DNA of 51,631 nt, taken from contig JAHFLN010000003.1 in NCBI GenBank assembly GCA_023244835.1, forward strand, positions 1 through 51,631, in the 5' to 3' direction. The position numbers were made by a program, and so were the translations under genes. The notes under the pieces are model-generated. The model saw only the letters and a program-made list of their open reading frames with translations, made no database searches and was not told where the DNA came from. Origin of the DNA: Candidatus Harrisonbacteria bacterium (GTDB taxonomy: Bacteria > Patescibacteriota > Minisyncoccia > UBA6257 > UBA11618). This document shows positions 1 through 51,631 of this stretch, one piece after another (the first letter of the stretch is position 1; each line of letters begins with the position of its first letter).

Positions 1-2
1 AG

Positions 3-854
3 CCGTTCGCCTTCGAGGGCGGCCAGCGTTCGCGTATCGCGACAGACGCGATCGCGAAGATCAAGGAAAAGGTTGACGCGCTGATCGTGATCCCGAACGA
101 CCGTATTTTTTCCATAATTAACAAAGAGACGTCGATCATCAAGGCGTTCGAAGCGATCGACGAGGTGCTGAAGAACGCGGTCTTGGGGATTGCGGAGCTC
201 ATCACAATGCCGGGTATTGTGAACGTGGACTTTGCCGACGTGAAGGCGATCATGCAGAATGCGGGATCGGCGATCGTCGGCATCGGCACGGCGAGCGGCA
301 AGGATCGCGCGGCGGTCGCGGTTGCCCAGGCCGTGAATTCGCCGCTCCTCGAAACCGCGATAGACGGCGCGCGGGGCGTGCTTTTCTCGGTGTCTGGCAG
401 TCGCGACCTAAAGATGAGTGAAATTCATGATGTGGCGAAGGCAATTACGGATGCGGCGGATCCCTCGGCGAAGATCATCTTCGGCGCATATCATGATCGG
501 AAACTTCGCCAGGGCATGCTGAAGGTCACGATGATCGCGACGTCCTTCGGAGAAGGCGGCCCTCTGTCTCGGAAGTCAGAGCAGTCGGTGATGAACCTAT
601 TCGGCGAGAAGGTCGGCGCGCTTGCCGAATCACCTTTGTTTTCACGCCCCGAAACGCTTAAAGAATCGCGGGGAAAAGATCGCGACGCGTCGCCGCGCGA
701 GCAGGTCGCAGTGCCCGTCGTTTCAGTGAATACGAAGCGTGAGTCATCGAAGCCTATGCCAAAAGAAAAGGAAAAAGAGAAGGAGGAGGATGCGGAAAAA
801 AAATGGTTCGACTTTTTGGATATACCGGCTTTTCAGCGCAAGAAGAAGAAATAA
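3..854 (+). CDS. ftsZ: Cell division protein FtsZ, 5'-truncated by the window edge
   Basis: Frame open from base 3 (PFAFEG...), with IPND, NVDFADV and GIG motifs and the C-terminal DIPAFQRKK tail. Confidence 0.97.
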   Translation, partial: PFAFEGGQRSRIATDAIAKIKEKVDALIVIPNDRIFSIINKETSIIKAFEAIDEVLKNAVLGIAELITMPGIVNVDFADVKAIMQNAGSAIVGIGTASGKDRAAVAVAQAVNSPLLETAIDGARGVLFSVSGSRDLKMSEIHDVAKAITDAADPSAKIIFGAYHDRKLRQGMLKVTMIATSFGEGGPLSRKSEQSVMNLFGEKVGALAESPLFSRPETLKESRGKDRDASPREQVAVPVVSVNTKRESSKPMPKEKEKEKEEDAEKKWFDFLDIPAFQRKKKK

Positions 855-880
855 GAAGGTTTCAGGCGGAGCGTATTATA

Positions 881-910
881 TTGACATTTTACATATAAAT
901 AGGGTATATT
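881..910 (+). promoter_or_regulatory. Sigma70-type promoter of the M15 peptidase gene
   Basis: TTGACA (881-886), 18-nt spacer, TATATT (905-910). Confidence 0.65.
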
Positions 911-989
911 ATACGCGTTACGATCATTGATATATAAATGTGGCGCGCGTGCGCTGCAGCAGGCATTCCAAAGAATCGGAGGTGTGACG

Positions 990-1556
990 ATGTCGAGAAT
1001 TCTCGATAGCGGTATGGGGAGGATCGAGGCTCTTATGGGGAATCCCGCGCGTGACCAATGCCCCGGGGAAATTCTGGATATGCAAGCGCTCGTATCCGTG
1101 CGATATTATTCGTTCGACGGGCTGCTCCACGAGGGGCGGATCCTCGTCGATCGGCGACTCGCGCTGGATATCTCCACGGTCTTCGCGGCGATCGAGCGGG
1201 AGCGGTTTCCGGTTATGAGCGCGATTCCGGTTGCGGATGCGCGTATCGGCTGGAGCGACGACGTGTCGATGGCCCTGAATAACAGTTCGGGGTTCAACTA
1301 CCGTCCGATCACGGGAGGCGGAACGAAGGTGTCGGCGCATGCCCTGGGGCAGGCGATTGACATCAATCCGCTCTTGAATCCGTATGTGAGCCCTGCAGGG
1401 GTCGTGAGTCCTCCGGGCGCGGTGCGGGATGTCTCGAGGCCCGGAACGATTCTTGAGAATTCGTTCCTCGTGAAGCTGTTCGATGAATTCGGGTGGGAAT
1501 GGGGCGGGCGGTGGACGGACCGCGTCGACTGGCACCACTTCGAGAAGAGGTTGTAG
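990..1556 (+). CDS. M15-family Zn metallopeptidase (D-Ala-D-Ala carboxypeptidase-like)
   Basis: NSSGFNYR, SAHALGQAIDINP, WGGRW and DWHHFE motifs; SD GGAGGTG at 978-984 before ATG 990. Confidence 0.88.
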   Translation: MSRILDSGMGRIEALMGNPARDQCPGEILDMQALVSVRYYSFDGLLHEGRILVDRRLALDISTVFAAIERERFPVMSAIPVADARIGWSDDVSMALNNSSGFNYRPITGGGTKVSAHALGQAIDINPLLNPYVSPAGVVSPPGAVRDVSRPGTILENSFLVKLFDEFGWEWGGRWTDRVDWHHFEKRL

Positions 1557-1599
1557 GGCAAATGCGGCGCGATGGTGCCGTATATGGCTCTCTTGACGC

Positions 1600-1638
1600 A
1601 AAAGGCTTTCCTGGAACACGGGAAAGCCTTTTCTTTTT
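1600..1638 (+). terminator. Intrinsic terminator
   Basis: AAAAGGCTTTCC/GGAAAGCCTTTT stem followed by a T-tract. Confidence 0.8.
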
Positions 1639-1682
1639 GCCTAAAAAATGGGGGTATGCGATATTTTCCTTTGTCAAATTTC

Positions 1683-1691
1683 TGTGGATAA
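1683..1691. promoter_or_regulatory. Perfect DnaA box upstream of the RNR gene
   Basis: TGTGGATAA, the reverse complement of TTATCCACA. Confidence 0.5.
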
Positions 1692-1733
1692 GTTTTTATT
1701 TGTCGCCTGCGCCATCCCGTGTACTATCAAGGC

Positions 1734-4010
1734 ATGGCAATCAACAAACCCTCCCAACATCGCTCCCCGAAGGCGATTTTTTCCTTCATTCGGAAGCGCG
1801 ACGGCCGTGTTGTCGCGTTCGACCAGTCGCGCATAACGAACGCCGTCCTGAAAGCGCTTATAGAAAGCGGGGAAGGGGGCATGCCAGAGGCGGAAAAGGT
1901 GTCGGACGCCGTCATTTCGGCAATGCTCAGGCGCAGGACGCCCGAAAGCGTGCCGGGTATCGAGGACATCCAGGACGTGGTGGAGACCCAGCTCATCCTT
2001 CTCGATTACGCGAAGACGGCGAAGTCCTACATCCTCTATCGCTATGACCGTATGAAGCTCCGCGAAGAGGCGCGCGAGGTTCCCGAGCACGTGAAGAAGC
2101 TCGTGAAGGAGTCAAAGCAGTATTTTAGGAACCCGCTTTCAGAATTCATCTATTACCGCACCTATTCGCGGTGGATGGAGAGCGAGGGGCGGCGCGAGAC
2201 ATGGATCGAGACGGTAGACCGCTATATGTCCTTCATGCGCGAGCGGATGGAAGATGCCATAACGCCGCGAGAATACGCCGATATTCGCGAAGGGATACTG
2301 CGCCAGGAATCGATGCCCTCGATGCGGCTCCTCTGGGCCGCGGGCAAGGCGGCGCGCGCGAACAACGCGGCGGCGTTCAACTGCTCATTCGTGGCCCCCA
2401 CGAAGCTCGAGGACTTTGCGGAGATCATGTTCCTTGCCATGTCCGGCTGCGGGGTGGGATATTCGGTCGAAAGCCAGAGCGTGCACCAGTTGCCGCAGAT
2501 CAAGCGGCAAACGGGCAAGTTCTCGCCGACGCACGTGGTCGCTGACAGTAAGGAGGGCTGGTGCGACGCGGTAACGGCCGGCTTGAAATCGTGGTTTTCC
2601 GGCAAGGATATTAAGTTCGATTTCTCGCGCGTACGACCCCAAGGGGCGCGGTTGAACACTATGGGCGGCAAGGCGTCCGGCCCCGCGCCGCTCCAGTCGC
2701 TTTTGGAAATGATACGCAACAAGGTGCTCGCGAAACAGAATCGGCGCCTGTCGACGATCGACGTGCACGACGTGATCTGCAAGATTGGGGAAGTGGTTGT
2801 GGTAGGCGGCGTACGCCGCACCGCGCTTATTTCCTTGTCCGACCTAAACGACGAGGATCTTCGTCACGCGAAGGACGGCGCCTTCTATATAAAGGAGCCC
2901 CAGCGCGCGATGGCGAACAATTCGGCAGTCTATCTCGAGAAGCCGAGCGCCGTGGAATTTATGGAGGAGTGGCTCGCGCTCGCTAGGAGCGGTAGTGGAG
3001 AGCGGGGAATATTCAACCGCGGCGGCCTCCAGCACCAGATGCCCGCGCGTCGTTTCGCCGCGTCGAAGAAGCATCTCGCGATGACGGGTACGAACCCGTG
3101 CGGCGAGATAACCTTACGCTCGAAAGAATTCTGCAACTTGTCTGAGGTGGTGTGCCGCAGGGAGGATACGGAGGAGTCTCTTATCAGGAAGATCCGCCTT
3201 GCGACATTACTCGGCACCTATCAGTGCATGCTTACGGACTATAAGTATATCGGTAAGGAATGGAAGAAGAACTGCGACGAGGAGCGCCTTTTAGGGGTGT
3301 CGCTTACGGGTCAGTGGGACTGCCCGGCCGTGCGGAGTCCGAAGGTTCTTTCGTATCTGCGCGAGGAGGCGATCCGGGTGAACGAGAAGTACGCGAAGAA
3401 GTTCGGTATCAATGCGTCGGCCTCGATCACGTGCGTGAAGCCCTCAGGAAACGTGTCTCAGCTTGTGGACGCCTCAAGCGGCATGCACCCGCGCCACGCC
3501 CCGCACTATATTCGCCGCGTGCGCATCGGCTCGAACGACAGCTTATTCCAGATGATGAAGGACCAGAAGGTCAACTATCATGCGGAAGTGGGGCAGTCGG
3601 TCGACAACGCATCGGTCTTCGTGCTCGACTTCCCGGTGCACGCGCCGAAAAGTTCGATTTACCGGAATGATCAAAGCGCCTTGGAACAGCTCGAATACTG
3701 GAAGATGGTCAAGGAGAACTACACCGAGCACAACCCGTCGGTAACGATCTCGGTCGGTGAGAACGAGTGGCTCATCGCGGCCGACTGGCTGTATAAGAAC
3801 TGGGATATGATCGGCGGACTCTCGTTCCTCCCTCGCGACAACCACGTTTACACCTTGGCGCCGTACGAGGGAATCGACGAGGCGAAGTATAAGGAGCTCG
3901 CGGGACAATTCCCGAACATAGACTTCTCGCAGATCGTGCGCTACGAGCGCGACGACCAAACGCAGGGCTCGAAGGAAGCGGCCTGCGTGGCGGGCGTCTG
4001 CGAGATATAG
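1734..4010 (+). CDS. nrdJ: Class II (adenosylcobalamin-dependent) ribonucleotide reductase with N-terminal ATP cone
   Basis: ATP cone (IRKRDGRVVAFD), FNCS, GGVRRTA, TNPCGEI, TCVKPSG and a C-terminal ACVAGVC cysteine pair; TACTAT at 1722-1727 favours a leaderless ATG at 1734. Confidence 0.9.
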   Translation: MAINKPSQHRSPKAIFSFIRKRDGRVVAFDQSRITNAVLKALIESGEGGMPEAEKVSDAVISAMLRRRTPESVPGIEDIQDVVETQLILLDYAKTAKSYILYRYDRMKLREEAREVPEHVKKLVKESKQYFRNPLSEFIYYRTYSRWMESEGRRETWIETVDRYMSFMRERMEDAITPREYADIREGILRQESMPSMRLLWAAGKAARANNAAAFNCSFVAPTKLEDFAEIMFLAMSGCGVGYSVESQSVHQLPQIKRQTGKFSPTHVVADSKEGWCDAVTAGLKSWFSGKDIKFDFSRVRPQGARLNTMGGKASGPAPLQSLLEMIRNKVLAKQNRRLSTIDVHDVICKIGEVVVVGGVRRTALISLSDLNDEDLRHAKDGAFYIKEPQRAMANNSAVYLEKPSAVEFMEEWLALARSGSGERGIFNRGGLQHQMPARRFAASKKHLAMTGTNPCGEITLRSKEFCNLSEVVCRREDTEESLIRKIRLATLLGTYQCMLTDYKYIGKEWKKNCDEERLLGVSLTGQWDCPAVRSPKVLSYLREEAIRVNEKYAKKFGINASASITCVKPSGNVSQLVDASSGMHPRHAPHYIRRVRIGSNDSLFQMMKDQKVNYHAEVGQSVDNASVFVLDFPVHAPKSSIYRNDQSALEQLEYWKMVKENYTEHNPSVTISVGENEWLIAADWLYKNWDMIGGLSFLPRDNHVYTLAPYEGIDEAKYKELAGQFPNIDFSQIVRYERDDQTQGSKEAACVAGVCEI

Positions 4011-4014
4011 ATCA

Positions 4015-4048
4015 AATAAAATACCGGCCGTACGGCCGGTATTTTATT
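4015..4048. terminator. Bidirectional terminator between nrdJ and dsbA
   Basis: AATAAAATACCGGCCG-TA-CGGCCGGTATTTTATT perfect palindrome. Confidence 0.85.
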
Positions 4049-4060
4049 GTTTGGTTATAT

Positions 4061-4759
4061 CTATTTCTTTAACGCTATATCGATCATCTTCGTAATTTCC
4101 TCGATTGGCTGAGCGCCATTGATAGAGTACTTCTTCCCGTCCGGGCCGACGAGGATGCTCCACGGGGTGCCTTGTGCGCCCGTCGCGATCGCGTTGTCTC
4201 GCTGCTCGTTGATCGTTTTCTCAACATCCGTGCTCGCTTGGCAGGCCGCGAACTGTGCCGCATCAAGCTTTAAGCCGGCCGCGATCTTTCCAAGTTCCGC
4301 GGGATCGAGCTGGTCATTCGAGGGCGTCGCGGCGTAGACCGCGTCGATGTACTGCCAGAAGGCGTTTTGGCCGCCGAGCTTCGCCGCGCATTCGGTCGCC
4401 TTAGCCTCATCGAAGGATTTCTGGTGTAGTTCCTTGATCGGGAAGTGGCGATAGACCCATGCGACTTTCCCGTCATATTTCTTCATAATGTCCTGCATCG
4501 TCATATGGAACCGCTTGCAGAAGGGGCATTCGGTGTCCGAATATTCGACGATCGTGAAGGCCGGCTTCGCCGCGCCGCGGATATGGTCGTTCGGGCCGAC
4601 CGGGGCCATTGCATCGAGGTTTCCCGTTACTGTGTCGACCGCGGAGGCGGGTTGTGGTCCGCTCGATTTCCCGATGCTCCATACGATCGCTCCCGCGACC
4701 ACGATGCCCGCAATGATAATTGCCGCAGGCACGGCATAACTAGTGTTCTTGGTTTCCAT
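4061..4759 (-). CDS. Membrane-anchored DsbA-family thiol-disulfide oxidoreductase
   Basis: N-terminal TM helix, EYSDTECPFC, YRHFP and GTP cis-Pro motif. Confidence 0.9.
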   Translation of the reverse strand: METKNTSYAVPAAIIIAGIVVAGAIVWSIGKSSGPQPASAVDTVTGNLDAMAPVGPNDHIRGAAKPAFTIVEYSDTECPFCKRFHMTMQDIMKKYDGKVAWVYRHFPIKELHQKSFDEAKATECAAKLGGQNAFWQYIDAVYAATPSNDQLDPAELGKIAAGLKLDAAQFAACQASTDVEKTINEQRDNAIATGAQGTPWSILVGPDGKKYSINGAQPIEEITKMIDIALKK

Positions 4760-4877
4760 ATGGATAGAGCGTATCAGAGGGGGGTGGGATTAGGCAATAA
4801 AAAAACCGCCGGACCCCTAGCTCGCATGATGTATGCGAGTTTCGGGATCCGGCAGCGACCGGCTTCATAGGTGTCAA

Positions 4878-5216
4878 TCAGGCTTGGGTTCTCGTGATGG
4901 CCTGCAAGGCATCGCGCTTGCAGAGTTTCACGCCAGGCAGCGCGGCGGTTCTGCAGCACGTTGTGCAGAGACTGTCCGTTTCCACCGTCGTGTGGTGGAT
5001 CGCATGGATGGCGGCATGGCGCTCATCGTCCGATAGACGCCTGCGGCTATGCGTGCCGAGAAGCAGCGCTCGGAATGAGGGCAGTCCTCGGTTGTAGGCA
5101 TGTCGCAGTTCGGCCGCGCGGGCATCGTCGGCATTCCATGCGATTGAGCCATCATCGTTTGCCGGCAACTCCTCTAGTAGGAGTGCCTCAAGGGGCGGAA
5201 TTGTCATCGATCTCAC
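4878..5216 (-). CDS. Hypothetical protein with C-terminal Cys cluster
   Basis: SD AAGGAG 6 nt before GTG 5216; TTGCAT-17-TATAAT promoter at 5291-5263; hairpin plus T-tract downstream (~4797-4856). Confidence 0.55.
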   Translation of the reverse strand: MRSMTIPPLEALLLEELPANDDGSIAWNADDARAAELRHAYNRGLPSFRALLLGTHSRRRLSDDERHAAIHAIHHTTVETDSLCTTCCRTAALPGVKLCKRDALQAITRTQA

Positions 5217-5298
5217 CGAATTCTCCTTGTCGAAAAAGTGCGGGAACTGTCTGAGAGATGGTATTATATCACGGTATTCTGATAAATGCAAGATAACT

Positions 5299-5565
5299 AT
5301 GGCATTCAAGGATGACGTGATGCGGGTTGTGCGGGAGATACCGCGCGGCTCCGCACGCACGTATAAGCAGGTCGCAGTCCTGGCAGGTAAGCCGAAGGCA
5401 TATCGCGCGGTTGGGACTATTTTGAAAACGAACTTCGATCCTGCGATACCGTGCCATCGCGTGATCCGTTCTGACGGGAAGCCGGGGGAGTACAACCGCG
5501 GCGCGAAAAAGAAAGTTGAATTATTGCGTGAGGAAGGGTACTATGGAAAGCGTAATCCGGAGTAG
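5299..5565 (+). CDS. MGMT-family (O6-alkylguanine alkyltransferase-like) small protein
   Basis: IPRG..TY..VA, RAVG and the IPCHRVI active-site motif. Confidence 0.9.
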   Translation: MAFKDDVMRVVREIPRGSARTYKQVAVLAGKPKAYRAVGTILKTNFDPAIPCHRVIRSDGKPGEYNRGAKKKVELLREEGYYGKRNPE

Positions 5566-5627
5566 TTCAATGGTAGAACGCCTCGCTGTTAACGAGGATG
5601 TCGTAGGTTCGATCCCTACCTCCGGAG
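5556..5627 (+). tRNA. tRNA-Asn(GTT), CCA not encoded
   Basis: Acceptor TCCGGAG/CTCCGGA, D-stem GTTC/GAAC, anticodon arm CCTCG-CTGTTAA-CGAGG, T-arm GTAGG-TTCGATC-CCTAC. Confidence 0.97.
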
Positions 5628-5698
5628 CAAGATATATAGTGAATAGCGGTGTGGGTAATTTATTGTGTAATCAAGCGTCGTTATGATAGTATATCCAT

Positions 5699-5923
5699 AT
5701 GAGTAAGTATCACTTTTCGATTATTATCGAGCAGGATTCCGATGGTTTTTTCGTTTCTTGCCCTGAATTACAGGGTTGTTATAGCCAAGGCGAGAGCTAT
5801 GAAGAGGCGCTGCTTAATATAAAAGACGCAATCAAGCTTCATTTGCAGGATCGCTTGGAAAATAAGGAGGGTGTTTCGATGGCACAGTCCGTGAGCTTGT
5901 CTACGGTAGAGGTTGCCGTATAA
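5699..5923 (+). CDS. hicB: HicB-family antitoxin (short form)
   Basis: F.V.CPELQGCYSQGESYEEAL.NI.DAI motif. Confidence 0.9.
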   Translation: MSKYHFSIIIEQDSDGFFVSCPELQGCYSQGESYEEALLNIKDAIKLHLQDRLENKEGVSMAQSVSLSTVEVAV

Positions 5924-5928
5924 GCGAT

Positions 5929-6153
5929 ATGCCCGAATTGCCGCGTATTACCGCTTCGGAAATAATAGCGGTTTTAGAGAAAGTCGGTTTTGTATGCACA
6001 AGGCAGAGCGGGAGCCATAAGATTTTCAAGAACGAAAAAGGATTGCGGGCTACGGTTCCATTTCATTCCGGCGCGATCCTGCACCCAAAGCTTTTAAAAA
6101 GCATCCTTCGCGAGGCGGATATGACCGTCGAGCGTTTAAAGGAATTACTGTAG
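5929..6153 (+). CDS. hicA: HicA-family toxin
   Basis: LEKVGF..RQSGSH and TVPFH motifs; 74 aa. Confidence 0.9.
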   Translation: MPELPRITASEIIAVLEKVGFVCTRQSGSHKIFKNEKGLRATVPFHSGAILHPKLLKSILREADMTVERLKELL

Positions 6154-6179
6154 TGGGTAAAGGGAGCGGGGCAGCGATT

Positions 6180-6278
6180 AATAAACTAAATCCGCTTCTG
6201 TGGGGATAAGTCAGGAATATAGATATACTGGGTATTTTTCTTAAAAAAAGTTCTAACATCCTCCACGATGCGGAGCCA
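6180..6278. repeat. att-like repeat copy 1
   Basis: 6211-6278 matches 6897-6964 at 61/68 positions and ends in CGGAGCCA; 6180-6192 AATAAACTAAATC also occurs in copy 3. Confidence 0.9.
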
Positions 6279-6349
6279 CGTTGGATGAAATTTTTTATCT
6301 AAAAAATCGTCTTATTTACAGGTATGGTGTGATATCCTATCCTTAATAT

Positions 6350-6565
6350 ATGGAAAAACAAAAAGTAAGCCCCGCTTTTCAGCAAGCTACGAAAGCTGTT
6401 GAAAAAATCAGGTCAGTATTACCAAAGCTCACCGAGTCTGAAAAAGCAACGTTGGAAATCTTGCTTGATGAAGAATCGCGCAATCACTTAGCGCAAAGCC
6501 TTAAGGACGCCAAGGAGGGTAATACCGTATCGTGGGAAGAAGCATTGAAAGAGCTTAAGAAGTAA
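6350..6565 (+). CDS. Putative antitoxin of a RelE/ParE-type pair
   Basis: 71 aa with a SL.DAKEG.TVSWEE tail; 1-nt overlap with the downstream toxin. Confidence 0.75.
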   Translation: MEKQKVSPAFQQATKAVEKIRSVLPKLTESEKATLEILLDEESRNHLAQSLKDAKEGNTVSWEEALKELKK

Positions 6566-6852
6566 TGCCGTATTTGATTCGGTTTACTACCTACGCTTTA
6601 AGATTGTTGAAAAAGACCCCGCCCAACTTACAACCATTACTAATCAAGGAGTTAGAAGTTATAAAACAAGCGCCTTATCAAGCGGCGCAATTAAGTGGAA
6701 AGTTTTCTTTTCTGCGCTCATGGCATGTATATCTGCGTGGCGTGCCCTATCGGATCGTGTATGAAGTGCAGGAAAATGGGAAAGAGATTCTCGTGCATGT
6801 GCTCGCTAAGCGTGCCGACGTCTATAAGTTACTTGAGCGTTTATATAAATAG
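6565..6852 (+). CDS. RelE/ParE-family toxin
   Basis: 95 aa, basic, with Y.IRFT..A...L, YRIVYEV and R.DVYK motifs. Confidence 0.85.
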   Translation: MPYLIRFTTYALRLLKKTPPNLQPLLIKELEVIKQAPYQAAQLSGKFSFLRSWHVYLRGVPYRIVYEVQENGKEILVHVLAKRADVYKLLERLYK

Positions 6853-6871
6853 AGAAGAGATACTCAATACG

Positions 6872-6964
6872 CTAAATCTACCCCTATAGAAACAGATCAG
6901 GAATATAGATATGCTCGGTATTTCCCCTGAAAAAAGTTTTAACATCCTCCACGATGCGGAGCCA
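6872..6964. repeat. att-like repeat copy 2
   Basis: Ungapped match to copy 1; last 25 nt identical, ending CGGAGCCA. Confidence 0.9.
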
Positions 6965-7062
6965 AATAGGACGAGTAGGTTTGATGAGGATTATTTTCGT
7001 AATCCTATCGTGAAGTCAGGATTTTTTAGAACAGCGTAGTTTTTTATGCGATTCATGTTCTT

Positions 7063-7092
7063 TTGACAAATGCAAATAAGTTGCATTAAGAT
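7063..7092 (+). promoter_or_regulatory. Promoter with overlapping Fur-family operator
   Basis: TTGACA-18-TAAGAT; the palindrome AATGCAA-ATAAG-TTGCATT (7069-7087) fills the spacer. Confidence 0.75.
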
Positions 7093-7099
7093 GGAGGGC

Positions 7100-7513
7100 A
7101 TGAGTTCCGATCAATCGAAGGAGGTTGCGCATACATATCGCGCTACCCAAGCTCGAACATCCATAATTGCCGTCTTAACTGAGGGGAACGCTCCGCTTTC
7201 TGTCGGGGAGATTCTTGATGTTTTAAAAAAGAGGAAGTCGTGTCCGAATAAGACAACGGTATACCGCCAGCTCGCGACTCTCATAAGGCGGGATATGGTC
7301 AAAGAAGTTCAATTTACCGAAGGCGCGAAAAGATATGAAATGGCCGATACGGGCCATCATCACCATGTCGTTTGTACGCAATGCAAAAGAGTCGAGGATG
7401 TGACGGTGGAGGGGGATTTAGCCGCAGAAGAGAAGATGATTGCGAAGACGAAAAAGTTCAAGGCGTTGAGGCATTCGCTCGAATTTTACGGATTATGTCC
7501 GAAGTGCGCTTGA
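7100..7513 (+). CDS. Fur-family metal-responsive repressor (Zur-like)
   Basis: TTVYRQL, HHHHVVCTQC and terminal CPKC; start placed after the -10 box. Confidence 0.92.
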   Translation: MSSDQSKEVAHTYRATQARTSIIAVLTEGNAPLSVGEILDVLKKRKSCPNKTTVYRQLATLIRRDMVKEVQFTEGAKRYEMADTGHHHHVVCTQCKRVEDVTVEGDLAAEEKMIAKTKKFKALRHSLEFYGLCPKCA

Positions 7514-7518
7514 AAGGT

Positions 7519-8289
7519 ATGGAAAATCCTATTAGGAAATTATACGGAAAGCTCACAGCGCTTAAAACTTATACGCCGTCGGAAGAGGTGAATGGGCTTT
7601 TTGTCGAATTGGTGCGGCTCGCATTAGGTCCAGACGATAAAAATACGCTTACTGCGGAGGAGATGGATAAGCTACAGGTCATTTGCGGGACAGCCGAATA
7701 CGAATTAGAGAAATATTGGGCTGAGAAGATAGTGCGAAGCGATGATCCGAAAGGGGTAATGGAGGATTTTCCTTATATGGAAAATTACCAAAAGCTTACG
7801 CGGATGGAATGGTTTTCCCTGCTCTCATGCGAAGCGCATGAGGAGCATGGGATATTTTTCGCCGGGGGCGGTCCGTTGCCCCTTACGGCGATCCTTCTAG
7901 CAAGGGATTATGGCCAGAAAGTAACTGTGGCGGATATCGATGCCGATGCGTGCGATTTTTCAATGCGCCTTGTAAAAGCGCTCGGTTTGGATAAAAAAAT
8001 AACCGTTATCAATGCCGATGCGGCTGAATACGAGGGGTACGGCGGCTTTAACGTCATTATCGTCGCTGCCTTAGCGGGATTGGAAAAGGGCATGAAAGGC
8101 AGGATATTAGGAAAGATAAAAAAGCACGCGCTTCGCGGAGCGCATGTGCTCGCTCGGAGCAGTTGGGGTATGAGGGAATTATTATATCGTCCTCTTGAGC
8201 CGGAGGCATGCGATGGTTTCAAGCGAATTATCGAAGTGAGGCCGCGGAACGATGTCGTAAACTCAATCGTGATTTTCAAGAATTCCTGA
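7519..8289 (+). CDS. Nicotianamine synthase-family protein
   Basis: AEYELE.YWA, FPYMENY..L, GGGPLPLT, AALAG, R.LLY and VVNSIVI motifs typical of NAS. Confidence 0.85.
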   Translation: MENPIRKLYGKLTALKTYTPSEEVNGLFVELVRLALGPDDKNTLTAEEMDKLQVICGTAEYELEKYWAEKIVRSDDPKGVMEDFPYMENYQKLTRMEWFSLLSCEAHEEHGIFFAGGGPLPLTAILLARDYGQKVTVADIDADACDFSMRLVKALGLDKKITVINADAAEYEGYGGFNVIIVAALAGLEKGMKGRILGKIKKHALRGAHVLARSSWGMRELLYRPLEPEACDGFKRIIEVRPRNDVVNSIVIFKNS

Positions 8290-8291
8290 TC

Positions 8292-9221
8292 ATGGATAAG
8301 ATTCCCGTATACCTTATACACGGTTCGCTGGGTAGCGGGAAAACGACCGTTTTGAACAGGCTTATCGGTTCGGGCGTTTTTAACAATGCCGTTGTGGTTG
8401 AAAACGAGTATGCCGACTATAACTTCGATAAGGATATGATCGTGGGAAAAACGAAAGTATTCGGCGTTTCAGGGGGCTGCATATGTTGTTCTTCGGGACA
8501 AGAGTTATTCGATGCTCTTCATGAAATTGGGGGCGCGAAGGGCAACGGACCCCTTTTCATAGAGACGACCGGAGTTGCGAGCTCTGTCAGACTGGTGAGG
8601 CAGCTGATGCTGTCAGGCGAGTTCGAGGATAAATATGAACTAGTTCGTAATATCCTGGTTTTAGATATTCTGGAAGACGACCTTAGGGTTATCATGAAGG
8701 AGAAGGCTCTCGATGTCGTTATGGCGGACCTAGTCATACTTAATAAGGCTGATTTGGCATCGGCGGACGTAGTCGAAGAATTCAAGCATTTCATCGGGAC
8801 CGTTTCCGATGCGTTGGTTTTCGTGACGGAATATGGCGCGGTTGACGCGGATATGGTTCGGTCGGTTTCGAAATCGCGGGCGGACAGGGTCTTGCTCGAT
8901 AACATGGGTTGTTTCTCCGGTGACGGCGCGGACCACTCGAAAGATATTCTGTACCAAGTGATATATCCAACCGTCAAAATTGCCGCGGAAGAGCTGATAT
9001 CGGAAATCAAGTCATCATGCGCGCGTTCGGGTATGGAAATAACCAGGATCAAGGGCGTATGCACGGATCCTGCCGGGAAGAGATTCTCGATACAGGCGAC
9101 AAAAAGCAATCATGCGATACTGCCGGTTACGGGCGGGCATGATGATGTGCTGGTCATGATCGGCAAGAACGTTACGAAGGAAAATATCAGGCCGTTGATG
9201 CTCCGACTATGCAAGAACTGA
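8292..9221 (+). CDS. COG0523/CobW-family G3E GTPase metallochaperone
   Basis: GSLGSGKTT, ENE, GCICC, ETTGVA and NKAD motifs. Confidence 0.9.
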   Translation: MDKIPVYLIHGSLGSGKTTVLNRLIGSGVFNNAVVVENEYADYNFDKDMIVGKTKVFGVSGGCICCSSGQELFDALHEIGGAKGNGPLFIETTGVASSVRLVRQLMLSGEFEDKYELVRNILVLDILEDDLRVIMKEKALDVVMADLVILNKADLASADVVEEFKHFIGTVSDALVFVTEYGAVDADMVRSVSKSRADRVLLDNMGCFSGDGADHSKDILYQVIYPTVKIAAEELISEIKSSCARSGMEITRIKGVCTDPAGKRFSIQATKSNHAILPVTGGHDDVLVMIGKNVTKENIRPLMLRLCKN

Positions 9222-9808
9222 AAGATATAATCGCATTTTCAGGGCAGGTGGCAGATCGGCTTATCATGCAATATGGGGAATATGTTTTTTTAAGCGCGAA
9301 AATCAAGGGGCTTGAGGATGAAAAATTCAGAATGATTTTAGCGATAGCGAAAGAAAGGAGTATTGGCGTTCAGGATGCGCTGAAGCAAGAGGCGGATGGC
9401 ATGCTGAAGCGGATGAATGAGATCATCGCGCTGTATAGGATTGATTTGGAACGCGTTTCGGACGAGATGACGTTTCCAAACCCGCTTATATGGATGACGT
9501 ACAAGTACAAGGCGTATAAGGGAACGAGTAGCGAGATCGCCACCATGGGAGATTTCAGGAGGCACTGCGCGCCTGCGGGATATATATGCACCGCCCGTTT
9601 CGGCTTCATGCGGGATTATATGGAGGATAAGAACCGGATAAATATAAATGATAAGGCGAGGTATCCGGATGAAATAAAGCTTCCCGATTTTTATTTGAGC
9701 AAGGAAGCAGTTGGCTTATTAGCGGATACGGATTTCATGTCCGAATGGAAGCGGAGGGAATATCTCATAACGGAAAATAAGATCAATAAATGGAATGCGT
9801 CCCACTAG
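9209..9808 (+). CDS. Hypothetical protein
   Basis: 199-aa ORF overlapping both neighbours in the operon. Confidence 0.75.
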   Translation: MQELKDIIAFSGQVADRLIMQYGEYVFLSAKIKGLEDEKFRMILAIAKERSIGVQDALKQEADGMLKRMNEIIALYRIDLERVSDEMTFPNPLIWMTYKYKAYKGTSSEIATMGDFRRHCAPAGYICTARFGFMRDYMEDKNRININDKARYPDEIKLPDFYLSKEAVGLLADTDFMSEWKRREYLITENKINKWNASH

Positions 9809-10937
9809 GATAGTCTTCTATGGGGTGATTGCATTGGTCGCGGCCTTAGGGGTATTTCTCATATCCGGCCGCGCGGATTCATTTTTTATACGCGCATTGC
9901 CGTCTGATTCCACTTCATTTTCATTTGCGCGGATAACGGACATAAGCGAAGAAGTACACCTCGAATCTCCTGCGCCATATTACATTCAGACGATACAAGC
10001 CGATTTTCTCCATAATGAGAATGGCGGCGGGAAAACGATTACCCATTATCGCGGCTTACTTGGTGCGGACGCAGGGCAGAAAATGCGCGTCGGCGAAACG
10101 GTCGTCCTCGTGAAAAATACGAACTTCGAGGGCGGGGATGCGTATTTCATATCCGACCGTTATCATTTACCCGCGTTACTCGGTCTCGGACTGCTCTTTT
10201 TCGTCGCAGTCGTCGCACTCGGCGGATTGCGGGGCCTTACTTCCTTTCTGGGGCTTATCTCAAGTATTGCCGTTTTACTACTGTATATTGTCCCCGCGAT
10301 TCTCGCAGGGCAAAACGCCCTATTCGTCAGTTTTATAGGCGCGAGCTTGATAGCCGTCTTTTCCCTATATCTCGGGCACGGGTTCAACGCACGAACGACA
10401 ATAGCGCTCATCGCCACGCTCATAACGCTCGGTATTGCGGTGGGTATGGCGGTCGCGTCGGTTTATTTCACAGAACTTATGGGTATTGCGTCAGAAGAAG
10501 GCTTTTTATTGAATCTAAAGGTTGCGACGCTCAGCCTGCGCGGGCTTCTACTTGCGGGTATCGTTATTGGCATGATGGGTGTTTTGGACGATGTGACAAC
10601 GGGACAGGCCGCAATCGTGCATGAATTACATGAAGCAAATCCGAGTTTGGATTTTCGCGAGTTATATCGCCGTGCCACGGCGGTCGGCAGGGAGCATATC
10701 GCGTCGCTTGTAAATACGCTCGTGCTTGCGTATGCGGGCGCATCGCTTCCCATATTTCTCTATCTTATTATACAGAGCCAGCGTGCGCCGTGGTGGATAG
10801 TTTTGAATCAAGAGCTTATCGCTGAGGAAATTGTACGTACGCTCGTGGGCAGCCTCGCGCTCGTGCTCGCCGTGCCGATTACGACCTCGCTTGCGGCGTG
10901 GTATTACGGAGTGATGGTAAAAATAGGTAATCAATAA
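9795..10937 (+). CDS. YibE/F-family membrane protein
   Basis: Multi-TM; G.LDDVT..Q, GREHI.S.VNTL.LAYAG and EEIVRTLVGS motifs. Confidence 0.9.
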   Translation: MRPTRIVFYGVIALVAALGVFLISGRADSFFIRALPSDSTSFSFARITDISEEVHLESPAPYYIQTIQADFLHNENGGGKTITHYRGLLGADAGQKMRVGETVVLVKNTNFEGGDAYFISDRYHLPALLGLGLLFFVAVVALGGLRGLTSFLGLISSIAVLLLYIVPAILAGQNALFVSFIGASLIAVFSLYLGHGFNARTTIALIATLITLGIAVGMAVASVYFTELMGIASEEGFLLNLKVATLSLRGLLLAGIVIGMMGVLDDVTTGQAAIVHELHEANPSLDFRELYRRATAVGREHIASLVNTLVLAYAGASLPIFLYLIIQSQRAPWWIVLNQELIAEEIVRTLVGSLALVLAVPITTSLAAWYYGVMVKIGNQ

Positions 10938-10984
10938 ACTAAATCAGTCCGTGTGCGGATAGATCGGGAATATAGATATGCTCG
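10933..10984. repeat. att-like repeat copy 3 (truncated)
   Basis: AATAAACTAAATC...GATCGGGAATATAGATATGCTCG; stops just before the csoR -35 box. Confidence 0.8.
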
Positions 10985-10988
10985 TAGC

Positions 10989-11019
10989 TTGACGAAATAT
11001 ACCCCTAGGGGGTATTAAT
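10989..11019 (+). promoter_or_regulatory. csoR promoter with CsoR/RcnR-type operator
   Basis: TTGACG -35; ATACCCC-TAG-GGGGTAT palindrome with C/G tracts at 10999-11015. Confidence 0.85.
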
Positions 11020-11025
11020 AAGAAT

Positions 11026-11292
11026 ATGGTCGATATATCGAAAAATAAAATTGCGCGGCGTCTGAAGATTGTCGAGGGGCAAGTGCGCGGGTTACAGGAA
11101 ATGGTCGATAAAGGTTCGTACTGCATCGATGTTATCACGCAAACATCGGCAGTGAAGCGGGCCTTGTCTGGCATCGAAGATATGATAATGGAGAATCATC
11201 TGGGTACATGCGTTATACGTCAGATCAAGAAGGGTGAAGAGGACAAGGCGCGGCAGGAGATATTGAAGGTGTATCGCCTGAAGCGTAAATAG
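11026..11292 (+). CDS. csoR: CsoR-family copper-sensing repressor
   Basis: RLKIVEGQVRGL..M, YC.DV and H...C metal-binding motif. Confidence 0.92.
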   Translation: MVDISKNKIARRLKIVEGQVRGLQEMVDKGSYCIDVITQTSAVKRALSGIEDMIMENHLGTCVIRQIKKGEEDKARQEILKVYRLKRK

Positions 11293-11311
11293 AAACATAC
11301 GTAAGAAAATT

Positions 11312-11566
11312 ATGATGAACTGGGCATATGGGTACGACGGTATGATGGGGTCGTTCGGTTTTGGCGGCTTTATTTTTATGGTGGCGTGGTGGGCGGTCGT
11401 CGCATACGTTCTTGTGTGGATATTTAAGCAGGTCGGACACGGGTGCGGAGGACATCGTTCCGGCGCGCATCATCCATCGGCGCTCGAAGTCCTCAAGGAA
11501 CGGTACGCGAAAGGCGAGATTGATAAGAAGGAATTTGAGGAAAAGAAACGGGACATAATCGGCTAA
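11312..11566 (+). CDS. SHOCT-domain small membrane protein
   Basis: GMMG, TM helix, then [21 protein letters not shown]. Confidence 0.88.
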
Positions 11567-11571
11567 TAAGA

Positions 11572-13857
11572 ATGCAAACATATACGATAAAGGGAATGCA
11601 TTGTGCGTCATGCGCGAGCATCATCGAAGGCGCGCTAAAAAAAGCGGAGGGCGTTGTATCGGCCGAAGTGAATTATGGAACGGAATCCGCAAAAATAGAT
11701 TTTGACAGCGTGAAGACGAGCTCAGCCGAAATTTCAAAAAAAATCGAGCCACTCGGCTATTCGCTGATCGTTCCTACGGCTGAAGAGATGGGAATGTCTG
11801 AAGAGGAGCATGCCGGACATCTCGGATTGAACCAGTCGAAAAAGGAGAAGGCGGCAGAGCTTGCTGATATGAAGAGGAAGGTGATTGCCGTGCTGCCCCT
11901 CGCCGTTTTCAGCGCCTTCGTTATGGGGTGGGATATCCTTTCTTCATTCGGCACGGTGCCGCAGGTTCCGTACGTTTGGAAAGAATTTTTCCATCATCTT
12001 CTGCCGCTCATGGCGACATATGCGCTTTTCGTTACGGGTAAGCCCTATCTACTCGGCTTATACCGCTTTATCCGGCATGGTGCGGCAAATATGGACACTT
12101 TAATTGGTCTCGGTACCTCGGTGGCGTATGTGTATAGTTTTATCATTGCCGCTTTTGAGGAAGCCCTAAGGCCGTTTATCAATGTCGAAAATACCTATTA
12201 TGACGTCACGATTGTCGTTATCGCCTTTATCACGCTCGGTAAGTATCTCGAAGCGCGATCGAAACTGAAAACGGGCGACGCCATAGAAAAGCTCCTTAAT
12301 CTCCAGGTGAAAACGGCAACGGTAATCCGTAACGGGAAAGAAATAGAAGTTGCTGCGGATCAGGTAGTCCGAGGCGATATGATCATAGTGCGGCCTGCGG
12401 GAAAAATCCCTGTTGATGGAGTTGTTGTCGAAGGCTCGTCATACGTCGACGAGTCGATGATTTCCGGAGAGCCTATTCCTGTGGGAAAGGATATAGGAGA
12501 TATCGTTGTTGCGGGAACCATCAATACCACCGGATCATTTACGTTCAAGGCGACGAAGGTCGGGGCGGAGACGCTGCTTGCGGGCATAATACGAATGGTG
12601 AAAGAGGCGCAGGGGAGTCGCGCGCCCATACAGGCGTTAGCGGACAAAATCTCCGGTATTTTCGTTCCGGTTGTCTTAGCGTTATCAGTCGTTACGCTGA
12701 GCATATGGCTCGGTGCCGGAACCCAATATCTCGGACTCTCCCAGGCGCTTTCATATGGATTAGCTTCGTTCGTCGGCGTTCTCGTGATCGCCTGTCCCTG
12801 CGCCTTAGGGCTCGCGACGCCGACGGCGATCATTGTGGGAGTAGGCAAGGGCGCGGGCGCGGGAATCCTGATCAAGGACGCGGCGACGCTCGAAACGCTG
12901 CATAAGGCCGATGTCATCGTGATGGACAAGACAGGCACGATTACCAAGGGGAAGCCGGAGGTGGTTTCGATACGTAATGATTCAGGGCACGACGAAGGGC
13001 GCTTTATCTCATTGCTCGCGTCGCTCGAGAAAAAATCGGAGCATCCGATTGCCCATGCCATACTCTCGTATGCTAAGGAGGGGGGCAACGCGTTGTTCTC
13101 TGTGGACGGATTCGAGGCGATACGGGGTAAGGGTGTGCGCGGGCAGATTGAAAATACCGAGTATTATGCGGGAAATATAAGGATCATAGAAGATCTCGGC
13201 CTTTCGTTCGACACGGATTCGTTGGAAAGAGAAACCAGAGAAGGTAAGACGCCGGTGATTCTCGCAACAAGGGAGAAAGTATGGGGCGTAGCGATGGTCG
13301 CAGACGCCATAAAGCCGGAGGCGGCCGCGGCAGTGGCTCGCCTTCACGCGCTCGGTATGCAGGTTGTCATGCTTACGGGGGATACTAAGAACACGGCGCA
13401 GTATATAGGAAAACAAGTCGGTATCGACGAGGTGATCGCGGAGGCGTTGCCGGAGGAGAAAATACGGAAAATTAAGGAGTTGCAGTCAAAAGGGAAGATT
13501 GTGGTGATGGCCGGCGACGGAGTGAACGATGCGCCCGCTCTCGCGCAGGCCGATATCGGCATCGCGATGGCAACAGGGACCGACGCGGCGATCGAGAGCG
13601 CGGGCATAACTCTGCTTCACGGGGATATCTCGAAGTTGGTACAAGCGGTCAATCTATCGAAAATGACGATGCGTGGAATTAAGCAGAATCTATTTTGGGC
13701 GTTTATTTACAACATCGTCGGCATTCCGGTCGCGGCCGGGGCGTTGTATCCGTTTTTCGGGTGGCTCCTAAATCCCGCTATTGCGGGCCTTGCGATGGCG
13801 TTATCGAGCGTATCGGTGGTCGGTAATTCGCTCCGCCTCAAGGCGAAATCCCTATGA
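11572..13857 (+). CDS. copA: Cu(I)-exporting P1B-type ATPase
   Basis: GMHCASC HMA domain, SGEP, CPC, DKTGT, SEHP, GDGVND, YN and MALSS motifs. Confidence 0.96.
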
Positions 13858-14876
13858 CAAAAACATTCACGCTTCATGTTCATGGGATGCACTGTAATTC
13901 ATGCGTTCTTGTGACCGAGCGCGAGCTGCGGAAGCATCCAAAAATATCCAGGGTACAATCAAGCCTTAAAACCCATTCGGTTGAAATCCAAGGTGATTTC
14001 GGAGATGAGTCGTTGGGCGCGATAGCCGAAGAGTTGACGGATGTGGTTTCGGGGTATGGCTATTCGCTTGCCATCGAGCGGCAGATGAGAAAGAAGAAAT
14101 GGGAGGATTTCAAAGTGGCGATTCCGCTCGCGATCGGATTCATCGCGGTATTCGTGTTATTGCAGAAAATAGGCATAGTGAATCTGGTGAGCGCATCCCG
14201 CGTGACCTACGGCACCGCATTCGCGGTAGGTATTATCGCCTCGCTTTCGACGTGTATGGCGGTCGTTGGGGGCTTAGTGCTCTCGATGTCGGCAACATTC
14301 GCGAAAGAGGGGGACGCGGTGCGTCCGCAGCTCTTATTCCATGGCGGAAGGCTACTGTCTTTTTTCATTCTTGGGGGCGTTCTCGGGGCGCTCGGCAAAG
14401 CGTTAACGCTCGCCCCAATCACGATGTTTGCCATAAATATTCTGATCGGGGCAGTGATGCTGATTCTTGGCATTAATCTGCTCGATGTATTCCACGGAGC
14501 TAAGCGGTTCCAATTCACGACGCCAAAATTCATTTCGCGGCATGCGTTCGGCGTTTCGGAGCTGAATCATACGCTCACGCCGTTTTTGGTCGGCATCGCG
14601 ACATTCTTCTTGCCGTGCGGTTTCACGCAATCGATGCAATTATATACGCTTACAACAGGAGGTTTTGTAAGCGGAGGGCTTACTATGCTCGCATTCGCTG
14701 TAGGAACATTACCCGTGCTTGCTCTGATTAGCTTTAGCTCGTTCAGTATTCATACAAAATCGCAGGCGGGCATCTTCTTCAAGACGGCGGGGCTTGTCGT
14801 GATAGCGTTCGCCATATTCAACTTGATAAATAGCGCGGCGGCCATCGGTCTCATTCCGCCTATATTCACCATATGA
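13854..14876 (+). CDS. HMA domain plus DsbD_2/TauE-like membrane protein
   Basis: [16 protein letters not shown] and FFLPCGFTQ motifs; ATGA overlaps on both sides. Confidence 0.85.
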
Positions 14877-15262
14877 AAATAAGCATCATATCTAGCATCG
14901 CCGCCGCCGCGCTCGTGATCCTCGCGCTCCTGTCCGTTCGGGGCGACTCGGGACAGCCTACTGATATTCCGGGGAATAATGTGACGGTCGAGAATGGGAG
15001 GCAGATAATCGAGCTACGGGCGAAAGGGGGCTACGCACCGAGAGAAAGTATCGCTAAAGCCGGCATGCCGACGATTCTGCGCATCAAAACAAGCGGCACA
15101 TTCGATTGTTCGTCGGCGGTCCGCATTCCCAGTATGGATATAAGCAGGAACTTGCCGTCATCAGGAACAACCGATATCGATATTGGTAATATACAATCAG
15201 GCACGCTGCAAGGTAGTTGCGGGATGGGCATGTATCCGTTCGAGGTTGTTTTCGAGAAGTAG
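14873..15262 (+). CDS. Cupredoxin-like domain protein
   Basis: N-terminal TM/signal, GGYAP and CGMGMY motifs. Confidence 0.82.
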   Translation: MKISIISSIAAAALVILALLSVRGDSGQPTDIPGNNVTVENGRQIIELRAKGGYAPRESIAKAGMPTILRIKTSGTFDCSSAVRIPSMDISRNLPSSGTTDIDIGNIQSGTLQGSCGMGMYPFEVVFEK

Positions 15263-15320
15263 GGGTAATCCCTAATTAGGCCGCATATTAAAAATACCGC
15301 TGGGCGAAACCATGCGGTAC

Positions 15321-15932
15321 TTATACAAAGGGGATTGGCAGGGGCATCGCGGGTAATACGAGCTGCGTCGGGTCGATCATCGCTACTGGCACAGTAATAA
15401 CCGGTGCCCACGAGACGTTCCAGTCGGGATGTCTAACGCTGATAGCATTCTCACGCAGGTCATGGGCATTGTGGTGGTATCTGCAGTGATCGAGCGCGTA
15501 CGACCGCATTTTCCGCCGCCATTCATCGGCATGCGCCGCTCTTCGGTCGTCATACTGATATTCGCGCTCCAAGAACCAATGCCGGGCGGTATCGAGAGGA
15601 GTTATGAAATACCAGACGACAACCCGATCCGCGCCCATTTTCAGGAATCGCGAAATCAGCTTCTCCCGATCGATGCAGGACCCATTCCACATATCGGCGA
15701 GGATGAGTGCCGAAGAATCCGTTAGGACTGCAGTCTTAATCTCTTCCATCATAACGTCGTACGCGACGCTCCATGCGCCTGTGTCGGTATCCGGCCAGGG
15801 AAAGCCGAATATCCGGGTCATGGTCTCGTCCAGGCTCATGTGCTGGATATCGGGATAGTGCGCGGCTATCTTCTTGCAATACGTTGTTTTGCCGGCCCCA
15901 CGAGGGCCGGATATCAGCACGACCGTGCTCAT
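15321..15932 (-). CDS. P-loop kinase (AAA_33-like)
   Basis: GPRGAGKTT Walker A; SD AAAGGAGG before ATG 15932. Confidence 0.78.
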   Translation of the reverse strand: MSTVVLISGPRGAGKTTYCKKIAAHYPDIQHMSLDETMTRIFGFPWPDTDTGAWSVAYDVMMEEIKTAVLTDSSALILADMWNGSCIDREKLISRFLKMGADRVVVWYFITPLDTARHWFLEREYQYDDRRAAHADEWRRKMRSYALDHCRYHHNAHDLRENAISVRHPDWNVSWAPVITVPVAMIDPTQLVLPAMPLPIPFV

Positions 15933-16111
15933 ACAAGCCTCCTTTCGTGTGGTAAGGAGCTGATTCAAAAAAATAGTATCTAATTTTTACTAACCGATGT
16001 CAATGCAAGGAATATTGACATTAATTAAGAATAAAGGTACTATAGTGCTCTTGGCGAGCGAGAGTCGCTTGCAAGAAGAAATCCTCGATCTTTGGAAAGG
16101 AATATATCGCG

Positions 16112-16648
16112 ATGCGAGAGTTCAAACTGGTGAAACTCCGTACTAAATGCCGGGATAAGGCGACTAACCTGCCCGGGATGGTGACCCATTGGCTCTTGGA
16201 TATGAATGGCGATGTGCAGTATCTCTTCCAGCCGAAGGGATTGGACGAGAGTGGGCGGCCCGTTGATAAGATCTGCGTATGTGCCGAGCGATTGGCGGTG
16301 AAGCCGGCTGATTTTGAAATGGCAGAGATCCAATTCGACATCCTCGGGAGTCAGGTGACTGATGAAGGGAGCGGATTTGCGGGAATGGCGACGCACCTCG
16401 TGTACCATCCCAACGGATGCTGTCACGTCCAAATCCAGCCAGCCGGGCTGACCAAGAAAAAAACCCCGATCCAGGCGTGCGAATTTGATTTACGCCAATG
16501 CAGCGGCCCGAAGATTCCGGTTTTGACCGAGCCTGAACGGAAGGCGAGTACGGTCGAGCGGCCATCTCCCGAGCCGATGCCTGGACGCCAAGTTTACGGT
16601 CAGGCGTCCTTGGCTCACAGCCGAAGTCCGATCAGCAGCGCTCGCTAG
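16112..16648 (+). CDS. Hypothetical protein made of two similar small beta domains
   Basis: Own promoter TTGACA-17-TACTAT (16015-16043), SD and terminator; internal repeat NG..QY/HV.QP.GL. Confidence 0.75.
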   Translation: MREFKLVKLRTKCRDKATNLPGMVTHWLLDMNGDVQYLFQPKGLDESGRPVDKICVCAERLAVKPADFEMAEIQFDILGSQVTDEGSGFAGMATHLVYHPNGCCHVQIQPAGLTKKKTPIQACEFDLRQCSGPKIPVLTEPERKASTVERPSPEPMPGRQVYGQASLAHSRSPISSAR

Positions 16649-16694
16649 CGATCGGTGCATTCATGCGTACATACTAGGCTGAAACAGAAATGAG

Positions 16695-16723
16695 GCCCCG
16701 AGATTCGATCTCGGGGCTTTTTT
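16695..16723 (+). terminator. Intrinsic terminator
   Basis: GCCCCGAGAT-TCG-ATCTCGGGGC followed by T6. Confidence 0.85.
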
Positions 16724-16751
16724 ATGGAAAACGAGCACGGTTCCGGAGCGG

Positions 16752-17036
16752 CTATACGCGGAGGGTCGCACGGCGCATATTATGCGGGCGGTGCATGCAG
16801 CCGGCCCAGCAGCACGGACGGCGCATGCCGTCTATAAGTTCCTCGCGCGTCCGCGTTATGCGACGGATTCTCGTTTCCGGTTTTATGGCGGATTCGATCC
16901 AGCAGATCCATTCATTGCGCGCGAGCGGAGTAATGCCTTCCCATGCCGCATGCGCCGCGCGGGCGGAGACGAGCGCTTTTTGCAGATCAGCAGGCGCTCC
17001 ATGAACCGTGCCCGGGGATATGTTTCGTGCGGCCAT
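16752..17036 (-). CDS. YdeI/OmpD-associated family protein
   Basis: P.DL..AL, W..ITPLARNEWICWI.SA.KPETR..RI and RRPCCWAGC motifs. Confidence 0.85.
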   Translation of the reverse strand: MAARNISPGTVHGAPADLQKALVSARAAHAAWEGITPLARNEWICWIESAIKPETRIRRITRTREELIDGMRRPCCWAGCMHRPHNMRRATLRV

Positions 17037-17104
17037 AGTCTAATCGTAGTTAACGTGCTTCGGTGTCGTCCAGTACGGAGTTGGTTTTTGATATACTGGT
17101 TTCC

Positions 17105-17740
17105 ATGCGTCCGTTCCCCGCGGCTATGCGCCATGAATTCTCCGTATTCAAGAAGTTAGATTCGCCGAGAAAGGTGCAATGTTTTATCGATAGTCTTCCC
17201 ATTAACTTCGAGAAAAAGAGCGAAACGTGCCGATCGCCGCTCATGGTCCTGCGGTCGGGCGAAGCTCATTGTGCCGAAGGCGCGATGCTTGCCGCCGCCA
17301 TTTTCTGGTACCATGGGGAGCGGCCATTGCTTCTCGATTTAAAGGTGGCGAAGAGAAGGGGCGATGTCGACCACGTGGTAACCCTCTTCAAGGAGGGGGG
17401 GCGATGGGGAGCGATCTCGAAGACTAATCATGCGGTTTTGCGGTACAGGGATCCGGTCTATAAGACCATCCGCGAGTTGGCGCTTTCATACTTCAACGAA
17501 TACTTTGTATTAGACAATGGGCTTAAAACGCTCCGTAGCTATTCGGCGCCGTTTAGCCTGCTCTCGTGGGACGACTCCTGGCTGACCGTGCAGTACGACC
17601 TCTGGGATATTATGAACGACCTCGATGGGTCGCGACATTTCGATGTTATGGAAAAAAGCGCCGTGCGCCGGTTGAGGCCGGCTGACACCATCGAGATACA
17701 GGCAGGCCAGATTGCTCAATGGTCGGAGAAAACGGAGTAG
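17105..17740 (+). CDS. Conserved hypothetical protein, transglutaminase-like Cys-His
   Basis: AHCAEGA, DHVV and WGAISKTNH..LRYRDPVY motifs; TATACT (17092-17097) just before ATG. Confidence 0.78.
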   Translation: MRPFPAAMRHEFSVFKKLDSPRKVQCFIDSLPINFEKKSETCRSPLMVLRSGEAHCAEGAMLAAAIFWYHGERPLLLDLKVAKRRGDVDHVVTLFKEGGRWGAISKTNHAVLRYRDPVYKTIRELALSYFNEYFVLDNGLKTLRSYSAPFSLLSWDDSWLTVQYDLWDIMNDLDGSRHFDVMEKSAVRRLRPADTIEIQAGQIAQWSEKTE

Positions 17741-17844
17741 GCGAAGAAAGATTCTCGTCGATTGTAATATACGCATTGACTGAATACGAGGATTATCGTA
17801 GTGTAAGCGAAGCATTCCAATTCGCCATAGAAAGGGGCGTGAAC

Positions 17845-18069
17845 ATGCACAGGGAAATAACTCTGCCTCAAGACACGCGCTGCTTCCGAAAGGATCCGAC
17901 TTCGGGCGTGCTCTGCTTCCAGGGGGAGGTGCGCCGGAAGGGCGAGGTTTTCACTATTAGTCCATCCGAAGACAGGGAGTATGACCATAGGCTGCAAAAG
18001 GTCGTTTCGTTCAGGTTCAACGATCAGGAATATTACATGATCGTTGCCGAGATGAATGTTCCGGCTTGA
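17845..18069 (+). CDS. Small hypothetical protein (74 aa)
   Basis: TTGACT promoter at 17776, SD AAAGGGG, terminator at 18096-18133. Confidence 0.6.
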   Translation: MHREITLPQDTRCFRKDPTSGVLCFQGEVRRKGEVFTISPSEDREYDHRLQKVVSFRFNDQEYYMIVAEMNVPA

Positions 18070-18095
18070 GCGATGGAATAAGGCGCATCTGTTGC

Positions 18096-18133
18096 AGATG
18101 CCGTTTGCAGGGTATGCGAACGGCATCTTTTTT
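18096..18133 (+). terminator. Intrinsic terminator
   Basis: AGATGCCGTTTGCA/TGCGAACGGCATCT stem followed by a T-tract. Confidence 0.82.
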
Positions 18134-18364
18134 AGCAAGATAGATGATCGTGATCTGAGCGGGAAGCTATAAAATTGTCCGTTTCACGGGCATCAGGAAT
18201 CCCTACCGACGACGGGTTCGATACTGATGAAATACCATATTTCTCCATGAGCGTCGAGGACAGGGGAGACGCGCAGTTCTTAAGAGTAGATTATGGATTG
18301 TGAATAAGACAAACATACAACGCCCCCGAAGGGGCGTTGTATGTGTACGAACAATATATACCCC

Positions 18365-18742
18365 TTACGCCTTCCGGAGTCCGGCCCACAAGGCCCAGAT
18401 ACCGACGACGAAGTGGAGAATCGTGTCCGACGGGTTCTGGAGCTGTGCGCCAAGGAAGTTCGAGCCTTCCGTGACGGGCCCCATAACGCTATAAAGTCCT
18501 ACGAATAGGGCGAAAAGTCCGACGATCACGACAAGCGGCTTCTGCGCGCTCGCGGGGAAAACCCACGCGGCGAGAAGGGCGACGATGCCGATCACGAGGT
18601 GTGCCCAGTTTTCGGCGTTATCGAAGTACCATGCCGCGCCGAAGAGGCTGTCGGAAGTGGGGCCGATGACGCCCAAAAAGCCGAGAACGCCTACAAGGAC
18701 GAGCACGATGCCGCCGAGAACGAGGAATTGCTTTGGATTCAT
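18365..18742 (-). CDS. Four-TM membrane protein (DUF4383-like)
   Basis: Hydrophobic helices with N.AHL..G and D.ILHFVVG motifs. Confidence 0.8.
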   Translation of the reverse strand: MNPKQFLVLGGIVLVLVGVLGFLGVIGPTSDSLFGAAWYFDNAENWAHLVIGIVALLAAWVFPASAQKPLVVIVGLFALFVGLYSVMGPVTEGSNFLGAQLQNPSDTILHFVVGIWALWAGLRKA

Positions 18743-18949
18743 GAAGTTTTAATACAGTACTAAACTAAACCGACCTTTGTGATAGTTTTTATCATACCAT
18801 AAGGCCGAGGCGAGTGAAGGGATTCCTGGGGAAAACAAGGATATATTGACAATTTTATAATAATATGCCATTATAATAATAGGACAGAGAAAGTAAGTTT
18901 TCTCTCTTTTTGGTACGCAATAACCCAGTTTTGGTTGTGGGGGGTTCTG

Positions 18950-19405
18950 ATGAAGGCGAAAGGAAGATGGGTGCTCGTCCTTGCGCTCGGGATGCTGTCC
19001 TGTATGGCCAGTCTCTCGGGGGCTGAGGCAACGCCCGGTCCAAGTAAAAGGCTTATTGCCTGCTTGGTGCGGGTGGAGTCAGGTGGAGATCTGAACGCCA
19101 TCGGCGACAAGAATCTGAAAGACAAGGCCTATGGCCCCTTGCAGATTCGGAAGCCGGCATGCGATGACGTGAATCGAAAGTTTGGAAAGCGGTATGCGCC
19201 CGAACAGTGCCTCGGGAACCTGGAGATCTCGACCGAGATCTTTAATTTGTACATGAAGATGTACGCCACGAAAGCTCGGCTGGGGCATGTTCCGACCGAT
19301 GAGGATTGTGCCCGTATTTGGAACGGGGGTCCGAACGGCTGGAAAAAGCCCTCAACCGAGGCATACTGGCAAAAGGCTCTGAAGGAGGATTCGAAGCGTT
19401 CGTAG
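18950..19405 (+). CDS. Secreted invertebrate-type (destabilase-like) lysozyme
   Basis: Signal peptide, VESGG, GPLQI and ARIWNGGPNGWKK.ST..YW motifs; TTGACA promoter at 18846 and terminator ~19438-19465. Confidence 0.8.
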   Translation: MKAKGRWVLVLALGMLSCMASLSGAEATPGPSKRLIACLVRVESGGDLNAIGDKNLKDKAYGPLQIRKPACDDVNRKFGKRYAPEQCLGNLEISTEIFNLYMKMYATKARLGHVPTDEDCARIWNGGPNGWKKPSTEAYWQKALKEDSKRS

Positions 19406-19527
19406 CACGTCTCGCATGCGCTTAAATGAGTATGCGCGCCGCCCCGGCAACGGGGCGGTTTTCATTTAACAAAACCCCCGCCGACGGATCGGCGGAGGTT
19501 TATTTCGATGCGTAACTTGGTGGTGGC

Positions 19528-19905
19528 TTATATCCTTTGGCGAATTCTCCGTACTTCTTGGTCGTATTCGGCGAGGATGGGCCGAGTGATCATGTCTCGG
19601 GTCTCCTGGTCGATGGGGTGAACGACGTCTCTGTGCCGTCGTGCCGGGTCCCATTCGGGGAGATCGGGCGGAAATGGCGCGGCGCATTGGTTGCAGAACT
19701 TCGCATTATACGGGTTCTGCGCCCTGCACTGCGGGCAGTGGTTGCCCGATTGCCTGTTAGGCATCGCGATATGCATGCCGCGGGGCGTCCGGATGATCCG
19801 GAGATCATTCACCGCCAAGCAGTTATCGAGCGTGATCGAACAAAAAGCGAGAAGGTTCGGGGGGCCGCTCCACGGAATAGTGGTGCGGACTTCGGTGATT
19901 ACCAC
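19528..19905 (-). CDS. spoVG: SpoVG-family protein with CxxC...CxxC zinc-ribbon insert
   Basis: ITEVR, AFCSITLD, DLRII, IAMP.R and RDVVHPI..ETR motifs; SD GGAG before GTG 19905. Confidence 0.85.
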   Translation of the reverse strand: MVITEVRTTIPWSGPPNLLAFCSITLDNCLAVNDLRIIRTPRGMHIAMPNRQSGNHCPQCRAQNPYNAKFCNQCAAPFPPDLPEWDPARRHRDVVHPIDQETRDMITRPILAEYDQEVRRIRQRI

Positions 19906-20086
19906 GATGAAGTCTCCGTCAAGGGTGTGATGAGGAAAAGGATCCGTATACAGTATATATCCGGCCCCAATAGGCAACAAATCACGCGGAACGAGAATCT
20001 TGCCGGAATAGAGGCGAAAAGGATACAATAGCCGAGTTGTTTCATGGGTCTTACGTTCTTTCTCTAAAATAGGAAGGAGGTGGCAT

Positions 20087-20515
20087 ATGAGCCTGCCCGA
20101 AGTGACGCCGGACATGCTCCGGATGTTGGGGCCGCGGATAATTCTCGAGGAAGTCGCAAAAATGATAGCGGCAGACAAGGGGTATGCCGGCGTTTCACTC
20201 GAATGCGGAGCTCGGGGCATCGTCTCGGTTAGCTATGACCATAGAGGAGCGGGCATGGGTCAGCCGCAGGAATACGATCGCGCGGCGTGGGCGGAGATAT
20301 GTCTTGCGATGCGCCTCGCGGGCATCAAGGCATGCCGTCACGGATTTGAAAATCTCGTCAGGTTATCCGAAGGGTGCGGATTCAATACGACGCGCTGGAC
20401 GATCTATCCGAACGCATTTGGAGAGGATTCGTTTCGGAAGCTGGGAATGCTTCTATATCGTGTCGACGAAGCCATGAAAGGCCTGTATGCGTCGCGTCTC
20501 GACATTCTCGAGTAG
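20087..20515 (+). CDS. Hypothetical protein
   Basis: TTGCCG-18-TACAAT (20000-20029), SD AAGGAGG, long hairpin terminator ~20552-20592. Confidence 0.65.
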   Translation: MSLPEVTPDMLRMLGPRIILEEVAKMIAADKGYAGVSLECGARGIVSVSYDHRGAGMGQPQEYDRAAWAEICLAMRLAGIKACRHGFENLVRLSEGCGFNTTRWTIYPNAFGEDSFRKLGMLLYRVDEAMKGLYASRLDILE

Positions 20516-20686
20516 AGATCGGACGTATATGACGCGCTGTGGCATAAGGCGGCCCCGTTCGCCTGTCCTGCGGGATGGGTGACGGGGCTTTTATACTGCC
20601 TCGTTGCGAATGTCGTGTGGTTTCGCGTATGCTGTACGGAGCAATTTCGGGAAAATTCAATCCATTTCGAGAAGGCAGGTGACTGA

Positions 20687-21307
20687 ATGGCGAGAACCAA
20701 AGCAGTAGTAAAGAGGGTGAGGGGAGCAAGGAAGGCGAGGCGGATAAACGTGGCAATCGCGGGCGGCCCCTGTACGGGCAAATCGACGACCGCCGCGTTC
20801 CTGTTCGCGCATCTGAAGGAGCTCGGATACGATGTCGATCTCGTTCCCGAAGAGAGTCGGAAACTGAAAAGGGAATTCGGCCGATGCCGGTCGGTCTTCG
20901 ACCGGTTCTATCTCTGGCTCCAGCAGGAGCGCGAAGAGCTCCGATCGACCGCGGTGCACGGGTTCATAACCGACGCCCCGCTTTTCCAGTACTACGCGCA
21001 GGCGCGCATGTGGGGGAGGGGGAAAAGGGACATGCTCGCGGTGAGAGAGCTCTTCCGGCAGTCCTTGCGGCTCGACGATCGCTATCAGCTCATCGTGATG
21101 GCGGAGGATCCGAATGAGATTCCGTACAAGACGGATCGTGCCCGATCGGGGAAGAAGAAGGATGCGCGCGAGCGTCATCGGATACTCCGTACGTTCGTGG
21201 AGCATCAATGGAATGGTAAATTGCTCCTGGTTCACGGAACCGTTGCGGAGCGTGTCGAGCAGATAATGAGGCGTCTGCGGGCGATGGGCCTGTCCCGGCG
21301 CGCATAG
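20687..21307 (+). CDS. AAA_28/NadR-Ttd14-like P-loop ATPase or kinase
   Basis: GGPCTGKST, V.E..R and ITD.P motifs; TTGCGA-18-TATGCT promoter; terminator 21338-21369. Confidence 0.82.
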   Translation: MARTKAVVKRVRGARKARRINVAIAGGPCTGKSTTAAFLFAHLKELGYDVDLVPEESRKLKREFGRCRSVFDRFYLWLQQEREELRSTAVHGFITDAPLFQYYAQARMWGRGKRDMLAVRELFRQSLRLDDRYQLIVMAEDPNEIPYKTDRARSGKKKDARERHRILRTFVEHQWNGKLLLVHGTVAERVEQIMRRLRAMGLSRRA

Positions 21308-21443
21308 GCGCGAGAGGGATGTGTGTTGGTGTCATGGTGCCGCGGGAGCGATCCCGCGGCATTTTTTTTGATCATACGGGGAATGGGGATGTGGATAAGC
21401 GCGCATGCGCACAAGCTGGCATGATATGATGTTTATATACGAT

Positions 21444-22415
21444 ATGAACGCATCATGGACGCGATCGTTAGTAGTATTCGGAGCGTTATTTGCCGTCGTA
21501 TGCGTGCCCGCGGGACGTGCGCATGCGAATGAGTTCGATGACATGTTGCGCAACTTGCAGGAGCGGCTCAGAGTTTTTAATAGTGCGATTGGAGTATGGG
21601 AATCGACAAGGGAATTCGGTTTGAATGCCGCGCGGGATGCGGAAGAAAGCGCTCGGAATCCGAATGCGACGCCTGCGCAGCAGGCGGAGCTGTCGCGCAT
21701 CGCGCGCGACCTGCGCGCGGCGGCGAATGGGCATGCGGCGGACCTTCGGAATGCCAGAGATTCGGTGCAGCGGGTTACGGATGCATTAGGGCCTGTTCGC
21801 GATGCGCAGGCGGCGGAGCAACGAGCTCTCATGGCGGCGCAGGAGGTTATAAATCAGGAAGAACGGATAGCTGAGCTCACAAGGAATGGCGCGTCGGCTG
21901 AGCGTTTAAGGCCGCTTCGGAGCGCCCTTGCATCAATGCGCGCGGCGCTCGCGAGTCTCGAAACCGCCGCGCGTACTGCGGCGGCTAATGCGCGGGCGGT
22001 GTACCGGTCGGCCATGAATCCCGTTACGTGGATGGCGGCGCTTACCGCCGCCGGAGCGGCAATCACGAGGCTTGGTGCCAGGCTCGCGGCTTTATTGCGC
22101 ATTATTTTGCCATGGATTGCGCGGGGCGCGGCCGGAGTCGTGGGAGGGGCAATCGGGGCAATGAGCTTATGGGGTCAATATCAAAGAAAGATCGACGGAA
22201 TAATCATGGCGTGCGTTCAACTGCGTAATTGCCGGGATATGCAAAGAATGATGAGGGAGCGGGGTATGCCGGTTCCCGCATGCGCTCCGACCGAGCGTGA
22301 AATCCAGAATACGATTTTAGAATTAAGCCGGGATGCAGCAGCTCTTGCAGCCATATATAACGCGATACCGTTTCTTGATGATATAACGCCTCCCATTCCG
22401 CGGTGTGCGCCTTAA
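21444..22415 (+). CDS. Secreted Ala/Arg-rich coiled-coil protein with hydrophobic Gly-rich hairpin
   Basis: Signal peptide ending AHA, long helical region, hydrophobic segment LAALLRIILPWIARGAAGVVGGAIGAMSLWG. Confidence 0.65.
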   Translation: MNASWTRSLVVFGALFAVVCVPAGRAHANEFDDMLRNLQERLRVFNSAIGVWESTREFGLNAARDAEESARNPNATPAQQAELSRIARDLRAAANGHAADLRNARDSVQRVTDALGPVRDAQAAEQRALMAAQEVINQEERIAELTRNGASAERLRPLRSALASMRAALASLETAARTAAANARAVYRSAMNPVTWMAALTAAGAAITRLGARLAALLRIILPWIARGAAGVVGGAIGAMSLWGQYQRKIDGIIMACVQLRNCRDMQRMMRERGMPVPACAPTEREIQNTILELSRDAAALAAIYNAIPFLDDITPPIPRCAP

Positions 22416-22434
22416 GGTTGGAATAGCAAAGAGG

Positions 22435-23019
22435 TTAGTGCCCGGCCGATTGCCAGATTTTAATCGCCTCTACGGGGTAGGCGAGCATAATCACGTTTAA
22501 TGTCAGATTGTCCCGCACCCATATAAGGCAGCCGATTTCCATTACGAGTATGAGGATTATGCTGGTGCGAATAGTGAAAAGCCGGGCTATGCCGAATCCG
22601 ATCGCGGCCATCATGACATCCGCGAGGGAATTTAAAACGCTGTCGCCCGCATAACCCAGGGCGATCGTCGCTTCGCGATAGCGGTTGATGATAAGCGGGG
22701 AGTTTTCGAGGATTTCCCATACGGCTTCAATCGCGAGGGAAAGAAGGAAACGGTAGCGAAGGGGTATTGTCCGGGCGACGAACCATAGGAATGCGTAGAA
22801 GATGACCCCGTGGATGATATGGGAAAAGGAATAGGCGTCGAGGACGCGTTGGGAGTTTTCGCCGCTCCATATGTCGCTTTCCCACCAGCCGAACATGCCA
22901 TCCGGGCCGAGCGGCAGGCGGCCGGCATGAAGCTCGAGCGTGGCGACCGTGATAATAATGGCGATCGTGCCTATAATCACGAGCGTATAACGTTTAAAAA
23001 AACGAATGGCGGATATCAT
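22435..23019 (-). CDS. DUF2585-family membrane protein
   Basis: NSQ..D.YSFSHIIHG, WEILENSP.II.RYR, GY.GDS..NS and RDNLTLN motifs. Confidence 0.9.
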   Translation of the reverse strand: MISAIRFFKRYTLVIIGTIAIIITVATLELHAGRLPLGPDGMFGWWESDIWSGENSQRVLDAYSFSHIIHGVIFYAFLWFVARTIPLRYRFLLSLAIEAVWEILENSPLIINRYREATIALGYAGDSVLNSLADVMMAAIGFGIARLFTIRTSIILILVMEIGCLIWVRDNLTLNVIMLAYPVEAIKIWQSAGH

Positions 23020-23084
23020 GTCGTAAGTATATGCCGATTACGGGCTTGATGGAGATCGGACGGGGGCGGTATTATGGAAAGACT

Positions 23085-23477
23085 ATGAATAGAATAATGC
23101 ATTTTGAGATACAGGCGGAAAATCCGGAGCGGGCGATGGTTTTCTATGCGAGCGTGCTCGGATGGAGGTTCGAAAAGTGGGGCGACCATGACTATTGGAT
23201 GATTATGACGGCGGAAAAGGATAGTAAGGATCCGGGTATTAATGGCGGGCTTATGCCGCGCCCGGGAAAGACGCCGCCTGAAGGCTGCGGGACGAACGGA
23301 TACGTATGTACCGCAGTCGTCGCGGATTTCGAAGCGACGGCATCAAAGGTCATAGCGTCCGGCGGAAAGGTTGCGATGCCTAAGTTCGCGATCCCAGGCA
23401 TGGCGTGGCAGGGATATTTTCTGGATACCGAGGGAAACACGTTTGGCATCCACGAGCCGGATACGAACGCGAAGTAA
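23085..23477 (+). CDS. VOC/glyoxalase-family protein
   Basis: HFEI.A..PERA..FY, GINGG and DTEGN.FG motifs. Confidence 0.92.
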   Translation: MNRIMHFEIQAENPERAMVFYASVLGWRFEKWGDHDYWMIMTAEKDSKDPGINGGLMPRPGKTPPEGCGTNGYVCTAVVADFEATASKVIASGGKVAMPKFAIPGMAWQGYFLDTEGNTFGIHEPDTNAK

Positions 23478-23608
23478 GGTCGCGCGAAAACCGCCCCATC
23501 ATTCGATAGGGCGGCTTCGTCCGGTTTTATGCGGTATGCGCGGCCTATTTATTCGAGCGTTTTAAACGTCGCGGGAACCGATCTTTGTCCGGATGTATCC
23601 GGCGGGAA

Positions 23609-24301
23609 TCAGAACCAGATGTTCGTGTCGCGTACGACGGTCGCGTCGATCGTCGAGGAGGAGTTCATCGCGCCGTATATCCTCACGGTATCCCCGATCG
23701 CGAAGCGCGCGAGCGTGGTTTTCGCCCATAAGCGGGTTAGTACGGAGGTATCGGCGGCGATCATGACCGTGCGATCGACCGAGCCGATCGTGACGGTGAG
23801 CGTGGTCGGCACGGTCGTGCTCGCCACGGTTTTCAAGGTGCCCTCGAAGGTCGTCTGCGCGTCTTTCCTATCAAGGGACAGGTCGGTCGCCGAAGCGGCC
23901 TTGACCGCGAGCGGATTTATTCCGATAAGCGTTCCGTCGAAATCGATCTGGTCGCCTACTCTCACGTCCCCGATACGGATCGCGCCTTCCCCCCGTGCGC
24001 GTAGCTTCGTAGATGCGTCGGTTTGGACGGTCCAGGGAACGGATATGCCGCCTAACGAGCTCACGGCATAGATCGTCATCCCGGAAATACCGGTGACATC
24101 CGCGCTGCGGACAAATGTCTTTCCATTCTCGCCGATGCGAACGGATACGGCATTCGGCTGCGGAACGGGCCTCTGCGCGGTGACAAAGGGCCTCGTTTCT
24201 GTTTTTTCGCGCCCTTTATTTTCGGGCTTAGCGGACGCGATGCCGGCGGCCATGACAGATGCCATGATCCCGGCGGCAATTCTTTTCAGTGGTGTGTTCA
24301 T
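23609..24301 (-). CDS. Secreted DUF5666-like repeat beta protein
   Basis: Signal peptide; two repeats with T...T.....IGD.V.I.G pattern; divergent from the ECF sigma gene. Confidence 0.72.
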   Translation of the reverse strand: MNTPLKRIAAGIMASVMAAGIASAKPENKGREKTETRPFVTAQRPVPQPNAVSVRIGENGKTFVRSADVTGISGMTIYAVSSLGGISVPWTVQTDASTKLRARGEGAIRIGDVRVGDQIDFDGTLIGINPLAVKAASATDLSLDRKDAQTTFEGTLKTVASTTVPTTLTVTIGSVDRTVMIAADTSVLTRLWAKTTLARFAIGDTVRIYGAMNSSSTIDATVVRDTNIWF

Positions 24302-24346
24302 AGTGGTAGTATGGTGATTGACATAGCCGACCTTTCTAGCATATAT

Positions 24347-24371
24347 GACGCTCATGCCGGGAGCATCTTAC
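24347..24371 (-). promoter_or_regulatory. ECF-type promoter for the DUF5666-like gene
   Basis: GTAAG-N16-CGTC on the minus strand. Confidence 0.65.
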
Positions 24372-24399
24372 GTCTGGAGTGGGAAGTCTCCCGCTTTCG

Positions 24400-24425
24400 G
24401 TCAGAAAAAGCATTATAAAACGTCT
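24400..24425 (+). promoter_or_regulatory. ECF-type autoregulatory promoter
   Basis: GTCAG-N16-CGTCT ending 7 nt before ATG 24433. Confidence 0.6.
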
Positions 24426-24432
24426 CCATACT

Positions 24433-24972
24433 ATGGCTGACAGTGAAAAACAATCGCCGGGAACGGAAGGCGCGTTCCTTGAGGCGTATGATCGGTATGC
24501 CGATGCTATCTTCCGGCACTGTTATTTCAGGGTATCCGATCGCGATAGGGCTAAGGAGCTCGTGCAGGATACGTTCATGCGCGCGTGGGAATACATGGCG
24601 TCGGGCAGGGAGGCTATAGGAAATATCCGGGCGCTTCTCTACCGCATCGCGCATAACCTCATAATCGACGAATATCGCCGAAAGAAAGCGGATTCTCTGG
24701 AGGTTATGATGGAAGACGGGTTGTTTCAGCCGGCCGATGCGCAGGCTGCGGCAGTTCCCGGAGCGCTCGAGGCGCGCATGGCCGTGGATCGACTTATCGC
24801 CGGTCTCGGCGAATCGGATAAGAAGCTGATCTTTATGCGGTATATGGAAGATCTCTCGCCGGGAGATATCGGCGCGATTCTCGGGGAATCGGAAAACGCC
24901 ATTTCGGTGCGTATCCATAGGGCGATGAAAAAGATACGCGCCGGGAACGGGAAAGAAGAAATGAAACCATGA
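24433..24972 (+). CDS. ECF RNA polymerase sigma factor
   Basis: Region 2 (AKELVQDTFMRAW, LYRIAHNLIIDEYR) and region 4 (IG.ILG.SEN.ISVRIHRA). Confidence 0.93.
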   Translation: MADSEKQSPGTEGAFLEAYDRYADAIFRHCYFRVSDRDRAKELVQDTFMRAWEYMASGREAIGNIRALLYRIAHNLIIDEYRRKKADSLEVMMEDGLFQPADAQAAAVPGALEARMAVDRLIAGLGESDKKLIFMRYMEDLSPGDIGAILGESENAISVRIHRAMKKIRAGNGKEEMKP

Positions 24973-26111
24973 AAGAAAACGATATTTTTGAAAAATTCGC
25001 GGCCGCAAGGCAGGCTGACCATAGGCTTCACGAGGAGGAAAAAAGCCGCATGCGCCGTCACCTGCGGGCGTTTATGACGCTTAATCCGGTAAGGGAAGCG
25101 GGCTCGGTCCGTCTTCTGTTGCGAAGGTTGAATATAACGAAACTAATTATAATCAAAGATATGGCTATTGCGCTTCTAATCGTACTGATGGTGGGAGGAG
25201 GAACGTCATTCGCGGCGCAGGACGCGCTACCGGGAGATATATTGTATCCGGTGAAAATCGGGATTAACGAGGAGGTTCATGCGGCGTTGGCCTTTTCGGC
25301 CGAGGCCGATGCGCGCTGGGAGGTAGAGCGCGCGAGCCGCAGGCTCGAGGAGGCGGAGCAGCTCGCTATGAGGAATCGACTCGATGCGCAGGCAGAGGCG
25401 GCCGTCGCGGCGAGGTTCGAGAGGCATGCCGATCGGGCGCGGGAGATTGCTTCGTCGGAAAAGATGAAGAAGAAAGGAAGCGTTGTCGCGGCGAAGTTCG
25501 ATGCGGATTTTGAGGCATCGCTGCGCGGCCATGAGAAGGTGCTCGCGGAGATCGCGGCGAAGGGTAATGTGTCGGGATCCTCGGCGCTGAATCTTGTCAC
25601 AATCGTGAGGATGAGGGGGGATAGGGCGGCCGAAGCGCGCGTCGGAGCCGAGGCCGACGTGCGCGCTGAAGCGAGGGCAAAGGAAGACGCGGAGGCGTCT
25701 CTTGAGGCCGGCACTGATACGAAAGCCGCAGCGGAAGGGAAACGTGGAGCGTTTAAGAATAAGATTGCGGAAGTCAGAGCGTTCATGGGTCATATATCAG
25801 CATCGACTGAAACGCGTGTAGAGGCTGAAGCCCGCCTCGCCGCTGCCGAAAAGCTGGCGGCAGAGGGTTCGGTGAAATTGGAGGCGGGCGCCTATGCCGA
25901 TGCGTTCGCGGCGTTCAAAGCCGCATTCGAAGCTGCGCAGGAAGCAAAAGCATTTCTTGTAACGGATACGCAATTGAAGACTGGTGTCGAAACTAATGTG
26001 CGTGAAGGTATAGATGTGGATGCCGGTATTGGCACGGGTACTGCTACGGGAAGGAAAACAAAGGGAAGTGAGGGTCTTCAGGGAGGCGTAAAGTTAAAAC
26101 TAGGTCTTTGA
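24969..26111 (+). CDS. DUF5667-domain membrane protein, putative anti-sigma factor
   Basis: ATGA overlap with the sigma gene; TM helix followed by ALPGDILYPVK and RRLEEAEQL. Confidence 0.85.
   Translation: MKENDIFEKFAAARQADHRLHEEEKSRMRRHLRAFMTLNPVREAGSVRLLLRRLNITKLIIIKDMAIALLIVLMVGGGTSFAAQDALPGDILYPVKIGINEEVHAALAFSAEADARWEVERASRRLEEAEQLAMRNRLDAQAEAAVAARFERHADRAREIASSEKMKKKGSVVAAKFDADFEASLRGHEKVLAEIAAKGNVSGSSALNLVTIVRMRGDRAAEARVGAEADVRAEARAKEDAEASLEAGTDTKAAAEGKRGAFKNKIAEVRAFMGHISASTETRVEAEARLAAAEKLAAEGSVKLEAGAYADAFAAFKAAFEAAQEAKAFLVTDTQLKTGVETNVREGIDVDAGIGTGTATGRKTKGSEGLQGGVKLKLGL
25089..25114 (+). promoter_or_regulatory. Internal ECF-type promoter within the DUF5667 gene
   Basis: GTAAG-N16-CGTCT upstream of in-frame ATG 25161. 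Confidence 0.55.
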
Positions 26112-26194
26112 TCGCGACTCGGAGTGTTATCCACAAGAGATATTGACGGGTGTGCGGAAAGCGTCACTATGATAGTAACGCGTGCCGTAATTAT

Positions 26195-26992
26195 ATGAAG
26201 CCGATTTTTTCAAGGAGGTGTTATACGATAGCGCTATCCATGGCATGTATTGGCGCATTTGCGTCAGTTGTATATGCCAGTCATTCATGGGGCGAATATC
26301 ACTGGGCACGTACGGGTAATCCGTTCGTTCTAAAGGTAGGGAAAAACGTCTCTGTGGCGTGGGGTTCTCATCTTGCGACTGCGGCGGATAATTGGAGCGC
26401 GTCAGAGGTTCTCGATGCGACTGTTGTTCCGGGTCAGACGAATCCGAAGAATTGCCGTGCTGTAAACGGTCGCGTTGAGGTGTGTGACAGCAAGTATGGA
26501 AATACCGGCTGGCTGGGAATTGCTCAGGTATGGGTAAGTGGAAGTCATATTACGCAAGGAACGGTAAAGCTCAATAACACGTATTTTAATACGGGGAAAT
26601 ATAATACGCCGGCATGGCGGCAATTCGTGATGTGCCAGGAAGTCGGGCATACGTTCGGATTGGATCACCAAGATGAAGTATTCGATAATCAGAATTTGGG
26701 AACATGTATGGACTACACCAATGATCCGGATGGGGCGGTGAAAGGGCAAATAGGGAATCTCGTTCCAAATACGCATGATTTTGAAGAGCTTGCGGCTATA
26801 TACGGACACAATGACGCATCGGGAATTTTGTCTGCCGGGACAGACGCGGCTTCCGGAGCGGAGATCGGTTTAGATAATCCGGCAGAATGGGGAAAGGAGG
26901 TTAGAAAAGCATCTGATGGCCGGGGTTCCGCGTATCACCGCGACATAGGGCACGGAAAAGGGGTGTTCACGTTCGTTATTTGGGCTCAGTAA
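26195..26992 (+). CDS. Secreted zincin-like (metzincin-type) metallopeptidase homolog
   Basis: Signal peptide, QEVGHTFGLDH and TCMDY Met-turn. Confidence 0.78.
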   Translation: MKPIFSRRCYTIALSMACIGAFASVVYASHSWGEYHWARTGNPFVLKVGKNVSVAWGSHLATAADNWSASEVLDATVVPGQTNPKNCRAVNGRVEVCDSKYGNTGWLGIAQVWVSGSHITQGTVKLNNTYFNTGKYNTPAWRQFVMCQEVGHTFGLDHQDEVFDNQNLGTCMDYTNDPDGAVKGQIGNLVPNTHDFEELAAIYGHNDASGILSAGTDAASGAEIGLDNPAEWGKEVRKASDGRGSAYHRDIGHGKGVFTFVIWAQ

Positions 26993-27034
26993 GGGCTATT
27001 GGACAATATCATAGCGGCGTACTAGGGTAGGGGT

Positions 27035-29542
27035 ATGAAAAGAATTCTAAATCAGACCCTATTCGTATATTCACTGGCAATAGTCGGGGTTGTCATGGCG
27101 TTTTCCACATCGGCTTTCGCCGCATCGGGAGTGACGGTAACGCCTGCAACAGGCGGATCGGCTATATCGGCGGATACGGTAGGGGCGTCGTACACGTCCC
27201 TTACGGGACCGGTTCTCTCTGAAGGATCGCAGGGGGATATCGGCGCGGGATCGATTATTTTAAATGTGCCGAGCGGGTTTATATTTGACACAACAGGAAC
27301 AGCTCCGACCGTCATGGTGACGCGTACGTCGGGAAGCGGCGCCGACTCGAGGAATATAAATGGCGTGGCGAGTGGCACGAACGTGGCAATTACCTCGATT
27401 TCCACGACGCAGATCACGTTTACGGTAACAAGCGCGACAAGCAACGGCGTCAAAAATTCGCTTACCTGGCAGGATGTGCGCGTGAGACCGTCAGCCGGAA
27501 CGCCTCTCGCGACAGGAGTCATATCGAAGTCGGGAACGTCAACGCTCACGAATCCGAGCGGGACGGATTACGGGACGTTAGCAGAGGTTGCGGGAGCGCT
27601 TTCGGCGGCGATCGTGGCAAGTCCAGCTTCGCCTATCGAGGCGCCGGGAATGACGACGCTTACGATAACCATGGGCGATATATATGGTAATACTGTCGCC
27701 GATGGGACGGCGGTAGCGCTTACTACCTCATTCGGCACGGTAAGCGGATCGACGACGACGGTATCGGGCGTCGTGACGCGCACGCTTTCGGCAACTGGTA
27801 CGGGAACCGCAGCGCTTTCTATAACAAGCGCAACGACGACAGGAGCGACGGCAATCATATTTCAGGATACGATAGCGCCCGTAATAGCGACGCACGCAAC
27901 TTCGACTGCCGAGGCGACGTCCGCAAGCGGCGCGATGGTGACATATGTCTCTCCCAGTACGTCCGATGCGGTCGATGGCGCGGGTACGGCATCATGCGCA
28001 CCCGCGTCCGGCAGCGCGTTTACGATCGGCACAACGGCCGTAACGTGTTCTGCGGCGGATGCGGCGGGAAATGCGGCGACACAGACGAATTTCAACATAG
28101 TTGTTTCCGATACGACCGCGCCCACGCTTTCCTCGCCATCAAACGTGACTGCGGAGGCATCGAGCGGTAGCGGCGCTAGCGTTTCGTATTCCTCACCGAC
28201 GGCGACGGACGCGGTTGACGGCTCGGTGTCCGTATCATGCGCACCCGCGTCCGGCAGCACGTTTACGATCGGCACAACCGCGGTATCCTGCTCCGCGACC
28301 GATGCGAACGGTAATACGGGAACCTCGTCATTTAATGTGATAGTGGAAGACACCGAGGGCCCGGTTCTTGTTCTGCCGGTAAGCGTTTCAGCAGAAGCGA
28401 CTGGCGCCTCGGGAGCGGCGGTGGCATTTACGGCAAGTGCGAGCGATGCCGTGGACGGCTCGGTGTCCGTATCATGCGCACCCGCGTCCGGCAGCACGTT
28501 TATGATCGGCACAACCGCGGTATCCTGCTCCGCGACCGACTCCGCCATGAATACGACGAGCGGGGGATTTAACGTGACGGTTTCGGATACGACCGCTCCT
28601 TCCCTCGCGTCGCATGCGGACGTCACGGCTATTGCAGGAGGATCTTCGGCAACTGTCACATTCTCGAATCCGACAGCGACTGACGCAGTCGACGCGAGCG
28701 TAACGATCGCCTGCGTTCCCGCGTCTGGTAGCTCGTTTGCAATAGGCACGACGGCCGTCACCTGTACGGCAACGGACGATGCGACTAATTCGGCGCAGTC
28801 CTCATTTAATGTCGTCGTGAGTCCGGCATCGGCCCCGACTGCCACGCCGCCCGCAGGGTCATATGCGTCGTCTCAGTCCGTAGTTCTATCCGCCTCCGGC
28901 GCATCGAATATCCGCTATTCGGAAAACGGATCAGTTCCGACCTGTTCGACAGGGACTCTCTATGCGGGTCCGATAGCCATTTCCCAATCGGAGACGATAA
29001 CAGCCGTCGCATGTTACCCGTATTCGGGGGGAGGAGAAGGAGAAAGCGAATTCATTTCCTCGGCCACCGCATCGTTTGCGTATACGATAACTCCGGGAAG
29101 TGAAGAGTCGTCTCCTGCGTCCTCGGGAGGTTCGGGAGGCAGTGGGAGCGGAGGCGGGGGCGGTACCGTAAGCGGAGGCCCTTCATCTACTCCGACACCC
29201 GCTTCTTCGGGACAGGTATTAGGGGCATCGATCTCATGCGGACCGTTATTAAGCGGCTACTTACAATTCGGAGGAGGGAATGACCTTGCTGAAGTGCGCA
29301 AGCTTCAACAATTCCTGACGGAACAAGGCTTTCGTGTTTCCGTAACGGGTATATATGGCCGCCTGACGCGCGCGGCAGTGAAGATGTTCCAGGAAAAGCA
29401 TAAGGAGCAGACGCTTATGCCGTGGGCTCCGTACGGTGTTAATCAAAACGAAGGGACGGGTAGCGTGTACAAGACGACATTGCGGTGGATTAATATGATA
29501 CACTGCCCCGAACTGAATCTGCCGATGCCGCCTCTTCCCTAA
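27035..29542 (+). CDS. Large surface protein: Ig-like region, 4 HYR domains, Fn3-associated domain, Ser/Gly linker, C-terminal PG-binding-like domain
   Basis: Four DT.(A/G)P...DAVD..C.PASGS.F.IGTT.V.C.A.D repeats; GQVLGAS; EVRKLQQFL...TGIYG..T..AVK.FQ. Confidence 0.88.
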   Translation: MKRILNQTLFVYSLAIVGVVMAFSTSAFAASGVTVTPATGGSAISADTVGASYTSLTGPVLSEGSQGDIGAGSIILNVPSGFIFDTTGTAPTVMVTRTSGSGADSRNINGVASGTNVAITSISTTQITFTVTSATSNGVKNSLTWQDVRVRPSAGTPLATGVISKSGTSTLTNPSGTDYGTLAEVAGALSAAIVASPASPIEAPGMTTLTITMGDIYGNTVADGTAVALTTSFGTVSGSTTTVSGVVTRTLSATGTGTAALSITSATTTGATAIIFQDTIAPVIATHATSTAEATSASGAMVTYVSPSTSDAVDGAGTASCAPASGSAFTIGTTAVTCSAADAAGNAATQTNFNIVVSDTTAPTLSSPSNVTAEASSGSGASVSYSSPTATDAVDGSVSVSCAPASGSTFTIGTTAVSCSATDANGNTGTSSFNVIVEDTEGPVLVLPVSVSAEATGASGAAVAFTASASDAVDGSVSVSCAPASGSTFMIGTTAVSCSATDSAMNTTSGGFNVTVSDTTAPSLASHADVTAIAGGSSATVTFSNPTATDAVDASVTIACVPASGSSFAIGTTAVTCTATDDATNSAQSSFNVVVSPASAPTATPPAGSYASSQSVVLSASGASNIRYSENGSVPTCSTGTLYAGPIAISQSETITAVACYPYSGGGEGESEFISSATASFAYTITPGSEESSPASSGGSGGSGSGGGGGTVSGGPSSTPTPASSGQVLGASISCGPLLSGYLQFGGGNDLAEVRKLQQFLTEQGFRVSVTGIYGRLTRAAVKMFQEKHKEQTLMPWAPYGVNQNEGTGSVYKTTLRWINMIHCPELNLPMPPLP
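28217..28539 (+). repeat. Near-identical 86-bp direct repeat between HYR domains 2 and 3
   Basis: 28217-28302 vs 28454-28539, one C/T mismatch. Confidence 0.9.
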
Positions 29543-29571
29543 GGCCATAGCGCCATAGGATACTGTAAGGG

Positions 29572-30573
29572 ATGAGGCGGATGTTCAAGAAATATTTCAT
29601 CCCGCACGGCGAGAATGGCCATGCCCCGCATTTTCTGCGGGCGGAGACGCTATTAGCGGTAATCGCCCTGCTTATCGTATGCGAAGCTCTTTTCCTCGCG
29701 CGGATTTTCGTTACGGGCGGGCCAGGGAGTATGTTCGCGGAAATACTGCCGTCGTTTCTCGCGAGCGAGGCGAATGCGAGCCGCGCATCCGATGGTATCG
29801 CGCCCCTTGCGGACAATGCGCTGCTTGCGAAGGCGGCGCGCATGAAAGCGGAAGATATGGCCGCAAAGGGTTACTTCGCGCATACGAGTCCAGAAGGAAT
29901 CTCCCCATGGTATTGGCTTACTAAGGCGGGATACGCGTTTTCTTTAGCCGGGGAGAATCTCGCTGTTGATTTTTTCGATTCAAAAGACGTCGCGGATGCG
30001 TGGATGGCTTCGCCTAAGCATCGGGCGAATATCGTGAACGGAAGTTTCACCGAGATCGGCATCGGCCTCGCAACGGGCATGCATGAGGGAAAACAGGCGG
30101 TATTCGTGGTCGAGTTTTTTGGTCATCCGGCCAATAAGCGGGAGATTGCCGTGGCGCCTTCCGTTACTCCGCGCGCAATGCCGTCTGCGCCGGTCGAACA
30201 TAAGGAAAACGCTATTTCGGAGCCTTCTCTACTGTCGGAGAACGAAATAGCCGCAGCCATTCCTAGTGTTGTAGAAGTGGATAAGGAGGTGTCTCCGCCC
30301 GTCGTGGCGAACAAAGAGCCGGTAGGCGGTATGGTTGAGGGTGTATCGCTCGCGCTTACGAGCGCTTCGCCGCGCCGGAGCATGAACGGACTGCTCATTG
30401 CTCTCGCGGTATTGATTATAATCGCAGTCGCAGTGAAAACGCTCGTTTCGGGATATAAGGGTTATGCCCAGAAGCACGATCTCATCGTGAACGGTCTCGT
30501 GATGCTCGTGATCATCGCCTCCGTTATACTCCTGAACGGATACGTGAGCTTCTTTAGTATGTCGATTGTATAG
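29572..30573 (+). CDS. CAP/SCP-domain membrane protein
   Basis: KA.DMA.KGYFAHTSP, AGENLA, WMASPKHRANI and EIGIG motifs; C-terminal TM helices. Confidence 0.92.
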   Translation: MRRMFKKYFIPHGENGHAPHFLRAETLLAVIALLIVCEALFLARIFVTGGPGSMFAEILPSFLASEANASRASDGIAPLADNALLAKAARMKAEDMAAKGYFAHTSPEGISPWYWLTKAGYAFSLAGENLAVDFFDSKDVADAWMASPKHRANIVNGSFTEIGIGLATGMHEGKQAVFVVEFFGHPANKREIAVAPSVTPRAMPSAPVEHKENAISEPSLLSENEIAAAIPSVVEVDKEVSPPVVANKEPVGGMVEGVSLALTSASPRRSMNGLLIALAVLIIIAVAVKTLVSGYKGYAQKHDLIVNGLVMLVIIASVILLNGYVSFFSMSIV

Positions 30574-30603
30574 GCGCGACCACGAGAACTGTATTCGCGG
30601 CAG

Positions 30604-31101
30604 TCAGACAAACTTCGCCATTATAAGCATATCGTCGAAGCCATCTTCGTCTTTTATCGCTTGTCTGCGCCTGCCTTCGATCGCGTAACCGAGGCGTTCA
30701 TAGAGATGTATAGCTCCCGTATTTTTAGCGAGCACGTCAAGCTCGATGCGCCGTATTCCTCGTGCCCGCGCGAAATCCTCGGCAGAGCGCATGAGGAGGG
30801 TGCCGATACCCTTACCACGATAGGCTTCCTTGAGAGCGATCGTAAGGTAGGCGTTTCCTTTGAGTTTGCGGAAACGGGGGAATACGAGCGATACGTAGCC
30901 GATAAGCGCGTCTCCGTCGGCCGCGATCAAGGTGTTCATAGTGCGTCTGCTTAAAGCGAGCCGCGCGAGGATATGGAAGCCGCTTTCGTTCCGCTCGTTT
31001 TTTGATATGACGAGATGAGATGCGGTGCTCTCTATCTCGCGTTTGAGTCGGGCAAGGGGAAACGCATGCCGTAATCGGAAGGGAAATAGGGAAATGCCCA
31101 T
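30604..31101 (-). CDS. GNAT-family acetyltransferase
   Basis: YRGKGIGT and N..AI.LYERLGY motifs. Confidence 0.88.
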   Translation of the reverse strand: MGISLFPFRLRHAFPLARLKREIESTASHLVISKNERNESGFHILARLALSRRTMNTLIAADGDALIGYVSLVFPRFRKLKGNAYLTIALKEAYRGKGIGTLLMRSAEDFARARGIRRIELDVLAKNTGAIHLYERLGYAIEGRRRQAIKDEDGFDDMLIMAKFV

Positions 31102-31196
31102 ATCTATAAAATAAACCTTATTATAGGCCCTATGCGCAATGCTGAGGGCGATGCCGGTCGGAGAATCGTCATATGATATGGTAGTATGGCAATATT

Positions 31197-31868
31197 ATGG
31201 CGAACATCCTCATAACAGGAGCGGGAAAAGGTATCGGTAGGGCGCTCGCGCGGAAATTCGCCGCGGAAGGTCATACGGTATTCGGCACATACCTGTCGGG
31301 AAACGGCGGGGGGATAGAGGGCTGCGCGGCAGCATTCCGGCTCGATCTGTCGTCGCCTGAAAGCATCGCTTCGTGCGCGGCGGAGCTCGCGAAATTAGGA
31401 AAGAAGATACATATTCTCGTGAATAACGCCGGCGTTCTATTGGACGAGGAAGAGACGCATCTTGTGCCGGAAAAGCTTAGGAAGACCTTAGAAGTAAATA
31501 CAATAGGGACAGCTGACTTTACGGAGCGCATGGTTCCGTTCATAGGGAAGGGCGGGCATATCGTGAACGTCTCTTCAACCGCCGGCTCATTAGAGTTGGC
31601 CGACGACAGCGCGAGCCATTATCCGGGGCATTATCCGGCATATAAGATATCCAAGGCTGCGCTCAATATGTACGCGCGCACGCTCGCGGGTAGGCTTACA
31701 GGACGCATAACGGTATCCTCGGTGCATCCGGGCTGGGTGCGCACGGATATGGGCGGACCGGAAGCGAGCATGTCCCCTGAAGAAGCGGCCGAGGGAATAT
31801 ACGCGCTCGCCGTCGGAGAGCCGGAGACGGGAGGTTTCTGGTTCAAGGGTGAGAGGATTCCCTGGTGA
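31197..31868 (+). CDS. SDR-family oxidoreductase
   Basis: TGAGKGIG, NNAG, YKISK and HPGWVRTDMG motifs. Confidence 0.93.
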   Translation: MANILITGAGKGIGRALARKFAAEGHTVFGTYLSGNGGGIEGCAAAFRLDLSSPESIASCAAELAKLGKKIHILVNNAGVLLDEEETHLVPEKLRKTLEVNTIGTADFTERMVPFIGKGGHIVNVSSTAGSLELADDSASHYPGHYPAYKISKAALNMYARTLAGRLTGRITVSSVHPGWVRTDMGGPEASMSPEEAAEGIYALAVGEPETGGFWFKGERIPW

Positions 31869-32416
31869 TGGACAGAGAAACGAGGATGGTGATTCTGGAG
31901 ATCGTCGTAGCGCTCGGAGCGCTCGCATATGTTTTCGGCGCATATCGCGCGGGCGGCCCTATGCCCGCGGCGTTCGATCCGAAAAACGCGGCATATAAGA
32001 TAGAGGGAGAGATGGTACGGCTCGTAAACGGGGTTGCGGAAACGGAAGCCGCGCCGGGATCCGCTTCGATGGTTACAACGCGCTATTTCGGAAACGAGGC
32101 GCGGGGCGATGCGAATCATGACGGTCGGGAGGATCGCGCATTCCTACTTGTGCAGGATGGCGGAGGAACCGGCCTGTTTTACTACGTCGTCGTGGCGCTC
32201 GGGACTCTAGACGGAAAGCCGAGAGTAACTAACGCCTTTTTTGTGGGGGATAGGATCGCGCCGCAATCCACCGAGATACGTGCAGATGCGGGAGAGGTGC
32301 GGGTACATTATGCGGAGCGGAGGCCAGGCGAGCCGATGTCGGCCGATCCGTCAGTGGGGTCTACGCTTTTTCTCAAGGTGACGCCGGAAGGTATCTTAGA
32401 GGGGCTGATGCGCTAG
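31868..32416 (+). CDS. Membrane-anchored hypothetical protein
   Basis: TM helix; YFGNE..GD, GGGTG.FYYV and GDRIAPQ motifs; coupled to the SDR stop codon. Confidence 0.75.
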   Translation: MDRETRMVILEIVVALGALAYVFGAYRAGGPMPAAFDPKNAAYKIEGEMVRLVNGVAETEAAPGSASMVTTRYFGNEARGDANHDGREDRAFLLVQDGGGTGLFYYVVVALGTLDGKPRVTNAFFVGDRIAPQSTEIRADAGEVRVHYAERRPGEPMSADPSVGSTLFLKVTPEGILEGLMR

Positions 32417-32482
32417 GCATGAAAAACGCCGCCTGATCTAGGAGATCGGACGGCGTTGGAAAATCATCGCAAAAACGGGCGA

Positions 32483-33142
32483 TTATGGAGCTCCGATAAG
32501 GCAGGCATGCATGATTCTCAATTGCTGAACGAGGAGCTTGAAGCGCTCAACAAGCGCCTCGTCCGTGATACCCGGAGCATCGATCATCGCCTTCATTATT
32601 TTGAGATGATCATGTGGCGATCCTGGACAGTCATCGGTAGGCGAGGCGTTCGGATCGGGAATCGCAAGCATGCCGATCAGTACCCGATCCTCTTCTTTCG
32701 GCGCAAGATCGGCTAGGAGATCTGCGCGCACATCCTCGAGCTTAAGTCCAAGGTTCATGAGAACCTGGGCCGCGATGCCTTCTTGCTCGCGCAGGAGGCC
32801 AAGCAGGATATGCCCGCTGCCGACATGCATATGCCCGAGGGCATATGCTTCTTCGTCCGCATAAACGAGGGCTTTTTGGGCTCGGGGCGTGAGCGGCAAT
32901 TGCACGTCGACAGTAACCGTTCCGGTAAAGCACTGGACGCACTTCATGGTTTCGGTATGGATGCGTGCGAGCGTAAGCCCGTGCTTCGTGATGATTTTGA
33001 GAGCGGGGCCCGTGAGTATCGTCGTGAGTCCCATAAGCAGATGTTCGGTTCCGATGTATTCGTGGCCGAGGCGCTGGGCCTCTTCGTTCGCGAAGCTCAT
33101 GATACGCTCGGTTTCGGGGGCAAGGGGAAGGGGTTGGGGCAT
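32483..33142 (-). CDS. Stand-alone ClpC-type N-terminal (Clp_N repeat) domain protein without ATPase
   Basis: A.EEA.RLGHEYIGTEHLL.GL and TPRA.K....A.EEA..LGH..VG..HILLGLLRE repeats; SD AAAGGA. Confidence 0.88.
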   Translation of the reverse strand: MPQPLPLAPETERIMSFANEEAQRLGHEYIGTEHLLMGLTTILTGPALKIITKHGLTLARIHTETMKCVQCFTGTVTVDVQLPLTPRAQKALVYADEEAYALGHMHVGSGHILLGLLREQEGIAAQVLMNLGLKLEDVRADLLADLAPKEEDRVLIGMLAIPDPNASPTDDCPGSPHDHLKIMKAMIDAPGITDEALVERFKLLVQQLRIMHACLIGAP

Positions 33143-33267
33143 GGAATATTCCTTTCTGGTCGGAGTAGATTGTCGGAGAGCTAACGCGGGGTAGTATGCA
33201 ATAGGTATGATGGCATGTCCATAGAGCGTTCTATTATATACGAGAAAAATGATATGCTTTAAATACT

Positions 33268-33624
33268 ATGAAAAAAGGAATACTGTGGACAATACAAATA
33301 CTTCTCGCGGCGCTCTTTCTCTTCGCGGGGGGCATGAAACTCGCGGCGCCGGCTGCGGAGCTCGCGAAACAGGTGCCGCTTTCGGTCGGCTTCATTCGCT
33401 TTATCGGGGCGGCTGAGATTTTAGGAGCTTTAGCGCTCGTTGTGCCCGGCTGGATGAAGAAATGGCGCGGCCTCACGTTTTATGGGGCGCTCGGTCTCGC
33501 GATCATCATGGTCGGCGCGACGGCGCTCACTGTGGCGGATGGGGGAATCGTCGCGGGACTGTTTCCCGGCGTTGCGGCGATCCTCTGCCTCCTTGTGATG
33601 GACGGTCATCGGCGCGTGCGATAA
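33268..33624 (+). CDS. DoxX-family membrane protein
   Basis: W..QILLA..FL.AG..K and FIG.AE.LGA motifs. Confidence 0.88.
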   Translation: MKKGILWTIQILLAALFLFAGGMKLAAPAAELAKQVPLSVGFIRFIGAAEILGALALVVPGWMKKWRGLTFYGALGLAIIMVGATALTVADGGIVAGLFPGVAAILCLLVMDGHRRVR

Positions 33625-33643
33625 AGCGCAGTTTGATCGGAAT

Positions 33644-33671
33644 AAAAGCCCCGTCGCTTGGCGGGGCTTTT
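33644..33671. terminator. Intrinsic terminator
   Basis: AAAAGCCCCG...CGGGGCTTTT stem. Confidence 0.75.
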
Positions 33672-33752
33672 CGTTTGACGCGTATATCGCGGGCGGGGTA
33701 GGGTAGGAGCTGGCGTAGAGGTTTGTCATTTGAAAACTCGAGAGGGGGAGAC

Positions 33753-34286
33753 ATGGCTGATATTCTGGTCGTGCGCCAGTTAGCTCTGGCGGATATGAAA
33801 ACGAAAGGTTCGGATAGCGTGGCAGCGCGCTATCTAGGGCTCATGAGGCGCGTCACGAAGAACGTGCCGCCCGAAGCCGATGTGGATGACATGGTCCGCT
33901 TCATCGCGGGAAGCGTGCCGAACGGATTTTGGATTTTCGGGGGTTTCCTGCGAGGGGAATTCGAACCGGAAGCCGTGCCTGGCTTGCTCGTAAGCGTTGC
34001 AAGCGTCCATATCATTCCGCATGCGTGGACGAAGGTCGCGTGGATCGAGGACGTCGCAACGTTCGCGGAGCATGAGGGACGTGGCTATTCAACGCAGGTA
34101 ATCGAAACGGCGGAGAAATTCATCGCCGAGAAATTTGGAGGACAGTCGCTGTATTGGCAGCGGGTGAGCAGGGAAATGCTTACCTGCGGCGCGCATAACC
34201 GGGAATTTTACGAGCATCGGGGGTTTTCCGTGCGGAATGAGTGCGTTATGCAGAAGCCAGTCGTGCGAGCAGTCTCTGATCCGTAA
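33753..34286 (+). CDS. GNAT acetyltransferase (glucosamine-6-P N-acetyltransferase-like, diverged)
   Basis: IEDVAT...EGRG and L.C...N..FYE..GF motifs; SD GAGGGGGAG. Confidence 0.75.
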   Translation: MADILVVRQLALADMKTKGSDSVAARYLGLMRRVTKNVPPEADVDDMVRFIAGSVPNGFWIFGGFLRGEFEPEAVPGLLVSVASVHIIPHAWTKVAWIEDVATFAEHEGRGYSTQVIETAEKFIAEKFGGQSLYWQRVSREMLTCGAHNREFYEHRGFSVRNECVMQKPVVRAVSDP

Positions 34287-34464
34287 GTCCTCGCATCCTT
34301 GCGTCCGGGGCTTTACGGGTGTGGGGGTGTATAGTATAAAAAGCGGTGATATGGAGTGATAGCGGGCCTGGGATTTCAAGCTCGCTATTTTTTTATGAAA
34401 AATGCCGGAGAAGGATTTCCTTCCCCGGCGGGGTCTATACGCGTTCGAAATTCGAACCGAAGGG

Positions 34465-35190
34465 CTAACCGAGTTCGGTATTCATCGGCTTATGGGCATT
34501 AGGCAGCTCGAGAACTTCGATACCGTTCTGCTTACCTGTCCGGTAGAGTTTCGCCATTTCCCGGAGAACGTCGAGCCATGTCCATCCGTCCTGGGTATCC
34601 CATTGCGGTTGCGTGTCGGGATCATCGGCGATTCGCATGAGATCGCTTTCCGAGATCGCGATGATGCGAGGATGGCGGTGAGTCGTGAGCCGATCCGCTT
34701 TCGGACAGGCCACGGCGACGAGGATTCGGGAGAAGGGATATTCGGGACTCGTGCCGATCACTTCCATATTGCGGAAATAGACGCCAAGTCCCTGACTCTG
34801 CAGGATGAAGCACGATGCTTCGGCAGAGGCAAAGTAGCGCATATGCGCCGCCTGGTCTTCGTCGTCGGGAACAACGATCGCATTTTCATGAGTTTCATCC
34901 CATGCCGTGATAAGCTCGGAAAGAACCGTGCCGAACATATTCGTGAGGGTTTTCCCGAGAAATTCGGATTGCACTTTTTTGCCGAACTTGCCGAAAAGCA
35001 TGATGCTCGTGCTTTCAACGAGCGTTCTCGATGCCATCGCATGAAGCTCTTTGAAGTGTTGGCCGTGCCTGCGGAATAAGGGGATGAAGATCGCGCCCAA
35101 AACGGCTGCCGTAAGGCTGCTCGCGATGAGCACGAGGTCGAAGATGTGAAAGAGCTTCAAACCGTCTGCGAGAAGCGAAATCAGGTTCAC
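34465..35190 (-). CDS. Hypothetical protein with N-terminal TM helix
   Basis: SD AAAAGGAG before GTG 35190; TTGCTA-17-TATTAT promoter (35300-35272). Confidence 0.7.
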   Translation of the reverse strand: MNLISLLADGLKLFHIFDLVLIASSLTAAVLGAIFIPLFRRHGQHFKELHAMASRTLVESTSIMLFGKFGKKVQSEFLGKTLTNMFGTVLSELITAWDETHENAIVVPDDEDQAAHMRYFASAEASCFILQSQGLGVYFRNMEVIGTSPEYPFSRILVAVACPKADRLTTHRHPRIIAISESDLMRIADDPDTQPQWDTQDGWTWLDVLREMAKLYRTGKQNGIEVLELPNAHKPMNTELG

Positions 35191-35405
35191 TGCGTGTCTC
35201 CTTTTGCGGGTGAGGGGTGCTGGATATCGGGGGGGTTCGGCTATGCGCCAATGCTTATCCCGAACGGCGATATAATACAATATTAATAGATTATTAGCAA
35301 GAGATGAGGCGAGAATAATAGACAAAAATAGTATATCGTGATATCGTAGATTCGCTCGCAACAGGTGCGGGCATGCGGTCCATTTCCATGTGAATAGGGG
35401 GCTCT

Positions 35406-36287
35406 ATGAGCAAGTTGACGATCGGCGCGGGAGTGTTTGCCCGCGATATTCCCGAAACGGATGAGAAGCAGTGGGCGGAATACCTCACGGCGCTTGCGAA
35501 GATGGGCGTCGAGTACGCCCAGTTCTTGATGCCGAAAACGGCGAAGGCTGCGCGCCGTTTGGCGCAGATTGCCTGCGAGTGCGGCATCCCGCGCTCGGGA
35601 CTCTTGTGGTGTACGTTCTATCCGACGTGTCCGTGCGGAGAAGACGCGGCAGGGGCGCTTGATGCCCTGAAGCTTGCGATTGAGTGCGGGAACGAGATAT
35701 CGGGCGCGATGGAGGGTTCGCCAAACGTCGACCTCTTCAGCCCGTCCTTGCTGCATGGCCTGGGCAATGCCGGGGGATTTCCGAAGGATTCGGATACAGA
35801 GCGTCAGGTGGGATTTCTGATTGCCGCGATGAATCTTACCCGTGACACACAGGTATCGTTGATTCTCGAACCGTTGAATCGCTTTGAGACGGATGGCCCA
35901 AATACGCTGCATGATGCATGGGAGCTCATCCTGAGAGCCAATGCGCAAGCGGCAATCGGATTGGGTCTGGATAGTTGCCATCAGTTATTCGAGGAGTATT
36001 CGATCACGAATTCGTGGCTGGATAACGCGGCGAATGCGCGACTCATTCACGCGTCGGCGCGGAGTCGGGGATATCTCTCTGACGACGCGATGTACCTGCC
36101 GCATGCTTTCCAGACGGTCGCCCGGAATGAAACGCTGCGAAAGCTTCCGGTCGTTGTCGAGGCGTTTTCGGCCCTGGAGACGAATCCGGGATTTTTCCCA
36201 TATCTCAAGGTTCATCGATTGCCGAAGGTGAGCGCGCTCGAAGTTTTCTCGGCAAGCATCGCATGCTTGAAGACATGGGGAGAATAA
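35406..36287 (+). CDS. Sugar phosphate isomerase/epimerase TIM barrel (D-tagatose/psicose 3-epimerase-like)
   Basis: EPLNRFET, LDSCH, IHAS..SRG and VEAF motifs; TAGACA-17-TATCGT promoter. Confidence 0.82.
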   Translation: MSKLTIGAGVFARDIPETDEKQWAEYLTALAKMGVEYAQFLMPKTAKAARRLAQIACECGIPRSGLLWCTFYPTCPCGEDAAGALDALKLAIECGNEISGAMEGSPNVDLFSPSLLHGLGNAGGFPKDSDTERQVGFLIAAMNLTRDTQVSLILEPLNRFETDGPNTLHDAWELILRANAQAAIGLGLDSCHQLFEEYSITNSWLDNAANARLIHASARSRGYLSDDAMYLPHAFQTVARNETLRKLPVVVEAFSALETNPGFFPYLKVHRLPKVSALEVFSASIACLKTWGE

Positions 36288-36382
36288 GCGCGCGAAGTGG
36301 GAAGGAGACGAATACGTTCCGGCCGGTGGGGGTTCTCCCCAGCGGCCGTTTTTTATACGACGATGGTGGTTATAGGATTATA

Positions 36383-36417
36383 TTGACAAATATATAGTAT
36401 ACGTGGTATACTATATA
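36383..36417 (+). promoter_or_regulatory. Promoter with embedded palindrome
   Basis: TTGACA-18-TATACT; TATATAGTATAC-GTG-GTATACTATATA at 36391-36417. Confidence 0.7.
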
Positions 36418-36484
36418 AGTGATCATGATATGCCAATCCGCGGAGGACTGGCAGCTGCAGAGTTCCTCGAAAAGGAGTTTCCAA

Positions 36485-36691
36485 GTGAAAGCGAATCGAC
36501 TGATTCTCGGTGTCCTTCTGATTACATTAGCCGTTGTTTGCTCGGGCGGCTGCTGCGCGGCTCGCGCCGGAGCCGGCGTCCATATCGGAGACCGCGGTCG
36601 TCCGACGAAATGGATCGACCGGCAGGGCCCGACGTTCAATGACGAAATTGATCGGGCCCCGTTCGTTCCCGTCACTTCAATCACGTTCTGA
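36485..36691 (+). CDS. Small putative lipoprotein (68 aa)
   Basis: SD AAAAGGAG before GTG; hydrophobic signal ending SGGC; terminator ~36727-36757. Confidence 0.55.
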   Translation: MKANRLILGVLLITLAVVCSGGCCAARAGAGVHIGDRGRPTKWIDRQGPTFNDEIDRAPFVPVTSITF

Positions 36692-36881
36692 TCGGAAGCC
36701 GGGTAAAGGAAAGCGAATGGGGCTGCGGCGTCTTCCAGATGGAAGGCGCCGTTTTTTGCTCTTTATTTTCGATCGGAAATAAAGAGTATTAATTGACACA
36801 AAGGTATTATTAGTGGCATATTAGGCATGATTTGAGGGCTAGATCATTCACATTATTTCCCTTCGGGAAGGGGTTAAAACG

Positions 36882-37316
36882 ATGACCATAGCGCAGCTCG
36901 TAATGCGTATCAGGGAGAAGAAGAATTGGGCTCAGAACAGGGTGGCCGAAGAGGTTGGGGTTGATCGCTCAACCTTATCGAAGACGGTGAATAAGAAAGG
37001 GGGTAGTATTCCCTGGGAAATGAAGCTACTCACGTTCGCGTGCAGGGAGGGCTTTGTAGAGGAGGTTCTGCTGTTTTTGATGGGCGGAAAGAAATCGGAT
37101 AGAAAGGTCTCGACGCTCATGTGGGCTTCGGTCCTATTCTCGGATCTCGCGCCAGAAGAGCTGAAGGCTCTACGGGAGGTTGAAAGTGCTGCAGGGGGTA
37201 AGGAGCCTCTTCCTCCTGAAACGATAGAATTCGTCGTGAAGGCGCTTCGCGCGCAGTCTCGGCCGGCAATCTCGGGCGAGGGAGGAACGGGCAGAAAAGC
37301 CAATACCCTCCCATAA
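36882..37316 (+). CDS. XRE/Cro-like HTH protein, paralog 1
   Basis: IREKKNWAQNRVAEEVGVDRSTLS HTH; promoter TTGACA-18-CATATT at 36793-36822. Confidence 0.78.
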   Translation: MTIAQLVMRIREKKNWAQNRVAEEVGVDRSTLSKTVNKKGGSIPWEMKLLTFACREGFVEEVLLFLMGGKKSDRKVSTLMWASVLFSDLAPEELKALREVESAAGGKEPLPPETIEFVVKALRAQSRPAISGEGGTGRKANTLP

Positions 37317-37466
37317 GGGGATAAGAAGGGGATGAAAAGCATCTATTGCGGCATTTTCCGATCGGAAAATGCCGTATTTTATTGACATAAATCATATTCA
37401 CGTGGCATGATATGCATGGTTTTAGGGTTAGATCATTTCTCATTTCCTTCGGGACGGGTTGGGTAT

Positions 37467-37937
37467 ATGACGCTTGAAGATCTGGTGTTGAATATTAGGA
37501 AGCATGGGGATTTGAACAAGACGGAGGTGGCAAAGGAGTTGGGTTTTTCCCGTGTCACGCTCTACAACAGGCTTAAGAAGCTGCGTCCGAGACTGCCGTT
37601 CGAAGTGAAGGTCCTCGTGCTCGCGTGCAAGAACGGGCTTATCATGGATGCGATCGCATTCTTACTTGGTCAGCAGGTAGCGCCGAAATTATCAAAGGAT
37701 TCGACGCTTATGCGGGCCGCTGCCTTCTTCCCCGATCTGTCGCCCGAGGAGCTTCGGGCAATTCGGGTTGTGGAGGATTCCCTAGGTGGCACGGAACCGC
37801 TTCCGATCGACATGGTGGAAGCCATTGTGAAGCGCATGCGAGGTCATATGGAACACCCGCCGGCGCTTCCGGTATCGGCGGATGGGTTGATTCAGTCAGG
37901 CGAGGTGGGTGCGGAAAAGACTGGTCTCCTTACATAG
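37467..37937 (+). CDS. XRE/Cro-like HTH protein, paralog 2
   Basis: NKTEVAKELGFSRVTLY HTH; C-terminal domain aligns with paralog 1; promoter TTGACA-18-CATGAT at 37382-37411. Confidence 0.78.
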   Translation: MTLEDLVLNIRKHGDLNKTEVAKELGFSRVTLYNRLKKLRPRLPFEVKVLVLACKNGLIMDAIAFLLGQQVAPKLSKDSTLMRAAAFFPDLSPEELRAIRVVEDSLGGTEPLPIDMVEAIVKRMRGHMEHPPALPVSADGLIQSGEVGAEKTGLLT

Positions 37938-37996
37938 GGAAGGGGGATGACGGGGTAAAAGATGCCGATAGGCGCAGGATGCGACCTATCGGTTTT

Positions 37997-39256
37997 TTAC
38001 TGGAACAGTTTCGCGTATTCCTCGTATCCTTCAGCGCCGAGATTTTCTTTTGGGATGAAGCGGAGCGCGGCCGAGTTCATGCAATAGTGTTTGCCGCCAC
38101 GGTCTGCGGGACCGTCATCGAACTTATGGCCGAGATGCGAACCTGCTAAGCGGCTTACGATCTCGGTACGGGGATAGAGGAGATAGTAGTCGGTTTTCTC
38201 TACGATATTTTCCGGCGCGAGAGGCTTTATAAAGCTCGGCCAGCCAGTGCCCGAGTCGAACTTATCCTTCGATGAGAAAAGAGGTTCGCCGGAGACAATA
38301 TCGACATATATACCATCGCGATATTCCTTGTCATATAGGTTGTCGAACGGCTTTTCCGTATCCGCTTCCTGCGTCACGGAGTATTGGAGCGGCGTGAGTT
38401 TCGCTTTAAGCTCGGCGAGAGAAGGTTTTATAAAGCACGGGCCGCAGAAGCCCTCGCGCGTTGGCTTGGGGCGGAGCGCCGTATAGCGTGCGGTTGCCTC
38501 CGCAGTCCAATAAGTCGCAAAGAAGGTCTCGCGGCCGCTGCCGCCGCGGTAGTACGAGTAGCGCACGGGATTTTTCGTATGATAGTCCTGATGGTAATCT
38601 TCGGCCACATAGAAGGGGCCGGCGGGGAGGATATCCGTTACGATAGCCTTATCGCTGAAGACATGGCTTGCGGTAAGGGCTTGTTTTGCGGCTTCGGCTT
38701 TCATTCGCTCGTCGTCAGTGCGGTAGAAAATCCCGCCCTTGTATGACGGGCCGCGATCGACGAATTGGCCGCCTGCGTCGGTAGGGTCGACGGCATGCTG
38801 GAAGAACCAGTCGAGGAGGCCGTCATAGGAAATAATTGCGGGGTCATAATGAACTTCGACCGATTCACGGTGGCCGGTTGTTTCGGACGAGACTTGTTGG
38901 TACGAGGGATTTTTTTCGATTCCTCCCGTATATCCCGAAATCACGGATATGACGCCGGGAGCCTTCTCAAAGTCGGCTTCGGTGCACCAGAAGCATCCGC
39001 CGGCGAAAGTAGCGACAGCTTCTCCATGCGGAGTATTCGCGGTGGTCGCAGGTTTCACGATCGGGGCGGCTTTCGTGGTTGGAAGAGTTTCGGGCGCGGG
39101 AGATGATTCCGGGGCTGGGGAGACTTCCTGTGCGAGGGGGGCTGATGCGGGCGAGAGTTCGGTGGGGTGCGAGCGCATGGCGCGGAAGCCGTAGACGCCC
39201 GAAGCGATGAGGAAGATAGCCGCAAAAGCGATCCCGAACTTCGCAGCTAAGCCCAT
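37997..39256 (-). CDS. msrAB: Membrane-anchored fused methionine sulfoxide reductase MsrA-MsrB
   Basis: TM anchor; [31 protein letters not shown] and YCMNS motifs. Confidence 0.93.
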
Positions 39257-39615
39257 AGGGAAAGGAAGACACCGAGATAATGCACGACGACGTAGAGGAA
39301 GAAAATATAGCCGAGTACGCCAATAACAAGCGTGATTGCGATGAGGTTTATAATCTCGTTCTTCCGTCGCACGGCGTCGTCGATTGTGCAGATGCCCTTT
39401 TGCCGGCGGAGATATGCGACGAGGCTCACGGCGAGCAATATAAGCCCCACGGCGCGGAACGCCCATTTATAAGTTCCATAGAGCGTCGTTGCGAGCGATG
39501 CGCCGAAGGAGACGCTCGCGAGACCAAACGATACGAGAATTACAGGCGAGAGGCAGCAGAGCGAGGCGACGAAAACGGGGAACGCCGATAGTTTAAAGAT
39601 GTCTTTGATGCGCAT
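39247..39615 (-). CDS. Small membrane protein with CC motif (MerT/MerF-like)
   Basis: ASLCCLSP and three TM helices; overlaps the msrAB start. Confidence 0.7.
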
Positions 39616-39705
39616 ATCCTAATAATAGGAGGTTTTACAAAAAAACGCACGGCATTTCTGCCGTGCGTTGAGATGGATTCCGTGATTTTTTTGAAGCGAA
39701 CGCGA

Positions 39706-39873
39706 TCATCGTGCGATTTTCTGCCTTGCTCGTTTGCGCTCTCTCACGCGATACGCCGCGGCCGCATCGCCATTCTTCGCCTTTCGGTTGTCGATGTGCC
39801 GTTTCGCCGTTTCTCGGATCTTATTCGGATCCTTATGGCGATTTTTCTTTCCAATGAACATGACGTTGGCCAT
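39706..39873 (-). CDS. Small highly basic protein (55 aa; below the ORF-track cutoff)
   Basis: MANVMFIGKKNRHKDPNKIRETAKRHIDNRKAKNGDAAAAYRVRERKRARQKIAR; SD AGGAGAGGAG; terminator AACGCACGGCA/TGCCGTGCGTT (~39638-39669). Confidence 0.55.
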   Translation of the reverse strand: MANVMFIGKKNRHKDPNKIRETAKRHIDNRKAKNGDAAAAYRVRERKRARQKIAR

Positions 39874-40068
39874 AGCTCTCCTCTCCTGTGCGTGATGGAT
39901 CAGTCGATGGGAAACACCAGGTAAAAGAGTGCCATAATGCTTATTTCATAGCAATAACGCTAATTTTCTAGATATATTTGACTTTTTATAAGGATATGTA
40001 GTATACTATATACGGAAGCGGGAAGTGTAGTCGGATTTCTAGGTTCTATATACAATCAACAGCAATCA

Positions 40069-40266
40069 ATGACAGGAAGCATAAAGACATTGACGGACAA
40101 GGGGTTCGGATTCATCACGTACGAAGGTGCGGCGAAGGATCTGTTCTTCCACTCCAATGACTTAAACGACGTGGCATTCGACGATCTTAAGACCGGCGAC
40201 ATGCTCTCGTTCGACATCGTCGAGGGAGACAAGGGTTTGAGCGCGAAGAATATTCACCGCGCATAA
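40069..40266 (+). CDS. Cold-shock domain protein
   Basis: KGFGFI and LFFH RNP motifs; TTGACT-18-TATACT promoter; terminator ~40284-40314. Confidence 0.95.
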   Translation: MTGSIKTLTDKGFGFITYEGAAKDLFFHSNDLNDVAFDDLKTGDMLSFDIVEGDKGLSAKNIHRA

Positions 40267-40390
40267 GCCATCCGTTAGGAAGGAAAACGCCCCGTTTTAA
40301 AACGGGGCGTTTTTCGTTGTCAGTAGATGCGGATCGTGCTAGCATGGAAGCCTGTTTCGCATAGCACATTAGATAGAAGGGGGGTGTGTC

Positions 40391-40723
40391 ATGCGGCCGT
40401 TCATGTTTCTATGGAATATGGCATGTCTCGTCATCGTGGTATGCGCCATGCTTTTTCTGATTGCCGTCCATCTGTCATGCGTCGCATGCTGGCGCGTCCG
40501 CGAAAGCATTGCGCTCGCAGGGCTTGATACGGACGCGGCGAGCGCTCTCCTGCGGCTCTCGCGATTGCGGCGGCAACTGGATACCGAGCAGGGACAGTTC
40601 GATTGGCACTATCGGTGCCAGGTTGAACGGGGTATCGAGGAAGCGCGCACGGAAGCGCGTAGAAAGCGCGCGGATGGCGGATATGCGATACACCGCTTCC
40701 GCCTTTGGATGATGGGAGCATGA
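40391..40723 (+). CDS. Hypothetical protein with N-terminal TM helix
   Basis: TTGTCA-17-TAGCAT promoter (40317-40345), SD AAGGGGG, terminator ~40754-40781. Confidence 0.5.
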   Translation: MRPFMFLWNMACLVIVVCAMLFLIAVHLSCVACWRVRESIALAGLDTDAASALLRLSRLRRQLDTEQGQFDWHYRCQVERGIEEARTEARRKRADGGYAIHRFRLWMMGA

Positions 40724-40818
40724 ACGGACCGGCATGATGCCGTTTCTCCGTTCGGGCCCGGCGCGTCGCCGGGCCCTTTTTCTTGCGTCGACGGGCACAG
40801 GCAGGATACGCTCTATGC

Positions 40819-41067
40819 ATGAAAACTCCATGGGGCGGAATGTGGAAGTTTATGTCGTTCCGGAACTTCTGGGCGAAGATTATATGGGTGCGAGGCAGGA
40901 CAAGCCTGCAGTCGCATGCGAACCGCACCGAATATCATTTCGGCTTCTACAAGGTGAAGCCGGGCGAGAAGCACCGCATGCAGCACGGCCTGTTCCTGGA
41001 GATCGCGACGGGTCGTCCGGAGGAGGCTGATATCGTTCGCTACGAAGATGACTATGGACGGGGATAG
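40819..41067 (+). CDS. Minimal cupin, type II mannose-6-phosphate isomerase-like
   Basis: KTPWG, SLQSH..R.E, KHR, LEIATG and DIVRYEDDYGR motifs. Confidence 0.72.
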   Translation: MKTPWGGMWKFMSFRNFWAKIIWVRGRTSLQSHANRTEYHFGFYKVKPGEKHRMQHGLFLEIATGRPEEADIVRYEDDYGRG

Positions 41068-41076
41068 GATGATGCT

Positions 41077-41463
41077 ATGAAAAACATACCCATAATCACA
41101 GTCTGTATTTTCGGAATACTCGTAATCGCAAGCTTCGGTATGTTCGTGGCGGAGCGGAGGTCTGCTGTTCCTGATGGAAAGTACGATGCGTTCGCGAAAT
41201 GTCTAGGGGAGAAGAAGGCAACGTTCTACGGCGCGTTTTGGTGTTCGCATTGTCAGGCGCAAAAGAAGGAATTCGGCTCGTCGGCGCGCCTCCTGCCCTA
41301 TGTCGAGTGCTCGACGCCCGACGGCAATGGCATCACGGCGGTGTGTAAGGAAAAGGGAATACAAGGATACCCGACGTGGGAGTTCGCGGATGGCACGCGT
41401 GAGACGGGCGAGCTTTCCCTTGAGCGTCTTGCGGAGAAGACCGGGTGTCTCTTGCCGTCATGA
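41077..41463 (+). CDS. Membrane-anchored thioredoxin-like protein
   Basis: FYGAFWCSHC, YVEC and I.GYPTW motifs. Confidence 0.87.
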   Translation: MKNIPIITVCIFGILVIASFGMFVAERRSAVPDGKYDAFAKCLGEKKATFYGAFWCSHCQAQKKEFGSSARLLPYVECSTPDGNGITAVCKEKGIQGYPTWEFADGTRETGELSLERLAEKTGCLLPS

Positions 41464-41999
41464 CGCCGGTCGTCGCTTCGGTAACCTATATCCTCGCAGC
41501 GCTGTCCGTGGCGCTTGATGTCGCGATCGTCATTGTTATTATTTCGATCATCCTGCGCCACGGCGCGGGGAAGCCTGTATTTCTCTTTATTGCGCGCCAT
41601 GGCGTATTGATTGCGTTTATAGCGGCTTTCGCGTCGCTTGGGGGAAGCCTGTTCTATTCGGAGTTCGCGGGGTTCGTACCCTGCACGCTCTGCTGGATTC
41701 AGCGGGTATGCATGTATCCGCAGATCGTCTTATTGGGGTTTACTCTCCGTCGGTATGATGCGAAGCTCGTGCTTTCTTCGCTTATTCTTTCGGGCTTAGG
41801 CGCGCTCGTCGCAGGATATAACCAGTATCTCCAATTCGGAGGCAATCCGCTTGTGCCCTGCGGCACGGGGCCGGGAACCGTTTCGTGCGCGCAACGCTTT
41901 TTCGTGGAGTTCGGGTATATGACGATCCCTATGATGTCTTTGACCGCCTTCGCTCTGATCGGCGTGGCGCTCGTTGCTGAAAGAATCCACAGGGGATAG
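41460..41999 (+). CDS. dsbB: Disulfide bond formation protein DsbB/BdbC
   Basis: PCTLCWIQR.CMYP, second Cys pair and TIP.MS motifs. Confidence 0.9.
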   Translation: MTPVVASVTYILAALSVALDVAIVIVIISIILRHGAGKPVFLFIARHGVLIAFIAAFASLGGSLFYSEFAGFVPCTLCWIQRVCMYPQIVLLGFTLRRYDAKLVLSSLILSGLGALVAGYNQYLQFGGNPLVPCGTGPGTVSCAQRFFVEFGYMTIPMMSLTAFALIGVALVAERIHRG

Positions 42000-42026
42000 T
42001 CGGAGGCGATGCGGTATGATTGATTC

Positions 42027-42818
42027 ATGGTCGCTCATGCCATGCATCGCCATCACGGTCCCGCGCTTCGCGCGCATGCGGCATTCACGCCGTTCTTTCT
42101 TCTTGTCGTCGCATTCGGGATATTCGGCATCGCATCCCTTTTCCCGTTCAGTCCCGCGCCAGTCGCGCCTCCCTCGTACATAGCGGCGGCGCTCGCCGCC
42201 ACGTTCATGCGGCTCATGGCGGCGTACATTGCCGCCGTCATATGCGCGGTTCCGCTCGCGATTCTCGCGACCCGGGGGGCGCTCATGGAAAAGATATTTC
42301 TGCCGGTGTTCGACATTCTCCAGTCGGTGCCCACGCTCGCGTTCTTCCCGCTCGTGATCGCGATTTTCCTGCAGTACGGCTTCGTGAACGGCGCGGCGGT
42401 ATTCATACTTTTCCTAAATATGTTGTGGAATATCGTGTTCAGTCTGATCGCCGGAATCGGCGCGGTGCCGCACGAGATATTCTCCGCCGCGCGGGTATTC
42501 AATATGCGGGGCGCGTTCTTCTTCAAGCGCGTACTTCTGCCCGCGATCCTGCCCGCGTTTGTCACGGGATCGCTCTTCGCGTGGGCGGAGGGGTGGAATG
42601 TGGTGATTATCGCGGAAGTTCTCCATACCTATATACCCGGCGGAACGTCGGCTAACGATCTTTTTGGGATCGGAAGCGTGCTCGCGAACGCGCCCGCGTC
42701 GGGATCGGGCGCGACCTTTATCGCCGCGATCCTGGGGCTTGTGGGGCTTATAGCGGTCTTGAATTTCGTCGTATGGCAAAGGCTATTGCATTATGCGGAA
42801 ACATACAGATTCGAATGA
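42027..42818 (+). CDS. ABC transporter permease (nitrate/sulfonate type)
   Basis: DILQSVP.LAF.P, EAA-like loop and W..IIAE motifs. Confidence 0.88.
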   Translation: MVAHAMHRHHGPALRAHAAFTPFFLLVVAFGIFGIASLFPFSPAPVAPPSYIAAALAATFMRLMAAYIAAVICAVPLAILATRGALMEKIFLPVFDILQSVPTLAFFPLVIAIFLQYGFVNGAAVFILFLNMLWNIVFSLIAGIGAVPHEIFSAARVFNMRGAFFFKRVLLPAILPAFVTGSLFAWAEGWNVVIIAEVLHTYIPGGTSANDLFGIGSVLANAPASGSGATFIAAILGLVGLIAVLNFVVWQRLLHYAETYRFE

Positions 42819-43518
42819 TATAATCGCCTTCGAGGCGGTAAGTAAGGCATATGGCACGGGCGACGCGGCGCTCAAAGACGCTTCTTTGTCCGTCGAGCGC
42901 GGATCGTTCACGTGCATTATAGGCCCTTCAGGCGGAGGGAAATCGACGGCCTTGAAAATTATCGCGGGCCTCGAGGAGCCGACATCGGGCACGGTTATGA
43001 AACCCGACCATGTCTCGATGGTATTCCAGTCGGGCGCGCTCATGCCGTGGCTCACGGCAGGGGAGAATGCGGCGCTTCCGCTTGAGGCGCAGGGTATGGC
43101 GGCGGACAAGGCCGCACGCGAGGCGCGCAAGTGGCTTAGAATGTTGGGGCTCCGTGGGCTCGAAGGCAAGCTGCCGCGCGAGCTGTCGGGCGGGGAGAGG
43201 CAGAGGGTCGGCATCGCCCGTGCGCTCGCTGTGAATCCGGCCATGCTCCTTTTAGACGAGCCGTTCGCCGCGCTTGATCCGAAGACGACTGACGATCTGC
43301 ACCGGGATATCGTGGATATCTGGAAAGAGACCGGAAAGACGATCGTCATGGTGTCGCATTCGATCGAGGAGGCGGTCGCGCTTTCGACGCGCATACTCCT
43401 TATGAAAGATCATGTGGTTAGGAAAACATTCGATATCGACTTGCCGCATCCGCATCGTGCGCACGCGGTCGCATTTTCGCGCGAGGTCGCGCATATCAGG
43501 AAGGAATTTTTTAAATAA
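42793..43518 (+). CDS. ABC transporter ATP-binding protein
   Basis: GPSGGGKST, LSGGERQR and LLLDEPF motifs. Confidence 0.93.
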   Translation: MRKHTDSNDIIAFEAVSKAYGTGDAALKDASLSVERGSFTCIIGPSGGGKSTALKIIAGLEEPTSGTVMKPDHVSMVFQSGALMPWLTAGENAALPLEAQGMAADKAAREARKWLRMLGLRGLEGKLPRELSGGERQRVGIARALAVNPAMLLLDEPFAALDPKTTDDLHRDIVDIWKETGKTIVMVSHSIEEAVALSTRILLMKDHVVRKTFDIDLPHPHRAHAVAFSREVAHIRKEFFK

Positions 43519-43621
43519 AAAGAAGCGGCCGTTCATAGAGTTAAGCATATAACAGAGTAGGGTTTAAGGGTTATAATGCTTGGTAAACTGGGCTATATAT
43601 GGCATACTTAACTGTTTACTT

Positions 43622-45640
43622 ATGGCCGGAAAATTTAGGATACATTCGGATAATGCTCCCGCGGGTGACCAGCCCGGGGCTATTGCCGCGCTCGTAGAGG
43701 GTCTCGAAAAGGGCTTCGACCGGCAGACTCTTTTAGGCGTCACGGGCTCAGGAAAGACCTTTACGATCGCGAACGTGATCGAGAAGATACAGCGCCCCAC
43801 GCTCGTTATTGCGCATAACAAGACCCTAGCCGCCCAGCTCTGTAATGAGTTTCGGGAGCTGTTTCCCGACAACGCGGTGCACTACTTCGTATCGTATTAC
43901 GACTATTATCAGCCCGAGGCGTATATGCCCGGCTCGGATACCTATATCGCGAAAGAGGCAATGATAAACGACGAGATCGATAAATTACGCCATGCGGCGA
44001 CAACGGCGCTTTTGACGCGCAAGGACGTGATCGTCGTCGCCTCGGTCTCCTGTATCTACGGTCTCGGCGCCCCGGCCGAATATGCGGCAAATATTCTGCA
44101 TTTCAAAGTAGGCGAAGCGCTCGACCGCGCGGCGCTCTCCCGCAAGCTCATATCGCTCCACTTCACGCGCACCACCGCCGATCTTACACGCGGCACATTC
44201 CGACTGATCGGCGACCAGTGGGAGATTATGCCGCCCGACCGCGAGCTTATATATGTGATCGAGACGGAAAAAGGATTCATGCGGAAAATCTACGAAGTGA
44301 ATCCGGTCGAGGGATTCGTAGCAGGAAAGACACCGGAGGTTCACGAGGCGGTCATTGCCCCCGCGAAACATTATGTGACATCCGCCCCCGACCGCGCGCG
44401 GGCGATTGCGGCGATCCAGAAGGAGTTGAAAGTCCAGCTCGCCGTCTTCGAGAAGGAGAAGAAGTTTTTGGAGGCCGAGCGGCTCGAGCGTCGCACGAAT
44501 TTCGACATCGCGATGATGCGCGAGATCGGCTATTGCAACGGCATCGAGAACTATTCGCGCCATCTCTCCGGTCGTAATGCGGGCGCGCCGCCCGAGACAT
44601 TGCTCGATTATTTTCCCAAGGGGTTCCTGACCGTGATCGATGAGTCGCATGTGGCAGTGTCCCAGATCGGCGGCATGTATGCGGGCGACGCGGCGCGGAA
44701 GAAAACCCTCGTGGAATACGGTTTTCGCCTGCCGAGCGCGGCCGACAATCGGCCGCTCACCTTCGACGAATTTACAGAACGCGTGGGCCAAGTGATCTTC
44801 ACGTCGGCGACGCCGTCTGCACACGAATACGGGGTAAGCAAGCAGGTTGTCGAGCAGATCATTCGCCCTACAGGTCTCGTGGATCCGAAGACAACCGTAC
44901 TTCCCGCGCGCGGGCAGATAGAGGACCTGATTCCGCGCATGGACGAGCGGATTAAAAAGAAGGAGCGCGTATTGGTAACCACGCTCACAAAGAAGATGGC
45001 CGAGGACTTAAGCGCGTACCTCGAGGAGCGCGAATACAAGGCTGCATATCTGCATAGTGACGTGAAGACCCTGGAGCGCGTGCGGATTTTAACCGATCTC
45101 CGGAAGGGCGTATATGATATCCTGGTCGGCGTGAACCTCCTGCGTGAGGGGCTCGACCTGCCGGAGGTATCGCTCGTCGCGATTCTCGATGCGGATAAGG
45201 AAGGATTCTTGCGGAGCGAGACATCCCTCATACAAACCATCGGCCGCGCCGCACGGCACGTGAACGGCGAAGTGCTTCTCTATGCGGATATGATGACAGG
45301 CTCCTTGACGAAGGCGCTTTCGGAAACCAAGCGCCGCAGGGATCGCCAGCTCGCGTATAATAAGGAGCACGGCATAACGCCGCGCACAGTCGTGCGGGCC
45401 ATAAAGGATATTATGCCTGCCTCCGCCATAGCCTCGCTCGAAGCCGCGCCGATCATCGGATCGAAGGAGGGGCTTGCGAAGTTCATAAAAGCGAAAGAAA
45501 GGGAGATGCGCGAGGCGGCGGGCGAACTGAATTTCGAGCTCGCGACGCTTCTGCGGGAAGAGATCAAGGAATTGAAGAGGGAGTTGGAGAAGGCCGAGGC
45601 CTCGCTTCCCGCAAAAGGAAAAAAATCTAAAAAAACATGA
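43622..45640 (+). CDS. uvrB: Excinuclease ABC subunit B
   Basis: GVTGSGKT, SYYDYYQPE, DESH, NLLREGLD and C-terminal UVR domain. Confidence 0.97.
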   Translation: MAGKFRIHSDNAPAGDQPGAIAALVEGLEKGFDRQTLLGVTGSGKTFTIANVIEKIQRPTLVIAHNKTLAAQLCNEFRELFPDNAVHYFVSYYDYYQPEAYMPGSDTYIAKEAMINDEIDKLRHAATTALLTRKDVIVVASVSCIYGLGAPAEYAANILHFKVGEALDRAALSRKLISLHFTRTTADLTRGTFRLIGDQWEIMPPDRELIYVIETEKGFMRKIYEVNPVEGFVAGKTPEVHEAVIAPAKHYVTSAPDRARAIAAIQKELKVQLAVFEKEKKFLEAERLERRTNFDIAMMREIGYCNGIENYSRHLSGRNAGAPPETLLDYFPKGFLTVIDESHVAVSQIGGMYAGDAARKKTLVEYGFRLPSAADNRPLTFDEFTERVGQVIFTSATPSAHEYGVSKQVVEQIIRPTGLVDPKTTVLPARGQIEDLIPRMDERIKKKERVLVTTLTKKMAEDLSAYLEEREYKAAYLHSDVKTLERVRILTDLRKGVYDILVGVNLLREGLDLPEVSLVAILDADKEGFLRSETSLIQTIGRAARHVNGEVLLYADMMTGSLTKALSETKRRRDRQLAYNKEHGITPRTVVRAIKDIMPASAIASLEAAPIIGSKEGLAKFIKAKEREMREAAGELNFELATLLREEIKELKRELEKAEASLPAKGKKSKKT

Positions 45641-45641
45641 A

Positions 45642-45757
45642 TCCCGTTAGAAATAATCCGATTGTTTTCGGAAATGGAATTGGGTATTATAGCCTATCTA
45701 TGGATCGGGATATTTATAATGCGGCACGGCCGTCTATGACGGCCTATTTCTAACGGG
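45642..45757. mobile_element. 116-bp MITE-like palindromic insertion
   Basis: Terminal inverted repeats CCCGTTAGAAATA/TATTTCTAACGGG, flanked by direct repeat ATGAA at 45637-45641 and 45758-45762. Confidence 0.78.
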
Positions 45758-48295
<2,538 letters not shown>

Positions 48296-48366
48296 AAAAA
48301 GAACCTCGATAGGCCGAAGCTCGTCGAGGTTCCAATGTTCCTTATGCGGCAGGAACGGCCGTTTCC

Positions 48367-48615
48367 TCAATGCATCGTGATTACTCGATCCCAGGTGAGC
48401 GATTGGCCGCCATGGTTACGCGTCATCGAGACGGCGCGATCATGATGGGAAAATTCAAATGATGCTTGCAAACGCTGGAGATCGAGCATCTTTTTGGCCT
48501 TGAGGCCGGGAGACGGATCGGGATCGGCGGTCACGGGCCGGAGGCCTGCGAGCCGTAGCGCGACAAATGTGATCATCTCCCGCATGCCAGTTCTGGTGCC
48601 GAGTAATACGTTCAC
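48367..48615 (-). CDS. Small hypothetical protein (82 aa)
   Basis: SD AAGGAG before GTG 48615; TTGACA-18-TACTAT promoter (48694-48665); terminator ~48295-48332. Confidence 0.5.
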   Translation of the reverse strand: MNVLLGTRTGMREMITFVALRLAGLRPVTADPDPSPGLKAKKMLDLQRLQASFEFSHHDRAVSMTRNHGGQSLTWDRVITMH

Positions 48616-48696
48616 TATCCCACTCCTTAAATCGAGGAAGAGCTGTCGTTGGCTGATCATGTATATAGTACCATAGATACTATATACTTGTCAATT

Positions 48697-49108
48697 AAAA
48701 AAGAAACCTTGGGGGTGATGTCCCCCCAAGGTGGTCGCGCAGGCGACCTATTAGCCAGATCCTGAGCTTTTTCGGGTTCAGGTCTTGTCCCTATCACGAC
48801 CGCATACCCCCGTTTCGAACGGAGGAGAGGCGGTGCGTGCGGCGCATGGTTTGCCCGCAACGCGATCCGGAGTTCCGTATGGTCGTGATCCATACGGCCT
48901 TCTGCAGTGAGGCGACTATTCGCCTCAGAGCCACGAGATGCTTGATGCTAAGGCATTCTCCGAAGCTCTCTATCGCCAGACCAAGCCTTGCCCCTTGGCG
49001 TAAAGTATGGGCTAGGCTTGCCACGCTGTCGCCGAGAAACTCTCGGCATTCCCTCTAAGCCCGCATGGGATCGGCTTTCGAGGCACATCGAATAATAACA
49101 AGATCTGC
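48697..49108 (-). ncRNA. Candidate ~400-nt structured non-coding RNA of unknown family
   Basis: Promoter TTGACA-17-TACGAT (49141-49113), at least seven hairpins, terminator 48706-48732 plus T-tract, no convincing ORF. Confidence 0.55.
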
Positions 49109-49170
49109 CTATATCGTAGTCTATTATCAATAATTTGTCAATAGGAGTCGGGCGGGGTAGTATGGGGCGT

Positions 49171-50373
49171 ATGGATAGGGGTAAAAAATCATTATATGAA
49201 GGGCTTCCCGAGACGCCGGGCGTCTATATCATGAAAAGTCGCGCAGGCGGGATTATATACGTGGGAAAAGCCTCGAACCTTCGTCGGCGCGTGTCGAGCT
49301 ATTTTACGCGCCCTCATGATAGCCGTATTGAGTCCCTCGTGCGGGAGGTCGCGCGCATCGATCATAGGGACACGGACACGGCGATCGAGGCGCTGATTCT
49401 CGAGAGCGCGCTCATCAAGCGGTATATGCCGCCTTATAATATTCGCGAAAAAGACGATAAAAGCTTTCTCTACGTCGTATTCACGAAAGAGGCGTTCCCG
49501 CGCGTGCTCCTCGTGCGCGGGAAAGATAGGGCTTCTGATGATGGGGAGGTATACGGCCCGTTCGTCGCGGCCTCAGCGCTCCGTGCCGCGCTTCGCATCT
49601 TGCGGCGCATTTTCCCGTTTTCGGATCATATAAAAGAAGGCATGAAAGGCGGAAAGCCGTGTTTCAATCACCAGATCGGCCTGTGCCCCGGCACATGCGT
49701 GAAAGCGATCGCGCGCGTCGACTATGCGAAGAATATTAAGAATCTCAAGCTTTTCTTTCGCGGAGAAAAGAAAAGGATTATCCGCTCGCTCGAGGCGGAT
49801 ATGGCGCAGTACGGCAAAGCATTGCAGTTTGAGAAGGCTGAGGCCGCGAAGCGGAAGTTATTCGCTTTGCGCCATATACAGGACACGGCCCTAATTGGTG
49901 AAAATATCGTGGAAGGGGGTAACGAGGATATGCGGATCGAAGGATATGACGTGTCGAATATCTCGGGTACGAATCCCGTAGGCGCGATGGTCGTATTTGC
50001 GGGCGGAAAGCCCGACAAGAAGGAATATCGCCTATTCAATATCAGGGGCATTATGGGGCCGGACGATACCGGTATGATGCGGGAGATGATCGAGCGGCGG
50101 CTCGATAACGCATGGCCCCTACCGCAGCTGATCCTTGTGGACGGGGGGCAAGGCCAGGCGAATGTAGCGGAGGCGGCGCTTATGGCTCGCGGCTTTGCGA
50201 TTCCCGTTGTCGGCATCGCGAAGGGCGCGGATAGGAAGGGTAATCGTTTCGTGGGTAAAATTCCTAAAGGAGTCGCCGAAAAAACGCTTATTGCCGTGCG
50301 CGATGAGGCACACCGGTTTTCCCGCGCGGCGCATATCCGCCGCCGGGGGAATGCGTTCATTCCGCGTTCATGA
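49171..50373 (+). CDS. uvrC: Excinuclease ABC subunit C (short, lacks C-terminal HhH)
   Basis: GIY-YIG (PGVY, IYVGKA), UVR, RIEGYDVSNI, DGG.GQ and RDEAHRF motifs. Confidence 0.93.
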   Translation: MDRGKKSLYEGLPETPGVYIMKSRAGGIIYVGKASNLRRRVSSYFTRPHDSRIESLVREVARIDHRDTDTAIEALILESALIKRYMPPYNIREKDDKSFLYVVFTKEAFPRVLLVRGKDRASDDGEVYGPFVAASALRAALRILRRIFPFSDHIKEGMKGGKPCFNHQIGLCPGTCVKAIARVDYAKNIKNLKLFFRGEKKRIIRSLEADMAQYGKALQFEKAEAAKRKLFALRHIQDTALIGENIVEGGNEDMRIEGYDVSNISGTNPVGAMVVFAGGKPDKKEYRLFNIRGIMGPDDTGMMREMIERRLDNAWPLPQLILVDGGQGQANVAEAALMARGFAIPVVGIAKGADRKGNRFVGKIPKGVAEKTLIAVRDEAHRFSRAAHIRRRGNAFIPRS

Positions 50374-50389
50374 TATTCTGTAATTTCAA

Positions 50390-51418
50390 ATGCGTACCAA
50401 AGTCATAGCTACCATAGGGCCGAAGTCTGAATCGAAGGACATGATCCGCAACTTCGTTGCGGAGGGAATGGACATCGCCCGCATGAATTTCTCGCACTGT
50501 ACGTACGACGAGTACAAGGCGCGGAAATCTCTCATAGCCGAGGCGGCGATGTCCTTAAAAAAGACCGTGCGCATCCAGGAGGACCTGAAGGGGCCGCGCC
50601 TACGCGTGGGCGCGATGCCCGCGGAGGGCAGGGAATTGCGGGATGATGAGATGGTCACCTTCACGACCGACGAGCCGGGCATGAAGCCTGGAGAGATTTA
50701 TATAGACGATCCGTATATCCACGCGGATATTAAGGAAGGCGATCCGCTGTATCTTTCGAGCGGGGAGATGGAACTCGTCATAACGGGCGTTTCGGGAAAG
50801 AGGTTTAAGGCGAAGGTGCTTCGCGGCGGCCTCTTATATTCCAATAAAGGCGTGAATGTGCCGAATACGAAGCTGACGACGTCCGGCCTGACCGACAAGG
50901 ATATCGAAGACGTGAAGTTCGCGGTCGCGGAGGGCGTGGACTACGTGGCGATCTCCTTCGTGCAGTCCGTGGACGATATCGAGCGCCTGCGCGGGCTCGT
51001 GGGAGGGAACGTGAAGATCATAGCGAAGATCGAGATGGCCTTGGCGCTCAAGAATATCGACGAGATCATTCGCGCGTCGGACGCGATCATGGTCGCGCGC
51101 GGGGACTTGGGTACCGAGATTTCGCTCGAGAAGGTGCCGTTCGTGCAGAAGAATCTGATCCGCCAGGCGGCCTGGCATGGCAAGGGATCGATTACGGCGA
51201 CACAGATGCTCTCCTCCATGATGCATCACTTGCACCCGACGCGCGCCGAGGTGTCTGACATCGCGAATGCGGTATGGGACGGCACGGACGCGGTGATGCT
51301 TTCCGACGAGACGGCGGCGGGCCAGTATCCGCTCGAGGCGCTGAAGACTTTGGTACGCGTCACGAAAGAGGCGGAGGTCTCGTATCTCGACAGGCCGAAC
51401 ATGCTATGGAGCGCATAA
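50390..51418 (+). CDS. pyk: Pyruvate kinase lacking the C-terminal allosteric domain
   Basis: TKVIATIGP, RMNFSH, IIAKIE, MVARGDLG, ATQML and MLSDETA motifs. Confidence 0.95.
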   Translation: MRTKVIATIGPKSESKDMIRNFVAEGMDIARMNFSHCTYDEYKARKSLIAEAAMSLKKTVRIQEDLKGPRLRVGAMPAEGRELRDDEMVTFTTDEPGMKPGEIYIDDPYIHADIKEGDPLYLSSGEMELVITGVSGKRFKAKVLRGGLLYSNKGVNVPNTKLTTSGLTDKDIEDVKFAVAEGVDYVAISFVQSVDDIERLRGLVGGNVKIIAKIEMALALKNIDEIIRASDAIMVARGDLGTEISLEKVPFVQKNLIRQAAWHGKGSITATQMLSSMMHHLHPTRAEVSDIANAVWDGTDAVMLSDETAAGQYPLEALKTLVRVTKEAEVSYLDRPNMLWSA

Positions 51419-51631
51419 CGGAGACCGCGGTATTCGGGGGCGGATGCTTCTGGTGCACCGAGGCGGTGTTTCAGAGCCTGAAAGGCGTTGCGGACGTAAT
51501 GCCTGGCTATGCGGGCGGGACGGCGAAGAATCCGACTTATGAGCGGGTATCGAGCGGGGAAAGCGACCATGCGGAAGTGATCAGGATCGAGTTCGACCCG
51601 GCCGTCATTTCATATCGCGATCTCCTCACGG
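51406..51631 (+). CDS. msrA: Peptide methionine sulfoxide reductase MsrA, 3'-truncated by the window edge
   Basis: [22 protein letters not shown]...GYAGG...NPTYE.V. Confidence 0.92.
   Translation, partial: MERITETAVFGGGCFWCTEAVFQSLKGVADVMPGYAGGTAKNPTYERVSSGESDHAEVIRIEFDPAVISYRDLLT

Follow-up and report, generated by a model that had tools for sequence, protein, structure and literature searches.

The DNA following a tRNA-Asn gene in this genome carries three blocks of cargo genes, each of which ends in a copy of the same repeat, and the question is what these repeats are and how such an array came to lie there. The window, i.e. the whole stretch of 51,631 nt that was analysed, belongs to a 658-kb genome of 30 contigs (assembly 97% complete). 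Its sole tRNA is the tRNA-Asn (GTT) at 5556-5628 on the plus strand (ARAGORN; Rfam tRNA, 72 bits), with the 3' end ...CCGGAGC at 5628 followed by AA. The GC content is 0.57-0.59 before the tRNA gene and 0.42-0.44 immediately past it. From 5629 to approximately 10984 we found a composite island of three cassettes without a recombinase body, in which all cargo genes are co-directional with tRNA-Asn.

Cassette 1 (5629-6278, plus strand) consists of a 70-nt left arm, hicB (5699-5923, plus strand; Pfam HicB_lk_antitox, 5.6e-12), hicA (5929-6153, plus strand; HicA_toxin, 2.5e-18) and repeat copy 1 (6180-6278, minus strand). Cassette 2 (6279-6964, plus strand) contains a 71-aa ORF in the antitoxin position (6350-6565, plus strand), for which the Pfam search gave no match, a ParE/RelE-like ORF (6565-6852, plus strand; ParE-like_toxin 1.2e-4 and ParE_toxin 6.3e-4) and repeat copy 2 (6866-6964, minus strand). 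Measured from core to core these two cassettes span 650 and 686 nt and hold toxin-antitoxin ORFs only; the type II assignment is above the Pfam cut-off for HicA/HicB and below it for the ParE-like matches (E 1e-4). Cassette 3 (6965-10984, plus strand) is a metal-homeostasis module with, all on the plus strand, fur (7070-7513; FUR, 9e-24), a nicotianamine-synthase-like gene (about 7522-8289; NAS, 2.7e-49), a cobW-type GTPase gene (about 8289-9221; cobW, 4e-29), an ORF without Pfam assignment (9209-9808) and a gene for a yibE/F membrane protein (9795-10937; YibE_F, 7e-66). It ends in the truncated repeat copy 3 (10922-10984, minus strand), of which only the distal part (...HIYIPDL, stop, hairpin) is present; the start of this copy, placed at 10933 in the initial annotation, was corrected to approximately 10922. 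The right edge of the island lies at the csoR promoter with its palindromic operator (10972-11292, plus strand), where homology to the same genus resumes; csoR itself occupies 11026-11292 on the plus strand (Trns_repr_metal, 8e-24).

The repeat search returned a three-copy family (6169-6231, 6855-6917 and 10922-10984) and a 109-nt pair with 78% identity (6180-6288 and 6866-6974). Copies 1 and 2 were 89.7% identical over 68 nt in blastn, which is the 61/68 counted earlier, and their similarity stops directly after CGGAGCCA. Copy 3 lacks both the core and the GTTAGAAC motif and is 75% identical to copy 2 over 63 nt. When all 30 contigs were searched by blastn at E < 0.01 only the three repeat sites matched, so that the repeats are real and confined to this locus instead of being scattered over the genome. 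When up to 3 mismatches were allowed, a 19-nt pattern of the core matched at exactly the 3 repeat sites (0.02 expected; 0 of 100 shuffles reached 3), and the 24-nt right end of the repeats had two occurrences in all, 6255-6278 and 6941-6964, against an expectation of 0. The minus-strand peptides were as read in the initial annotation. They lie in stop-to-stop frames of only 41, 43 and 21 codons in copies 1, 2 and 3, therefore no long ORF leads into any copy.

By sequence comparison each repeat is, on the minus strand, the 3' end of a gene for a large serine recombinase (LSR) and comprises its last ~28 codons, the stop codon and the hairpin that follows. In copy 1 the peptide codons are found at 6189-6281 and the stop at 6186-6188, followed by a small hairpin and a T-rich tail, all on the minus strand; this copy scored 60.0 with the HMM and was aligned by tblastn to LSR residues 546-570. 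Copy 2 scored 53.7 in its 43-codon frame, and copy 3 gave a partial match to HMM positions 15-25 (score 20.2). A 576-aa ORF in a related genome (G020:C6) carries the LSR domains PF00239 Resolvase (1.8e-20), PF07508 Recombinase (2.3e-6) and PF13408 Zn_ribbon_recom (8e-11) and ends in the repeat peptide. Four more full-length LSRs from a library of 5.8 billion proteins matched the C-terminal region, two of them, P0002 and P0003, with the same tail; the repeat sequence is thus found as the in-frame end of LSRs of 520-576 aa. P0002 is only 27% identical to the G020 LSR in the body with a nearly identical tail. P0004 is 97% identical to the G020 LSR (525/541) up to ...MLR and then continues into tRNA antisense sequence, and P0001 shows a third continuation past the same point. 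LSR bodies and tails are thus mosaic exactly at the core. The top NCBIfam match of the G020 LSR was CcrB (1.4e-25), but an assignment as CcrB, or SCCmec-type, was rejected because the score was 90 bits against an equivalog cut-off of 900.

In 20 of 30 LSR loci the LSR ORF shares its last bases with a convergent tRNA, whose 3' end it enters and where the frame is therefore cut off (Asn, Gln, His, Ser, Trp, Tyr, Gly, Leu or Asp); in related genomes this is commoner than the full-length form with the tail attached. At 7 loci the tail was found 7-14.5 kb upstream of the LSR body on the same strand. Both states are represented among related elements: in G376 the LSR body abuts tRNA-Asn, and contig L163 has the joined body-plus-tail form. 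The repeats are thus copies of the P' half of attP in a Patescibacteria family of tRNA-targeting LSRs, with the crossover core located ~28 codons before the stop of the LSR gene itself and consisting of a 6-10 nt reverse-complement copy of the tRNA 3' end. Since this core lies inside the LSR gene, integration splits the gene: the body remains beside the tRNA, into which it reads in antisense, whereas the ~28 codons, stop and terminator come to lie at the opposite end of the element. The repeats in the window are detached tails of this kind, and the tRNA-distal end of each cassette is a P' copy. On the attB side the core is the tRNA-Asn 3' end GGAGC (5624-5628, plus strand), whose reverse complement matches the first bases of the repeats, and the putative B' half-site is contributed by the tRNA-Asn T-arm. 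On the minus strand, pattern matching placed the P' half-sites at 6250-6276 in copy 1 (core GGAGC 6272-6276) and at 6936-6962 in copy 2 (core GGAGC 6958-6962).

The core follows the tRNA. A separate core was seen for each of Asn, Trp, two Ser types and His, and in these five tRNA types the repeat start has 6-10 nt in common with the tRNA 3' end in reverse complement. The initial annotation had placed attP at the 3' end of the gene for a tRNA-targeting recombinase, probably an LSR, and this was borne out on four counts: the peptide ends full-length LSRs, LSR frames end in convergent tRNA 3' ends, the first repeat codons covary with the acceptor end of the target tRNA, and bodies and tails are mosaic at that exact point. 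In 5 of 5 pairs the sequence GAAC stands at positions 19-22 of the tRNA arm and 24-27 of the P' arm, which is a sequence pattern and not a measure of binding. As a pattern it agrees with serine integrases, in which the zinc-ribbon motif is shifted by 5 bp in attP relative to attB (PMC3783163). The V-R-T codons (GTTAGAAC) may mimic the T-loop motif of the tRNA at a distance from the core that is greater by five bases, and this offset would be the attP/attB half-site geometry of serine integrases. Copy 2 has K in place of R through one change in its GTTAGAAC motif.

Conservation begins at the core, with 0.13 bit upstream of it in 38 copies and the same onset in 73 copies. Among the 38 selected copies the information by codon position was 1.20/1.41/0.86 bit, i.e. 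a coding periodicity, and within GTTAGAAC the third codon positions were conserved as well, both in the 38 and in the 73 copies. The arm left of the core showed no conservation across 38 or 73 copies. RTCC at -9 to -6 is common to LSR body ends and the two inner arms of the window, and it is the only feature that the cassette-adjacent arms share with LSR body ends; a complete two-armed attP is therefore not demonstrable for the cassettes. Several metagenomic copies were broken or reduced to the first ~12 codons.

Exchange at the core was visible between related contigs. Seven of 63 internal homology breakpoints lay within 12 nt of a core (~0.5% expected), so that variation does break at the core. 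Contigs L163 and L166 share 98.3% identity over the 4 kb that start at the core, to the left of which one has an LSR body and the other a hairpin, and L119 and L152 are 99.6% identical on one side only. Between successive cores we found 31 cassettes of 378-2970 nt, in which 49 of 54 ORFs are oriented against the direction of the LSR. Among 117 genome loci, 36 of 128 cores were followed by a convergent tRNA, 26 of these at less than 1.7 kb. Similar LSR-less cassettes adjoining tRNAs are common in Patescibacteria. Cassettes 1 and 2 seem to fit the description of recombinase-less, att-bounded (CIME-like) island units, and we infer that cassettes of this kind may be mobilised in trans; what bears on a mobilisation with or by a recombinase-bearing neighbour is, indirectly, the breakpoints at cores between contigs. 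Neither recombination joints nor excision products were seen in the assembled contigs.

Cassettes 1 and 2 had no match in 5 relatives, nor had the cassette 3 region 6965-10971. Homology to contig G001:C1 begins at window position 10972 and continues with 75% identity, and copA is also kept in G001, G002, G004 and G005. In G003, of the same genus, an LSR gene ending ...WLRR lies against the syntenic tRNA-Asn, and G005 has a 203-aa, 5'-truncated 3' fragment of an LSR at its tRNA-Asn. No LSR body was found in the source genome, in an assembly that is 97% complete and may have left mobile DNA unassembled. The initial annotation also suggested that a trans-acting enzyme stacked the non-autonomous cassettes. 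This would be consistent with the abundance of LSR-less cassettes and the lack of an LSR body in the source genome, but no excision product was seen and G005 shows that there is a route of decay as well.

Taken as a whole, we consider the locus to be probably explained by att tails of self-split LSRs together with serial LSR recombination that built the array. The cassettes would have been added one after another as LSRs recombined at the tRNA/core, either by accretion of elements followed by partial excision, or by integration of recombinase-less units with an enzyme supplied in trans. A later deletion may have removed the copy 3 core together with any DNA past it. Canonical serine integrases do not recombine attP with attL or attR (PMC3783163), therefore serial insertion needs relaxed site rules or accretion with partial excision. 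Such enzymes are not expected to build tandem arrays, which counts against serial insertion. Signs of decay are found alongside, namely the G005 fragment, the truncated copy 3 and the broken metagenomic copies.

An alternative is a history of decay alone, in which three complete LSR elements integrated successively at tRNA-Asn and each then lost its recombinase and most of its cargo by ordinary deletion, so that the cassettes were dead remnants, never mobile as units and not mobilisable. The deletion joining copy 3 to the csoR promoter, the G005 fragment, the missing LSR in the source genome and the unconserved left arms all agree with it, as do L099 and L016, where ~40 nt of an LSR body still precede the core and the frame has 37 codons. 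However, upstream of copies 1 and 2 there is no likeness to an LSR body beyond ~10 nt, and LSR-type left arms were found in only ~3-4 of 73 metagenomic copies. Random deletions would not stop exactly at the core in copy after copy, near-identical contigs diverge precisely there, and cassette sizes of 0.4-3 kb and the 49/54 gene polarity recur across many genomes. We therefore regard decay alone as unlikely.

It is very improbable that the repeats are small functional genes for a ~30-aa peptide, or structured or cis-regulatory RNAs placed after each operon, unrelated to recombination. The frame is kept with a coding-like periodicity in the 38 selected copies and every copy has a small hairpin and a T-rich run after the stop, but neither a start codon nor a long frame leads in, no Rfam family and no common fold was found for the repeats, and the same sequence forms the end of full-length LSRs, from which descent and re-joining account for the periodicity. 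The least probable reading, an integron array without its integrase (CALIN) whose repeats would be attC sites that a tyrosine integron integrase recombines in folded, single-stranded form, has in its favour the short co-oriented cassettes with a ~100-nt repeat after each and toxin-antitoxin cargo, as in sedentary integron arrays, and the ability of copy 1 to fold into a long imperfect hairpin, but can practically be dismissed, as the copies have no common fold (z of -0.60, +0.05 and -0.97 on the plus strand and -1.61, +1.25 and -2.63 on the minus strand for copies 1-3), on neither strand does copy 2 fold better than shuffled sequence, the repeat is the coding end of serine recombinase genes and its core covaries with tRNA 3' ends, a tyrosine recombinase domain was found in 0 of the 10 ORFs of 5699-11289 (Pfam), and Rfam finds the tRNA only.

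Starting from self-split LSR tails and serial recombination, a wider reading can be drawn, which we consider less likely than not: Patescibacteria may have a tRNA-anchored, integron-like cassette exchange with self-splitting LSRs, in which only the tRNA arm and the T-arm-mimicking P' arm are read specifically and the C-terminus of the recombinase switches with the integration state. If only these two arms were read, every 'anything|tRNA' junction would stay a target and every 'anything|P'' a donor. Visiting elements could then insert, shed and shuttle single-gene cassettes between genomes, and the changing LSR C-terminus would be a built-in switch of activity or stability. The locus shows one way in which tiny-genome groundwater bacteria gather accessory genes.

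Like the island, integrons consist of ordered, co-oriented short cassettes with one recombination site each beside a fixed anchor, and toxin-antitoxin cargo is common to both. Here no IntI is encoded among the 10 ORFs of 5699-11289, there is no folded attC, the enzyme is of another class, the att logic is that of double strands and the anchor is a tRNA. The term integron-like, used in the initial annotation, thus holds as an analogy only, and the SCCmec and Dehalococcoides islands are closer precedents. In SSV1-type (type I) archaeal integrases attP lies inside int, the target is a tRNA, and the gene is partitioned on integration and re-joined on excision. The att site inside the integrase gene, the tRNA target and the two-piece gene are shared with the LSR family. 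SSV1-type enzymes, however, are tyrosine recombinases of archaeal viruses and plasmids that are split far from the 3' end, whereas here a bacterial serine recombinase has only its last ~28 codons detached. An SSV1-type split integrase was rejected, as the domains of the G020 LSR are those of a serine recombinase; only the principle of gene partition is common.

The closest known systems are SCCmec composites and the ssrA islands of Dehalococcoides. The CcrAB and CcrC enzymes of SCCmec are large serine recombinases whose insertion site is at the 3' end of a conserved gene, and composite arrays include recombinase-less pseudo-SCC units bounded by direct repeats. Their target is the protein gene rlmH and the repeat restores the end of this host gene, whereas here the target is a tRNA and the repeat is the recombinase's own end. 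In Dehalococcoides a gene for the ~540-aa CcrB-like DsiB is described on the reverse strand directly beside the ssrA 3' end; the islands are tandem with accessory-gene cargo, and about half of them are without an integration module and were read by the authors as cis-mobilisable (PMC3146451). An LSR-type gene beside the 3' end of a small stable RNA, tandem units, recombinase-less units and accessory cargo are, as far as that description goes, common to both. The Dehalococcoides islands target tmRNA, and their repeat copies 20 bp of the target 3' end (PMC3146451). Here the targets are true tRNAs of at least 7 isoacceptor types, the cassettes are much smaller (0.4-4 kb) than those described there, and the ~100-nt repeat carries the last ~28 codons of the recombinase because the core sits inside the ORF, a distinction drawn from how the DsiB repeat is described.

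In the tycheposons of Prochlorococcus, repeated integration beside a tRNA pushes older elements outward and leaves partial tRNAs and degraded elements, with adaptive cargo; 27 of 937 have a large serine recombinase and most use tyrosine recombinases (10.1101/2020.12.28.424599). Their flanking repeats are partial tRNAs, and the account given there does not include a recombinase gene with its own att site as the point of division. For mycobacteriophages with serine integrases it has been stated that tRNA genes are not used (PMC9262239). In the integration-dependent immunity of mycobacteriophages a tyrosine integrase cuts the repressor gene, inside which attP lies, and integration removes its 3' end, the lost tail being a degradation tag (PMC9262239). 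In that system, as described, and in the LSR family the C-terminus of a protein depends on the integration state, but here the gene that is cut is that of the recombinase itself.

Downstream of tRNA-Asn(GTT) (5556-5628, plus strand), the sole tRNA gene of the window, the repeat search returned three direct repeats: copy 1 at 6180-6278, copy 2 at 6866-6964 and the truncated copy 3 at 10922-10984, each closing one cassette. An inner 19-nt pattern of the repeat occurred three times against 0.02 expected. Copies 1 and 2 matched at 61/68 positions and were identical over the right-end 24 nt, and their similarity broke off directly past CGGAGCCA. The tRNA-Asn terminates in ...CCGGAGC, and at this gene the GC content went from ~0.58 to ~0.43. 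The repeat was confined to this locus in the whole assembly (658 kb, 30 contigs). Read on the minus strand, copies 1, 2 and 3 gave orphan frames 41, 43 and 21 codons long, none of them preceded by a long ORF. Repeat, pattern and whole-assembly searches confirmed the three repeats and the tRNA-Asn described in the initial annotation, and the minus-strand copies translated as it had given them. An attC-like or other RNA structure for the repeats was rejected, since the three copies, folded on either strand, had no common structure and Rfam returned only the tRNA. Upstream of the tRNA-Asn an MGMT-like ORF (112 aa, 5227-5565) covers, as called, the first 10 nt of the tRNA gene.

The repeat is the tail of a large serine recombinase (LSR), that is, the last ~28 codons of the gene, which are detached from its main part (the body) on integration. 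The bare repeat peptides had no Pfam match, and an initial protein search, run on the 41-aa frame, gave two candidates, neither of which scored. A six-frame search of 401 genomes that share the window's order detected the tail peptide in 118 at E <= 1 and in 49 at E <= 1e-3 (the second figure being our own count); nearly all matches lay in tiny open frames and one in a 586-codon frame. The initial annotation had asked whether the peptide is a recombinase C-terminus, and this was borne out in one of the compared genomes (G020, contig C6), where a 576-aa ORF with Resolvase, Recombinase and zinc-ribbon domains terminates in the tail peptide. The nearest named relatives of this LSR were CcrB, XisF and CcrC, all far under the family cut-offs, and the nearest solved structures were the SPbeta and A118 integrases. 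For all orphan copies the alignment to the LSR began at ~residues 545-549, a sharp common start.

LSR homologues were present in 175/401 genomes of the order, and none was found in the window's own genome. The closest homologues stopped at query residues ~548-558. Thirty LSR loci were fetched, and in 20 of them the end of the ORF overlapped a convergent tRNA 3' end, a number that under-counts the adjacency because ARAGORN, with which the tRNAs were called, missed tRNA-Asn genes bearing an insertion. Two further LSRs were tRNA-linked, one reading through tRNA-His and one abutting an intron-bearing tRNA-Asn. At the junctions the codons for (M/W/L)-L-R were the reverse complement of the tRNA 3' end. 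In seven loci a body abutted a tRNA and the tail lay 7-14.5 kb further upstream, on the same strand as the body, as would be expected if the element had been linearised within its own recombinase gene. In two loci (L039, L187) a neighbour's tail followed directly after the body and restored the frame. One element family was seen in both forms, split in genome G376 (hairpin|tail ... body|tRNA-Asn) and joined in the contig of locus L163. The LSR gene is thus split, and tRNA genes are its targets.

The tRNA-Asn genes with an insertion carry 210-350 nt in the anticodon loop and were found at L088 2280-2497 (G003:C16), L078 (G115:C8) and L081 16150-16560 (G376:C6). The insertion in G003 matched a group I intron model at 33.9 bits (E 6e-7), under the gathering score; the tRNA-Asn of the window has no such anticodon-loop insertion.

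The first bases of the repeat co-varied with the target, with an own core, the 6-10 nt common to repeat start and tRNA 3' end, for each of tRNA-Asn, tRNA-Trp, tRNA-Ser (two types) and tRNA-His. Counted from tRNA position 74, the T-loop GAAC occupied positions 19-22 of the tRNA in each of the five pairs, and the GAAC within GTTAGAAC of the repeat (codons V-R-T) positions 24-27. Rutherford et al. (PMC3783163) placed the zinc-ribbon motif of serine integrases 5 bp nearer to the centre in attB than in attP, a rule which the GAAC offset between tRNA and repeat fits as a sequence pattern. Among 38 selected full-length copies conservation started at the core, with ~0.13 bit upstream of it, and showed coding periodicity (1.20/1.41/0.86 bit at codon positions 1/2/3); GTTAGAAC was also conserved at third codon positions. 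The same conservation picture was obtained from 73 Asn-type metagenomic copies, which diverged past the 27-nt half-site into tail subfamilies, short tails included. One tail subfamily (L119, L133, L152, L102, L110, L157, L160 and others, also in the metagenome) has a second GAYGTTAGAACC copy followed by TGTTT ~80 nt past the core, and the short-tail variants look like deletions between two GAYGTTAGAACC copies.

Left of the core, no conserved second (P) arm for the cassettes was detected overall in the 38 and 73 copies. Three types of left arm recurred, namely the end of an LSR body, a ~35-nt motif and a terminator-like hairpin. The two inner arms of the window had only RTCC at -9 to -6 in common with LSR body ends, by a T-loop anchoring script that mis-anchored L046, L057, L067, L069 and L070 and missed 12 loci. 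The hairpin, in which the stem is conserved and the loop varies, was located directly left of the core in unrelated contigs (L119 at 10076, 10773 and 12795, L133, L116 at 1302, L092, L120, L141, L160). The ~35-nt motif likewise occurred in unrelated contigs (L043 at 4556, 4653 and 7377, L150, L095, L116 at 4886, L130, L143, L140, L191), and the L191 motif stands after 16 nt that duplicate the 3' end of tRNA-Asn.

Sequences on the two sides of the core codon have been exchanged. As far as ...MLR, P0004, an LSR of the protein library, shared 525/541 residues (97%) with the G020 LSR, and its residues thereafter were read from the tRNA antisense; P0001 had the same body with a third continuation. 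P0002 and P0003 had bodies unrelated to that of the G020 LSR (27% identity for P0002) and nearly the same 27-residue tail. Among 133 contigs, 7/63 internal homology breakpoints lay <=12 nt from a core, where ~0.5% was expected. L163 and L166 were 98.3% identical over 4 kb past the core and unrelated before it, and L119 and L152 were 99.6% identical on one side and far more divergent on the other. The read data consisted only of assembled Logan contigs from four runs of one groundwater study, two of them maybe the source of the window; these fragmented contigs showed no joints over the locus, and loose ends at the tRNA belonged to tRNA-Asn contexts of other organisms.

Cassettes without an LSR are frequent. 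Stretches with the half-site motif numbered at least 117 in genomes and at least 118 in metagenomes. In species-representative genomes 117 loci contained 128 cores, 1/128 in a frame of >=300 codons, and an LSR body was present in 2/117 loci. A convergent tRNA followed 36/128 cores, 26 of the 36 at <1.7 kb, a gap too short for an LSR gene. Between successive same-strand cores we delimited 31 cassettes of 378-2970 nt, in which 49/54 ORFs (>=50 aa) ran opposite to the LSR sense, that is, in tRNA direction. Pfam searches of 56 cassette ORFs returned miscellaneous accessory genes: NYN (3), HicA (2), ParE (2) and single matches to LD-carboxypeptidase, AAA_15, methyltransferase, NUDIX, GDSL lipase, MscS and NERD. 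Among 80 listed record titles 55 named Patescibacteria lineages, 13 read 'bacterium' only and 12 had other labels (our count). Six full elements encoded DNA methylases, type III restriction subunits, Toprim proteins, DUF5659 and HTH_17, and their 51 ORFs had no capsid or conjugation domains. The Asn-type half-site pattern, run as one pattern at one threshold, gave no match in IMG/VR contigs; within this scope a viral origin was rejected. In L080 (13197-13344 and 804-875; G181:C3) an LSR element of 11.7 kb at tRNA-His has its far end against a tRNA-Phe/tRNA-Arg pair, and a second tRNA-Phe lies just beyond the near end; this element may carry or duplicate tRNA genes.

In the window the cargo comprised HicB/HicA in cassette 1, an unassigned ORF with a weak ParE-like ORF in cassette 2, and in cassette 3 (7070-10937) a Fur-family regulator, a nicotianamine-synthase-like enzyme, a CobW-type GTPase, an unassigned 199-aa ORF and a YibE/F membrane protein. 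All cargo genes (9/9) run in the direction of the tRNA, opposite to the LSR sense. Four genomes of the same genus and one of the same family had no match to 5629-10971, and homology resumed at 10972, with csoR and copA. In copy 3 both the core and the GTTAGAAC motif are missing and the remainder is joined to the csoR promoter, and therefore a deletion took the far part of the array. In G003, of the same genus, the syntenic tRNA-Asn is directly followed by an LSR gene ending in ...WLRR, within which the contig ends. At the tRNA-Asn of G005, of the same family, a 203-aa 3' LSR fragment is left alone (contig C1; L087 1555-2166); it is a decayed element at the same site as the island of the window. 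An empty attB was not recovered in the relatives, as the G003 site holds the LSR with its contig end and the G001 contig ends in the tRNA. The hicBA genes, the ParE pair and the metal module had no match in 207 other loci, which thus gave no direct case of these cassettes in another context. Cassette 3, absent from the five relatives, has the look of a module for zinc/metal starvation, in a genome of 0.66 Mb. A perfect-looking palindrome, ATACCCCTAGGGGGTAT (10985-11025), precedes csoR, is kept in G001 and also occurs in unrelated metagenome contigs; it is probably a CsoR operator.

As to how the LSR-less units arise, we infer that the simplest scheme would need no reactions other than attP x attB and attL x attR. 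In this scheme elements would accrete in tandem at the tRNA and then be excised together as composites, and after a later excision at an inner site the outer cassette would remain next to the tRNA. In an alternative scheme the enzyme might read chiefly the right arms; every 'x|tRNA' junction would then stay a target and every 'x|P'' junction (P' being the attP half-site on the tail side) a donor, and the system would work integron-like. Ordinary decay contributes as well, as in the copy 3 deletion and the G005 fragment.

Patescibacteria have tiny genomes and few described mobile elements, and the split LSR family appears to give them a widespread path for gene flow. Full elements bring restriction-modification and other defence genes, and the cassettes toxin-antitoxin, NYN and metal-homeostasis genes. 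The three codons that co-vary with the tRNA acceptor end, together with the fixed T-loop-like motif, form a natural att-site series that could help to explain or re-programme LSR target choice. For annotation, orphan frames of 25-40 codons adjoining tRNAs can serve as marks of island borders.

Archaeal tyrosine integrases have genes partitioned by an internal attP, and SCCmec composites are another precedent. Within the literature library searched, we found no account of the present arrangement when looking for serine recombinases with an internal attP or tRNA targets in candidate phyla. Serine-integrase mycobacteriophages do not use tRNA genes, according to a review (PMC9262239); the LSRs of the present tail family do have tRNA targets, and they also cross over within their own ORF. 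At Dehalococcoides ssrA (PMC3146451) tandem serine-recombinase islands lie at the 3' end of a stable RNA and half of them are without an integrase, and the tycheposons (10.1101/2020.12.28.424599) are a further precedent for the island of the window.

Follow-up and report, generated by a model that had tools for sequence, protein, structure and literature searches.

What is encoded in the 840 nt that separate uvrA, which ends at position 48295, from uvrC in the genome studied here? The window, that is, the whole stretch of 51,631 nucleotides that was analysed, comes from a genome of 658 kb that is 97.4% complete (G000). The host is a small bacterium from groundwater and belongs to the Parcubacteria group. 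Genomes G001, G002, G003 and G004 are congeners of G000, and G021, which belongs to another family, was used as the outgroup. The gap contains two units, both on the minus strand. A first reading of the letters, made without database searches (the sequence-only reading), had interpreted the unit next to uvrC as a novel large structured ncRNA, and this is supported by its transcription signals, its fold, the selection acting on it, its non-coding character and the lack of a match to a known family. We consider it likely that the unit is an independently transcribed minus-strand gene for a structured ncRNA of approximately 407 nt, which belongs to no described family.

The features of the locus are listed in Table 1. 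The proposed transcription signals were a minus-strand promoter TTGACA-17-TACGAT, whose -35 box overlaps that of uvrC, and a strong terminator. Scans recovered both, the near-consensus promoter at 49141..49113 and the terminator as a stem at 48732..48706 followed by a T-tract; the letters after the stem are TTCTTTTTT. The promoter scan also located the divergent uvrC promoter, with which the -35 box is indeed shared in part. Judged from the -10 box the 5′ end of the RNA would lie at approximately 49106 ± 2, and the 3′ end within the U-run. Between positions 48200 and 49400 three promoter-like sites were observed versus 1.0 ± 1.1 expected, and four terminator-like sites versus 1.2 ± 1.2 expected. 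Both promoter hexamers are identical in G003, and the terminator is identical there save one loop base. With a predicted promoter and terminator of its own the unit has the signals of a stand-alone structured ncRNA gene. The gene is present in one copy in its own genome. Its GC content (0.575) resembles that of the flanks and therefore shows no sign of recent foreign origin. For uvrC, the N-termini of the G001, G002 and G004 proteins place the likely true start at the ATG at 49171; because this ATG lies only 7 nt after the -10 box, the uvrC mRNA would be leaderless.

Table 1. Features of the uvrA-uvrC intergenic region. Positions refer to the window; changes are given for the homologue in G003 unless another genome is named.
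Feature	Position	Strand	Description
uvrC divergent promoter and likely start	49135..49173	+	TTGTCA-17-TAGTAT 49135-49163; ATG 49171
RNA gene promoter	49113..49141	-	-35 TTGACA 49141-49136, 17-nt spacer, -10 TACGAT 49118-49113; 10/12 consensus matches in the scan
Predicted ncRNA transcript, ~407 nt	48697..49106	-	ends placed from promoter and terminator
Closing helix P1	49099-49107 with 48756-48764	-	pairs the 5′ end; present in both MFE folds
Hairpin Ha	49050..49085	-	CCUC/GAGG and AAGCC/GGCUU; conserved 11-nt loop; one A-to-G change giving U.G
Hairpin Hb	49031..49047	-	GCCGAGA/UCUCGGC; 6-nt insertion, stem replaced there by another of 8 bp, CCGAGAGA/UCUCUCGG
Conserved core, model R1, 175 columns	48860..49033	-	helices Hc, Hd, He, Hf and two closing helices; most conserved part
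Hairpin Hc	48982..49020	-	near-invariant ~14-nt loop AUACUUUACGCCAA
Hairpin Hd	48927..48969	-	three-segment stem, 10-11-nt loop; two C-G to U-A double changes; top of stem re-registered
Hairpin He	48908..48927	-	GAGGCGA/UCGCCUC; one A-U to G.U change
Hairpin Hf	48875..48897	-	CCGUAUGG/CCAUACGG; one U-A to U.G change and a loop of different length
Hairpin Hg	48835..48863	-	GCGU.GCGG/CCGCACGC; kept; two pairs changed to G.U, bulge lost
Hairpin Hh	48799..48834	-	ACCGC..CCUCCGUU/AACGGGGG..GCGGU; inner stem GCUCUUG/CAAGAGC, still paired; four two-sided changes (pair-by-pair reading)
Hairpin hp2	48761..48782	-	CCUG-AACCCGAAA..-CAGG; CCCC/GGGG instead in G001
Hairpin Hj	48733..48748	-	GGUCGC/GCGACC; directly 5′ of the terminator; stem identical, loop different
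Intrinsic terminator of the RNA gene	48697..48732	-	10-bp stem with 7 GC, 48706-48732; U-run 48697-48705
Co-inherited second unit	48301..48694	-	promoter, small ORF, terminator; promoter conserved
Second-unit promoter	48694-48665	-	TTGACA-18-TACTAT; near-consensus; also conserved
9-bp inverted repeat	48662-48670 and 48678-48686		TATATAGTA/TACTATATA; within the second-unit promoter
Orphan small ORF, 82 aa	48615 to 48367	-	GTG start to stop; present only in G000 and G003
Second-unit terminator	48322-48301	-	abuts the uvrA stop

The predicted fold is multi-branched and contains a dozen or so helices. All of the back-to-back stems that had been proposed are found at their positions. The GGCATTC repeat noted alongside them is real, but simple arithmetic shows that repetition of a 7-mer is expected by chance in 445 nt. 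Comparison with dinucleotide shuffles, which had been suggested as a check, gave a minimum free energy (MFE) of −185.5 kcal/mol for the minus-sense RNA and a z-score of −6.17, with 0 of 100 shuffles equally stable. The plus-sense fold has a z-score of −5.57. Control folds of the same length and strand gave −0.28 for uvrA and −0.14 for uvrC; the second unit gave −1.66 and the G003 homologue −4.99. Since their 3′ strands overlap, the closing helix P1 and hairpin hp2 are alternative pairings. The long-range helices inside P1 are predicted less certainly than the local hairpins; here the MFE predictions for G000 and G003 disagree. A pseudoknot is possible at Hc, between CGCCA in the loop and a UGGCG that follows the hairpin directly on its 3′ side.

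A BLAST search of 40 relatives returned a sole homologue, in G003, with 81% identity over all 416 nt. This copy is also located between uvrA and uvrC, at the same position. Of the 424 columns in the alignment of the two sequences, 86 are substitutions and 14 contain gaps, which corresponds to approximately 80% identity. At four-fold degenerate sites the identity between G000 and G003 is 0.57 for uvrC (176 sites), 0.53 for uvrA (86 sites) and 0.63 for pyk (123 sites). The RNA sequence is under purifying selection, because an identity of approximately 0.80 stands against 0.53-0.63 at these neutral sites.

The fold is kept in the homologue as well, through compensating change. When the two RNAs were folded separately, 11 of the 11 local hairpins formed in both genomes, including the rewritten hairpins Hb and Hh. 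The core R1 comprises 47 hand-set pairs, 39 of which are invariant. Four carry a one-sided change, which in the minus sense gives G.U each time, two have changed on both sides from C-G to U-A, and a register shift in G003 leaves the remaining two unpaired. As a covariation test the two double changes of the core are matched by 110 of 500 shuffles, two sequences being without statistical power in such a test. A pair tally over all hairpins gave 77 identical, 9 one-sided and 16 double changes and 7 pairs present in one genome only; it aligns the predicted pairs of each genome, which are valid by construction, and the counts are therefore descriptive and inflated. Pair counts projected through a MAFFT alignment were set aside, since hairpins with indels were misaligned in it.

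A comparison that does have statistical power concerns stability; its controls were versions of the G000 RNA that received the same number and kinds of substitutions at randomly chosen sites. The minus-sense MFE of the G003 RNA is −179.9, and the controls reached −154.2 ± 7.2 with −176.5 as the best value, so that 0 of 300 were as stable. The same test in the plus sense was weaker (−164.2 for G003 versus −147.2 ± 6.5; 1 of 200 as stable), and for G003 the minus-sense fold is more stable than the plus-sense fold by 15.7 kcal/mol. The minus-strand assignment, which had rested on the promoter and terminator, is supported independently of these signals because the one-sided changes create G.U pairs and the G003 RNA folds better in the minus sense.

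A protein-coding gene can be ruled out, since codon periodicity is missing and the reading frames are broken in G003. In the ORF 48794-49024 the substitutions fall 13/13/15 on the three codon positions, and in the longest plus-strand ORF 14/14/13; indels in G003 break the frames of both. The neighbouring genes, compared between the same two genomes, have identities of 0.89-0.97 at the first two codon positions and of 0.56-0.68 at the third. The view that the short ORFs of this region are not protein-like is thereby borne out, and the codon-level conservation of ORF 48794-49024 that would have spoken against an ncRNA is absent.

None of the 4227 models of Rfam 15 matched at the gathering score anywhere in the window save for a tRNA-Asn, so no known family claims the RNA. 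In E-value mode the RNA stretch returned only unrelated junk (E 3.9-8.4), and the G003 copy only two matches, one at E 0.058 (Xoo2, on the terminator stretch) and one at E 7.7. No family is common to the sub-threshold matches of the two copies. Signatures of RNase P RNA, tmRNA or SRP RNA had not been recognised in the sequence; in agreement with this, the respective models, and ARAGORN for tmRNA, fail to call the RNA.

tmRNA has tRNA-like acceptor and T-arm ends and a tag reading frame, occurs in one copy per genome and works with SmpB as its partner. The RNA was tested as a tmRNA candidate because no tmRNA was detectable in the G000 genome with ARAGORN or RF00023, yet SmpB is present and intact. 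It is similar in length to tmRNA (RF00023), and a G000 hairpin loop, UUCGAAA, resembles a T-loop. However, this loop is not kept in G003, and G003 carries a canonical tmRNA (120 bits) on another contig besides this RNA. Together with the missing ARAGORN and RF00023 calls at the locus this rules tmRNA out. A tmRNA is present in 39 of the 41 genomes searched, G000 being one of the 41, and the tmRNA of G000 is simply missing from the assembly. RNase P RNA is ruled out too: a full-length copy is located on another G000 contig (62.4 bits, model positions 1-367, below the Rfam cut-off of 100 bits), and its model does not match at the RNA locus.

SRP RNA binds the M domain of Ffh through its domain IV motif. 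RF00169 matched in 0 of 21 genomes and the large form RF01854 in 0 of 1; the Ffh M domain (PF02978) was found in 0 of 21 genomes and the SRP54-type GTPase domain (PF00448) in 0 of 1 (G000). The FtsY domain was likewise not found. SRP RNA is excluded as an identity, as no model matches and the SRP pathway was not found in the genomes searched. The missing SRP RNA and Ffh agree with a published study, according to which Parcubacteria have lost ffh and ffs (PMC4508563).

RF00013 has no match in the G000 genome. 6S RNA is a rod of approximately 180 nt whose central bubble mimics an open promoter, and it is broadly conserved within a lineage. Like 6S RNA and Ms1, the RNA studied here is a structured, non-coding RNA of the abundant-promoter type, in a genome without a detectable 6S RNA. 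Unlike them, it is matched by no model, is branched and not rod-like and is missing from some congeners. With no model match, a multi-branched fold and a long form in only 2 of the 5 genus genomes, it is not a 6S RNA. A MITE or other repeat element is ruled out as well, as there is one copy in its own genome and the searches of other genomes showed no dispersed copies; apart from an A-run the RNA contains no internal direct repeats.

The content of the uvrA-uvrC gap differs strongly between the congeners. In G004 the two genes abut, and in the outgroup G021 the gap of approximately 40 nt has no content. The gap is approximately 160 nt long in G001 and 130 nt in G002, and in both it holds a short minus-strand unit, which consists of a TTGACA promoter with a TAYTAT -10 box, a body of approximately 100 nt and a terminator that directly adjoins the uvrA stop. 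The long RNA and the small ORF are found together in G000 and in G003, where the gap is approximately 900 nt. Similarity between the short and the long form is confined to the promoter with the first ~10 nt, hairpin hp2 and the T-run at the uvrA end. Hairpin hp2 is the only element of the body that the long RNA has in common with the short units; its sequence is CCCC...GGGG in G001 and CCUG...CAGG in the other three genomes. The long form corresponds to the short form plus approximately 310 nt of RNA body plus approximately 470 nt with Hj, the terminator, a look-alike promoter and the small ORF. Either the RNA would have grown by accretion or the short form would have arisen by a double deletion, and these genomes leave the direction undecided. 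Since it is absent from the two short-form congeners and from the gapless G004, the long RNA is dispensable within the genus.

Outside the genus the searches returned nothing comparable. Model R1, which represents the 175-nt core, matches 2 of 17 genomes of the family, 1 of 151 of the order sample and 1 of 151 of the class sample, counts that include G000 itself. With the 813-nt cassette as BLAST query, 401 genomes of the phylum sample yielded no more than four matches, each 23-35 nt long (E 0.002-0.007). A scan of species-representative genomes with a 21-mer found three loci, namely the congener copy and two 23-nt matches that lie inside unrelated protein-coding DNA and were judged to be chance. 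The three loci found in metagenome contigs with a two-block pattern have no further similarity and were also judged to be chance. Viral contigs contained four loci for a 17-mer and 90 for a 15-mer; 0 of these 94 had BLAST similarity. Among 50,697 phage records, blastn gave only a 37-nt AT-rich match to the promoter stretch of the second unit, which lies outside the RNA. Besides G003, neither the approximately 870 genomes sampled nor the pattern scans yielded a further homologue; such searches depend on conserved words that match exactly or on a fair degree of sequence similarity, and distant structural homologues could escape them. From three metatranscriptome runs of the same study nothing mapped on the 1.6 kb tested, uvrA and uvrC included, which is uninformative either way. 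As far as the sampled genomes go, the ncRNA looks real, selected and restricted to the genus, with two species of one Parcubacteria genus carrying it.

The second unit is inherited together with the RNA. Its small ORF shows codon-level conservation with many synonymous changes over the first ~46 codons and diverges past that point, the overall identity between G000 and G003 being 47%. The protein has no match in Pfam, no usable match in the ESM Atlas and only itself as a match among 5.8 billion clustered proteins. When 1.84 billion representatives were searched with a profile, the matches were the protein itself, the G003 copy and one 840-aa repeat protein; the last is regarded as spurious, its score being the sum of 11 weak repeats. 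The AlphaFold model of the small protein is unreliable (pLDDT 58.9, pTM 0.25). In the promoter of the unit the 9-bp inverted repeat is conserved and its spacer has diverged, and this arrangement looks like an operator.

The data can also be read in other ways. The locus might matter as DNA and through the act of transcription: the divergent promoter and the terminators would insulate or throttle uvrC and stop read-through into the end of uvrA, and the transcript would be a by-product. This would fit the overlapping -35 hexamers, the promoter and terminator that are common to all four locus-bearing congeners while the body varies greatly, and also G004 and G021, where uvrA and uvrC abut or are separated by only ~40 nt. 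We nevertheless think it improbable, as the RNA body is approximately 80% identical where neutral sites reach 53-63%, and helices kept through rewriting are unexpected for a by-product. Another reading takes the RNA as a structured 5′ leader of the small ORF, similar to an attenuator or riboswitch, with a terminator that is read through under some condition. The RNA is indeed located on the same strand directly upstream of this ORF and is co-inherited with it, and the P1 and hp2 pairings are mutually exclusive. However, the small ORF owns a near-consensus promoter, which is located between its start and the terminator of the RNA and is kept in G003, the terminator combines a 10-bp stem with 7 GC and a U-run without an obvious anti-terminator on inspection, and no riboswitch family matched, which makes a leader very improbable.

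It is quite improbable, too, that the locus is the decaying remnant of a mobile element, a prophage piece or a dead gene without present function. Conservation is well above neutral, and 0 of the 300 random-substitution controls fold as stably; the promoter and the terminator are both intact and conserved, the composition shows nothing anomalous, and the sequence is single copy without a match in the phage and viral collections. What a remnant would explain is the patchy occurrence within one genus, with the gap empty in G004 and G021, the orphan status of both the RNA and the neighbouring ORF, and the position of P1, which joins the ends of the extra ~310 nt like a terminal inverted repeat. 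There is finally a very divergent housekeeping RNA missed by Rfam to be considered, for instance a 6S- or Ms1-like RNA that binds RNA polymerase. Real divergence from the Rfam models occurs in this lineage, as the RNase P RNA of G000 scores 62 versus 100 bits, and no 6S RNA was found in the G000 genome. We give this reading hardly any chance, since a housekeeping RNA is expected in all congeners and the long form is present in 2 of 5 genus genomes, the fold is multi-branched and not a rod with a central bubble, tmRNA (G003) and RNase P RNA (G000) are encoded at other loci, and the SRP pathway was not found in the 21 genomes searched.

A stand-alone structured ncRNA remains the preferred reading, and it can be compared with known systems. 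OLE, GOLLD, ROOL, raiA and HEARO are large "ornate" bacterial ncRNAs whose functions are unknown or have recently begun to emerge. Like these, the RNA is several hundred nucleotides long, has many conserved helices and its own transcription signals, is non-coding and has no evident function. Unlike them, it is matched by no model of these families even at E ≤ 10. It is also smaller than GOLLD, ROOL and OLE, and the species in which it is seen are two members of a single genus, whereas the ornate families are spread over many genera. With classical sRNA genes it shares a sigma-70 promoter, the lack of a conserved ORF, a Rho-independent terminator and an intergenic location divergent from the neighbour. 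It differs from typical base-pairing sRNAs in being four times longer and far more structured, and in having no significant complementarity to the adjacent mRNAs.

We propose that the RNA would be transcribed from approximately 49106 to approximately 48700 and act as a folded molecule. Antisense pairing was no better than with shuffled targets for the 5′ end of uvrC (z +0.95), the 5′ end of the small ORF (−0.61) and the 3′ end of uvrA (−0.77). Because of the size, the many helices, the large invariant loops (10-14 nt) and the missing complementarity to the adjacent mRNAs, we tentatively favour a protein-binding or scaffold-type RNA over a base-pairing sRNA, a preference that we hold with considerable doubt. 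The co-inherited orphan protein of 82 aa may be its partner, a candidate named for this co-inheritance alone. Since the two -35 boxes overlap, polymerase would probably occupy either the RNA promoter or the uvrC promoter at one time, and firing of the RNA promoter would hold down uvrC transcription in cis. Judged from the geometry of the hexamers, such a side effect on uvrC is likely.

It is uncommon for bacteria to yield a new structured RNA of approximately 400 nt, and for non-coding RNA the Candidate Phyla Radiation (CPR) is almost unexplored. The narrow distribution and the absence of a functional clue limit the general importance of this RNA for now. The -35 box shared with a DNA-repair gene offers a directly testable cis effect. 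With its clean boundaries, the selection on sequence and fold and the series of long and short forms, the locus could show how a complex RNA is built or dismantled. A more far-reaching possibility, which we regard as unlikely on present evidence, is that a complex RNA is seen here as it is born or grows: an ancestral unit of approximately 100 nt, divergent from uvrC and made up of promoter, hairpin and terminator, would have gained approximately 310 nt of multi-helix RNA and a small protein gene with a copy-like promoter, and become a young lineage-specific ribonucleoprotein whose promoter also controls uvrC. If true, this would be a rare, datable example of large structured RNAs arising in ultra-small CPR genomes.

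The small ORF beside the predicted structured RNA forms a transcription unit of its own, with a near-consensus promoter and a terminator. A conserved 9-bp inverted repeat (TATATAGTA / TACTATATA) spans the -10 region of this promoter. The first ~46 codons, encoding the N-terminal part of the 82-aa product, are conserved in comparison to the sister genome that also carries the full-length RNA, and the remainder diverges fast. Beyond this sister copy, no relatives of the ORF were found in Pfam, among 5.8 billion clustered proteins or among 1.84 billion representatives.

On the other side of the RNA, uvrC is short (about 400 aa), and it is of this size in every relative fetched. Its likely start codon, ATG 49171, is located 7 nt past the -10 box, which suggests that the uvrC mRNA is leaderless. 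In the congener G004 uvrC starts directly at the uvrA stop. Two further congeners, G001 and G002, have a short form of the uvrA-uvrC locus, with the same divergent TTGACA promoter as the RNA in the window and a terminator adjoining the uvrA stop. The body of this form, about 100 nt long, contains two hairpins, and the second hairpin is homologous to the window hairpin at 48761..48782 (minus strand). The short form may itself constitute a small RNA.

Coordinates of the features discussed
Feature	Location	Strand	Remark
Small-ORF unit	window 48301-48694	minus	promoter, 82-aa ORF, terminator
uvrC and its promoter	window 49135-50373		
Short-form locus, G002	L025 about 2095-2335		
Short-form locus, G001	L026 about 1242-1500		
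Core match	L043 1501-1523		exact, 23 nt
Core match	L045 1500-1522		exact, 23 nt
tRNA-Ile (TAT)	25155-25231 of its contig, same genome as window		ARAGORN prediction
tRNA-Gly (ACC)	14310-14383 of its contig, same genome as window		ARAGORN prediction
SmpB	C11:17421-17828, same genome as window		intact
RNase P RNA	C30:5022-5365, same genome as window		

Both matches to the RNA core fall within unrelated protein-coding DNA of distant genomes, and no similarity to the RNA beyond the 23 nt was found at either locus. By our rough estimate, two such matches are somewhat above chance expectation.

Both tRNAs predicted by ARAGORN carry anticodons that are uncommon among bacteria. Neither ARAGORN nor RF00023 found a tmRNA gene in the whole assembly; a canonical tmRNA is present in 39 of the 41 genomes searched, this one included among the 41, and SmpB is retained. 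The missing tmRNA is most likely an assembly gap. SRP RNA and the Ffh M domain were found in none of 21 genomes (this one and 20 relatives), nor was an SRP54-type GTPase domain found in this genome; the entire SRP pathway therefore went undetected, which matches a published report on Parcubacteria (PMC4508563). RNase P RNA is present as a full-length match to the bacterial type A model, and since its score of 62.4 bits lies below the Rfam cut-off of 100 bits, it would escape standard annotation.
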